Shown here one piece after another: positions 1 to 64,000 of a DNA stretch of 64,000 nt. Numbering within the stretch: the first letter of the stretch is position 1; the number at the start of each line of letters is the position of its first letter. Both the position numbers and the translations under genes were made by a program. The notes under the pieces are model-generated. The model saw only the letters and a program-made list of their open reading frames with translations, did no database searches and had not been told where the DNA came from. The stretch comes from a virus (taxonomy: Duplodnaviria; Heunggongvirae; Uroviricota; Caudoviricetes). The DNA is taken from IMG/VR virus record IMGVR_UViG_3300021256_000063, positions 64,001 to 128,000 of that record. One strand, written 5' to 3'.

Positions 1-6985: not shown

Positions 6986-7174
6986 ATGAATATAAACGGA
7001 ATCAATATAGACATCATGGGTAATCAACAAAATAATTATGCTCAACAAATGCTCCAAATCTGTGCTTCACACCCAGCTTGTATTAATTGTCCATATGTAG
7101 GTCAACCAGCGCAGATGGGTAATGAAGTGCAGATTTGTGAAAATGGAATTAACAAGAAAAAGGAGAGTACATAA
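6986..7174 (+). CDS. small Cys-rich hypothetical protein
   Basis: 62 aa with CASHPACINC; stop overlaps next start. Confidence 0.6.
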   Translation: MNINGINIDIMGNQQNNYAQQMLQICASHPACINCPYVGQPAQMGNEVQICENGINKKKEST

Positions 7175-7899
7175 TGAGTCATTTTGCAGTATTAGTTCTA
7201 CATGAAGAAGACCAGTTCGTTGAAGACCTGCTTGCGCCTTATAATGAGAATTTGGAAGTAGAGCCTTATATTAAGTATACACGTACTCAGGCTATTAATA
7301 AGATGCGAGAAGAATATCCGAATACATGTAAAGATATGTCTGATGATGAAATCTTCCAAGAAGCATGTGAATGGTATGGTAATATGGTAGATGATGATAA
7401 CAATATTTTAAGTACTTATAATCCTCATAGTAAGTGGGATTGGTATCAGGTTGGCGGTCGCTTTAGTGATGCGCTGACAATAATTCCAACTGCTCGTGCA
7501 GGATATGGGAATATTCATCATACAAATAGTGCTTTTGTGCGTCATGTTAAATGGGTGCAACCTCTTGACACGAAAGAAAGAGAAGATATAATTAAATGGT
7601 GGAATGTGAATATTGAAGGCGCTGATGGAGAAAAGGATAAGTACTTCTTCTATAACCCTGAATATTATAAAAAGCGTTTTAAAGATGCAGAGACATATAT
7701 CAAAACTCAGGAACTCCCTTGTTATCATGCGGTTGTAACTCCAGATGGTATTTGGCATGAGCCGTCTCAAATGGGCTGGTGGGCTTGTACAGATGGTGAT
7801 CCTGCCGATGAACTTGAATGGGATCTTCATTTTAAAGAGCGCTTTATTGATACGGCTGAGTTTGATTGGGTCGCAACTATTGTAGATTGTCATATTTAA
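7174..7899 (+). CDS. hypothetical phage protein
   Basis: 241 aa, MSHFAVLV...YNPHSKWDWYQVGGRF...VDCHI; AAGGAG SD. Confidence 0.75.
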   Translation: MSHFAVLVLHEEDQFVEDLLAPYNENLEVEPYIKYTRTQAINKMREEYPNTCKDMSDDEIFQEACEWYGNMVDDDNNILSTYNPHSKWDWYQVGGRFSDALTIIPTARAGYGNIHHTNSAFVRHVKWVQPLDTKEREDIIKWWNVNIEGADGEKDKYFFYNPEYYKKRFKDAETYIKTQELPCYHAVVTPDGIWHEPSQMGWWACTDGDPADELEWDLHFKERFIDTAEFDWVATIVDCHI

Positions 7900-7917
7900 A
7901 TTAAAAAGGAGAATGTA

Positions 7918-8520
7918 ATGGCTAAAGGCAGAAAGCGGAAATGTGTGTTATGTGGACTTCCAATTGAAGATAATAATGAATCAATCCCTTATAAGAATCG
8001 CTATGCGCATATCACATGTTTCCGTGCTGCTGCCAAGGCCATTCATGTAGATAAGGAAGAACAAGTTCAGAAGAAAGCAGAAGAAAAGAAGACCAGAGCA
8101 AAGCCTAAAGCGCAGGTCGAACTTAAAGACGGTCTTACAGATGAAGAGTATATTCAGAAGAATTTATATTATGATTATTTAAAAAAGAATATAGGCGTTT
8201 CAGAACTTCCGGTTAAGGTGTATGCGCTTACAGAAAACTATATTAAAAAATATGCCTTTACATTCCAAGGACTGTATGCTACACTTACCTACATGCGGAA
8301 CATTCTTGAAAAAGACTTCGGTGAAGATATCGTTGGTCTTGTCCCTTATTACTATACTGAAGCACAGGCTCATTATAAGGCTGTTAAAGGTGTTGAGGAC
8401 AGGAACAAAGATGTTAACACTAAAGGTATGTATAAACATAAAACTGTCTATATAGACACGAAACAGAAGAAAATTAAACAGATAGATATAACATCTATTG
8501 GGGGAGATGCGAATGTATGA
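7918..8520 (+). CDS. Zn-finger replication-associated protein (YorH-like by position)
   Basis: CVLC and HITC motif; lies between ATPase block and DnaB as in SPbeta-like phages. Confidence 0.55.
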   Translation: MAKGRKRKCVLCGLPIEDNNESIPYKNRYAHITCFRAAAKAIHVDKEEQVQKKAEEKKTRAKPKAQVELKDGLTDEEYIQKNLYYDYLKKNIGVSELPVKVYALTENYIKKYAFTFQGLYATLTYMRNILEKDFGEDIVGLVPYYYTEAQAHYKAVKGVEDRNKDVNTKGMYKHKTVYIDTKQKKIKQIDITSIGGDANV

Positions 8521-10159
8521 AACACTAACTGATAAACGGGCAATTCTGAATACGATTGGGTGTTTAATGCTCGACCCCACTTTGATTGATGATATTGACC
8601 GACCTTTGGACAGGACGGATTTCGATACAGAAACATTGTATGAATTGATCTATGTAGCTATCTTTAACTCGTATATGCAAGGGGTTAAAGATATTGATGA
8701 GTTTACAATCGATTCATATCTTTCATCGTATAAAGAACAGTATGAGATATTTCAAGCGAATGATGGATTGAAATATTTAGCTGATGCTAGAGAATTGAGC
8801 AGTTTAGATAATTATGATTATTATTATCACAGACTCAGGAAGTATTCTCTGCTCAGATATTATGAGAAAAAGGGGTATAATACTAAAACGATTTTTGATC
8901 CAACTGTCGGTGTGGAAGACTTGACCAAAGAGATGGAGAAGTTCGATAATTACACTGAACAGGATATTGTGGGTTTGGTAGAAACGGATTTAGTTATCAC
9001 TCCTACGATTCGGTACTGTACCAATATGTTAACTACTGAGATTCAGGCGGCTGATGATGCAATGGATTTGATTGAGAGTTTCATGAAGATTCCTGATGTC
9101 GGCATGCCATTGAATAATGATGGGTTAACCACTGTAACACGAGGTGCAAGAAAAGGGTGCCTTTATATGAGGTCTTCAGCCCAAGGTTTCGGGAAAAGTC
9201 GTATGGCTGTAGGAGATGCAGTAAAAGATTCGATACCATATTATTATGATAGTAAATCAAAAGATTGGAAATATACTGGTTTGTCTGAACCCACATTATA
9301 TATTACGACAGAAATGACTGTAGATGAAATTCAAACTATAGTTATTGCAACCGTTTCTAAAGTAAATGAAGAACATATTTTGTATGGAGAATATAAAGAG
9401 GGGGAATTAGACAGGGTAAAACAAGCCGTTCAATATATTAAATCCTCACCTATATATATTGTCCATATTCCTGATTTTTCAATTGACGATATAAAAAATA
9501 TAATTAAAAAATATAATAGGGAATATCGTGTTGAATATATATATTTTGATTATATATGGAATAGTATGCGTTTGATGTCAGAAGTGTCCAGTAAAACTAG
9601 GATGGGCGGTTTAAAAGAACACCAGCTTCTGTTAGTTTTTTCGACAGAACTAAAAACCCTTGCACAACAATTAGATATTCATATTGCTACCGCATCACAG
9701 CTTAATGGTGAAGCACAAAATGCTCTTATTAAAGATCAGAATCTTCTTGCTGGGGCAAAAGCATTAGCGAATAAATTGGATGTTGGTATTATTTCAATGC
9801 CGCCTAACGCTAGAGAGAGTGAGAAACTTAATACAATTATTCAAACTCATTTTGGATTACGGATGCCGAATATGGGGCATTGGGTGTATAAAGTTAGGCG
9901 TGGACGTTTGACAAAATTAATTATTTGGAGCGATATTGATCTTGGTACGATGACAGAAGAAGCCCTGTTCGTAACGGATTTTGATTTTAATCTTATTGAT
10001 ATTGATTTTACTCAAATTGAACAGGTCGAGGCTAAGATTCAAGAGCATTCTGTTCTGGAATCTCATGTACACGATGAAGAGCCTGAGATAGTTGAAGAAT
10101 CTGTACCAGAAATAATTGAAGAAGAACAACAGCCTACACATAGAAGTTTTGATTGGTGA
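8513..10159 (+). CDS. dnaB: replicative DnaB-like helicase
   Basis: Walker A SSAQGFGKS, ITTEM, IYFDYI, ASQLN motifs; start ATG 8513 after GGGGAG. Confidence 0.88.
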   Translation: MYETLTDKRAILNTIGCLMLDPTLIDDIDRPLDRTDFDTETLYELIYVAIFNSYMQGVKDIDEFTIDSYLSSYKEQYEIFQANDGLKYLADARELSSLDNYDYYYHRLRKYSLLRYYEKKGYNTKTIFDPTVGVEDLTKEMEKFDNYTEQDIVGLVETDLVITPTIRYCTNMLTTEIQAADDAMDLIESFMKIPDVGMPLNNDGLTTVTRGARKGCLYMRSSAQGFGKSRMAVGDAVKDSIPYYYDSKSKDWKYTGLSEPTLYITTEMTVDEIQTIVIATVSKVNEEHILYGEYKEGELDRVKQAVQYIKSSPIYIVHIPDFSIDDIKNIIKKYNREYRVEYIYFDYIWNSMRLMSEVSSKTRMGGLKEHQLLLVFSTELKTLAQQLDIHIATASQLNGEAQNALIKDQNLLAGAKALANKLDVGIISMPPNARESEKLNTIIQTHFGLRMPNMGHWVYKVRRGRLTKLIIWSDIDLGTMTEEALFVTDFDFNLIDIDFTQIEQVEAKIQEHSVLESHVHDEEPEIVEESVPEIIEEEQQPTHRSFDW

Positions 10160-10167
10160 GAGAAGAT

Positions 10168-11301
10168 ATGTATTTAGATCAGAAAAAAATATTAGATTCA
10201 TTAACTGACGAAGATATCATTAAAATTTGTGCAGAACTTGGCTCACCAGAATATAAGCGAGATAGTCAGGGGAATCTTTTGTTCTCGACCTCTATTTGTC
10301 ACGGCGGGGATAGTCCTTATAAATTAACGTATTATCATGATTCTCACCGTTTCAAATGTTGGACATGCTCAGATTCATATGGAATTATTGAATTAGTTAT
10401 TCGTGCTCATAGATTAAAAGGCAAGACATTAACTTACTATCGTGCTTTATATTATATAGCTTCTAAAACTGGTCGGTTATATGAAAAAGACCCTGAACAG
10501 ATTCCACCTGAAAAAACCATTACAGACTTTGAATGGATTAATCGTCTTAAATCTGCAAAGAAAAACTCAAAGGCCGTACCTAATCTGACTGAGATTAATG
10601 AGAATATACTTGATATATTTTGGTATGCGCCATATCAAGGTTGGCTTGATGAGCATATTACTCGTGAAGCAATGTCCAGATTTGAAATAGGATATTACGG
10701 ATTAACTAATCAGATAACTATTCCACATCGAGATATTAATGAGCGGCTTATTGGTATTAGAGGGCGGTTCCTTGATGACGAAGATGTTGAACGCTTTGGT
10801 AAATATGTGCCATTGCAGATTGGTGGACGCTTCCTGAGTCATCAGCTTGGTAGTAACTTATATGGTATTCATGTCGCTAAAGATAAGATACGACAATGTA
10901 AAAAAGTGATGTTGGTTGAAGCTGAGAAATCAGTGCTACAGGCTTATTCGTATTTTGGAGATGATAGCTTTGTGGTTGGGCTGTGCGGATCAAACATTTC
11001 AAAAACACAAATTAAAATTATATTGGAACAGCTACAAGTCGAAGAGGTTATCGTAGGACTGGATCGAGAGTATGAAGAGTCAGATAGTTTTGAAGCAACT
11101 GCGTATTACCAGAAGCTGATTAAAAAGGTTGCGCCTCTTGTACCATATGTCAGGGTTTATCTGGTGCTTGATAAAGAGCATAGGCTTGGGTATAAAGATT
11201 CTCCCACTGATAAGGGTAAAGATATCTTGCTACAGTTAATGAAAGAAAAAATTTTAGTAACGATGGATGATGTTAATGATGTAATGAAAAGAAAGGACTG
11301 A
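10168..11301 (+). CDS. DNA primase (Zn-binding plus TOPRIM)
   Basis: ICHGGDS..FKCWTC Zn site, LVEAEKS and GLDREY TOPRIM motifs; follows helicase. Confidence 0.85.
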   Translation: MYLDQKKILDSLTDEDIIKICAELGSPEYKRDSQGNLLFSTSICHGGDSPYKLTYYHDSHRFKCWTCSDSYGIIELVIRAHRLKGKTLTYYRALYYIASKTGRLYEKDPEQIPPEKTITDFEWINRLKSAKKNSKAVPNLTEINENILDIFWYAPYQGWLDEHITREAMSRFEIGYYGLTNQITIPHRDINERLIGIRGRFLDDEDVERFGKYVPLQIGGRFLSHQLGSNLYGIHVAKDKIRQCKKVMLVEAEKSVLQAYSYFGDDSFVVGLCGSNISKTQIKIILEQLQVEEVIVGLDREYEESDSFEATAYYQKLIKKVAPLVPYVRVYLVLDKEHRLGYKDSPTDKGKDILLQLMKEKILVTMDDVNDVMKRKD

Positions 11302-11306
11302 GAATT

Positions 11307-11489
11307 ATGAATGTGATTATTGAACTGATTGTGAAACTCGTTGGTGGCATGTGTGCTCTTATAGCTGCGGGATTAAACTGTCGGACATTCTTTGGTGGTA
11401 AGAAGGATGCGACATTTAAGGATATTATGACAGCGGTGATTCCGCTTCTACTGATGGTAGTGTTCACATATGCAATGGTTTGGAGGTGA
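11307..11489 (+). CDS. small two-TM membrane protein
   Basis: Two hydrophobic stretches in 60 aa. Confidence 0.6.
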   Translation: MNVIIELIVKLVGGMCALIAAGLNCRTFFGGKKDATFKDIMTAVIPLLLMVVFTYAMVWR

Positions 11490-11494
11490 AAGAT

Positions 11495-11875
11495 ATGAAA
11501 GTCGGAAATTTGGTAAAAGTCACAAATTGGGGTGGTGGTTATACAACAAATAGTGCGTGGTTTTTAGACCATGTTCATGATTTGGATGTCAATTATCTTA
11601 TCCGCTATGCCTATAATGATTCTACAAATTATTTTCATCATAAAAACGATGATGATAGAGTGTTTGAAGTGTTGTATGTAGATGATGCGCTGGCGCCTAA
11701 TGCATTAATCACTTTAGCACCTGAGTCAATGAGTTATAATGACGATGATTATAAGAAAGTTTTTCTTATCGGTTGTCGGGATTTGGAACTTGTAAACAAG
11801 CCAGAAAAACGCACTATGACGCTTAAAGAAATTGAAGAAGAACTCGGTTATGAAGTATCAATTATTTCTGAATAA
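11495..11875 (+). CDS. hypothetical protein
   Basis: GGAGGTG SD at about 11482; C-terminal MTLKEIEEELGYEVSII motif. Confidence 0.7.
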   Translation: MKVGNLVKVTNWGGGYTTNSAWFLDHVHDLDVNYLIRYAYNDSTNYFHHKNDDDRVFEVLYVDDALAPNALITLAPESMSYNDDDYKKVFLIGCRDLELVNKPEKRTMTLKEIEEELGYEVSIISE

Positions 11876-11887
11876 GGAGAATATAAT

Positions 11888-12373
11888 ATGAAAAAGAACT
11901 GGAAGAAACTTGTAATCGCTGCTCTGTGTATGATGATGGTAGTCGCATTTTTTGCGACATCTGTATCGGCTAAACCCAAGAATGGTCGCTGGACTGATCC
12001 TAAGACTGGGCACGTATATATTATGAAAAATGGTAAGCCCAGAACAGGATATTTTAAATATCACGGTAAAACTTATTATGGGCATAAAACCAGTTCAAGT
12101 TCTTATCCAAAGGGTTCTTGTACAACTGATGCTCTTAGGATCAGACATGGTAAGATGTATTACTTTAAGAGTAATGGTCAGAAGCAGACAAAAAGCAGTA
12201 GATATATTAAACTCAATCGCCATAGTACAAGCGTAAAATATTTGACCGCTGGTAGGATGAGTCGATATAATGCTAATCGCCGTTGTTATCAGTGGCTGAA
12301 TCCAAATAGTGGTCGATGGGAAGACACGGGTATGGCTTGCTACCCGTATGGCTCTATTGACTGGCAGAAGTAA
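11888..12373 (+). CDS. secreted protein with cell-wall/choline-binding-like aromatic repeats
   Basis: Signal peptide MKKNWKKLVIAALCMMMVVAFFATSVSA; TGYFKYHGKTYY and HGKMYYFKSNG repeats. Confidence 0.7.
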   Translation: MKKNWKKLVIAALCMMMVVAFFATSVSAKPKNGRWTDPKTGHVYIMKNGKPRTGYFKYHGKTYYGHKTSSSSYPKGSCTTDALRIRHGKMYYFKSNGQKQTKSSRYIKLNRHSTSVKYLTAGRMSRYNANRRCYQWLNPNSGRWEDTGMACYPYGSIDWQK

Positions 12374-12504
12374 AAAATAAGTGGAAAAAAGAATTAAATT
12401 TTGAGTTCTGGATAGTCCCGTGAGGGGATGAAGGGGTGAGTAGATGGCATCAAAAATTACCATCAAAAGCCCCTTAATTTTAGATTAGAGGGGAAGTGTT
12501 AAAT

Positions 12505-13551
12505 ATGGGTAATGATTTGGTGGAGAATTATAATGAGTCAATGGATGAATTTTTTAAGGGGAAAGTGAGGTCTGTTGCTAATGCTGATCGAGGTGTGCTG
12601 CCTAGACTGAGTTATAGTGGATTGGAAGTTTACAAAAACTGTCCGTATCAATATAACCTTAAATACGGTGAAAAGAAATATAGCAAAGATACCACACTAG
12701 CACTTGAATTGGGGTCGCTGCTTCACAAAATAGAGGAAGAACGTGTTAAAGATATTATCGTTGGCGTGCCTATTGATTATGATAATCTGGAATTCATACT
12801 GAAATATGGTACGGTTGAAACGGATTCAAAGACGAGAGAGCACATCTTAGGATTAGATGAATTAAAGCGGAAATATTTTGAAGAATGGTACACGCCAGAT
12901 AATGCTTCAGGCATGACATACGAAGAAAAAATGGAAGTGTTTAAAAAGAGTATGTATCATGAAATGGAAGATACATCAATCTGGCGTCCTGTATATACTG
13001 AGTTGCCGTTTGAATTTGTATATAAAGATAGGGTTATTTTTAATGGATTCATTGATAGAGTAGATCAGAATATATATGGTAGTTTTCGTACAGTAGATTA
13101 TAAGACTTCGAAAGCTATATATAAAAGCGATAAGATTGCGACATCACTTCAGTTTGGGATTTATGCGTTGGCGATTTATCAGATGTTTGGTCGGATTCCT
13201 ATTAGTTTTTTATATCGTTTTATTTTAATTGATGAGAGTCAGAAAGCTATGACCAAAGGTTGGGAGAAAAGGCTGGAAAGAACATTAGATAATACTCTTG
13301 ATAAAATTGATCAGAATAAGAAGAGTGGTATCTGGATTCCGAAGCCTAGCCCGCTTTGTGCATGGTGTAGCTATAGTGTCACGAATCCTAAAGCACATGA
13401 GTTTAAAGATGACTGTGAATATTACAGTCTTTGGACACCAGAGAATAAAGACTGGCGTGTCAACAAGCGTTATAATGCGCTTGACAAAGCGAGTAAAAAA
13501 GTAGATAATAACAATACAAAATTAAATAGTGGTCGTAAATTGATTTTTTAA
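12505..13551 (+). CDS. PD-(D/E)XK exonuclease, Cas4/AddB-like
   Basis: LSYS..CP, GSLLH, GFIDRVD, DYKT, Q..IY, and C-terminal CAWC...C cysteines. Confidence 0.85.
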   Translation: MGNDLVENYNESMDEFFKGKVRSVANADRGVLPRLSYSGLEVYKNCPYQYNLKYGEKKYSKDTTLALELGSLLHKIEEERVKDIIVGVPIDYDNLEFILKYGTVETDSKTREHILGLDELKRKYFEEWYTPDNASGMTYEEKMEVFKKSMYHEMEDTSIWRPVYTELPFEFVYKDRVIFNGFIDRVDQNIYGSFRTVDYKTSKAIYKSDKIATSLQFGIYALAIYQMFGRIPISFLYRFILIDESQKAMTKGWEKRLERTLDNTLDKIDQNKKSGIWIPKPSPLCAWCSYSVTNPKAHEFKDDCEYYSLWTPENKDWRVNKRYNALDKASKKVDNNNTKLNSGRKLIF

Positions 13552-13564
13552 GTAGGAGATATAT

Positions 13565-16500
13565 ATGTTTTCATGTCATGGGCATACGGATCATTCAAAT
13601 TATCGTCTTAGAGACGCTATTATTAAGGTGCCTGATTTTATTGAATATCATAGACAGTGTGGTTGGTCAGGCTGTGTGGTAACAGAGCATGAGACAATAG
13701 GTAGTCATCTTGACGCTTTAAAATACTTTGACTCAGTTAAGGACAAGCCAGAATATAGAGGATTTAAATTGGGTCTTGGAAACGAGATTTATTTATGTCC
13801 TGAATCAATTACAGCAGATAATAAAGGAAGTAATTTTTATCCTCATTTTATCTTAATTGCGCTCGATGCTGAGGGTCATAAAGCTATTCGTGAATTAAGT
13901 ACCAAAGCTTGGGTCAACAATTCATTTATGTCTGTGATGTATCGAGTGCCAACTTATTATTCTGATTTGCAGGAGTTATTGGAGAAATATAAAGGGCATT
14001 TAATTGGTTCCTCTGCATGTTTGGGGGGAAGTATTCCCAGACAACTTATTAAATATAGAGATGAACAAGACCCTATGAAGCGTGCTCAAATCTGGGATAA
14101 TATTAATTATTGGATCGAAACAATGATTGATTGGTTTGGTAATGATTATTTCTTTTTAGAGATACAACCAAATCCACATGAAGATCAGATTTTTGTTAAT
14201 AAAGCTATTATTCAGCTATCTCAGGAATTAGGCGTTCCTTATATTATTACATTGGACGCCCATTATCTGAAAAAGGAAGATAGAGAAATTCATAAAGCTT
14301 TTTTGAAAGCTGCTGAAGGTGATAGAGAAGTTGATGATTTCTATACTACGACTTATATCATGACCAAAGAGGAAGTTCATAGTTATATGGATGAATCAAT
14401 CGGGTATGATGCAGTTGAGTTAGGATTAAATAATACTATGCTTATTTATGATAAGATTCAGTATTATTCATTAACCAAAGAATTAGATATTCCTTATATT
14501 CCTTTTGATTTGACAGAGCCTGATAAAGAATTATTTATTAAATATAAGGATAACATTCCCTTGTTGGATTTCTTTTATCATTCTGAATATCCTGCTGACA
14601 GACATATGACCAGAGAATTGTTACGATCTATTGATACAAAGAACACACATTATCAATGTCAACGTGGATATGAAATGATAGATGAATGTTTATCATATAT
14701 TAAGATTTCATCTGAAGTTAACAAGGTTCGATGGTCAAAATACCTGATGCAAGTTAGAGATTATATTAAGCTTGCATGGGAAGCAGGAACATTAGTTATG
14801 CCCGGTCGTGGGTCTGGTGGTGGCTTTTGTTTACTATATCTATTAGATATTATTCAGGTTGATCCGTTACGAGAAAAGACAAAATTGTATCCATGGCGCT
14901 TCCTTAATCCATATCGAACGAGTGTTCTTGATATTGATACAGATATAGAATCAGCCAAACGAGAAGCGGTTATCCAAAAATTCATTGACACTTATGGTTC
15001 AGATAGAGTATCTAAGGTCATGACGCTTCAAACTGAGAAAAGCAAGAGTGCTATTCTTACAGCTAGTCGTGGTCTTGGCATTTCAAATGATGTAGCTTCT
15101 TATATTGCTTCTCTGGTAGTATTTGACAGAGGACAAGCACGTAGTTTAAAGACAATGTATTATGGAGATGAAGAGAATCCACCTGTCTCTGAATTTGTAA
15201 AAGAAATGAATGCCAGACCGCAGCTATGGGAAGTTGCTCAGAAAATTGAGGGACTAATTAGCGGTATCGGATCGCATGCGGGTGGAATTATTATTTGCGA
15301 TAAACCGTTGACTGAATCTACTGCTTTAATGCGTACAAATTCAGGTGATGTTATTACACAATTTGATTTGCATGGTGATGAAGCAGTTTCATTGATTAAG
15401 ATTGACGAGTTGTCAACAGACGCTACTGATTTGTTACATGCTACTTTGAATCTTCTTTTAAAAGACAATCAGATACAGTGGCAAGGTGATTTGTATTCTA
15501 CCTATATGAAATATCTTGGAATATATAATATAGATAGAGATGCACCTGAACTTTGGAAAATGATTGGTGACCAGAAAATTATGAATCTGTTTCAGTTTGA
15601 TAAAGATTCGGGCAAGAAAGCATTGTCACTAGTAAAGCCGCATTCAGTAGATGACTTGGCAACTATTAATTCAGTTATTCGACTCATGCCACAGAATAAA
15701 GGTGATGAGATGCCTCTTGAAAAATATGCGAGATTTCATGAGAATATTCAGCTTTGGTATGATGAGATGACTGAATATGGATTGACTCAGGAAGAACAAG
15801 ACATCTTAAAAGATATTTTAGGTATTTCATATGGTATCTGTGAGGCACAAGAATATCTGGTACTTTTGACGATGCATCCTAAGATTGGTGGCTTTGATTT
15901 AAGATGGAGCGACCAACTTAGGAAATCAGTAGCTAAAAAGAACCCTAAAGATTTCCTACGACTAGAAAAAGAATTCTTTGAGAATGCAAAAGAAAAGAAT
16001 CTTTCTCCTAATCTGACTAATTATGTTTGGTATCAATTGATATACACTCAGAGAGGCTACGGATTTAATAAAAGTCATACACTTTGCTACAGTTGTATCG
16101 GTTTACAAGAAGCATGGTTGAATTATAAATACAATCCTATTTATTGGCAGACCGCTAATCTTATCGTTCGTTCAGGATCATATAACGCTGATGCTAACGA
16201 TGCCACAGATTATGGTAAAATGGCTGTTGCTATTGCAGCGATTCAGCATGAGGGTGTTACAATATCGAATCCTGATATTAATAATCCTCAGTTTGAATTT
16301 GTACCTGATGTTAAAAATGAGCAGATTATTTTTAGTATGAAAGGTGTGAATGGTGTCAACACTGAATTGGCTCAGTCAATTATTCAGAACGCACCTTATG
16401 CCTCAATGCAGGACTTTGCAACACGCATGCTCGATACTAAAATCATCCATCCCGCTCAGATGATTAAATTAATTAAAGGTGGTTGCTTCCTTACGTTACA

Positions 16501-17488
16501 TGACCCAGATCGTTTTAAAACGATGGAATGGTATCTTCGCAACTATTGTTTTGAACCGTTGTCAAAGTTAACGATGACACAGCTTCCTAAGATGCAGGAG
16601 TTTGGTATTCTTCCAGAACAATATCGAAACAGTTTGAATTGCATTAAGATTAAACAATATGTTCTGGATGATGAGGGATTATATAAACTTTATATTGATC
16701 CTAATAAAAAACTTCCTAAACGTGGCTATCATGACCGTTATTTTATTCTGGATGATATGTCGCAACCAGCTGTCAAAAAATACTTTACAGAGGAGTGTAT
16801 AGTTGATGTGAAGGACGGATATTACATTATTTCAGAAAAGAAATTTTTGAAAGAATGTGACATGCTAACGCAGCCTTTGCGTGATTGGTTTGGCTCTGAA
16901 GATGCTTTAAATACCTATAACAGTGCGCTTTTCCAGTCTCTTTGGAATGATAAAGCATCTGGTACTGAAGCATCTTGGAATATGGAAGCATGTTGTTATT
17001 ATGACCAGAACCATGAATTGGACGGCATTAACGAAGCTGAATATGGTATTGTAAATTATTTTAATCTGCCTGAGAATCCTGAACCTTATACATGGTATAG
17101 GAGAAAGGTTGATGGTGAGTGGAAGAATGTGCCTAAATATCGTGTATGCCGTATTGCGGGCACTGTCTTAAAAAGTGACAATAACAGGCACTCTATAGCA
17201 CTCCTTACATGCTATGGTGTAGTCAACGTGAAATTCTATAAAGGTTCTTATGCCTTTTATAATAAGCGTATTTCGCAGCCATTAGGAGATGGCAAGAAGA
17301 AGGTACTTGAAGAAAGCTGGCTTAAACGTGGTAACAAGCTTCTTATTAGTGGCATTAGGAGAGATGATCAATTCTTCCCTCTTGTATATAAAGACACAAT
17401 TTATAACCATACAGTAAATTTAATTAAAAATATAACTCCAGATGGTAAACTGGAATTGCAGTTTGAAAGGACGAAAGTAGATGAGTGA
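13565..17488 (+). CDS. dnaE: DNA polymerase III alpha subunit with PHP domain
   Basis: HGHTDHS/TEHE/GNEIY/TLDAHY PHP motifs, PGRGSGGG, DIDTD, SHAGG, YGFNKSH. Confidence 0.95.
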   Translation: MFSCHGHTDHSNYRLRDAIIKVPDFIEYHRQCGWSGCVVTEHETIGSHLDALKYFDSVKDKPEYRGFKLGLGNEIYLCPESITADNKGSNFYPHFILIALDAEGHKAIRELSTKAWVNNSFMSVMYRVPTYYSDLQELLEKYKGHLIGSSACLGGSIPRQLIKYRDEQDPMKRAQIWDNINYWIETMIDWFGNDYFFLEIQPNPHEDQIFVNKAIIQLSQELGVPYIITLDAHYLKKEDREIHKAFLKAAEGDREVDDFYTTTYIMTKEEVHSYMDESIGYDAVELGLNNTMLIYDKIQYYSLTKELDIPYIPFDLTEPDKELFIKYKDNIPLLDFFYHSEYPADRHMTRELLRSIDTKNTHYQCQRGYEMIDECLSYIKISSEVNKVRWSKYLMQVRDYIKLAWEAGTLVMPGRGSGGGFCLLYLLDIIQVDPLREKTKLYPWRFLNPYRTSVLDIDTDIESAKREAVIQKFIDTYGSDRVSKVMTLQTEKSKSAILTASRGLGISNDVASYIASLVVFDRGQARSLKTMYYGDEENPPVSEFVKEMNARPQLWEVAQKIEGLISGIGSHAGGIIICDKPLTESTALMRTNSGDVITQFDLHGDEAVSLIKIDELSTDATDLLHATLNLLLKDNQIQWQGDLYSTYMKYLGIYNIDRDAPELWKMIGDQKIMNLFQFDKDSGKKALSLVKPHSVDDLATINSVIRLMPQNKGDEMPLEKYARFHENIQLWYDEMTEYGLTQEEQDILKDILGISYGICEAQEYLVLLTMHPKIGGFDLRWSDQLRKSVAKKNPKDFLRLEKEFFENAKEKNLSPNLTNYVWYQLIYTQRGYGFNKSHTLCYSCIGLQEAWLNYKYNPIYWQTANLIVRSGSYNADANDATDYGKMAVAIAAIQHEGVTISNPDINNPQFEFVPDVKNEQIIFSMKGVNGVNTELAQSIIQNAPYASMQDFATRMLDTKIIHPAQMIKLIKGGCFLTLHDPDRFKTMEWYLRNYCFEPLSKLTMTQLPKMQEFGILPEQYRNSLNCIKIKQYVLDDEGLYKLYIDPNKKLPKRGYHDRYFILDDMSQPAVKKYFTEECIVDVKDGYYIISEKKFLKECDMLTQPLRDWFGSEDALNTYNSALFQSLWNDKASGTEASWNMEACCYYDQNHELDGINEAEYGIVNYFNLPENPEPYTWYRRKVDGEWKNVPKYRVCRIAGTVLKSDNNRHSIALLTCYGVVNVKFYKGSYAFYNKRISQPLGDGKKKVLEESWLKRGNKLLISGIRRDDQFFPLVYKDTIYNHTVNLIKNITPDGKLELQFERTKVDE

Positions 17489-19757
17489 TACAAGAATAAA
17501 GGCTGATGTGTCTATTGAAAAGGTATTATTCTTCAAAGACAACTGGGGTATTATCTCTTGTTCTGTTGATCGGGAGATTGAGGGTAAAGTCCAGTTAGGT
17601 AGATTTAATAATGCTTGTTTTAAAGGACAGATGCCTGAATTGAAACAAGGTCAGATGTGTACAGTGATTGCCGACTTTGTTCATGATGATAAATACGGTG
17701 ACCAGTATAATATTGTTTCCATCTGGGACAGGATTGATTTTGCAGAAACAGATGATAGGGGCAAGAAGAAATATCTTGCCTCTCTGTTCACTGAAAAACA
17801 GGTCAATATGATGTATGATGCACTTGATGACCCGTTTATGGCGCTCAAGAATCATGACATGGAGTCGCTTATCAAGATTAAAGGATGCGGACTTAAGACC
17901 GCTAATTTATGGGTTCGTAGATTTGATATGAGTTATAAGCGTGCAAAAATCTATATTGAATTAGAGGGTTATGATCTTACTAATAATATGATTGACCGTT
18001 TGTTAAAGACTTATGGCTCTCCAGACTTGGTAATTGACAAGGTGAAAAACAACCCATATATCCTTGTCAATGAAGTTGAGGGGATTGGTTGGTCTAAAGC
18101 TGATGACATTGCTATTGCGGGTGGTGTTGACCCTTTGGGCGTGCTCCGTATTAAAGAGTATATTAAATATTATCTTAATCAGTGTGGTAAAAACGGCATG
18201 TCATGGGTGACCACAGACCAATTACTTGGAGCGATTCTGGACAATGTTAGTGAAGATGTCGCTGATGAGGATATTACAGCTGCTATTAAAGAGTTGGGCG
18301 ATAAGTTATGGTGCAGTGACGATAAGCAAAGAATCGGGCTGAGTTATTATCGCTGGTTAAGTGAACAGATTGCGCAGGAATTACTTCGTCTGCGTGATGC
18401 GGAATCTGATTTTAAGTATAGCGGGTGGCAAGAAAGAATAAAAGAAATTGAATCTGAACAAGGTTGGGAATATACAGAAGAACAAAAAAATGGTATTGAA
18501 ACTGGATTAAAAAACAATATCATTCTTGTACATGGCAGTGCTGGAACAGGAAAATCGAGCTTAGTCACAGGCATTCTTGCAGCCCTCCCCGATTATTCTC
18601 ATGTGATGTGTGCATTATCTGGTCGTGCGTCCGCAAGATTAGCTGAATTAACAGGTGAAGAAGGATATACGATTCATAGATTGCTAGGATATCCTAAAGG
18701 CGATCCAGAATATCAGTATTTTATTTACAACCAAAATAAACAGCTTGGTTATGATATTTTTATTCTTGACGAAATCTCAATGGTGGATGCCAGTTTGTTC
18801 TATTATTTGATTCGTTCTATTCCATCTGGTTCTAAGTTAATTATGCTGGGTGATGATGGTCAGCTTGAAAGTATCGGGTGTGGAAATATCGCTCATGATT
18901 TAATTCATTCGGAAGAAATTGTTGATATTCCACTTACTAAAATTCACAGGCAAGCTGCTAAGTCAGCTATTATTACGGATAGTCTGGCTATTAGGCATGG
19001 AGAGCAAATTGTAGATAAAGACTGGTCTGGGACAAGGACAGATGGTGAATTGAAAGACCTTGTATTAGATTGCTATCTTGATAAAAGTAATAGTTTTTAT
19101 AAGGTTATGGAGCACTTTCAGGTTCTTCAGTCTCAAAAAGATTTTGATATTATGGAGACACAGATTCTTGTACCTGTAAAGAAACGTGGAACAGCGAATA
19201 CTTATATATTAAATAATGATATTCAGGAACTATATAATCCTGCTTCTGGTAATAAAAAAGAAGAAACTGTTTTAACTACATCATCTGGGGTTAGAATCTT
19301 CCGTGTTGGGGATAAAGTGATTAATACTGTTAATAACTATAAAGTTGACCCTGTTGTGTATAACGGTAATATTGGTATTCTTAAAGATATTACAACAATT
19401 GAAGATGAAGAAACTGGTGATTGGATTGATGTAATGGTGATCGATTTTGTGGGTATTGGCAGAGTAGAAATTCCTAAAGAGTATTGGAAGAATCTTGATC
19501 TGGGATATGCTATTACATATCATAAATATCAAGGTTCAGAATCAAATTATATTATACTTAATTTAGATTTCGACTCCTACAGCCTCCTGACTCGTCAGCT
19601 TGTATACACTGGCATCACTCGTGCTAAGAAGAAATGCTATCTGACATGTCAAACATCAGCGCTTAGATATGCCACGGCACAAGAAGCAGTAAGTCAGAAG
19701 CAGACACACTTACAGGAATGTCTATATGAAATTGCGCATCCTAAATTAGTCTTTTAA
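17481..19757 (+). CDS. recD2: RecD2-like SF1B helicase
   Basis: HhH repeats, GSAGTGKS, LDEISM, LGDDGQL, HRQA, YAITYHKYQGSE, YTGITRA. Confidence 0.92.
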   Translation: MSDTRIKADVSIEKVLFFKDNWGIISCSVDREIEGKVQLGRFNNACFKGQMPELKQGQMCTVIADFVHDDKYGDQYNIVSIWDRIDFAETDDRGKKKYLASLFTEKQVNMMYDALDDPFMALKNHDMESLIKIKGCGLKTANLWVRRFDMSYKRAKIYIELEGYDLTNNMIDRLLKTYGSPDLVIDKVKNNPYILVNEVEGIGWSKADDIAIAGGVDPLGVLRIKEYIKYYLNQCGKNGMSWVTTDQLLGAILDNVSEDVADEDITAAIKELGDKLWCSDDKQRIGLSYYRWLSEQIAQELLRLRDAESDFKYSGWQERIKEIESEQGWEYTEEQKNGIETGLKNNIILVHGSAGTGKSSLVTGILAALPDYSHVMCALSGRASARLAELTGEEGYTIHRLLGYPKGDPEYQYFIYNQNKQLGYDIFILDEISMVDASLFYYLIRSIPSGSKLIMLGDDGQLESIGCGNIAHDLIHSEEIVDIPLTKIHRQAAKSAIITDSLAIRHGEQIVDKDWSGTRTDGELKDLVLDCYLDKSNSFYKVMEHFQVLQSQKDFDIMETQILVPVKKRGTANTYILNNDIQELYNPASGNKKEETVLTTSSGVRIFRVGDKVINTVNNYKVDPVVYNGNIGILKDITTIEDEETGDWIDVMVIDFVGIGRVEIPKEYWKNLDLGYAITYHKYQGSESNYIILNLDFDSYSLLTRQLVYTGITRAKKKCYLTCQTSALRYATAQEAVSQKQTHLQECLYEIAHPKLVF

Positions 19758-19775
19758 ACATGTAAAAATTAAATA

Positions 19776-19804
19776 TTGACATATACAGTGAGAGCAGTTA
19801 TACT
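19776..19804 (+). promoter_or_regulatory. sigma70-type promoter
   Basis: TTGACA-17 nt-TATACT with A-rich upstream region. Confidence 0.8.
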
Positions 19805-19856
19805 AACAGAGTATTAAGTAACTGTTCTCGCTGTTGTGGAAGGAGATTAATAATCA

Positions 19857-20051
19857 ATGGACAAATTGTGGGTTTATGCAAAACCAGACGCCATGAAAGA
19901 TCATAAATTTTCAGATGACGTAGCTATTACATATGCTCCTAACAAAGGGGTGGCATATATGAGGTTTAAATTATTATATAACCTTGATTTTTCAGAGGTC
20001 ACTGAAGTAACATTTAATGATGATAATGTCGCAATTTTAACTGATTATTAA
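19857..20051 (+). CDS. hypothetical protein
   Basis: 64 aa, AAGGAG SD, first ORF after promoter. Confidence 0.65.
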   Translation: MDKLWVYAKPDAMKDHKFSDDVAITYAPNKGVAYMRFKLLYNLDFSEVTEVTFNDDNVAILTDY

Positions 20052-20064
20052 GAAGGAGTGTTAA

Positions 20065-20823
20065 ATGAAATTTCAGCCGGGAGATGTAGTTTATTGGGTT
20101 GCACATCACAAATGGTCAGTAGATATGTATGTAGATTTCGGTATTGTAACAGAAGAGTTTTCTGATGCTGTGTGTGTCGATAGGTTGCATATGCATGATA
20201 ACCGTTATATTAATGGTATTCCTTATAAAGATTTTCCTAATGTAACTTCATGGCAGAAGCTCCCTAAGGGATGGACTTATAATACTAAATTATTTGAGGT
20301 TGAATGGAAGAGCACAGTCCCTATTGATTCAGACGAACATCTGTTGGAAATGTCTCTTAGATTAGACCGTCCAGAAGATGTGAAGACAGCTTTAGAGCAT
20401 GGGTTTTTGATATATCTTAAAGATTACGACCAGACAGTTCCACATTCTGAAGTAAGTAATAAGCTTGGTTGGCGTATCAGGAAAGAACATGATAATTCTA
20501 CATATGTTTATCCGCATATTACCCTTCAGAAGAACAAAGCATTTAAAACCTATGAAGAAGCACAGGCTGTTATTGATGCGCAGGAAGCCGAGTGGAAGCG
20601 TCAATCTGAATTGACTGATGAAGAATGGTCTAAGGAAGAGATTGAGCGTGATTTGGAACGTGCTAAAACTTCTCATAATTTCAGCACTGAAGATTGTGAT
20701 AAGATTCGAGACTTCTTATTTGGAATGGATCATGTAGATTCTATTGAGACGAGGATTTATTGTGGCGAATTTCAGTGGAAATATGAGAAGAATAAAAAAT
20801 GGAGAACTATTGTTTTAGATTAA
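20065..20823 (+). CDS. hypothetical protein
   Basis: 252 aa, AAGGAG SD. Confidence 0.7.
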   Translation: MKFQPGDVVYWVAHHKWSVDMYVDFGIVTEEFSDAVCVDRLHMHDNRYINGIPYKDFPNVTSWQKLPKGWTYNTKLFEVEWKSTVPIDSDEHLLEMSLRLDRPEDVKTALEHGFLIYLKDYDQTVPHSEVSNKLGWRIRKEHDNSTYVYPHITLQKNKAFKTYEEAQAVIDAQEAEWKRQSELTDEEWSKEEIERDLERAKTSHNFSTEDCDKIRDFLFGMDHVDSIETRIYCGEFQWKYEKNKKWRTIVLD

Positions 20824-20839
20824 GAAAGGAATATTAAAT

Positions 20840-21565
20840 ATGAATGTATATTTGAATGAAATTACAGGTATGGCTGATGGACTTACTACTTTATATTTTA
20901 GTAAACGTACTTGGACGCGAGAAAAAGAAGAAAATATTAGACGGGCTTGGAAAGAAGTAAACGAATTATATAGTTTAGAAGGACGTTTTTGGAAAGATGG
21001 AGATTTGCAACTGATTCGCCAGTTAATCGAATCATTTTGTAAATATGCATGGAAGCATACTACAATGCTTGATTTTGTAACCATTTCGGTGACAGTTGAA
21101 GGAATTCATAGAGCAGGACAGGATGATTGGGATGCCCACGCTAAACGTTTTGATAACAGAATTATTCGTAGTTCTACACGTCTTGCGGATTTTTCTGAAG
21201 GAGAAATGTCTGATTATTATAAGGATAAAATCATTCCTTTGGGTGTAGCACTTGGGTATTTGGGGATTAATGTTCCTGAAAAATTTAAAAAAGATAATGT
21301 AACTTATGTTCGGTCAGCGAACGGCTATATTCAAGAGGATTTAAAAGATAATCGTGATGTAAAGCGTGGATTATATATGGAGTCTATTCCCTCCAATTTC
21401 ATATTCAAATGTAATATGGCTCAATGGGCACATGTGTATCGTATGAGAAATGAGAGTGGAACTGCAAATCCAGAAGTTAAGCAACTTGCAGAAGCGATTC
21501 AGGATCAGATTGAAGACCAGATGCCTTGGTTTAATCGAGAATTTCTTGCTAAAGTACAGATTTAA
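20840..21565 (+). CDS. divergent ThyX-like (FAD-dependent thymidylate synthase fold) protein
   Basis: KHTTMLDF (cf. GHxSxLEH), VEGIHRA, SSTR (SxR), CN..QW..V..MR....ANPEVKQLA; lacks canonical RHR. Confidence 0.6.
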   Translation: MNVYLNEITGMADGLTTLYFSKRTWTREKEENIRRAWKEVNELYSLEGRFWKDGDLQLIRQLIESFCKYAWKHTTMLDFVTISVTVEGIHRAGQDDWDAHAKRFDNRIIRSSTRLADFSEGEMSDYYKDKIIPLGVALGYLGINVPEKFKKDNVTYVRSANGYIQEDLKDNRDVKRGLYMESIPSNFIFKCNMAQWAHVYRMRNESGTANPEVKQLAEAIQDQIEDQMPWFNREFLAKVQI

Positions 21566-21581
21566 ATAAAGGACACTAAAA

Positions 21582-21815
21582 ATGAACAAAATGATTAAAA
21601 ATATATTAGGCTATATATTAATTATCGGTATTTCTATTATACCTATTATTCTTATATTAGGAGCCAGTTTTGGTCTTACGGGACTGATTATTAAAGGTAT
21701 ATGTTGGGCTTTTCATAAAACATTTTCTTGGAGATTGGCGTTTGGTGTATGGCTTATATTGGGACTTATAGGCAGTGTATTTGGTGGTACAAAATATGTT
21801 AAAAAAGTTGATTAA
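21582..21815 (+). CDS. membrane protein
   Basis: Two long hydrophobic segments. Confidence 0.65.
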   Translation: MNKMIKNILGYILIIGISIIPIILILGASFGLTGLIIKGICWAFHKTFSWRLAFGVWLILGLIGSVFGGTKYVKKVD

Positions 21816-21831
21816 GGAGATAATTAAAATT

Positions 21832-22179
21832 ATGGGAAAGAATAAAGATTGGATTAAAGTAACTGACAGGCTTCCTGAATCTGAGAAGCCTGTTGAAATT
21901 ACATTCAGATGGAAGAAACTTAATAATCCTGATGAGTATTGGTATGCAACATGCAATGCATTCTATGAAGATGGGTCTATCCCTGTAGACGACAGCGCAT
22001 ACAATTGGGATGATTATGAGGATGATGATCTCGTATGGGACGAGTTCACTAATACATGGTATGTCCCAAGAGGATGGCATGAAGATGTCTGGTTTATGGA
22101 AGAATGCTGGCACATTGATGAAACTGAGTTTGAAGTCGTAGCTTGGAAAGAAAAATGCAAGCCTTATAAGGGGGATTGA
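21832..22179 (+). CDS. DUF551-like hypothetical protein
   Basis: WIKVTDRLPE N-terminus and VVAWK C-terminus. Confidence 0.65.
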   Translation: MGKNKDWIKVTDRLPESEKPVEITFRWKKLNNPDEYWYATCNAFYEDGSIPVDDSAYNWDDYEDDDLVWDEFTNTWYVPRGWHEDVWFMEECWHIDETEFEVVAWKEKCKPYKGD

Positions 22180-22349
22180 TGTTGACTAATTTAGGAATAA
22201 TCATGCTATGTATAGGCTGTCTTCTTGTACTACAGATATGTTATTTTTCATTTGTCTTACATACCTTAAATATCTGGTTCGCAATATATTGGATATGGTT
22301 CGCTGTATATGTGTGGAATCCGTGTGGAGTTTTTCGAAAGAAACGTTGA
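22179..22349 (+). CDS. small hydrophobic protein (56 aa)
   Basis: ATG coupled to upstream TGA; hydrophobic with basic C-terminus. Confidence 0.5.
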   Translation: MLTNLGIIMLCIGCLLVLQICYFSFVLHTLNIWFAIYWIWFAVYVWNPCGVFRKKR

Positions 22350-22357
22350 GGTGAGTT

Positions 22358-22705
22358 ATGTTAATCGGGACTAAATATACCCCGTCACATGTTAAATTCA
22401 TTGAATATACAGGTAAATATCCGACTCTATGTATGGGTGTGCTTGTATTAGAAATCGATGATCAAAGATATTATTTTGGCTATGACTATGACGGCAAATA
22501 TAAAGATGTAAAAATGTTGCCTCAGTTTTGGACAAGTGGCGGTGGTTGCGGCTTTAGGAACAATTATTCAGAATCATATGTAAATCATGATGACTGGAGA
22601 ATTGATGTAGATTATCTTCCAAAGGAATTCCATCCTTATGCAGAAGAAATTGATGAACTGTTCAATGAGCATGTACCATATGGTTGTTGTGGAGGGTGTT
22701 TATAA
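22358..22705 (+). CDS. hypothetical protein
   Basis: 115 aa ending GCCGGCL; GAGGTG SD. Confidence 0.7.
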   Translation: MLIGTKYTPSHVKFIEYTGKYPTLCMGVLVLEIDDQRYYFGYDYDGKYKDVKMLPQFWTSGGGCGFRNNYSESYVNHDDWRIDVDYLPKEFHPYAEEIDELFNEHVPYGCCGGCL

Positions 22706-22884
22706 TGAAAATGATTGGATTTTACGATGTAATGATGGCGGGCTACGAACTGCTTAAAGAAGAGACTGATGTAATTTATGGCACCGATGCTAAAGATCAG
22801 GCTGAGTCTGCTACACGCATGGGTGGTATTGTAGATATGGTGTTTAAGCTTCGTGAAATGTGCAAAGAAGAAGAGGATAATTAA
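22705..22884 (+). CDS. hypothetical protein
   Basis: Coupled start, GGAGG SD. Confidence 0.6.
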   Translation: MKMIGFYDVMMAGYELLKEETDVIYGTDAKDQAESATRMGGIVDMVFKLREMCKEEEDN

Positions 22885-22886
22885 AT

Positions 22887-23456
22887 ATGTTACTTATTAT
22901 TACTGGCAAGATGTGTTCTGGTAAGGACACTGTTGTAAAAAGACTAATCAATAAAGGCTTTAAAAAGGTAGTGACATATACTACCAGACCTAAGAGAAGA
23001 GGTGAGACAGATGGTGTAGATTATCATTACATCTCCAAAAAGGATTTCGAGGGGAAGATTCAGGATGGATTCTTTTTGGAGTATAGGTCGTACAAGGTAG
23101 CTTCTGGTGAGACATGGTATTATGGCAGCGCTAAAGAGGACGTTATGAAGATTAGAGATGATCAAAAAAAGGTCATTATTTTGAGTCCTTCTGGTGTGGA
23201 TAAGATGATTGAACTGAAGCGTACTAATGATATTTTATTTAGAATTGTGCATTTGAAATGTACAGACGCCACAATCCGTGAACGTGCCAAGCATCGCAGA
23301 GATAACAAGCAGGAAGTTGAAAGACGTATTATTTCTGACGGTAATGATTTCTGTGTGATGGACATCTTTGCTGATAAGGTTGTTTGGAATAATTTGGATT
23401 GTGAGTTAGGAGACGTTGTTAAAGAAGTATTAGATTATATTGAAGGAGAGATGTAA
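22887..23456 (+). CDS. gmk: guanylate kinase-like NMP kinase
   Basis: GKMCSGKDT P-loop, VTYTTRPKRRGETDGVDYHY, YYG. Confidence 0.88.
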   Translation: MLLIITGKMCSGKDTVVKRLINKGFKKVVTYTTRPKRRGETDGVDYHYISKKDFEGKIQDGFFLEYRSYKVASGETWYYGSAKEDVMKIRDDQKKVIILSPSGVDKMIELKRTNDILFRIVHLKCTDATIRERAKHRRDNKQEVERRIISDGNDFCVMDIFADKVVWNNLDCELGDVVKEVLDYIEGEM

Positions 23457-23675
23457 ATGTCGGTAGTGTTATATAGCACTGGATGTCCTAAGTGTCGAGT
23501 GCTTGAAAAAAAATTGAATACAGATGGAATTAAGTATTCTATTTCAAATGATATAAATAAATTAGTCGAGAAGGGCTTTCAGTCTGTACCTGTTCTTGAC
23601 GTTGACGGTGATTTTCTTGAGTTTAAGGATGCTGTTAATTGGATTAAGAACAGGGGGAAAAGGCATGAAGATTGA
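23457..23675 (+). CDS. nrdH: NrdH/glutaredoxin-like protein
   Basis: CPKC active site, SVPVL; directly upstream of nrdD. Confidence 0.8.
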   Translation: MSVVLYSTGCPKCRVLEKKLNTDGIKYSISNDINKLVEKGFQSVPVLDVDGDFLEFKDAVNWIKNRGKRHED

Positions 23676-25614
23676 TATTAAATTAATTAAGAATTTTGTT
23701 TCACAATATAATAAATTACAAGCAGAGTTCGGTACTGATATTGCAAAACTAAATGGATTTGATGATGGTCAGCTTAGCTATACAGATTTCATTGATAATT
23801 TTATTGATGAAGATGTAGTAGCTGATTCAAGTATTGATGGCAATTCAAATGTGAGTCATAAAGATATTGTTACTCTTGAGCGTGAAATGCCAAAGCCTCA
23901 TTCCAAACTTCTGGCTTTTAATAAAATTTATTATGAGATTTCTAAGAAATTTGGATTTAAAACGGCAAACGATTGGCTTAGGATGGAATGGATGGGCAAG
24001 CTTTATATGCATGATGCTCCTTCAAGTACATTCCGTAGTTATTGTTTTGCATATGATTTAACTGATCTGGCTGAAAAAGGATTGTTCTTTATTGAAGGAC
24101 AGAACCCTGAACCTGCTAAACATCTGACCACTTTTGTTGATTTTGTAAAAGAGTATGTAAGTTTTGCTTGTAATAGAACCTCTGGTGCAGTTGGACTTCC
24201 TAATATTATTCCTTATATGTTTTATTTTTGGAAGAAAGATATTGATCAAGATTATTTAGGAATTAGGTCAAGTCATAATGAAAAGTATTATGCTAAACAA
24301 AATTTTCAGCGTTTTATTTATGCTGTTAATCAGCCATATGTACGTGATGGTAGCCAATCGGCTTTTACTAATACAAGTGTGTTTGATCGTCCATATTTTG
24401 AGGCTCTTTTTGGTGGTGCAGAATTTCCAGATGGTACTTTTATGATTGATTATGAAGAAGAAATCATTGAATTTCAAAAATGGTATATGGAAGTAATGTC
24501 TGAAATTCGTAGTACTAATATGTTTACTTTTCCAGTAAGTACAATTTCTTTACTTCGTCAAGATGGTAAATTTGTAGATGAAGATTTTGCCCGTTGGGCT
24601 GTTAAGCATAATATGAAATGGTCTGATAGCAATTTATTTATTGATGAGACTGTTAATTCTCTTTCAAATTGTTGTCGATTAAAGAGTAATATTGAAGATC
24701 TTGGTTATTTTAATAGTATCGGCGGGACAGCGCTTAAAGTAGGCTCTGTAAAAGTTAACACAATTAATCTTGCACGCATTGCCTTAGATACTGATTCAGA
24801 AGATGAATATCTTGAAGAACTGAAAAATCGTGTTTATATTTGTCTGTGTGCCCTTGATGCAGTTAGGCACATTATTAAGAGAAATGTTGAAAAGGGGATG
24901 CTCCCCAATTTTACTTATGGGCTAATTGATTTTGAGCACCTGTATAATACTATTGGCTTTATTGGTGTTTATGAGACCATGAATAAATTTGGATACACTT
25001 ATAAAGATGAGTTTGGAAATACTTTTTATACAGATAAGGCTTCTGCTTTTGGAAAAAAGATTTTTGAAACAATGCGGGAAGTCGCCGATGGTTTTATTAA
25101 GGAATATAAATGTGATTATCAAATTAACACAGAGCAAATTCCCGGCGAAAGTGCTGCTGCTAAATTAATGAAAAAAGATAAGTTCTTTTACCCAAGAGCA
25201 ACTATTTATGTGCTTCCTCTTTATGGCAATCAGTTTATTCCTCTTGGAATTAAAACTACTCTTCAAGAAAGAATTAGGATAGCAGCTGAATTCGATAAAT
25301 ATTGTAATGGTGGATCGATACTCCATGCAAATATTGATGCACCGTTTGATAGTTTTGAAAAAGCATGGAAAATGGTTGAGTATATTGCAGATCAAGGACT
25401 GACCTATTTTGCATTTAATACTAAAATACAGTGCTGTGAAAATAATCATGCTTTTTATGGTACAACATGTCCAGTTTGTGGAAAACCTGTAGACAGTGAA
25501 TATACAAGAATCGTTGGTTTTTATACTAAAATTAAATCGTGGTCTACTGAAAGAACAGCTGAATATAAAATGAGGAAATGGGAACCTGTTAATCAAAATG
25601 AGGTTATATCATGA
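23665..25614 (+). CDS. nrdD: anaerobic (class III) ribonucleoside-triphosphate reductase, no N-terminal ATP cone apparent
   Basis: CCRL, TINL, EQIPGE, CENNH/CPVC Zn site, YTRIVGFY glycyl-radical motif. Confidence 0.92.
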   Translation: MKIDIKLIKNFVSQYNKLQAEFGTDIAKLNGFDDGQLSYTDFIDNFIDEDVVADSSIDGNSNVSHKDIVTLEREMPKPHSKLLAFNKIYYEISKKFGFKTANDWLRMEWMGKLYMHDAPSSTFRSYCFAYDLTDLAEKGLFFIEGQNPEPAKHLTTFVDFVKEYVSFACNRTSGAVGLPNIIPYMFYFWKKDIDQDYLGIRSSHNEKYYAKQNFQRFIYAVNQPYVRDGSQSAFTNTSVFDRPYFEALFGGAEFPDGTFMIDYEEEIIEFQKWYMEVMSEIRSTNMFTFPVSTISLLRQDGKFVDEDFARWAVKHNMKWSDSNLFIDETVNSLSNCCRLKSNIEDLGYFNSIGGTALKVGSVKVNTINLARIALDTDSEDEYLEELKNRVYICLCALDAVRHIIKRNVEKGMLPNFTYGLIDFEHLYNTIGFIGVYETMNKFGYTYKDEFGNTFYTDKASAFGKKIFETMREVADGFIKEYKCDYQINTEQIPGESAAAKLMKKDKFFYPRATIYVLPLYGNQFIPLGIKTTLQERIRIAAEFDKYCNGGSILHANIDAPFDSFEKAWKMVEYIADQGLTYFAFNTKIQCCENNHAFYGTTCPVCGKPVDSEYTRIVGFYTKIKSWSTERTAEYKMRKWEPVNQNEVIS

Positions 25615-26087
25615 AAATTCTTGGTATTATAGATGAAGATTTCATTAATTATAAAAAACCATCTATGGTAATTGAATTTCCTTATTGTTCGTTTAAATGT
25701 GATAAGGAATGTGGTAAACCTGTTTGTCAAAATAGCGCTCTTACTAATGAGCCTATTATTGAAATTGACGCTAAAAAAATAGTTGAAAGATATTTGCAAA
25801 ACCCAATTACTGAAGCAGTGGTATTTCAAGGACTAGAGCCATTAGATTCTTGTGAAGATATGTTTGATTTAATAATTGAAATTAGAAAAAGAACCGATGA
25901 TGACATTGTGATTTATACTGGTTATGATTCTCGTGAAATATATCATTACACAGATAAACTTGGTCATATATTCCCAAATATAATTATTAAATATGGCAGA
26001 TATATTCCAGACGTAAAACCACATTATGATCCTGTCCTTGGTGTTAATCTTGCATCTGATAACCAGTATGCAGAAAAAATATCTTGA
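25611..26087 (+). CDS. nrdG: NrdG-like radical-SAM activase
   Basis: CSFKCDKEC...CQN cysteine motif, GLEP; follows nrdD. Confidence 0.85.
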   Translation: MKILGIIDEDFINYKKPSMVIEFPYCSFKCDKECGKPVCQNSALTNEPIIEIDAKKIVERYLQNPITEAVVFQGLEPLDSCEDMFDLIIEIRKRTDDDIVIYTGYDSREIYHYTDKLGHIFPNIIIKYGRYIPDVKPHYDPVLGVNLASDNQYAEKIS

Positions 26088-26112
26088 CAAACAATAATTA
26101 AACATATACAAT
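26084..26112 (+). promoter_or_regulatory. sigma70-type promoter
   Basis: TTGACA-17 nt-TACAAT upstream of the HD gene/tRNA-Leu/vWA-PurA block. Confidence 0.8.
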
Positions 26113-26203
26113 AACAATATGTTACTAGTATTCCTCCGTTATGGGCTATGTGTGGTTTATTAATATCACCATAGCCCAACTAATGAAAAAGGTGGTGTAC
26201 CCT

Positions 26204-26860
26204 ATGACAAACGAACAAAAAATTGCAGTGTTTGAACCTATGTTTAAACATTTTGAAACACAAGAAGTCTTAGACTATTTTAAAGAAGTAGTGACAAAAA
26301 TTCCAGACGCTATTTTCTATAAACCTGCAAGTAGCTCTGGAAAATATCATAATAAACAGCAGATTGGAGAATACGGGCAGCTTATTCATATCTATATGTT
26401 CTTTGATATTTTGAATATGCTTCTTGATTTGGAGTATAATCGACAGAAATTCAACTATCCAGTCGCACGAGATTTGATGCGCTGTGTCCCTGCATTACAT
26501 GATATGTGTAAATATGGAGTAGCGGGTAGGATGAAACATACTACTGGTGAGCATCCACTCTTGGCACATCAGAAACTGGTTAAGATTAATCAGGATAAAA
26601 AGACTGAGCATCCTCTTAAAGAAGAATACCTTGAGGTGCTGTGTAATATGTGCGAACGTCATTCTGGACAATGGAATACCTATAGGATTGACAGCTATGG
26701 TTGGGACAGAACCCCAAAGATCGGTACTATGGAGAAACCCCAGAATGATATGGATATGCTGATTCACGAATGTGATATGTTGGCGTCAAGGAGTTGGCTC
26801 ACATATGAGATTCCTGAGGATTTGATGCAGAGATTTAAAGACAATATTGCGGATATCTAA
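26204..26860 (+). CDS. HD-domain phosphohydrolase
   Basis: PASSSGKYH, IH, LHD, HSGQW, HECD motifs; start ATG 26204 after AAGGTGG. Confidence 0.85.
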   Translation: MTNEQKIAVFEPMFKHFETQEVLDYFKEVVTKIPDAIFYKPASSSGKYHNKQQIGEYGQLIHIYMFFDILNMLLDLEYNRQKFNYPVARDLMRCVPALHDMCKYGVAGRMKHTTGEHPLLAHQKLVKINQDKKTEHPLKEEYLEVLCNMCERHSGQWNTYRIDSYGWDRTPKIGTMEKPQNDMDMLIHECDMLASRSWLTYEIPEDLMQRFKDNIADI

Positions 26861-26872
26861 TATCCGCTTTAA

Positions 26873-26954
26873 GCCCCTATGGTGAAATTGGCAAACACGT
26901 TGGCTTCAAGTACCAATGCTGAAAGGCTTCAGGGTTCGAGTCCCTGTAGGGGTA
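26873..26954 (+). tRNA. tRNA-Leu(CAA)
   Basis: GCCCCTA/TAGGGGT acceptor, TTCAAGT loop, long variable arm, CAGGG-TTCGAGT-CCCTG T-arm. Confidence 0.88.
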
Positions 26955-26997
26955 TTTAGTAATTATTAATTAAATTCATAAGCAAAGGAGTAAAACG

Positions 26998-27612
26998 ATG
27001 AACACTGATTTTTTTAATGGTATGTTTGGTAGGATTGATCCGGGCAACATCCGACTTGATGTGAATGGTAATATTGCTGTTCGCACAACAAATGGTTACA
27101 AGTCTTACAATACTAAGACTGGCAAGCTGATTAACTGTAACAATTTCGTCTTTGATATTGGCGAAGAGTTCTTTTTTGTAATTCCTACAAACAAGGTTGA
27201 AAAGGGTGATATTATCCTTGCTCAGAGTAAAGATGGCGGTCGTAAGCCTAAGTGCGTTGTAGATGTGAATCCCTCGTTTATTACTGTCATTAACTATGAA
27301 GATTCTACAGTAGAGCAGATTCTTCCTGAGCGCCACATGTTTATGGGCAATACTTATTTTTATGGCAAAATCGTTTCTATGTTCAATTTCTCTAAGGACG
27401 GCAATAAGAAAAACGGCTTCGAGAACATCCTGAAGTATAAGATGATGTCTGAAATGATGGGCGGTAAAAATGGTGGCGCTAATAATGGTATGGGCAATCT
27501 TATGATGCTTGGAATGATGAGTAACGGTGGTCTGAGTGACATGTTCAACTTTGATGGAATGTTTGATTTTGATAATGATGCAGAAGATGACAATCAGGAG
27601 GATGAAGAGTAA
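26998..27612 (+). CDS. hypothetical protein with Gly/Met/Asn-rich and acidic C-terminal tail
   Basis: 204 aa; translationally coupled to vWA gene. Confidence 0.75.
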   Translation: MNTDFFNGMFGRIDPGNIRLDVNGNIAVRTTNGYKSYNTKTGKLINCNNFVFDIGEEFFFVIPTNKVEKGDIILAQSKDGGRKPKCVVDVNPSFITVINYEDSTVEQILPERHMFMGNTYFYGKIVSMFNFSKDGNKKNGFENILKYKMMSEMMGGKNGGANNGMGNLMMLGMMSNGGLSDMFNFDGMFDFDNDAEDDNQEDEE

Positions 27613-28490
27613 TGGGTAGCGGAAGTTTTACAACAAGTAGTTTTACAAGTTATTCCAATAGTCGTGGACGTAGTGTAAGCAGTACTGGTTTTGTGACCAA
27701 TGATAGCCTGACAGATTATTATACTCAGCATTATATTCACAAAGATATGGTGCCTTATAATGTTACAAGAGAGTGCGTAGATTCTGAAGAACATCCCCAC
27801 ACAATTCCTGTAATTCTGGCGCTGGATTTGACCGGATCGATGGGCGGTGCTTGTGTAAAAACTGCGCAGTCCCTGAATAAAATTATGACAATGCTTTATG
27901 AGAAATTTACTGATATTGAATTCCTTGTAATGGGTGTTGGAGACCTTGAGTGTGACCGTGCGCCTGTTCAGGTGTCTCAGTTTGAATCTGATGTAAGGAT
28001 TGCAGAACATACTGATAAGCTTTATATGGAACATGGTGGTGGTGGAAATGGCTATGAATCCTATACCGCTGCTTGGTATTTTGGTCTGAGACATACAAAG
28101 CTTGATTGTTGGAAGCGTGGTAAAAAGGGCATTATTATTACTATGGGTGACGAGCCTCTTAATCCTATTCTATATAAACGCAATATCAGAGGCGTATTTG
28201 GAGATACACCAGAAGCAGACGTAAAGACGGAAGACTTGTACAAGATGGCAACTGAGAAGTTTGATATTTATCATATTGCCGTTGATGATCCTGAAGATAG
28301 CTATAGTTGGTATGATACTCGAATTAATTCAACATTCAGCCCTATTCTTGGAAACCGTCTGAAAGTATCTACAATTGAAAGACTTCCAATGACTATTGTT
28401 GATTGTATTGAAGATTCTGTGAATGGTGGTGCTCAGACAGAAGTAGTACAGAATAATGAAAAGAGCGAATCTGGTTATATTACATGGTGA
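27612..28490 (+). CDS. von Willebrand factor A (vWA) domain protein
   Basis: MIDAS-like ILALDLTGSM, GGGGNGYESY, ITMGDEP. Confidence 0.85.
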   Translation: MGSGSFTTSSFTSYSNSRGRSVSSTGFVTNDSLTDYYTQHYIHKDMVPYNVTRECVDSEEHPHTIPVILALDLTGSMGGACVKTAQSLNKIMTMLYEKFTDIEFLVMGVGDLECDRAPVQVSQFESDVRIAEHTDKLYMEHGGGGNGYESYTAAWYFGLRHTKLDCWKRGKKGIIITMGDEPLNPILYKRNIRGVFGDTPEADVKTEDLYKMATEKFDIYHIAVDDPEDSYSWYDTRINSTFSPILGNRLKVSTIERLPMTIVDCIEDSVNGGAQTEVVQNNEKSESGYITW

Positions 28491-28497
28491 TAATTAA

Positions 28498-29676
28498 ATG
28501 GATAAACAGCAGATTAAAATTATAGTAGGAGCACTTGCGGGTGATGAGGGCAAAGGTCTGGCTACAGATTATTTTGCTTCAAAAGCAGAGGGTCATATTC
28601 TTGGCGTCTTAACAAATGGATCTTCTCAAAGGGCGCATACAGTAGACACCTCTGATGGTAAACACCATGTGTTCAGTCATTTTAGTTCTGCTACATTTCG
28701 TGGGGCTGACACATATATTTCTAAATATTTTGTAGTCAACCCCATAAAATTTGTAGAAGAATACTTAGAATTACAGCGTAATTTTGGTATTTCACCTAAA
28801 GTATATATGCATCCCGATTGTAAGTTTGTTACGCCTTGGGATATGCTTTCTAATTTAGTTGAACTTAGAAAAACAGGAGAATTTAATAGCACAGGATGCG
28901 GATTTTGGAAAACTTTAGAAAGATATAATAATGATATATATTCTGTAAGTTTTCAGGATGCATGTAAACTAATTACTTTTTCTGAATCTTCATTTAAAGA
29001 TATAACGCAGTATTATAAAAAAGATTTAGATTCAATGCCATCATCTATTAATATGTCTGGTTTGGAGCGTCATTTTATTGATGATATGTTTTTCTTATTC
29101 CATCATGTTATTTGGATTGATGATGTGATTATTAATCAATATGAAAATGTCATCTTTGAAAATGGTCAAGGGTTAATGATTGGTGAACAGCAGCCAGAAA
29201 AAGACTGGAAATATTGCACACCTTCTAATACTGGTATTAAATATGCTGTTGAAATAATACGAAGTATAAATTTTTTAGATTTTAAGCAAAAAAAAGTTGA
29301 AATCTGTTATGTTTCAAGGACTTATATGACTAGGCATGGTCAGGGTAACATCCCAAATTTGTGTCAAAAACAAGACATAAATCCAGAAATGAATGATCGG
29401 ACTAATGTTTTTAATATTTGTCAAGGACATTTAAGATATGGTTTATTACCAGTGCAAGAAATGTTAAACAATTTTTATCGTGAGGTGGTAATTTCAACTG
29501 ATTTACATTTTAGTGGTATTGGCACAGATAATATAACATTCTCTTTAATGCTTACACATTGGAATGAATATCATGACAATAATGTCGAAACATTGTTTGA
29601 AAGATTTGAGAAAGTATATATTTCAGACAATAAAACAGCAGAGTCAGTAAAACTGAAAGAAGAGGTAATTAAATGA
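28498..29676 (+). CDS. atypical adenylosuccinate-synthetase (PurA)-like ligase
   Basis: GDEGKG, AHTV, STGCG, FENGQG, TPSNTG, RTYMTRHG; aspartate-binding loop divergent (TNVFNICQGHLRYG). Confidence 0.85.
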   Translation: MDKQQIKIIVGALAGDEGKGLATDYFASKAEGHILGVLTNGSSQRAHTVDTSDGKHHVFSHFSSATFRGADTYISKYFVVNPIKFVEEYLELQRNFGISPKVYMHPDCKFVTPWDMLSNLVELRKTGEFNSTGCGFWKTLERYNNDIYSVSFQDACKLITFSESSFKDITQYYKKDLDSMPSSINMSGLERHFIDDMFFLFHHVIWIDDVIINQYENVIFENGQGLMIGEQQPEKDWKYCTPSNTGIKYAVEIIRSINFLDFKQKKVEICYVSRTYMTRHGQGNIPNLCQKQDINPEMNDRTNVFNICQGHLRYGLLPVQEMLNNFYREVVISTDLHFSGIGTDNITFSLMLTHWNEYHDNNVETLFERFEKVYISDNKTAESVKLKEEVIK

Positions 29677-30041
29677 ACGAGAATAAACCTGTTTGGAAAG
29701 TGTATCGAGAAAATTATAATCAGAAATGTATCGAAGAATATAACATTTTCGATCACAATGAATTTTGGGATATGTGTCAGATTCATTGGATGAATGCACA
29801 TGACCAAGCCCCTAATAATGTAGAAGAACAGATTGAACGATTTAATGAATCTATTATTATTGAATTGCATTACTATTTCTGGAACAAATGTGAGTGGGAG
29901 ATTGAGTTGACATCGCTGTTTCCTAAGGATTTTAAGAATGAGAAAATTAGTGTATATTCTCAGGTCGCACTTAATATAAACGTATTTTTAACGTATCTTT
30001 GGAATTGGTTTACAAGAAAGGAATTGGAGAAGAATGGTTGA
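29673..30041 (+). CDS. hypothetical protein
   Basis: 122 aa, GAGGT SD, overlaps PurA-like stop. Confidence 0.7.
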   Translation: MNENKPVWKVYRENYNQKCIEEYNIFDHNEFWDMCQIHWMNAHDQAPNNVEEQIERFNESIIIELHYYFWNKCEWEIELTSLFPKDFKNEKISVYSQVALNINVFLTYLWNWFTRKELEKNG

Positions 30042-30810
30042 ATATAAGGTATACTTAACCACAAAAGTTAATCCAGCTAAGCTTGAGGCTAAAAAGGTTA
30101 ACCCACGACCAATTATTGTCATTGAACCTGAAGACTATACAGCTGAAGAAGTACAAGTTATTCGTAAGAAAGGCTACCGTGTACTAGCTTACCTGTCTTT
30201 GGGCACAAATGAGAAAAAGCGCAACTGGTATAATACATATAAGAAATATAATCTTAGTCGGCTTGAGGACTGGCCTGATGAATACTACGTGGATGTGCGT
30301 AGGGGTGCATGGCAAGAGCATTTGGTAACTCAGGCTAAGAAATATAAAGAAATGGGCTTTGATGGCTATTGGCTTGATAATCTGGATGTATATGAATATC
30401 ATAAGTCAAAGGCCATGTATGGTGCATGCTTGGGTGCTATTCAGAAGGTGAAAGCCGTTGGCGGTTATGTCATGATTAATGGCGGTTCTGAATTCTTTGA
30501 TTATTTTATGGATCACGACCCTAAACATCTTGGTATTGATGCGGTCAATGGTGTAACTCAGGAAGAAGTCTACTCCTTGATTAAAGATTATTCTAAGCGT
30601 GATAAAGATGGAAAAAAGGGTGTTTTTGGAGAGCAGACTAAGGATATGCATAAATGGTACAAGTCTTACATGAGACGCCTGAAAAGGCACAAATTTGATA
30701 CTTATTTGCTGGAATATACACGTTCTAGTAATTTAAAGAAGAGAATTAAAAATTATTGTGAAACAAATAAAATGACAGGTTATTATATCTCAGAAGATGT
30801 AGACCTGTAA
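30034..30810 (+). CDS. glycoside hydrolase family 114-like (endo-alpha-1,4-polygalactosaminidase/PelA-type)
   Basis: LAYLSLGTNE..R.W, WPDEYYVDVR, GFDGYWLDNLDVY, MINGG, QEE, LLEY. Confidence 0.8.
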   Translation: MVEYKVYLTTKVNPAKLEAKKVNPRPIIVIEPEDYTAEEVQVIRKKGYRVLAYLSLGTNEKKRNWYNTYKKYNLSRLEDWPDEYYVDVRRGAWQEHLVTQAKKYKEMGFDGYWLDNLDVYEYHKSKAMYGACLGAIQKVKAVGGYVMINGGSEFFDYFMDHDPKHLGIDAVNGVTQEEVYSLIKDYSKRDKDGKKGVFGEQTKDMHKWYKSYMRRLKRHKFDTYLLEYTRSSNLKKRIKNYCETNKMTGYYISEDVDL

Positions 30811-30878
30811 TTAGGAAATTTATATGACAAGATTGGAATTAGTAATTGCCGTATCAGATGTGTTATTAAGGGTGAGAT

Positions 30879-31244
30879 ATGATTATTGTCACAGATTATT
30901 GTAAACAAAATTATAAGCAACTGGGCTTCACATATGATAAGGACAGAGAATGCTGGAGATACAGCTTCCCTGTGCATTTCTGGGAAGACCATCCAGTGCT
31001 GTTTTGTAGAGTGTATTTAAGCAACGATTTAACCCGTGCCTCTTATGATGTAATGGATACATTCAATAATTTGTATACCCCGTTTTATGGTTATGAATAT
31101 GGGAGATATGGTGACTTTATTAAAAAGGCGAAAAATAAAATCCGTTACAGATTTAAGACATTGGGAATTGTAGAGAAGAAGGAGAAGAAGAAAAATGGAC
31201 ATCGGAAAAGTAGTAAAAGTAAAGTATCACGTAAACGGTCTTGA
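30879..31244 (+). CDS. hypothetical protein
   Basis: 121 aa, GGGTGAG SD. Confidence 0.65.
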   Translation: MIIVTDYCKQNYKQLGFTYDKDRECWRYSFPVHFWEDHPVLFCRVYLSNDLTRASYDVMDTFNNLYTPFYGYEYGRYGDFIKKAKNKIRYRFKTLGIVEKKEKKKNGHRKSSKSKVSRKRS

Positions 31245-31635
31245 GCCAATTTCTCAGGCGCATAGTGGAGAATGGTGCGACCTTAGATGTGCTGAAGATG
31301 TGGAACTGAAGAAGGGTGATTTTAAATACATCGATCTTGGTGTGTCGATTGCGCTTCCAGCAGGATATGAAGCGATTCTGGCACCAAGAAGTAGTACGTT
31401 TAAGAGGTACGGTATTATTCAGACAAATTCATTCGGTGTTATTGATAACGGTTACTCCTCAGATCAGGACAGGTGGATGATGCCTGTATACGCTACTCGT
31501 GATACAATTATTCATAAGAATGACAGAATCTGTCAGTTTAGAATTCAGGAAGGTCAGTTGCCTCTCAACATCATTCCAGTAAACACACTTGGAAATAATG
31601 CAAGAGGTGGTCTTGGCTCAACAGGAGTTAATTAA
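31195..31635 (+). CDS. dut: trimeric dUTPase
   Basis: DLR, APRSS, GVIDNGY, DRICQ, RGGLGSTG motifs. Confidence 0.92.
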   Translation: MDIGKVVKVKYHVNGLEPISQAHSGEWCDLRCAEDVELKKGDFKYIDLGVSIALPAGYEAILAPRSSTFKRYGIIQTNSFGVIDNGYSSDQDRWMMPVYATRDTIIHKNDRICQFRIQEGQLPLNIIPVNTLGNNARGGLGSTGVN

Positions 31636-31637
31636 TC

Positions 31638-32651
31638 ATGAGTGATAATAAAATATTTTCTGTAATCATTCCTGTATACAATGGTGAACGCACTATTGCC
31701 AGAGTACTTGCGTCACTCATTAGTAGTCGTGATTATATTTATGAGGTTATTATAGTCGATGATCACAGTGAAGATAATACACTTGACCTAATAGATGATT
31801 TTAATTCGTTTTTCCCAATTAAAGTAATGAGTAGTGACGGTTACCATAATCCTAGTGTAGCAAGAAAGACAGGGTTGCTGGTTGCTTCTGGGGAGTGGGT
31901 GACATTTGTTGATGCAGATGATTGCCTAACACCATCAAGTCTTAGATATGTGAAAGAACAGATTGATAATTACGATGAGAGTCTGGTACTTCTACATACA
32001 CAGACTATTTATTATGAATCTGGCAACTTTGTAGCACAGAATGTTGGACACGCTGATAACTCATGTGGGGGCAATTTTTATAAGCGTGAATTTTTAATTG
32101 GATATGACCTGTATCCACATGATGTTCTACGCATGGCTGAAGATGAATATTTCAATACCAAAATCACACGATTCATTGAATATATTGCTCCTGACTTTAC
32201 TGTTGAGCATTATGATTATCCAGTATATGAAGTACATCATGATATTGAAGATGGTAAGTCATATGCTATGTCTAATTGGGTAGAATATCTTATTAAATAT
32301 CATCTGTTGTGTCAGATATATTTGACTCAGGATTTGATAGTATATGACAATGAAGAATTAAATCAGAGACTGAAAGAAGATTATTTGAATGCCGTATTAT
32401 TTGGATATATGTTGCTACAGGCATTGATTGTAGATCAGACCGAAGAATTGGATGTAGGCGCACAAAAGAGGTATTTCCGAAAAGCTGTTCAGTTCTACTG
32501 TTTGAAGTTCGGTGGTACTAAAGATGATTTTATTAATCATTATAATGAAGATGCTGAACGAGTACAGATGTATCATGAAGGCGCTGTCGGAAGTGCTGGT
32601 GTGGAATTTGAGAACAGCGAATTATATGAAGATTTTATAGGGGGATTATGA
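31638..32651 (+). CDS. glycosyltransferase family 2 (GT-A)
   Basis: SVIIPVYN, IIVDDHSEDNT, FVDADD. Confidence 0.88.
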   Translation: MSDNKIFSVIIPVYNGERTIARVLASLISSRDYIYEVIIVDDHSEDNTLDLIDDFNSFFPIKVMSSDGYHNPSVARKTGLLVASGEWVTFVDADDCLTPSSLRYVKEQIDNYDESLVLLHTQTIYYESGNFVAQNVGHADNSCGGNFYKREFLIGYDLYPHDVLRMAEDEYFNTKITRFIEYIAPDFTVEHYDYPVYEVHHDIEDGKSYAMSNWVEYLIKYHLLCQIYLTQDLIVYDNEELNQRLKEDYLNAVLFGYMLLQALIVDQTEELDVGAQKRYFRKAVQFYCLKFGGTKDDFINHYNEDAERVQMYHEGAVGSAGVEFENSELYEDFIGGL

Positions 32652-32722
32652 TTGTATTAAATATGGTACAATATGAAAATAACCCGATATCCAATCGCTC
32701 CTTTCTCTATATATTATAATAG

Positions 32723-32903
32723 TGATTACACATTTGATTACTTTGTAATCAGGCTAAAAAAAGAGGAAGTCCCGAATCCCTGATAAATACTGGGGTTTGG
32801 ACTTCCTCTGGAGAGCTGGCAACGAGAATCGAACTTCGTGAAAACTCTCAAACCCTTGTATTTATTAGGATTCTTATGATTACATCTGATAAAAATGTAA
32901 TCA
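32723..32903. other. putative attP: tRNA-Gly-like 3' fragment (32814-32835, minus strand) with TGATTAC/GTAATCA arm repeats
   Basis: Minus strand reads AGTTCGATTCTCGT-TGCCAGC-T; TGATTAC at 32723, 32735, 32877 and GTAATCA at 32745, 32897; abuts integrase 3' end. Confidence 0.7.
32756..32809. terminator. intrinsic terminator hairpin between convergent arms
   Basis: AGAGGAAGTCC...GGACTTCCTCT stem with A7 run (U-tract on minus strand). Confidence 0.75.
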
Positions 32904-32906
32904 AAA

Positions 32907-34115
32907 TCAACAAAATTCAGGTATCGCATCAAGTATTTGTTGTTTTCTATCAAAACTTTTCCTATTCCGGTGATAGTTATTTTCAGATACTTTGATTTCC
33001 GAATGCCCCATTTGATCCTTGACCATACGTCTATCTACATTTGCATCAAGCAGAATAGAGTCGTATGTGGCACGAATCTTATGGGGCGATTTTTTGTATA
33101 CGCCTGTTTGATTACATACATAATACTCTCTTTTACGAAGATGGTATGTGGTCAGGCGTTTATCATTCTCTTTAAAGATATAATCTCCCTCAGAAGAACT
33201 GGCATATAAATTTCTAACAAGCCACTGATAACTGGTAGGCACCACAATTTCCCTGACACCCGCCTGAGTTTTAGGATAATCTTTTATGCCGTATACTGTA
33301 GAACCATTCTCCATATAACGTGTCTCTGTGCGTCTGATTTTGACGGTTCCAGTTTCAGGATTTAAATCTTCATGTTTCAGCGCAGCCAGTTCACCGATCC
33401 TAACACCAGTCACAAACATTAAAAGGATTCCTGCATTCTTAATATCACAGTGTTCTTTTAAATAATTCAGCATGAGCGCCGTTTCATGCTCATCAAACAC
33501 TACTTCATAGTCTTCTTTAATTGTTTTGTGGAACTCTTTGTCTGAAACATCTAAATCCGCAAATAGTAACTCAGGGCTAAATGAGATATAGCCTTTTCTT
33601 TTTGCTCGTTTTAAAATGCCTCGCATAATTGTCTTTAGACTGGCAAATGATTTGGCTGAGAGATTGTGTTCTGGAATCTGTCTTTCCAGAAATTCAATGA
33701 TTTCTAATTCAGTGACAGTTTTGATTTTCTTCTTGCCGAATTCTTTGAAGTGTTGATTAAATGTCTGTTTCATTCTGGTATGAGATGATTTAGCGATTTT
33801 CTTTAAATCACGCCTGTAATCATTCCACTCATTGAATACTTCCTCAATAGTAGGATTATCCATCTGTTCTTTCTGGTAAGCAACGATTACATTCTCAATC
33901 CCAGCTTTTGTACTCTTCCTCTTTAAGACCCTCCCTTTCTCTTTGTCTGGCAGATATACATACCAACTTCCATTCTTCCCTTGCCATGCTTTGTAAGGGT
34001 GTTTTTCTACTAACTCTTTTTTCTTCTCCATCTCTATAATAGATTGGATATCGGGTAAGTCTATTATGCCACGGGTTACGAGAAAATTCAAATCTTCATT
34101 AGTTAATCTATTCAT
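32907..34115 (-). CDS. int: tyrosine integrase
   Basis: TGVRIGEL (R), PKT (K), HKIR (HxxR), MGH, NNY (Y); SAM-like middle domain. Confidence 0.93.
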   Translation of the reverse strand: MNRLTNEDLNFLVTRGIIDLPDIQSIIEMEKKKELVEKHPYKAWQGKNGSWYVYLPDKEKGRVLKRKSTKAGIENVIVAYQKEQMDNPTIEEVFNEWNDYRRDLKKIAKSSHTRMKQTFNQHFKEFGKKKIKTVTELEIIEFLERQIPEHNLSAKSFASLKTIMRGILKRAKRKGYISFSPELLFADLDVSDKEFHKTIKEDYEVVFDEHETALMLNYLKEHCDIKNAGILLMFVTGVRIGELAALKHEDLNPETGTVKIRRTETRYMENGSTVYGIKDYPKTQAGVREIVVPTSYQWLVRNLYASSSEGDYIFKENDKRLTTYHLRKREYYVCNQTGVYKKSPHKIRATYDSILLDANVDRRMVKDQMGHSEIKVSENNYHRNRKSFDRKQQILDAIPEFC

Positions 34116-34162
34116 ATCTATATACTCCTTGTATTTCCCAAAATAAATGCGTTTTTCGCACT

Positions 34163-34198
34163 AAAAAAAGGGTGCTCCCCTTAGATAGAGGAACACCC
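34163..34198 (-). terminator. intrinsic terminator ending the lysis/tail operon
   Basis: Minus strand GGGTGTTCC...GGAGCACCC followed by T7. Confidence 0.8.
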
Positions 34199-34246
34199 AT
34201 GAAGCGTGTCAGAATCAAAAATATCTTCGATTTTCCTATTTAATTT

Positions 34247-34525
34247 TTACTTAGTAAGCTTGCTGAGCAGGTCACTTGCATAGTTAGAACCACGACTAAT
34301 AATGATACCAGTTATCGCTGTACCGATAATTGGATGCACAGTGAACCCAGATGCAAATGCGTTGATGCCGAATGCAAAACTCATAGCAATGCCCAGTACA
34401 ATACTGGCAAGCTGAGTCCTAAATGTCTTATAATCTTTACTATCAAAGCTGTCGATAACAGTCTTTGCATATTCAATAAGTGCTTCTGTAAGAATTGCGA
34501 TTGCGATAATACTAACTAAATCCAT
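34247..34525 (-). CDS. holin
   Basis: 92 aa, multiple TM segments, GIIISRGSNYASDLL holin-type motif. Confidence 0.8.
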   Translation of the reverse strand: MDLVSIIAIAILTEALIEYAKTVIDSFDSKDYKTFRTQLASIVLGIAMSFAFGINAFASGFTVHPIIGTAITGIIISRGSNYASDLLSKLTK

Positions 34526-34536
34526 TTTACTTCCTC

Positions 34537-35043
34537 CTATTGACTAATATAATGTTCTTCAGTTGCGAAGTCAGCGTTAATTAAATGCTCTTCATATTTT
34601 GCTCTGATTGCGTGGATTGTAGAGTTGATGACACCGTTTTCAATATTATTTTCTTTAACAAATTTTTCATACTCGTCACATGCTCTAATAGCATTTTCAA
34701 ACGATTCTTTTGTGTGGCGTTGACCATTGACGCCTTCTTCAACAAATTCAATCAGATACTTACGCTGTTTCTTCAACTTCTCATATTTATTATCTTCTAC
34801 TTGTTCGTTAAACCGCTTCTCCAAATTGTCAACCCTGTTACTCATTCCTTCTATTTTCTTATTCATGCCTGAATTAAATCTCTCTCCGATCCATCCAAGC
34901 ATTACATCCCATGGATTGATTTTAATAGGAGATATCTGTACAAATGTACAGAGTATGACACCAATAAAAATAATAGAAGAACTAAGATTTTCAAACGGAT
35001 GAAGTTGATGAAGAATTTGTTCAATTAATTCATTCAAGCCCAT
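34537..35043 (-). CDS. membrane-anchored coiled-coil protein (lysis-associated)
   Basis: N-terminal TM, QISPIKINPW motif, coiled coil; start ATG 35043 after GAGGTG. Confidence 0.65.
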   Translation of the reverse strand: MGLNELIEQILHQLHPFENLSSSIIFIGVILCTFVQISPIKINPWDVMLGWIGERFNSGMNKKIEGMSNRVDNLEKRFNEQVEDNKYEKLKKQRKYLIEFVEEGVNGQRHTKESFENAIRACDEYEKFVKENNIENGVINSTIHAIRAKYEEHLINADFATEEHYISQ

Positions 35044-35107
35044 TGTGATCACCTCATTTCAATTAAAACGTTACTAATAATCTAGTTCTTCTTTTTATAT
35101 CCTATAT

Positions 35108-35365
35108 TCAGTTATTGCCGTCTTCTGTATCCTTATGTTCAACTTCATGCTTATAACTCTGATGCATAATCGGAAAACCATCAGCTGTAAACATAATAGC
35201 CGCATGACTAGGAAGCTCACTAATAGCGGCTGCTGCCAGCACCTGATAATAAATAGACTCGCCTTTTAGACGAGCCTTATCAGGATTTTCATCATAAGCA
35301 TAATGTACAAGGTGACCATATTCACCATTTTCATACTGTTGAATTTCTATAATATAATATTGCAT
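35108..35365 (-). CDS. small tail-associated protein (paralog of 39423-39689)
   Basis: Shared YDEN..A.LKGE..Y..L..AA.S....HAAI.F motif. Confidence 0.7.
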   Translation of the reverse strand: MQYYIIEIQQYENGEYGHLVHYAYDENPDKARLKGESIYYQVLAAAAISELPSHAAIMFTADGFPIMHQSYKHEVEHKDTEDGNN

Positions 35366-35367
35366 AA

Positions 35368-37944
35368 TTAATTACCTCCTGTTGAAGCTGCAAGAGTGTT
35401 AAGGGCGTCCGCTAAACTGACAATAGTACAATTGGTATTTGGCACAATTGTTTCACCTTTGCTAATAGCAGTAGATGCTTTATAAAGGGTATTGCCGATA
35501 GTAAAATATGCATCTTTAGAGATGTTGGTGTTTGCTATCATATCATCTTCTGTAGAGCGGGTAAGGTTATCTATGTACAGTTTCGTATCCGCTCTATACT
35601 CCACCTCAGAATCTCCCGTATCTGCCCAGAGGTTGTTTGTCCCAAGGAGGGAAGTGATTTCCTGCGGCGTTAACTGGTAGGTGATGGGATTGGCGAGGGG
35701 AATTTCAAAGGATACATTTTCAATGCCGCTGTTTGTTCGGAAATCCTCTATGGTTGTGAAGCGTGTATCCTTGAGAATAATAAAAGACTCTTGCGCGGAG
35801 TAGTTAACAAGTCCAACAGAAAATTCTCCGTCAACAATATCTGTATATTTTGTCCCGTTAAAATGCTTATACGCAGAGCAGATGACATCATACCCACCGA
35901 CTATTGGGCTTGCCAGATTTGCAAGGATAGGATTGTCCCTTTTTCTCGACCAGAACATGGCAAGATTGCTGTTATAGCTCCAGTAGGATGTAGGAATTTG
36001 CACAACATTTTTGTCAACTGTCAGCACACCCGTAACCACATCCAGTGTGCCACTGTAGACAGTCCCCGCCTCAGTCGGGAAGGTGATATTGTAGGTGTCG
36101 CCGGAGTAGGGTTCGTAGTCAGTGGCGGTGGAGCCGAGTTCTATCATTGGGCGATTCAATTCTATCGTTCCATTGTCCGATGAATTGATATACCACACAA
36201 GGTATTTTTCACCATTTTGAGGCGTTAGTGTCCACGGTGGGTTTATGTTCCAACGACCATACTTTCGCGTAATCCTATAATTGCTATCGGTAAATAACAA
36301 TGCAGACCTTAATCCATTACTGGTGTTTAGCGAACCACTAAAAAACCCAGATAAGGTTATCGTCTGCCCAACCAACGATTCAATGTCGAGCATCATACAC
36401 ATAGCAATGTTCCAACTACTTCCCGTTTTGCTGTAGACACTTCCGTTTTTCGTTACGCTTTCGGTCACATTAACAACAGAATTGGCAAACACTTCACCCA
36501 CGTCTTTGCCGTAGTTGAATCCGGTATAAAACTTTGGTTCAAGCAGATTCTTCCCAGTCCTCGTCACCTTTGCCCCTGTCCATCCAGTGATGGGGCGAAC
36601 ATTATCCGGACTCGGGTCGCCGCTTCCTGCCTGCACAGGCTCGATATGCACAAGCACATCTTTCATGGGGATGGAGTCGGCACCATCGGGGAAAGACGCG
36701 ATTGAACCGCTTGCAGTATCAGCGGGAAAAACTTTGTAGTAATCCGCAAGCGTGACTTCACCGGGGTCACCTTTGTCGCCCTTTTCTCCGGTATCGCCTT
36801 TATCACCCTTATCACCTTTCTCGCCCTTCTCACCTTGGACGCCTTGGATGCCTTGAATCCCTTGATCACCCTTATCACCTTTGTCACCTTTATCACCCTT
36901 TACACCTTGGACACCCTGTTCACCAGTATCACCTTTATCGCCTTTTGCTCCGTCATTAATGGTCGCTATAACCTGACCATCTACACTAACAGATGTAATT
37001 GTCCCAGTTTTAGATGCCGTTACGACAGGTGAATGACCATCGTTTCCTGTATCACCTTTGTCACCCTTTTCGCCTTTCTCACCAGTATCACCTTTGTCTC
37101 CAGTGTTACCTTTATCACCTTTATCACCTTTGTCACCCTTTTCGCCTTTTAAAGATACCAATTGTTCAGGTGTAAAATCAGAGTATGTAAACGCATCACC
37201 TTTATCACCTTTTGCTCCACGAATAGGCGTTGTAGTTGTAGAAGTTCCGTTGGTAAAATTAATTGTTAGTGTGTAATCAGAATTTAATACAGCGTTTTGA
37301 ATACCATTTCCTGTTTCACCAACATCGCCCTTTTCACCTTTTTCTCCACGTTCACCTTGGATACCTTGCGGGATACCGAATCTAAAAATCATATAATTTT
37401 CTTCATCAGTATCTACCTTTTCTTTGTCAACAGTAGCCTCAGACCCAGCTGGAAGAGTAGTTGCAAGTGCCGTAAGATTATTAAAAGATTCTTCAATTCT
37501 TTCAACCTTTTTCTCACGTTTAATTACTTCGTCCATTTTAGTATTAATACCAGTTTCAGCATCCTGAAGTGCTACGATAGCTTCTGCTACGATATCTCTC
37601 TTTTCAGGATCGACATCATAATCCAATGGTTTCTGACGTGTCCTAAGAGGAATTTTGACAAGATATTTTGATGTAATATCTGAAGGTTCGACACGCTTCA
37701 TAATCCAGATATAAATCATCTTGCCAGATTCAAAATACCCATCTGGGATTACAAACTCATAATCGTGTCCCAGATATCTCTTAGCACCACGTTCTCTATC
37801 ATTAGATACCTCAACTTCAAATGCTGCTGGCAGGTTATAGATTCCACTAATCTTTAATACCTGTCCACGATTCCATTGGGTACTGGGCTTCGTTGTAATT
37901 TCTGTGTTGTGGTCAAAGGTGGCGTTAATCACATTATCGTTCAT
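35368..37944 (-). CDS. collagen-repeat tail fibre/adhesin with variable C-terminal module
   Basis: (G-X-Y)n GEKGDK tracts, PITGWTG..TRTGKNL and ELGSTATDYEPY anchors; start ATG 37944 after GAGGTG. Confidence 0.8.
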   Translation of the reverse strand: MNDNVINATFDHNTEITTKPSTQWNRGQVLKISGIYNLPAAFEVEVSNDRERGAKRYLGHDYEFVIPDGYFESGKMIYIWIMKRVEPSDITSKYLVKIPLRTRQKPLDYDVDPEKRDIVAEAIVALQDAETGINTKMDEVIKREKKVERIEESFNNLTALATTLPAGSEATVDKEKVDTDEENYMIFRFGIPQGIQGERGEKGEKGDVGETGNGIQNAVLNSDYTLTINFTNGTSTTTTPIRGAKGDKGDAFTYSDFTPEQLVSLKGEKGDKGDKGDKGNTGDKGDTGEKGEKGDKGDTGNDGHSPVVTASKTGTITSVSVDGQVIATINDGAKGDKGDTGEQGVQGVKGDKGDKGDKGDQGIQGIQGVQGEKGEKGDKGDKGDTGEKGDKGDPGEVTLADYYKVFPADTASGSIASFPDGADSIPMKDVLVHIEPVQAGSGDPSPDNVRPITGWTGAKVTRTGKNLLEPKFYTGFNYGKDVGEVFANSVVNVTESVTKNGSVYSKTGSSWNIAMCMMLDIESLVGQTITLSGFFSGSLNTSNGLRSALLFTDSNYRITRKYGRWNINPPWTLTPQNGEKYLVWYINSSDNGTIELNRPMIELGSTATDYEPYSGDTYNITFPTEAGTVYSGTLDVVTGVLTVDKNVVQIPTSYWSYNSNLAMFWSRKRDNPILANLASPIVGGYDVICSAYKHFNGTKYTDIVDGEFSVGLVNYSAQESFIILKDTRFTTIEDFRTNSGIENVSFEIPLANPITYQLTPQEITSLLGTNNLWADTGDSEVEYRADTKLYIDNLTRSTEDDMIANTNISKDAYFTIGNTLYKASTAISKGETIVPNTNCTIVSLADALNTLAASTGGN
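36757..37377 (-). repeat. collagen-like GXY coding repeats
   Basis: Tandem TCACCTTT(A/G)TCACC-type units on + strand. Confidence 0.85.
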
Positions 37945-37961
37945 ATAAATCACCTCTTTAA

Positions 37962-38705
37962 TTACCATTTGTCTATGCCGTAAAGTACATTAATTTGTTT
38001 CTGTACGACATCATACCAGATGCCAAGCTTTTGTCTGCGTTCATCATCATTTCCGTAATTAGATTTGCCATTCTTGATATCTTGAGCGGTATTGATGACC
38101 CAGTTAATTTTAGCTTGTACAGCATCAGGATCGTAGCCGCTCATTGCAAGCTGGTCATATCTAGTAGTGCCTATTTTAGCGCCTTTTCCGTATTTACCTT
38201 TTAATACATTCATAACAACAGTAGGCGTCACTGTATTATATGAATTATATTTAGGGCATCCGTAACCGTGAATGTTTGAGGCATGGATTTTTCTGGTTCG
38301 GAATCCAATACCGCCAAGATAGTTGCCTGAGAGCGCTACAAATGTACCTTTTGTTTTATTTACAGAAAACACCATTTCAGTATGGTTAGGGTTACCGTGG
38401 CTATCTTGGAAAATTGCGATGTCTCCAACATTAGGGATTCTATCATGTCCGCTTTTCCAAATACCTAATTGTTTAAAGTGGCGCTTGTGATCACCAGAAG
38501 ATTGAGCAATGCCACCGATTAGTTCAGTGGCATTTGCTTTAATAAATCCAGCACTCACTGTTTCAGAGCACCATGCTCTTCCGTCCGTTTTTGATTTGCC
38601 ATGTTTTGAAGCAAATGTATTGTAAATTTCTTTCACTCTCTGTTTAGCGCCAGAGCCTTTGAGAGAGTGAATGATTGTAAGAATTAATTTTGGCGTAACT
38701 TTCAT
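37962..38705 (-). CDS. endolysin, CHAP catalytic domain plus CW_7-like repeats
   Basis: AWCSETVS (Cys), NHTEMV (His), VLKGKYGKG...GYDPDAVQAKIN and YGNDDERRQKLG..YDVVQKQIN. Confidence 0.85.
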   Translation of the reverse strand: MKVTPKLILTIIHSLKGSGAKQRVKEIYNTFASKHGKSKTDGRAWCSETVSAGFIKANATELIGGIAQSSGDHKRHFKQLGIWKSGHDRIPNVGDIAIFQDSHGNPNHTEMVFSVNKTKGTFVALSGNYLGGIGFRTRKIHASNIHGYGCPKYNSYNTVTPTVVMNVLKGKYGKGAKIGTTRYDQLAMSGYDPDAVQAKINWVINTAQDIKNGKSNYGNDDERRQKLGIWYDVVQKQINVLYGIDKW

Positions 38706-38935
38706 TTATATCACCTCGATATTTAATTTATTTATAGTTTAATTGCAAATATATGACCGCCTTCGATATGCGAAATAGTGTAATATTCATAACATCTTTA
38801 TGTTATTGTTACGGCTGTTGAGCCTAAAAGCTGTCTACATACGGCCTTATTGATACCGTCCATTATTCATGTTGTATGTGACAACGGTTACTGTCGGATT
38901 ATAAGCGCACCACTGCCCCCATCGGAAGCGAAGGG

Positions 38936-39295
38936 TTATGCGATGCGGATTGCTGTCAGTGAGCCACGCTCGATATACGAAAAAGTTGCCTGTGCAGACT
39001 GTGCGCTTCTTACAGCTGTAGATGTTGCAGTTGTCGTGAGAGTTGTCGCAAAAGAGCCGCCTCCCGCACCAATTACCTGTGAGAATTTTCCAGCAACAGA
39101 GATACTAAAATACTCTGTTGATGCGGGCGGAGTAATCACCAACAAAATGTATGTACCTGCAGGAATAGTTATGGGACTGGTAAGCTGTGTTGAGTTTGCA
39201 TGACTCTCTGTCGCTATCCACGGTGCTGTGTACACCGTACCAATTACACCCACCTTCTCGCACAGCTTTGTCAGCAATTTTTTAAGATCCAGCAT
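38936..39295 (-). CDS. small tail-fibre-associated protein (GC-rich)
   Basis: MLDLKKLLTKL N-terminus, GGGGTG SD. Confidence 0.65.
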   Translation of the reverse strand: MLDLKKLLTKLCEKVGVIGTVYTAPWIATESHANSTQLTSPITIPAGTYILLVITPPASTEYFSISVAGKFSQVIGAGGGSFATTLTTTATSTAVRSAQSAQATFSYIERGSLTAIRIA

Positions 39296-39408
39296 ACGCT
39301 CACCCCCTCTCCAAAAACATTAATATACAAGTAATTGGCAGGACACACGTCACAATACAGTGTATCATGACATGTGCCCAGTTTTGTTTCTTTATTAAGG
39401 TTCGACAT
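39271..39408 (-). CDS. 45-aa Cys-containing ORF overlapping next gene
   Basis: AGGAGGT SD; MSNLNKETKLGTCHDTLYCDVCP...CWILKNC. Confidence 0.35.
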   Translation of the reverse strand: MSNLNKETKLGTCHDTLYCDVCPANYLYINVFGEGVSVCWILKNC

Positions 39409-39422
39409 TTAATTACCTCCTG

Positions 39423-39689
39423 TTACTCCATTCCCTCTATTGCGTTTTCAGGGGGTGTAATAGGCGTATGAGTGTAACATTTGTCCATAATCCTATTCCC
39501 TTTTGAAGAGAATAAAATTGCCGCATGCTCAAGATTATCAGACACAGCCGCTCTCGAAAGAATTTCATAAAAAGCCGCTTCGCCTTTAAGTTGTGCTTGG
39601 TATTCATTTTCATCCCAATACCAGTGGATGTCATGTTCAAATTCACCCGATTGTGTTTTTTTAATTTCTGCTGTATAAAATTGATACAT
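39423..39689 (-). CDS. small tail-associated protein (paralog of 35108-35365)
   Basis: See paralog; AAGGAGGT SD. Confidence 0.7.
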   Translation of the reverse strand: MYQFYTAEIKKTQSGEFEHDIHWYWDENEYQAQLKGEAAFYEILSRAAVSDNLEHAAILFSSKGNRIMDKCYTHTPITPPENAIEGME

Positions 39690-39702
39690 ACTTTTTACCT
39701 CC

Positions 39703-40962
39703 TTATACTAATACGTCTCCTTGCCAACCAAGAGCTGCAATAGCGTCATATAATTTTGCATCTGTTGTACCTGATGAAGCAGATGTATTTAAATATAAAC
39801 AGACATTACCTGTTTTGTCTATTGTAATTAAACGAATGTTTGTTTGGATTGAAGGGAATGCTAAATAAGTGTTTGTTCCATCATAGAATTCAACTTTAAA
39901 ATCATATGCATTATCACCGATATTATTTATTGTTAAAGTAGTATTACCTGAATTACCAGTAACATTTTGAGTTAATACAGGTGATGTTGGATAGGAGACA
40001 GCACCTGCTTCTTTTTGATATATTCTAAATATACGGTCTGTAGTGGTTGCATCAGTAGCCCATCGAATATCAAAAGAAGCGTTTTCACCATCTTCGTCTG
40101 CTGTACCAGATGTTGAACGGTATGCTGAGACGTCATATGTAAATAAGACGTTGCGTTGCCAAGTACCCGCACGTTGAGCGTTGGTTAGTTCGGAAAAATA
40201 TGCGTCTGCATCAACTATTGAGGAAATTATAATGCCATTTGTAATATTTTTAGCTTCGCCTATCTCCGTCCGAGATACGTCATAAACATTAACAGCATAT
40301 TGAGAACATGGTTTTAGATAAAAATTATTTCCTAATTTGATTGTGGTTAAAAGCGTAGTTTGGTTAAATATATTATCTAATCCCCAATAATTTGAGTGTT
40401 CACGATCAAAAGAGCAACCTGTTGTATTGAAATTTGTTAGGTCTAAGCTTGTTAACGATTGACAATAAGCGAACATTGATCCCGCTGTTTTTAGTTTGTT
40501 TGTAGATTTTATCCCTGTTATCGAAGTCAAACCAGCAGACTCAAACATATAATTCATATCTGTTACATTTGTAACATCTAGAGAACTTACATCAATTGTA
40601 TGCAGTGAAGAACAATAAGCAAACATGCTTGTAAGTTTTATTGCTCCTTTAATTGAACTTAATCCAGATACACTTGTTAATTTACTACAGCCATAAAACA
40701 TACCGGTAAATTCGCCCGAATAGGGGCTACCAAAAAAAGTATATGTATTTGTTATAGATCCGGATAAAACGACACTTGTTATATTTATGCGATAAGCATA
40801 CCAAGGCCAACGAAGGTCAGTCTGTGTCAAGTCATACCAGTTTGCGTACCTTGAATCAAACTGTAAATCCCCACTACTCCCACTAGTAGGTTTAATTGTT
40901 AACTTCCCATTATCATCTATATTCCAACTACATGTTCCTTGTGTTCCACTTGCTATCGCCAT
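39703..40962 (-). CDS. BspA/DUF285-like leucine-rich-repeat protein in tail module
   Basis: W.I...G.LTIKP N-terminus; repeats MFYGCSKLTSV, MFAYCSSL..IDVSSLDVTNVTDMNYMFES, MFAYCQSLTSLDLTNFNT. Confidence 0.8.
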   Translation of the reverse strand: MAIASGTQGTCSWNIDDNGKLTIKPTSGSSGDLQFDSRYANWYDLTQTDLRWPWYAYRINITSVVLSGSITNTYTFFGSPYSGEFTGMFYGCSKLTSVSGLSSIKGAIKLTSMFAYCSSLHTIDVSSLDVTNVTDMNYMFESAGLTSITGIKSTNKLKTAGSMFAYCQSLTSLDLTNFNTTGCSFDREHSNYWGLDNIFNQTTLLTTIKLGNNFYLKPCSQYAVNVYDVSRTEIGEAKNITNGIIISSIVDADAYFSELTNAQRAGTWQRNVLFTYDVSAYRSTSGTADEDGENASFDIRWATDATTTDRIFRIYQKEAGAVSYPTSPVLTQNVTGNSGNTTLTINNIGDNAYDFKVEFYDGTNTYLAFPSIQTNIRLITIDKTGNVCLYLNTSASSGTTDAKLYDAIAALGWQGDVLV

Positions 40963-40966
40963 ATAA

Positions 40967-43900
40967 TCACCTCCTTAATCCGATTACCAATTTTCCATCC
41001 GATGCATTCCTTATTGAATAATTACTAATATAAAAAGCGTCTGCTACTTCTGCGTTAATCGTATATAATTTATCGGGGGATATATAAGTTATAATATCAT
41101 CGCCCTTGGCAAAAGTGATTTGGTTAGCCGCAATTGTTTGGTGCCAATCATTTGTGTCACCAATGACACTAGTAGCACCAAAACTCGCTAACACTTTATT
41201 ATCATTCCTAATGTCAACACTATCATTATCCAGAATAATATGTCCCTGATCTTCTTTACCAATCCTAATCTTCGGAATATTATTCTCAATCCATAACTTA
41301 ATATAACTAATTCCATTCTTAAACAGCTGTATAGCATCAGAAATAGCCCATCCACTTGTATCATCATCTTCAGGATGCACCATAATACCATCGTCATCAA
41401 TTTCTGTGATATATGCAGTCGCAAGTGCTTTAACACTATCATCATCCATACGCCAGACTTGACCATCAAATACAAATTTCTGAGTAGTATTTGCACGCCA
41501 GTTAAATCGGCTATTCGTAGTCAATTTAGCACCATTTGCATATATATCCTTAGCTAACGTTGAACCAACATTCATTGTTGCATCCGCAGCTGTATTGGTA
41601 TGAGTCATATTAACCGATATTGTAGTACCTTTACATATAACTGCTTCATTACATGTTACAGCCTTAGCCGCAGTACTCGCGCCAGTAGAACATGTACCAT
41701 ATAAAGCATAAGGAACATTCTGTGCAATCCATCCTGTACCATCATATACAAATTCCATTTTTGAACCAGCCGTCCAGAGTAGAAGATTAGTATCCGATGT
41801 AATAGTTTTATTAATATAGATTGCTTTAGCGCCTGTGTTATTAATGTCTAAAGTAGGAGCACTTGCTGTATTAGCATTAGTAAACGTGACTTGAATACGA
41901 GCACCTTCATATAACTCAAAATTTGTACAATCCGCTGTTTTAGCATTAGTCCCAGCCGCAGTGCTACATACGGCATAAGTTGCTTTAATTAAGTTCTCAG
42001 CATTCGCTCCAATTCTGGAAGCAGCTTCAGCAACTGTTACGAAGTTACCATTCTGGAATTGATAAATAGGGTGCTCCGCTTCAAGGTTAATTGCAGTTGT
42101 ACTATAAGCTGAACCTAATAATATATACTGGTGTCCATTATCTGAGGTTGGAACAGTCTGCGTTAATGGTGTAGTATCTATGGGAGTAAATGTAGTACCA
42201 TCAAGCGTACCCTCGATATATACAGGCTTATAAGGCGTTAATGTCATATTTTGTGTAGTAGTGACTGTAAAAGGAACTGTAAGATAGTTACTAGAACCAG
42301 TTGCATTAGCATTTAATGCTGCATCCGCATATAAAATAGGATAAGTAATATCCCAAGGTGTACCAGACTTTAAATGCTTGTAGCCGTCACTCGTACCTAC
42401 TATGATATTGTATCTTGCAATGGCTTCAGCGGCTTTAATGGTAGAATATTTAATTCTATCATATGTATTACCATTATTAGTTGCGTTCTGACCATTAGAA
42501 GTTATACCCAATTCAGTACATCCCACGTAATTGGTTGAACCTGTACCATCCATATCAGCATACTTAACAGGCGTATCAATCCAATCGACTGTACATCCAT
42601 CAACTTCTAATAAATCAACCTCAAAGGTACGCTTTTTGTTTGTATCAGTAGGAGACGTAGCACTCCTTAATCCAAAGCCCAATGCGTGTCCTTTTTTATT
42701 TGTTTCTATACCCGCTTGTGTTGCTCTGTACAAATTCAAGTAATAAATAGGATTAGAGTTATAATTTGCTACTATAGAATCATACGATATAAAATTACTA
42801 CGGCATCCATGAATGGTGATATCTACAGTCTTACGGAAGTTAGTGTCACTAGGAACAGATGCCTTAATTTTCATCTTAACCATCCACGGATCGGTATAAG
42901 TTGTAGGATGAACTTTAGCAAAATAAAGAGATGCATTTGCAATATCATTTGCCGTTCCTATAACGCCAGTAAAAGTTTTAGACGAAATTGGCTGAGTCGC
43001 TGCCAGAGCCTCATCTGCTGTAGTCTGAGCGGCATTAATTGACGAGTTAATGTCTTCTGGAGCAGGAGAGTACGTGCTCATAGTATTGCCACGCTCTAAT
43101 TTTGCCCACTCAACAGTAACAGAACTGGTGGCTCCAGACGTACCAATATATACATGTAATTTATCGTTAGCTACAGGTTCATCGTTTTGATATAACTTCC
43201 ATACGCCTGTCCATGTATAAATGACTGCTGTTTCTCCATCAGGCTCAATAGCTTCCCATTGACTTATAGCAAGATAACCACCTGAGTTATATATAGCCCA
43301 ACGTTTTCTATCAGCGGGAACCGTAGCTTTCATAGAGAATGTGACTACTTCACCCTCTTGGAGTTGCCGACCAGATTCAGATAAATCGTAATACATAGTG
43401 TAACCACTGTATGTCTTTTTCTGGGTATTAAGTAATAAATTGCGTTTTTCTGCACCTTCGATATTAACCTGTAAGTCTTCCAGTGCAGGTGACCAACTAG
43501 TTGCTTTATTACCACGTTCCAGTTGTAAATCCCAGAATTTTGCTGTGACAGATTGTGTGCCATCAGAATATGAATTAAATCTAAAGTTATAATATCTGCC
43601 ATCGTCATCCTGTGGTACATTAAATATGTGTAAGAACGAAGTGTGATTTTCACCTAAATCATTTGTTAAGAATCGAGAACGCTTCAAATTTCTTCTTGCA
43701 CGAGCGTCTTCCATCGTATCATATGCCTGTATCCAAAAACCTACTGTGTTTGGCGCTGTACCATCACTAGCATGGCGATTGTTCCATGGTAAATTAGACT
43801 GTGCTTGTAAGGTTATGACATCACCCGCTTTAAACGGTTCCACAGTATAAATACCACCCTTTGCATCGAAATTTTCAATATGATTATCTTTGCCCGTAGA

Positions 43901-46900
43901 TGTAGTGGTAAAAGCATTTTCTTCTGGATGAAAACGAGAGGCTGTTACAAACAAGTTTCTACCGCCAATTGACATATTATCAATAGCGGCTTGATAATCC
44001 GTAACTTTAACCCATTTACTACCATCATATCTATAGCTACTTCCGTCTGTAGCATCTACAAGATAATCGCCAGTCTCTACGTCAGTAAATGTATCTGTTG
44101 TCTTGCCATAGAACACTGTAGTTTTACCATCTACTTTATCAAACAGATCACCAGACGCAGAATATGTAGTCCATGTGTTATTGGAGGCATTATATCTATA
44201 CACATTATCTTTAGTATAAGTAGAAGTTGTTGTCCCTGTATAGCACCACAAATCACCATCATGAGTTGCACGGATGTCAGCAGTTGTCCATGCAGATGCG
44301 GGATTGGTTGATTGATAATAGGTTTGAATTTTTTCATCAATCTGAGATTGTAAATCTTCTTGTAAAGCAGAAATTTCAGCTTCAGTGTCTTCTGGTGCGG
44401 GAGTCCAGTCGGTTGCTTTAGTACCACGCTCTAACTTAGGCGCAGCCCAATATATGTATTTACCTTCTGTGCAATTGGTATTACATTCAAAACGAGTCAT
44501 AACAGCAGATGTAGCCTCTAACATCTCTTCTGTAACGACAAAAGTTTTTGAATATTGTGTCCATTCTGAAGATAAAACAGCAATTGTAGTACCGCCATAG
44601 TAACTGCCAACCCATACACCGTATATATTTCTTGGTTCTGTGTCGTCTGTCTTTGCCCAAATACTATAAGTTACTGAATCACCAGCTTTCACTAAATTTC
44701 TATCCAAAATTTGTTTTTTAAAATCAAATCCAATATCTGACCATCTAATCGATGATGTAAAAACTGTACATCCAAACAATGTTTCTTCAGTAGCAGTTAC
44801 CTTATCTTTATAATTTCCTAATGATACATCTTGTGTTCTTGTACCTCTTAATAAATTCTTTCCACCAATTTCAATCGCATCAATAGCCGATTTATAATCA
44901 CTAACTTTAACCCAAGCGCCACTATTCCATCTGTAACTGCTCCCATCTGTAGCATCAACTAAATAATCGCCCTCTTCTGCGCTTGTCACAGTAGTTGGCT
45001 CACCATAATAAATCGCCGTTTTATTATCAATTTTATCAAACAAATCTGTGTTAGCAGAATACGCTGTCCACTTATTTGTTGAAGCGGTATATTTGTAAGT
45101 CGTGTTATTTTTATAACTGGAAGTAGATTCGCCAGTGTAATACCATAAATCTCCATCATGCTGATTTTTAAGGTCAGTAGTAGTCCATGCTGTTGAAGGA
45201 TCGGTAGATTGACACCAAGTTTCAATCTTACCATCAATTTGGTCTTCGAGAGTTTCTTTAAGGTCACTAATACTTTTTAGTGTTACAACTTTATCATACG
45301 ACAGAAATTCTCCATTATAAAACTGATAAGCGGGGTTTTCTGTATTCAACCAAACTTGATAATTACTATATGCCATACCCACATAAATATAAACTTTATT
45401 ATCTGCTGATGTAGGTTCAGTCTGAGTCCACCACGTAGTTGTGTCAAAATAGAAAAGCCCATCCGCTTTAACTGTACCCACAAGATATACGGGTTTGTTG
45501 GTCGTTAATGTAGTTCCACAATTAGATGAATATCTAAAATCAAAAGGATATGCATCATATACTGTAGATGTATTTGCACCAGAAGCATATTCAGCACCAC
45601 CTGCGGAATAGATTAATTTTCCTAATATGTGTCCATTAGTGGAAACTGTTTTTGTGGTTGCTACAATATTAGCTTGATTTACAAATGAAACCCATGTATC
45701 TTGAGTGTCACGCATCAGTAACGTATATCTTTTAACTCCAAATGTACCTGCTTTTACAGAGTTATTATATTGTGTATAATGCGTATTAGTATTATTGGTT
45801 GCATTTTGTCCAGGGGATGCAACATATAATTCATTATATCCCGTATAATTTGTACTTCCCGTGCCATCCATATCCGCATACTTAACAGGAGTATCTAACA
45901 TTTCAATAGTACAGCCATCTAATTCTAGTATGTCTACTGTTATATTTCTTTTGTAATTTGCATCAGTAGGGTTTGTAGAATATCTTAGCCCAAAACCAAT
46001 TGCATGTCCTTTTTCATTAGTTTCTATACCAGCTTGTGTTGCTCTATAAAGATTCACATAATAAATGCCAATACTTCCTGTTCTGGTAGTATAAGAATCA
46101 TAACTACTGAACGAACTACCATAACCGCCAAGTTGGATATCAATTGTTTCAGCATAATCCACAGGTGCTGTTACACGAATCTTCATCTTGACTTTATAAT
46201 TAGATGTATATGCAGTTGGGTGTATTTTGGCAAAATAAAAGGAGGCATCTGCAAATGTATTGGCAGTACCGATAATTCCTGTGTATGTTTTTGTGTATAA
46301 TGGTTGCGTTGCTTCATATGCTTTTACAGAATATTCAAACGCTGATGTTGCGGAATAATCTACATATGGATCAGTTGATGTTTGATTATCATAGTAGGAA
46401 ATGGCGGTTTGACCTGTATCTGCGAAAATATTGTTTTCTTTACAGAGCATGGTTATCTCTTGAGGAGTGAGAGTATAAATCTGCGGAGTGGCGAGAGGGT
46501 AGACGATGGTTTCATTACCCATTATACTCGCCCACGTATTTACATCAGAGCCATAATTTTCATCGCGGATGCGGATACGTGATTGGAAAACCCCAATCGT
46601 GCCATTGACTTTCTGACTACCCGTTTCTGCGGCTGCTCCGCTTTTGTATGCAGAGCAAATCAGCCCGCTAAGCAGTGTTGTGGCAGAAGTTGGATTCTTG
46701 ATATTTGCAACATCTCTTTGGGTTCCAAAATAACCATAATAATTTGAGTAGTACCATGATAAATCAGAAATCCTCACCATCGCCCTATCTACGGTTAACT
46801 CACCTGTTGTTACATTTAATTGCCCACCATATACAGTGCCAGATTCTGAGGGGAAAGTAATGTCATAAGTCTGTCCGGAGTAGGGTTCGTAATCGGTGGC

Positions 46901-48688
46901 AGTGGAGCCGAGCTCAATCTGTGGTTTAACTGTAAAATCAACAGTTGAACCGGATGCAATAAAGATACCATATTGAATAGCTGTGGGCTCAGTTAGGACA
47001 AGAGTTCTATTTTTTTGCCGAGAATGGACAGTCGAACTTGGAATATCTTGCCCGCTTAATGTCTTGCCTAAAATTACAAGATACGCGTTCTTCGCACTGT
47101 CGCCATACATTTCATCAATCGAAACTTTATAAGTTCCGGCGTTAAGATGAATTGGATAATCATCATAACTGCTATAAGAACTCCATGAGTAGCTTGAACC
47201 GGATGCTGTTCCGTGTACATGAATGCCTTCGCTCGTTATATCGTATGAAATGCCGGCATGAAAATTCCGCTGTGTATATAGTGGGCAAAGATTCTTCCCC
47301 GTCCTCGTCACATGCGCCCCTGTCCATCCGGTGATGGGGCAGATGTTGGAGTAAGGAGTATAGGAAGTTTCCGAAGATGGACTGTTAAAAAACACGTCAG
47401 CAATCCCAACGCTTTGACCAGACGCACTGTTATCATAAACAACCAGGACACATGTTACGCACCCATCAGGAGTTGTTATGGCTTTCGATTCGCCAACTGG
47501 TAATGTGTAATAGCTAATCAAGCCTCCATCAGCATCAAAAAACGATACAGCTATTCGAGACGTTCCGTTATAAGTTGCTCCGATAAAATATTTAGTGTTT
47601 GGAGCAACGGCGACTGGAAATGCAATCCCATATGCATTTCTTGTGGTCTTCAATGAAACAGTATTGTTCCCAACGCTATATTCTGTGATAGTACTTTTTT
47701 GATAATAATTATTAAACGAAAGCCCGACATAATATTTATCGTATTCAAACACCCTTTTTGTATCAGGATTATAACCGTTTAATAGCCCTTCTGTTCTGTT
47801 TACAGTAATCTGGTTTACATTTCCTCCCGCAGGCCAAGGACTGTCATACCCGTGTAAATCTTGCACAGGTTCAATATCAACCACACAACTTTCAACAGGT
47901 GACTCATCCCCGTTATTTACAAAATGTACCAAATCATCTTTGATTTCAATCAATTCAGGTTCTGTTGTACCTTCGCTATATCTAGATACATAATATACCC
48001 ACAAATATTTTTTCTCTGCTGTTAATTGTGGTCTATATCTTGTCCATCCCTGAGTTAATCTGGTGATACCAGTGTCTTTATCAGATGCTAAATAATAAGG
48101 GATACTATCTCTTAATCCAATTGCATCCACACCATCTTTAACAACAGGTACAGTTACGATATCTAATAACACGGTAGTACCACTACTTTGATATAACGAA
48201 CATTTAATCGCTATAATATCATCAGGAATAGTAAACTCTTTAGACGCCTCGTTTCCACTTGATGTATATTCCGTTTTCCATGTAGAACCATTTGTGGTTG
48301 ATTCGATTTTAAATCTTCCACTATATGCAGAAACGGCACCTGTACCTTGTTTATATGTCGCACTAAAGGTAATTTTTTTAATTGTATATTCCCCGTCTTT
48401 AGTTTTACCAATAATACTGTCAGAAGAATTTAATTTAAACGAATACGCAGCGGTTCCAGTTGCACCTTGTTGTCCAGTAATATTAACAGGATCGCTCTCA
48501 GTATGTGTCCCATCTTCATAAACTGTCCGTATCTTTTGCCAAATATATTTGCCATTCTCCCAAGTGGGTTTAGTTGTAGACCAAGACCCACCTGACAAAG
48601 AAGTAGCACTTGTAGATTTATAATAGTACACTTCTGTTTTTACAATCGAATTGTAAGAAGTAAGTGTTGTTGAACCATATGTAATCAT
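40967..48688 (-). CDS. giant modular tail fibre/receptor-binding protein (2573 aa)
   Basis: Internal duplicated modules, GGKNLL/GGRNLF carbohydrate-binding-like domains, C-terminal phage-tail motif. Confidence 0.8.
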   Translation of the reverse strand: MITYGSTTLTSYNSIVKTEVYYYKSTSATSLSGGSWSTTKPTWENGKYIWQKIRTVYEDGTHTESDPVNITGQQGATGTAAYSFKLNSSDSIIGKTKDGEYTIKKITFSATYKQGTGAVSAYSGRFKIESTTNGSTWKTEYTSSGNEASKEFTIPDDIIAIKCSLYQSSGTTVLLDIVTVPVVKDGVDAIGLRDSIPYYLASDKDTGITRLTQGWTRYRPQLTAEKKYLWVYYVSRYSEGTTEPELIEIKDDLVHFVNNGDESPVESCVVDIEPVQDLHGYDSPWPAGGNVNQITVNRTEGLLNGYNPDTKRVFEYDKYYVGLSFNNYYQKSTITEYSVGNNTVSLKTTRNAYGIAFPVAVAPNTKYFIGATYNGTSRIAVSFFDADGGLISYYTLPVGESKAITTPDGCVTCVLVVYDNSASGQSVGIADVFFNSPSSETSYTPYSNICPITGWTGAHVTRTGKNLCPLYTQRNFHAGISYDITSEGIHVHGTASGSSYSWSSYSSYDDYPIHLNAGTYKVSIDEMYGDSAKNAYLVILGKTLSGQDIPSSTVHSRQKNRTLVLTEPTAIQYGIFIASGSTVDFTVKPQIELGSTATDYEPYSGQTYDITFPSESGTVYGGQLNVTTGELTVDRAMVRISDLSWYYSNYYGYFGTQRDVANIKNPTSATTLLSGLICSAYKSGAAAETGSQKVNGTIGVFQSRIRIRDENYGSDVNTWASIMGNETIVYPLATPQIYTLTPQEITMLCKENNIFADTGQTAISYYDNQTSTDPYVDYSATSAFEYSVKAYEATQPLYTKTYTGIIGTANTFADASFYFAKIHPTAYTSNYKVKMKIRVTAPVDYAETIDIQLGGYGSSFSSYDSYTTRTGSIGIYYVNLYRATQAGIETNEKGHAIGFGLRYSTNPTDANYKRNITVDILELDGCTIEMLDTPVKYADMDGTGSTNYTGYNELYVASPGQNATNNTNTHYTQYNNSVKAGTFGVKRYTLLMRDTQDTWVSFVNQANIVATTKTVSTNGHILGKLIYSAGGAEYASGANTSTVYDAYPFDFRYSSNCGTTLTTNKPVYLVGTVKADGLFYFDTTTWWTQTEPTSADNKVYIYVGMAYSNYQVWLNTENPAYQFYNGEFLSYDKVVTLKSISDLKETLEDQIDGKIETWCQSTDPSTAWTTTDLKNQHDGDLWYYTGESTSSYKNNTTYKYTASTNKWTAYSANTDLFDKIDNKTAIYYGEPTTVTSAEEGDYLVDATDGSSYRWNSGAWVKVSDYKSAIDAIEIGGKNLLRGTRTQDVSLGNYKDKVTATEETLFGCTVFTSSIRWSDIGFDFKKQILDRNLVKAGDSVTYSIWAKTDDTEPRNIYGVWVGSYYGGTTIAVLSSEWTQYSKTFVVTEEMLEATSAVMTRFECNTNCTEGKYIYWAAPKLERGTKATDWTPAPEDTEAEISALQEDLQSQIDEKIQTYYQSTNPASAWTTADIRATHDGDLWCYTGTTTSTYTKDNVYRYNASNNTWTTYSASGDLFDKVDGKTTVFYGKTTDTFTDVETGDYLVDATDGSSYRYDGSKWVKVTDYQAAIDNMSIGGRNLFVTASRFHPEENAFTTTSTGKDNHIENFDAKGGIYTVEPFKAGDVITLQAQSNLPWNNRHASDGTAPNTVGFWIQAYDTMEDARARRNLKRSRFLTNDLGENHTSFLHIFNVPQDDDGRYYNFRFNSYSDGTQSVTAKFWDLQLERGNKATSWSPALEDLQVNIEGAEKRNLLLNTQKKTYSGYTMYYDLSESGRQLQEGEVVTFSMKATVPADRKRWAIYNSGGYLAISQWEAIEPDGETAVIYTWTGVWKLYQNDEPVANDKLHVYIGTSGATSSVTVEWAKLERGNTMSTYSPAPEDINSSINAAQTTADEALAATQPISSKTFTGVIGTANDIANASLYFAKVHPTTYTDPWMVKMKIKASVPSDTNFRKTVDITIHGCRSNFISYDSIVANYNSNPIYYLNLYRATQAGIETNKKGHALGFGLRSATSPTDTNKKRTFEVDLLEVDGCTVDWIDTPVKYADMDGTGSTNYVGCTELGITSNGQNATNNGNTYDRIKYSTIKAAEAIARYNIIVGTSDGYKHLKSGTPWDITYPILYADAALNANATGSSNYLTVPFTVTTTQNMTLTPYKPVYIEGTLDGTTFTPIDTTPLTQTVPTSDNGHQYILLGSAYSTTAINLEAEHPIYQFQNGNFVTVAEAASRIGANAENLIKATYAVCSTAAGTNAKTADCTNFELYEGARIQVTFTNANTASAPTLDINNTGAKAIYINKTITSDTNLLLWTAGSKMEFVYDGTGWIAQNVPYALYGTCSTGASTAAKAVTCNEAVICKGTTISVNMTHTNTAADATMNVGSTLAKDIYANGAKLTTNSRFNWRANTTQKFVFDGQVWRMDDDSVKALATAYITEIDDDGIMVHPEDDDTSGWAISDAIQLFKNGISYIKLWIENNIPKIRIGKEDQGHIILDNDSVDIRNDNKVLASFGATSVIGDTNDWHQTIAANQITFAKGDDIITYISPDKLYTINAEVADAFYISNYSIRNASDGKLVIGLRR

Positions 48689-48710
48689 ATTAGTTATTCC
48701 TTTCTTTCAA

Positions 48711-48762
48711 ATAAAAAATGCTGATAGTTATATCAGCATTTGAATACCAATATAACTATCAG
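48711..48762 (-). terminator. terminator with overlapping alternative (anti-terminator) pairing
   Basis: 11-bp stem AAATGCTGATA/TATCAGCATTT plus U-tract; competing 13-bp IR 48721-48733 / 48750-48762. Confidence 0.65.
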
Positions 48763-51257
48763 ATTTCAACTTTAACATCTGCAATGATTTTCTTTGTTAC
48801 AAGTGTACCATCTACATAAATAACTTTACCACTTGCAGACGAAGCACCATTAAATGTAGTTGCATTACCGCTTGAATCACGAAATGTCCATGTATATGTA
48901 CCAGTTGGTAAATCTCCACTACCAGCATCAGCCCATGCGCTACCAGTGTATTTCTTTAATGTTACAGTTTTTTGTGAAGCATTAAGATGATAATAGAAAT
49001 CACCCGTTGCTGGGTTACTTGGAGCCGCTGTCAAAAATCTGTCGGATTTAAGAGGGTCAAGTTCTTTCCCCGTACCTGTATCAGTTACAATAACATAAAA
49101 CGCACCATGTCCTTGTCCATTAACAATCTGTTCTCCAAGTGAACAAAAAGCCGTTGCCTGAATAGGATCAAGTTTATCAATTAATGAATAGTAAGCGGTG
49201 TATGTAACATTACTATATTTACAAGTGCATCTATAAGAAGCAAATCCCTCAACCGTAGAGTTGTTAATCTTAATTGAACTAGCCGTCTGACCTGAGATAG
49301 TGGTATAAGCACCATCTTGCCATTTAGCCCATGTCCAGTTTGTACATGAACTTGTTTTATCTGAAGAACCATCCATAAGACGCCCATAAATAGTAATATC
49401 TTGTGATTCACGACTTGTGAATACATTACCATTAGTAGTATATAATTCAAACAACTTAGCATTTACGCCGTTAGTTGCTGCCGTGCTTCGAGTCCATGTA
49501 TAAGTGTGAACAATAGTTTTACCTTCACAAGTAAAAGATAATGATAATGTGCCACTTGCTGCATTTACATCAGTTGTTGTAGGAAGTGTATATTTAACAT
49601 GTCCTACAGCTGTTGCAGTTGCCTGAGTTACTTGAGCTGTAACATTTAAAACCTTTGCGGGCGTAGCTACGTTACAAGCGACCTGAGTTGTGCCCTTATA
49701 TCCAGTAAATGGAATATCAATAAGAAATTCACTAATAGGTTTGTTACCACTTGTACAAGGAATGACATCAGCATAGTTGCCCATTACTACATTGATAGCA
49801 TCTTTACCAGCATTACCTTGAATACCTTGTTCACCCTTTGCGCCATCCGCTGTAATAACAATAGTTTGTTTATCAAGAAGAACGGTAGTGCCACCTGCTT
49901 TATATAATTCTACTACCATATAGCCATTAGCTGCCGCAGTTGCTATATTACTGGCACTAATTGTATAAGCGGATTCATTAGCTGTAGAAGTATAGATAAC
50001 GGTTGAATTAGATGTAATTTTAAAACGTCCCGCATAAGCTGCTCTTGCGTTGTTTCCAGTCTGAGAATAACCCTTGACTTCAATAGAAGAAGGGGTATAA
50101 GTAACAGTACCGCCACTTGCAGGAGTGGTTTTATTAATAGCTATAGCATCGCATTCTAACGAATAAATGGTGGGCGTAGTACCATTAGCACCTGCGGTAA
50201 CCTTAACCAATGAAAAAACTTTAATAATATCATCATAACCACTTCGTGTACATGTAAATGTAACTTTACCTGTAAGAGCAGATAAGGCTGTTACAGCTAC
50301 GGTATCGTTGGTCTGAGTAGTTGTAGATTTAGTAATAGTAACGTCCGTTTCAGCAACCGTAATAGTCCAATTTTCAGTGTCATCAGTACCACCGTTGTAG
50401 ATAATAATCTGAGAAGTTGCCCCATCAAACGCACCGCTTATAGGTGTGCCAGAAGAATTACAAGGGATCATCTGATTTTCATTGGTTAAAACAGCGGTCA
50501 CTGCTTTATCACCGGGAGCGCCATCTCTTAATTTACTAATACAATGAATATCATAAACATTTTCATCATTAGTAATTACTTGAATAGTTGCAACATCATT
50601 AACAAAGAGAGTATTGTCAGATGCATTTACTACTAATGTCTCACTAGTGCCAGAACCTGTGATTTGAGTCCAATTTCCATCTGCATCTTTATATTGCCAT
50701 TGTTGAATTGATACGTTGTTTGTTTTTGCGGTTAGTGTAATATATGAATCACTAACTAACGTACCATTTGTATTATATTTAAATACTGTATCACCAGAAA
50801 TAATACATGTTTTAGCGGAAGAAGCAAGCTTGACTAAACTAAAAGTAATTTGTCCTTCGGCTGTTAGTGTTTTTTGAATTTCAGGCTCTACATACTCAAC
50901 AGTTACTATATAGCTTATCATTGTCGAGTTTGAATTAAATTTATTGGCAGTTACTTTTAAATTACCGTTTGCCTGTTTAGTTTCTCCTGACGTAAGGTTA
51001 GTAATATTTCCAGCCCCTTCTCGTCTTTTCCAAGTAATTGTTACCCCTGTTGTACTACCTGTTAAAGGAGTATTGTTATAATAAATAACTGGGGTTAACA
51101 CAAGATTGGTAGTTGAAGTACTCCAGTTAGGAGTGTATGTATTTTGATCTGGGTCATATATAATTGATAAAGGTTGATTGCTTGTAGGATATACAGATAA
51201 TTGTCCTACATCAGTCAAATCAACTAAAGTTATAGAACCATATGTAACTTGTGCCAT
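48759..51257 (-). CDS. tail/baseplate protein with Ig-like beta modules
   Basis: 832 aa, MAQVTYGSITLVDLTD N-terminus, repeated VLTNE..MIP and GKDA..V motifs. Confidence 0.7.
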   Translation of the reverse strand: MAQVTYGSITLVDLTDVGQLSVYPTSNQPLSIIYDPDQNTYTPNWSTSTTNLVLTPVIYYNNTPLTGSTTGVTITWKRREGAGNITNLTSGETKQANGNLKVTANKFNSNSTMISYIVTVEYVEPEIQKTLTAEGQITFSLVKLASSAKTCIISGDTVFKYNTNGTLVSDSYITLTAKTNNVSIQQWQYKDADGNWTQITGSGTSETLVVNASDNTLFVNDVATIQVITNDENVYDIHCISKLRDGAPGDKAVTAVLTNENQMIPCNSSGTPISGAFDGATSQIIIYNGGTDDTENWTITVAETDVTITKSTTTQTNDTVAVTALSALTGKVTFTCTRSGYDDIIKVFSLVKVTAGANGTTPTIYSLECDAIAINKTTPASGGTVTYTPSSIEVKGYSQTGNNARAAYAGRFKITSNSTVIYTSTANESAYTISASNIATAAANGYMVVELYKAGGTTVLLDKQTIVITADGAKGEQGIQGNAGKDAINVVMGNYADVIPCTSGNKPISEFLIDIPFTGYKGTTQVACNVATPAKVLNVTAQVTQATATAVGHVKYTLPTTTDVNAASGTLSLSFTCEGKTIVHTYTWTRSTAATNGVNAKLFELYTTNGNVFTSRESQDITIYGRLMDGSSDKTSSCTNWTWAKWQDGAYTTISGQTASSIKINNSTVEGFASYRCTCKYSNVTYTAYYSLIDKLDPIQATAFCSLGEQIVNGQGHGAFYVIVTDTGTGKELDPLKSDRFLTAAPSNPATGDFYYHLNASQKTVTLKKYTGSAWADAGSGDLPTGTYTWTFRDSSGNATTFNGASSASGKVIYVDGTLVTKKIIADVKVEI

Positions 51258-51285
51258 AATCCATTTTCCTTTCTATAATCGTATA

Positions 51286-54200
51286 TTAAAAAGATACTTC
51301 ACATTTAAAAATACCTTTGCTTTGAATGTCTGCGGTAGAGAGAGTAATCTTTTGCGCACTCATCCTACTCCAATCAGGGTCTTCGTTGCCATCTTTATCA
51401 TATTTAATCCAGTGGAAATTTTTCACTTGATCTGTTATATCTTGCGTACCTTTCATGACAGTGCATGTAAGAATAGTGTTTATACCTCTGCTATTAAAGA
51501 TATTGCCCGCACTGGAATCAATATTAACAACAATAGGAGAAGATGGCTGTTTAATTTTCTTTATCGTAAATACCTTTTTAACTTCTAAATCTTTATAAGT
51601 AGCAAATATTTCTATAATAACAATATCAGCTGTCGTATTTGTTACTGTTACTCTATGATTTGTTGCATCCCATGTACCAGTAGCGCTTGAAGGAATAGCA
51701 ACGTCCCATTCGATATCAGGACTATCAGTTATATCAGCATCACCGTAATAAATATGAACATCTGTATAACAAGAAGAGTAGTCTCCATTGTTACCATCTT
51801 CATCAGTAGTGATCCCCTCAAATTCATTTGTCAGCATAATAGCCAAAGCGCCGTTAACATCACGAATAGACCGTTTTAAATATTCAGATAATGTTTCATC
51901 GTTGTTCATGATAATCGTTTTACCATCAATATTAGCGACCAAACGATTATCAGGCGTATATGTAAAACTGGATATTTGATTAACAATTGCCGATGTTCTT
52001 TCTGCGTCCGTCATTCGTTTTGAAATATCTGCCAGTCCTTGATTGTTATCGGCTGTCGTGCGCAGCATTTTATTAAAAGTAGAATAAATAGTATTGTTCG
52101 ATCTATTAGCTGTACCAAAAGATGTCTGAATGGTAGTTAAATTATTAAAATCAATTTCATAGCTTAACAAGCGCAACTTATAAATTTTATCATCAACTTC
52201 AATTCTAAGCCAGTTGCCCACATCAAACTCTATTTTACGTTCTTCATATATATCTGGAAGCATTAATAACAAATCTTTTAATGTGCAATCAATCTCATAT
52301 ACAGATTCTGTTAATTTATCAATATCTTCATCTGCTCGATTATAAAATTCAATTGCATTTTCTATTATCTCAGCTTCTGTTAGTCCTTGACTAATAATAG
52401 TGCTGTCACTTTGATCTGCTTCTCTTCTAAAAGACAGTAACTCCAACCATAAGGTTTCACCAAGATAGTCTTCCAAATTCAATGCCGTATTTATAACATC
52501 TTGCTGTTGTTCAATCTGCGCAATCAAAGCGTTTAACATTCCTACTTCTGTATCTTTAAGCGTAATTTCTTGTGCCAGATAGTCCTTTTTATCACTAAAA
52601 GGCTTATATATATCACGATAAACATCGGGCGCTGTTGCTTGTGTAATTCCTGCATCATCTAACATTAACAGCACACTTTCCGCAGCCGCTCTCATGTCAA
52701 TCAAAGATGTAAGATTATACTTTTTAATCTCAGCCTTAAAAATATTATCTTCTTGTTTGAACAAATCCTTAGCGCCACTAACCACAGCATCTTTGCGCTT
52801 CATATAGATATCTACCTGATCTTTAAGGTACTCAGCGGTTGCCTGAGTAAAGGTTAAATTAAAAGTACGTGTACATGTATCTTCATCGTCTGTAAATGAT
52901 GTAAGAGTGATAGAACCTGTCCACTGTTTATCCTCATATGTATCTGTCACAACTTCAATAGAATATCGAGCATCATCTACATAAACTCTGACCAGTTCTT
53001 CAACATCATCTGCTGTTGTTGATTTAGACAAACCAGTTAAGCTACGAACACCCACTGTTGTGATTGTGAATTTGTTCATTTCTTTTTCAGCAGTTGTATC
53101 TACTACATCTGGGGAATCAGGGAACATTGTATTTTGTAAAAAATCCCGCAAATAAGTTGAATAATAATAAGCTGTGGTTAAATCAATATACCCTTTAATG
53201 GGTCGGGCTACATGACCCAATTCTTTTTTTAATAAGGGCAAATATTTGTCATACAATTCATTATAATCAGCCGCCCGTGTCACCAATGACATTGTATATT
53301 CATACTTGTATGTATTATATTCTTGTTCATATTCAGAATATCTTTCACGTAACTCTGGAGACATGTCCATTCTCATATCATCTGTAAAGCGCCAAATATA
53401 TCTTGAATTTGCTGGATTACAAAGAATCACAGCAGTAGTCATTTCATCATCACCAGCTGTGATTCTAAAACAGTTTTTAATATTATCTGTATTAACTGAT
53501 AAATTGATAGATTCACCTAAGTTTTCTTTACTAACAAATATCCCTGTATCTTTTCCGTATCTTGGAATAATTTTTTGGCTATGAGTACATTCAGGATTCG
53601 TACAGCCATTGCTAAAATCTCCACGTTTGCCACACTCAGGACAATAATCTTTACCATCATAGAATGAAATGGTACGCTGTAATGACCATTCATCTTCGTC
53701 TATGTTTTCTCCTAAAATAATAATACAGTCTACCGTTTCTGCTAATTCTTTTAAACAATCAATAACAGAGGAGCCATTAAATGAGAATGTCCGTTTAACA
53801 TCCCATAAGCTTTCATCTACATGATTAATCACATAATGTCCAGCTTTATCGTGTAATACCCTATGAACGATAGAAGCATCAGGATCGTCTGGATTATAAA
53901 AGGTTGTATCTTTATAATCGTCTCTTGCCATATCTTCTTCAGTTCTTATTTCGATTTCGTAGTTGTTTACTTGATCTAACTCAGCATATTGTGCAAGAGT
54001 ACCTGTTATATGTTTAACTGTATCATCCTCTTCATCTATCGTCACTTCAATTTCATACCATATACTTTTAGCTTGAATATGAGGTACAGATATAGGAATA
54101 CAGACTGTTTTAAAATTCTTTACTTCATTCCACAAAGGGTTTAAAAAAGTATTAATGTATTTATGGACATCAAATGAACACTCTGAATATAAGATTTCAG

Positions 54201-54342
54201 AATCCTGCAATTCTACTTTTATAACAAGTGTGCGTTCATCAATATTTAATACACCAATTTTTCTACCGCTTTTATGCGCAAGGATAACAGGTGGAGATAT
54301 AGGCTGTTTGATTGAATCTGTTTCAATATAATAGTTATCCAT
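51286..54342 (-). CDS. tail hub/Tal-like (prophage tail-endopeptidase-type) protein
   Basis: 1018 aa directly after Dit; DVGNWLRIEVDDKIYKLRLLSYEIDF motif. Confidence 0.65.
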   Translation of the reverse strand: MDNYYIETDSIKQPISPPVILAHKSGRKIGVLNIDERTLVIKVELQDSEILYSECSFDVHKYINTFLNPLWNEVKNFKTVCIPISVPHIQAKSIWYEIEVTIDEEDDTVKHITGTLAQYAELDQVNNYEIEIRTEEDMARDDYKDTTFYNPDDPDASIVHRVLHDKAGHYVINHVDESLWDVKRTFSFNGSSVIDCLKELAETVDCIIILGENIDEDEWSLQRTISFYDGKDYCPECGKRGDFSNGCTNPECTHSQKIIPRYGKDTGIFVSKENLGESINLSVNTDNIKNCFRITAGDDEMTTAVILCNPANSRYIWRFTDDMRMDMSPELRERYSEYEQEYNTYKYEYTMSLVTRAADYNELYDKYLPLLKKELGHVARPIKGYIDLTTAYYYSTYLRDFLQNTMFPDSPDVVDTTAEKEMNKFTITTVGVRSLTGLSKSTTADDVEELVRVYVDDARYSIEVVTDTYEDKQWTGSITLTSFTDDEDTCTRTFNLTFTQATAEYLKDQVDIYMKRKDAVVSGAKDLFKQEDNIFKAEIKKYNLTSLIDMRAAAESVLLMLDDAGITQATAPDVYRDIYKPFSDKKDYLAQEITLKDTEVGMLNALIAQIEQQQDVINTALNLEDYLGETLWLELLSFRREADQSDSTIISQGLTEAEIIENAIEFYNRADEDIDKLTESVYEIDCTLKDLLLMLPDIYEERKIEFDVGNWLRIEVDDKIYKLRLLSYEIDFNNLTTIQTSFGTANRSNNTIYSTFNKMLRTTADNNQGLADISKRMTDAERTSAIVNQISSFTYTPDNRLVANIDGKTIIMNNDETLSEYLKRSIRDVNGALAIMLTNEFEGITTDEDGNNGDYSSCYTDVHIYYGDADITDSPDIEWDVAIPSSATGTWDATNHRVTVTNTTADIVIIEIFATYKDLEVKKVFTIKKIKQPSSPIVVNIDSSAGNIFNSRGINTILTCTVMKGTQDITDQVKNFHWIKYDKDGNEDPDWSRMSAQKITLSTADIQSKGIFKCEVSF

Positions 54343-54362
54343 ATCTGTGTCCTCCTGTTCTA

Positions 54363-55160
54363 TTAAATAGGAATAACCTTGCGCACAGGATTATAAATAA
54401 TGCTATATTCGCAAGGCAATGAAAAAGAGATGATATTTTCCTGTGTATCAAAGTTATTGCCTATCCTTAGAAACTTATAGTTAAAATCATTAGCTATATC
54501 GTGCGATTCGGAACTGGATGTAATTTGTAAATACTTGGAAAATGTAATGGTTTCGTCCTGTTCACAATTTTTAATAATTGTTTGCCGATTATCAAATGAG
54601 TTGTTAATTGTTAAATCGCCGCTTTCTTTACAGGTAATAACCATATCAGGATAGATATAGCCAATTTCTACAGATTCATCTAAAATTATAATACTGTCTT
54701 CAGCTTCCGTATCGCCCATTAATATTACATCTTCTTGTAATGCATAGGGACGGGTGCTCTCAAAAGTTAACACCACACCTGTACGCTTTGAACCTGTAAT
54801 ATCTTCTTCTAATTGAAACGTCCCCTCCCAAAATACATCTTCATATTTAGGGTCATCTATTTTAAAAGAATGCGGTGCTGGTCTACAAAGCCATCTTTTT
54901 AATTCTTCCATTTCTTTAACCGTGATCTCGTCTTCATTTGTTAAACATGGATTTTTAATAATACCAAGTGTAAAAGTAATGGTGTCTTCATAATTATAAT
55001 AGACAAATGGCTGTTCAAGCCCCATAAACAGAGACGTCTTATTATAATTGCGCTGCCCCTCTTTGGGATTCTCATCAGCTGAAAAATATCCTAAAATATA
55101 CTTTCCGTCATTAAAATCTTGTAGGCTAATGCCATCATATGTGAAACTGCTTATTGCCAA
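54363..55160 (-). CDS. distal tail protein (Dit)
   Basis: SFTYDGISL N-terminus, LKRWLCRP..HSF, follows tape measure. Confidence 0.8.
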   Translation of the reverse strand: MAISSFTYDGISLQDFNDGKYILGYFSADENPKEGQRNYNKTSLFMGLEQPFVYYNYEDTITFTLGIIKNPCLTNEDEITVKEMEELKRWLCRPAPHSFKIDDPKYEDVFWEGTFQLEEDITGSKRTGVVLTFESTRPYALQEDVILMGDTEAEDSIIILDESVEIGYIYPDMVITCKESGDLTINNSFDNRQTIIKNCEQDETITFSKYLQITSSSESHDIANDFNYKFLRIGNNFDTQENIISFSLPCEYSIIYNPVRKVIPI

Positions 55161-55187
55161 AATGAAACACCGCCTTTCTTATTGTTT

Positions 55188-55466
55188 TCATTCTTCAATA
55201 TCTTCGTCAGCCTCATCTTCATCTTCATCTTCATACATTAAATCTTGAAGTTCTGCAAATTCTTCCTTAAGTGTTTTTAATTCACTTAATCCAACTTGGA
55301 GCTGACGTGTTACTTCTTTATATCGAGCAATTTCCTGCTGATACATTTTTTTTAGTTCCCTGACTTCAGTCAAAGCATCTTTTAATAATTGTTTATCATT
55401 ATCGTTAGTTGTTGACTCATTCACAAGTTCATCAATCTCATCAAATTCATCTTTAATATTATTCAT
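55188..55466 (-). CDS. small acidic coiled-coil protein
   Basis: 92 aa, AGGAGG SD. Confidence 0.65.
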   Translation of the reverse strand: MNNIKDEFDEIDELVNESTTNDNDKQLLKDALTEVRELKKMYQQEIARYKEVTRQLQVGLSELKTLKEEFAELQDLMYEDEDEDEADEDIEE

Positions 55467-55481
55467 CGCTGTCCTCCTATT

Positions 55482-55518
55482 AGAAAATGACAGACGCCCG
55501 ATTAAGAGCGCCTGTCAT
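55482..55518 (-). terminator. hairpin/terminator after tape measure gene
   Basis: ATGACAGGCGC...GCGTCTGTCAT followed by TTTT on minus strand. Confidence 0.65.
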
Positions 55519-55525
55519 AAAATAA

Positions 55526-64000: not shown

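Follow-up and report, generated by a model that had tools for sequence, protein, structure and literature searches.

A conserved gene pair of a vWA-like protein and a PurA-like enzyme with an altered aspartate site at the core of a phage three-gene module

The closest described relatives of the enzyme treated here are the adenylosuccinate synthetase PurA (EC 6.3.4.4, PF00709) of Escherichia coli (PDB 1ade and 1cg1) and the phage-borne PurZ/PurZ0 of the same superfamily, from phiVC8 and S-2L (PDB 6fm1, 7odx and 7vf6). In E. coli PurA, Thr300, Thr301 and Val273 take part in L-aspartate recognition according to mutagenesis. Arg303 also has a role in this recognition (PMC8342488). In PurZ, aspartate is still a substrate, and the gene travels with those for DatZ and MazZ (PMC8342488; bioRxiv 10.1101/2025.10.22.683976); the role of PurZ Ser14 is treated in the latter work. 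The P-loop of phiVC8 PurZ reads GSTGKG, with Ser in place of the Asp of GDEGKG as the original prediction for this locus had it, and this S14 aligns with D16 of the enzyme described below.

Stand-alone vWA proteins with a MIDAS site and a kinase-like partner are found in the Ter clusters, together with genes predicted to make a nucleoside-like metabolite. The pairing of TerY-type vWA with a kinase and a phosphatase in these stress-response clusters was reportedly described by Anantharaman, Iyer and Aravind in 2012. The Ter clusters are not known to contain an AdSS-fold enzyme, and the likeness of TerY to the setting of the vWA-like gene discussed here is one of analogy. Our literature search found no description of a vWA gene paired with a PurA-like gene, of this PurA-like phage gene, or of a link between NrtR and adenylosuccinate; a paper on Vi01-like phages lists both annotations and nothing more.

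The locus was analysed in a window of 64,000 nt, which is the whole stretch of DNA available to the original prediction; all coordinates are positions within this window, all features lie on the plus strand, and the complete genome of the phage is 157 kb. The source phage is a large phage from gut or rumen. Three tightly coupled genes at 26998–29676 were confirmed. Gene 1 (26998–27612) encodes p204, a protein of 204 residues with a Met/Gly/Asn-rich acidic tail; gene 2 (27612–28490) encodes a vWA-like protein of 292 residues and gene 3 (28498–29676) a PurA-like enzyme of 392 residues. Genes 1 and 2 meet at TAATG with a 1-nt overlap, and genes 2 and 3 are separated by the 7-nt gap TAATTAA. The coupling extends past gene 3 into a gene for 122 residues (29673–30041, ATGA overlap with gene 3) and from there into a GH114-like gene (30034–30810, 8-nt overlap). 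The 122-residue protein belongs to no family, having no match in Pfam, PHROGs or NCBIfam; its homologue is limited to three relatives (L005, L011 and L012), and it is probably a lineage-specific neighbour outside the core module.

The consensus promoter and tRNA-Leu that had been placed upstream of the triad both exist, but only the tRNA stands directly before gene 1. This tRNA-Leu(CAA) was detected by ARAGORN at 26873–26954, and two relatives (L007 and L010) carry a tRNA at the equivalent position. The promoter, a near-consensus sigma-70-type site (TTGACA-17-TACAAT, 26084–26112) with 11/12 matches and the best in 25500–33000, precedes a gene for an HD-domain protein, and no such site was found between the tRNA and gene 1. 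It probably starts a transcription unit comprising the HD gene, the tRNA-Leu and the triad. The HD gene (26141–26860; 239 residues; phrog_5889) matched Pfam HD with an E-value of 0.0013, below the cut-off, and comparison of the viral loci showed that it is kept upstream of the triad in the closest relatives only. The triad sits in a nucleotide-metabolism block (NrdD/NrdG, dUTPase); the NrdD and NrdG genes lie a short way upstream, as they do in Vibrio phage Va1. Comparison with close relatives revealed purifying selection on all three genes, with dN/dS values of 0.04–0.06 for p204, 0.09–0.19 for the vWA-like gene and 0.19–0.24 for the PurA-like gene. Megablast of the region against phage records gave no match.

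All four motifs quoted originally for the PurA-like enzyme are present in gene 3: GDEGKG (aa 15–20, 28540–28557), HTV as part of AHTV (aa 46–49, 28633–28644), ENGQG (aa 221–225, 29158–29172) and TRHG (aa 278–281, 29329–29340). The match to PF00709 (E 1.9e-18) is limited to aa 8–301. The AF2 model (pLDDT 82, pTM 0.88) resembles only structures of the AdSS family, and Foldseek comparison with PurA, PurZ and PurZ0 gave TM scores of 0.52–0.73 at 12–19% identity, those to PurA being 0.6–0.73. Residues D13, K16, H41, Q224, T239 and R272 of E. coli PurA correspond to D16, K19, H47, Q224, T241 and R279, which distant relatives retain. Common to both enzymes are thus the fold, GDEGKG with the catalytic Asp, the His, the Gln224 and Thr239 positions and TRxG; because fold and core residues are shared, the PurA-like enzyme probably activates a base carbonyl at the expense of an NTP in the manner of PurA.

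The low identity to solved family members would also suit a pseudo-enzyme that, in complex with the vWA-like protein, senses nucleotides or has a regulatory role without being catalytic, as would the interruption of the reading frame just before the P-loop in three relatives (L007, L008 and L010), in which p204 and vWA are intact, so these three may do without the enzyme or recode it. A group I intron was sought between the vWA-like and PurA-like genes of three relatives with Rfam, which returned only tRNAs. As the phosphotransfer residues are invariant in 38 diverse sequences and dN/dS is about 0.2, we regard a pseudo-enzyme as very improbable.

The aspartate site is where the enzyme departs from PurA. 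Profile and multiple alignments place the aspartate loop of E. coli PurA, GATTGRRRRTG, opposite TNVFNICQGHLRYG (aa 302–315, 29401–29442), which confirms the rewiring of the TTGRxR loop that had been proposed by eye. T301 is replaced by Gln309 and V273 by His280, both identical in all six sequences of the clade that were compared; T300 corresponds to C308 and R303 to H311, both variable, and R304 to a hydrophobic residue. The loop is one residue shorter than in PurA, and the equivalent of R305 is the sole basic residue retained of its Arg-rich stretch. The C-terminal third cannot be aligned to PurA, as the alignments end at about residue 319 or lose reliability from there on. The elements for guanine specificity (Lys331, Asp333 and the C-terminal loop) fall into this part, where by eye LTHWNEY (29551–29571) may replace LTKLD.

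These data bear on the simplest alternative, namely that gene 3 encodes a true but divergent adenylosuccinate synthetase which forms AMP from IMP and aspartate with the help of the host PurB, the vWA-like protein and p204 being unrelated neighbours. The conserved catalytic core and nucleotide-site residues, the one remaining basic residue of the loop, the nucleotide-metabolism block and the public annotation of relatives as 'adenylosuccinate synthase' would all be explained. Against it stand the replacements at the T301, R303 and V273 positions, two of which are fixed to new residues clade-wide, and the scores of the NCBIfam models, which reach 43.6 bits for NF002223 (cut-off 402) and 38.4 for TIGR00184 (cut-off 395.55); all PurA equivalog models stay at or below 43.6 bits with cut-offs from 368 to 700. 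Further, a vWA gene adjoins in almost every locus examined, and two isolate genomes contain a canonical PurA (542–545 bits) together with the PurA-like gene (71–111 bits). We therefore consider a divergent PurA unlikely, and the placing of the enzyme outside the housekeeping PurA holds. No Lyase_1/PurB gene was found in the complete 157-kb genome, which extends the earlier observation that purB is lacking in the window.

A PurZ/PurZ0-type enzyme providing 2-aminoadenine (Z) nucleotides for a modified genome is suggested by the best PHROG, phrog_1211 ('2-aminooxy adenylosuccinate synthetase'), which lumps the enzyme with PurZ, by a fold likeness to PurZ/PurZ0 equal to that to PurA, and by the HD gene upstream. 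However, the enzyme keeps the Asp where PurZ has Ser14, and the NCBIfam PurZ model NF038379 scores 21.3 bits with a cut-off of 300. PurZ uses aspartate, for which the present enzyme has lost the site; the HD protein encoded upstream does not resemble phiVC8 DatZ, and no DatZ-like gene accompanies the enzyme. The module is found, under NrtR, in ordinary bacterial chromosomes as well. This alternative is close to refuted. Judged from its sequence, the PurA-like enzyme, with its altered aspartate site, its unalignable guanine-recognition region and its vWA neighbour, is very probably neither housekeeping PurA nor PurZ, and both annotation labels are very probably wrong.

Gene 2 contains a MIDAS-type DLTGS (27825–27839) and MGDE (28143–28154), to which the MIDAS residues were assigned as D72-L-T74-G-S76 and G179-D180-E181. 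Across 15 sequences, among them those from Vibrio, Rhizobium and Mycobacterium phages, D72, G75, S76, G179, D180 and E181 do not vary, and at least 90% have T74. Further family motifs are SQFESDVRIAE (27975–28007), GGGGNGYESY (28035–28064), a C-terminal Trp and the N-terminus, here MGSGSF. The protein belongs to phrog_2971 (E 1.6e-53), a PHROG of unknown function, and its language-model look-alikes carry VWA_4 (score 0.85), which is a lead only. No Pfam vWA match was obtained at E < 0.01; searches against solved structures gave none with the single sequence, and with a profile only a chance match to TssA (E 0.32). We thus tentatively assign gene 2 to the vWA proteins on the basis of its motifs, phrog_2971 and the language-model lead.

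The partnership of the two genes was conspicuous in the gene neighbourhood analysis. They are adjacent in 38 of 38 viral loci and in 78 of 80 bacterial loci, the other two lying at contig ends; the 80 loci were taken from 507 matched by the vWA profile in species-representative genomes. The vWA gene is located directly upstream of the PurA-like gene in phage and bacterial loci alike, and adjacency was found in Vibrio, Rhizobium and Mycobacterium phages and in a gut phage. Of 50,697 phage records, 219 are matched by each gene, and the taxa represented are almost the same for both. The vWA partner seen originally at this one locus is thus conserved beside the PurA-like gene in phages and bacteria that are only very distantly related. 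An obligate pair of genes forms the core of the module, one encoding a vWA-like protein with a MIDAS site, the other an AdSS-fold enzyme distinct from the housekeeping one.

The gene for p204 precedes the pair in all 38 viral loci; the triad is linked in other genomes, one of the points on which the original prediction had been made to depend. Its N-terminal domain (aa 1–130, 26998–27387) is conserved and beta-rich and is modelled by AF2 with a barrel of the SH3/Tudor/KOW type. The tail is disordered and rich in Met, Gly and Asn, with the motif DMFNFDGMFDFD at 27538–27573 and the acidic end DDNQEDEE at 27586–27609. The model has a pLDDT of 66, and a wide structural search returned generic small-barrel matches with Z of 6–6.8; Foldseek against the PDB gave nothing at E ≤ 0.001, nor did the protein match Pfam, PHROG or NCBIfam. 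Its family comprises 3346 clusters at 90% identity, and that of the N-terminal domain 1044 representatives at 50% identity (E ≤ 1e-3). Likely counterparts exist in Vibrio and Rhizobium phages, where the signal comes from profile methods only and pairwise BLAST with the Vibrio phage protein was not significant. In Mycobacterium phage Tonenili the third gene encodes a DnaJ/kinase-like protein instead of p204. Nine of ten long members of the p204 family have no Pfam domain in their extensions; the remaining one has a NUDIX domain and may be a gene-call fusion. By its conservation, p204 is a real, strongly constrained third member of the module in the phage lineage studied. The novel element at this locus is that a large unnamed family of Met/Gly-tailed proteins recurs as the third partner. 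A function of the low-complexity protein as scaffold or substrate was not borne out, p204-like proteins also standing alone, without the vWA/PurA-like pair, in Bacillus phage G.

Complex prediction for the PurA-like enzyme and the vWA-like protein gave a score of 0.47 (median of three runs), the best control being 0.00. Of 80 solved complexes 58 attain this mark, as do two of 110 mismatched pairs, counts that hold only roughly because the alignments were supplied by the author; scores that pass the mark at no more than 0.60 were obtained for only seven of those 80 solved complexes and for both passing mismatches. Agreement of contacts between the runs is at least 0%, the partner has a pLDDT of at least 69 and no contacts were reported. 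The models weakly suggest that the two proteins may associate physically, and the proposal that the vWA-like protein acts as an adaptor could not be substantiated at this score.

A physical association would be central if the enzyme were a protein-directed ligase, joining the activated purine nucleotide via C6 to the N-terminus of the vWA-like protein, or to a lysine or terminus of p204, and so yielding a purinylated protein. The loss of the pocket for free aspartate in an enzyme tied to a protein partner is consistent with this, as are the complex prediction, though weakly, and the extreme constraint on p204. The N-terminus of the vWA-like protein reads MGxGx[WFY] in 101 of 110 relatives, the versions from Vibrio, Rhizobium and Mycobacterium phages have this motif too, and the p204 barrel resembles, with a Z of only about 6, the KOW-type domains of EF-P and eIF5A, in which loop residues are modified. 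However, one sub-lineage with intact enzymes (L006, L009 and L012) starts with MSKG and not with MG, K78 as the most promising lysine in p204 is not strictly conserved, phage G has a p204-like protein but not the enzyme, and no contacts were reported for the predicted complex. A ligase of this kind appears improbable.

The neighbours of the pair in other genomes point in another direction, which was absent from the original prediction. NrtR (NUDIX plus NrtR_WHD) is encoded directly downstream of the pair in all five Lachnospiraceae loci tested, PncA-PncB directly upstream in a Clostridiales genome (L092), and a NADAR-domain gene about 1 kb upstream of the triad in Vibrio phage Va1. The repeated occurrence of such genes points to NAD/ADP-ribose-linked nucleotide metabolism. 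NAPRTase, NUDIX and NMNAT gave no match in the complete genome of the phage studied, so the NAD link is not visible in the phage itself.

This neighbourhood could also reflect an ammonia-dependent aminase or amidase-synthetase, which would convert IMP directly to AMP or amidate NaMN/NaAD, and would thus serve adenylate or NAD salvage without PurB or NadE. Such chemistry parallels that of CTP synthetase, and the missing aspartate pocket and PurB gene would be accounted for, along with PncA-PncB in the Clostridiales genome and NrtR in Lachnospiraceae. Yet it leaves the obligate vWA partner without a role, Gln309, Arg313 and His280, all conserved, speak for a specific and probably anionic ligand instead of ammonia, a lactam N-H, as in a purine, suits the retained Asp13-type base better than a carboxylate would, and the phage has no other NAD gene. 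We hold this reading, too, to be unlikely.

The explanation we prefer, and to which we give about an even chance, is that the triad is one copy of a widespread, undescribed module in which a vWA-like protein and an AdSS-fold enzyme make a nucleotide product, and which is wired to NAD in cells. Substrate, phosphate donor, nucleophile and product are here inferred from the sequence. The enzyme would bind a nucleoside 5'-monophosphate whose base is of the lactam type (6-oxopurine-like) and, as PurA does, phosphorylate the base carbonyl oxygen from an NTP. The activated carbon would then react with an amine that is not free L-aspartate, since the aspartate determinants are replaced by clade-conserved residues; with such an amine the product would be a purine nucleotide, AMP-like or N6-substituted, for which PurB is not required. 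The vWA-like protein may act in physical contact with the enzyme, either as its subunit or as its regulator, and p204 would be an accessory third component in the phage lineage, its acidic tail being a candidate ligand of the vWA metal site. Cellular copies of the module would be wired to NAD/ADP-ribose control through NrtR, and in the phage the module probably adjusts the purine or NAD-related nucleotide pool of the infected cell. The roles in counter-defence, signalling or DNA modification considered earlier were not borne out, and DNA modification is unlikely because the module is present in ordinary bacterial chromosomes. PADLOC gave no match for any of five proteins.

Hundreds of phages, among them about 200 Mycobacterium phage records, and numerous bacteria have such genes labelled 'adenylosuccinate synthase' or 'PurZ'. 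The product of the module, once known, would give nucleotide or NAD biochemistry a further reaction and account for the retention of these genes by large phages whose hosts are unrelated. The module is tied to NrtR, an ADP-ribose-responsive regulator of NAD metabolism, and NAD depletion and its reversal are central to the conflict between phage and host. Were the protein ligase true, it would represent a new kind of protein nucleotide modification, under ADP-ribose/NrtR control in bacteria and borrowed by phages.

The three open reading frames are arranged as the original prediction had it: p204 (26998–27612), encoding a 204-residue protein with a Met/Gly/Asn-rich acidic tail, overlaps the vWA-like gene (27612–28490) by 1 nt (TAATG), and a 7-nt gap separates the latter from the PurA-like gene (28498–29676). 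The tRNA-Leu(CAA) gene directly upstream was also confirmed. The consensus promoter proposed for the triad exists in near-consensus form (TTGACA-17-TACAAT, 26084–26112); however, it is located further upstream than proposed and precedes an HD-domain gene, so that transcription probably runs from this promoter through the HD gene and tRNA-Leu into the triad. Two downstream genes (29673–30810) are translationally coupled to the triad, one encoding 122 residues and overlapping the PurA-like gene by ATGA and a GH114-like gene overlapping the former by 8 nt; both are kept in the nearest relatives only. The source virus record (157 kb, rated complete by CheckV) represents a large phage of low GC content (about 36%) which carries tRNA genes and encodes anaerobic ribonucleotide reductase NrdD/NrdG, a dUTPase, an integrase and giant tail fibres. 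Its closest relatives stem from rumen and gut metagenomes as well as from genome bins of Lachnospiraceae, Ruminococcus and Bacteroidales. Comparison with close relatives revealed purifying selection on all three genes, with dN/dS values of 0.04–0.06 for p204, 0.09–0.19 for the vWA-like gene and 0.19–0.24 for the PurA-like gene. For p204, dN was 0.01–0.02 in the N-domain and 0.08–0.13 in the tail.

The proposed linkage was found to hold for two of the three genes: the vWA and PurA-like genes adjoin in almost all loci examined, while the third gene varies and can occur alone. Vibrio phage Va1, Rhizobium phage RHph_TM3_3_6, Mycobacterium phage Tonenili and a human-gut phage all carry the paired genes side by side, with vWA first. 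In all 38 viral loci fetched via p204 the vWA gene adjoins p204, and the PurA-like gene follows in all but one, which is cut by the contig end. Among 80 bacterial and MAG loci drawn from the 507 matching the vWA profile, 78 have an adjoining PurA-like gene and the other two stop at the contig edge. Each of the two genes matches 219 of 50,697 phage records. The composition of the two sets is nearly identical: about 200 records are from Mycobacterium phages, 10 from Rhizobium phages, 6 from Vibrio phages and 1 from a gut phage. Complex prediction weakly supports a possible association of the two proteins, scoring 0.47 (median of three runs) compared with 0.00 for the best control; contact agreement between the runs is at least 0%, with a partner pLDDT of 69 or more. 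Of 80 solved complexes, 58 reach this mark, as do 2 of 110 mismatched pairs; among scores of 0.60 or under there are only 7 of those 80 complexes, together with both passing mismatches, and with the custom alignments used these counts hold only roughly.

The space between the two genes is occupied in some relatives. An ORF of about 61 residues (MSDELKWCK...), missing in the window, is present at L005:5660–5850, L007:5777–5962 and the same place in L008. Rfam gave no family, and hence no group I intron, at this insertion. Three more distant relatives have ORFs of 241–254 residues (L015:7463–8227, L021:7567–8292, L035:7545–8270), which may be mobile, homing-endonuclease-like insertions. Three loci show an interrupted PurA-like reading frame, with the break shortly before the codons of the P-loop (L007:5960–6010, the same place in L008, and L010:7575–7640). 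L007 and L008, from separate samples, have a common 2-nt insertion creating TAG, and in L010 the frame is shifted by 1 nt. All three loci keep intact p204 and vWA genes, p204 being 94–96% identical to that of the window over the N-terminal approximately 150 residues. Decay, recoding or an assembly error could each account for the broken frames.

The Pfam adenylosuccinate synthetase (AdSS) model covers only residues 8–301 of the PurA-like enzyme (E 1.9e-18), and PHROGs assigns it to phrog_1211, labelled PurZ. An alignment of 38 diverse relatives yielded a confident AlphaFold2 model (pLDDT 82, pTM 0.88). Its structural matches belong to the AdSS family only, with similar TM values for PurA, archaeal PurA, PurZ and PurZ0 (0.52–0.73) at 12–19% identity. 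Identity as PurA was rejected, the NCBIfam equivalog models giving at most 43.6 bits against cut-offs of 368–700, as was identity as PurZ (21.3 bits against a cut-off of 300). Lachnospiraceae bacterium NE2001 and Mediterraneibacter hominis encode a canonical PurA (542–545 bits) beside the vWA-linked paralogue (71–111 bits) in the same genome. Fold match, NCBIfam scores, coexistence with canonical PurA and residue mapping together place the enzyme in the superfamily as a member which is neither PurA nor PurZ by their defining tests.

For residue mapping, we aligned the window protein and five distant relatives with E. coli PurA and phiVC8 PurZ, both from annotated records. All PurA-like motifs quoted in the prediction were found. 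D13, K16, H41, Q224, T239 and R272 of E. coli PurA are kept as D16, K19, H47, Q224, T241 and R279. The P-loop retains Asp where PurZ, as had been claimed, has Ser (GSTGKG in phiVC8). Retention of the Asp13-type base, His and Gln argues that the enzyme would still activate the lactam-type base of a nucleoside monophosphate. Changed positions are N38 (Q44), V273 (H280) and T301 (Q309), the latter two being His and Gln, respectively, in all six clade sequences compared, as well as R303 (H311, variable in the clade) and R304, replaced by a hydrophobic residue; at R305, Arg or Lys is retained. R303 of PurA touches the substrate aspartate as well as IMP, the latter at its 2'-OH (PMC8342488). The aspartate loop is one residue shorter than in E. 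coli PurA.

The vWA-like protein has neither a Pfam match nor a solved-structure match by sequence, and belongs to phrog_2971 (E 1.6e-53). Its MIDAS-type residues are D72-x-T74-x-S76 and G179-D180-E181. In an alignment including the Vibrio, Rhizobium and Mycobacterium phage versions, D72, G75, S76 and G179-D180-E181 are invariant and T74 occurs in at least 90%; conservation extends to QFExDxRIA and GGGGNxxESY, two motifs specific to the family. Protein-language-model neighbours with VWA_4 domains (score 0.85) are taken only as a lead for the assignment. A C-terminal x-x-Trp is found in nearly all vWA proteins of the rumen/gut clade (for example ISW, ITW and IVW; window 28476–28487), an ending not shared by the Vibrio, Rhizobium and Mycobacterium phage versions.

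p204 matches no named family, and its own family comprises 3346 clusters at 90% identity and 1044 representatives at 50% identity (E<=1e-3). The N-domain is predicted to be beta-rich, with an SH3/Tudor/KOW-like barrel at residues 60–127 (Z 6–6.8, a generic match). The tail, rich in Gly, Asn, Met and Asp, is predicted to be disordered and has conserved motifs (MLPFMMM-type, MFDGMFDF) and a terminal acidic run. Proteins of the same architecture, with Met/Gly-rich tails ending in FDD or FFDN, are encoded directly upstream of vWA in Va1 (237 residues; L001:3249–3962, unannotated in the public record between Va1_035 and Va1_038) and the Rhizobium phage (276 residues). By profile methods alone they are likely, not proven, homologues of p204: hhalign gave 87% probability (E 3.7e-6, over 36 columns), and the N-domain HMM matched Va1 residues 11–97 (13 bits, E 2e-5, among four candidate neighbour proteins). 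In Mycobacterium phages a DnaJ-plus-kinase-like protein occupies this position. In Bacillus phage G, gp39 (L135:4605–5645) combines the p204 N-domain (30% identity, E 6e-5; Foldseek E 2e-9) with a Met-rich tail bearing the MLPFMMM motif, and the 497-kb genome has neither a vWA of this family nor an AdSS-family gene. Because Mycobacterium phages have a different third gene and phage G has a p204-like protein without the pair, the two paired genes form the invariant core of the module, to which the third gene is a variable addition that can also stand by itself. A metagenomic p204-family protein of 495 residues, P0342, has a NUDIX domain (E 1.4e-12) N-terminal to the p204-type domain; this may be a genuine fusion or two genes called as one, and hints at an ADP-ribose/NAD link.

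In the window phage and Va1 the module lies in a nucleotide-metabolism block, after NrdD/NrdG. These genes are found a few kilobases upstream of the module (window 23596–26087; L001:1–654), Va1 being an unrelated phage. The predicted absence of purB from the window extends to the whole phage genome, which also has no NAPRTase, NUDIX or NMNAT gene. All five Lachnospiraceae loci that were tested encode a NUDIX plus NrtR_WHD regulator directly downstream of the PurA-like gene. A Clostridiales bin has, directly upstream of vWA, genes for PncB and for a protein of the isochorismatase family, interpreted as PncA because it neighbours PncB. In Va1 a gene with a NADAR domain precedes the triad by about 1 kb, and the Rhizobium phage record has annotated phosphoribosyltransferase-like and NMN adenylyltransferase/NUDIX genes within 4 kb.

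The best-supported interpretation is that two proteins form an enzyme system, joined by a third component that is lineage-specific. The system would perform PurA-type activation of a purine-like nucleotide, couple the activated nucleotide to something other than free aspartate, and belong functionally with NAD/ADP-ribose-linked nucleotide metabolism. The nucleophile could be ammonia, a different small amine or an amine on a protein. The last option is attractive in view of the obligate protein partner and the conserved N-terminus of vWA (MGxGx[WFY] in 101 of 110 relatives), but is weakened by a vWA sub-lineage in which MSKG replaces this N-terminus and whose enzymes are intact, by a p204 lysine which is not invariant and by the independent occurrence of p204. 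We found no published description of the vWA and PurA-like module in the literature, and the Met/Gly-tailed partner family is a new element of this undescribed module.
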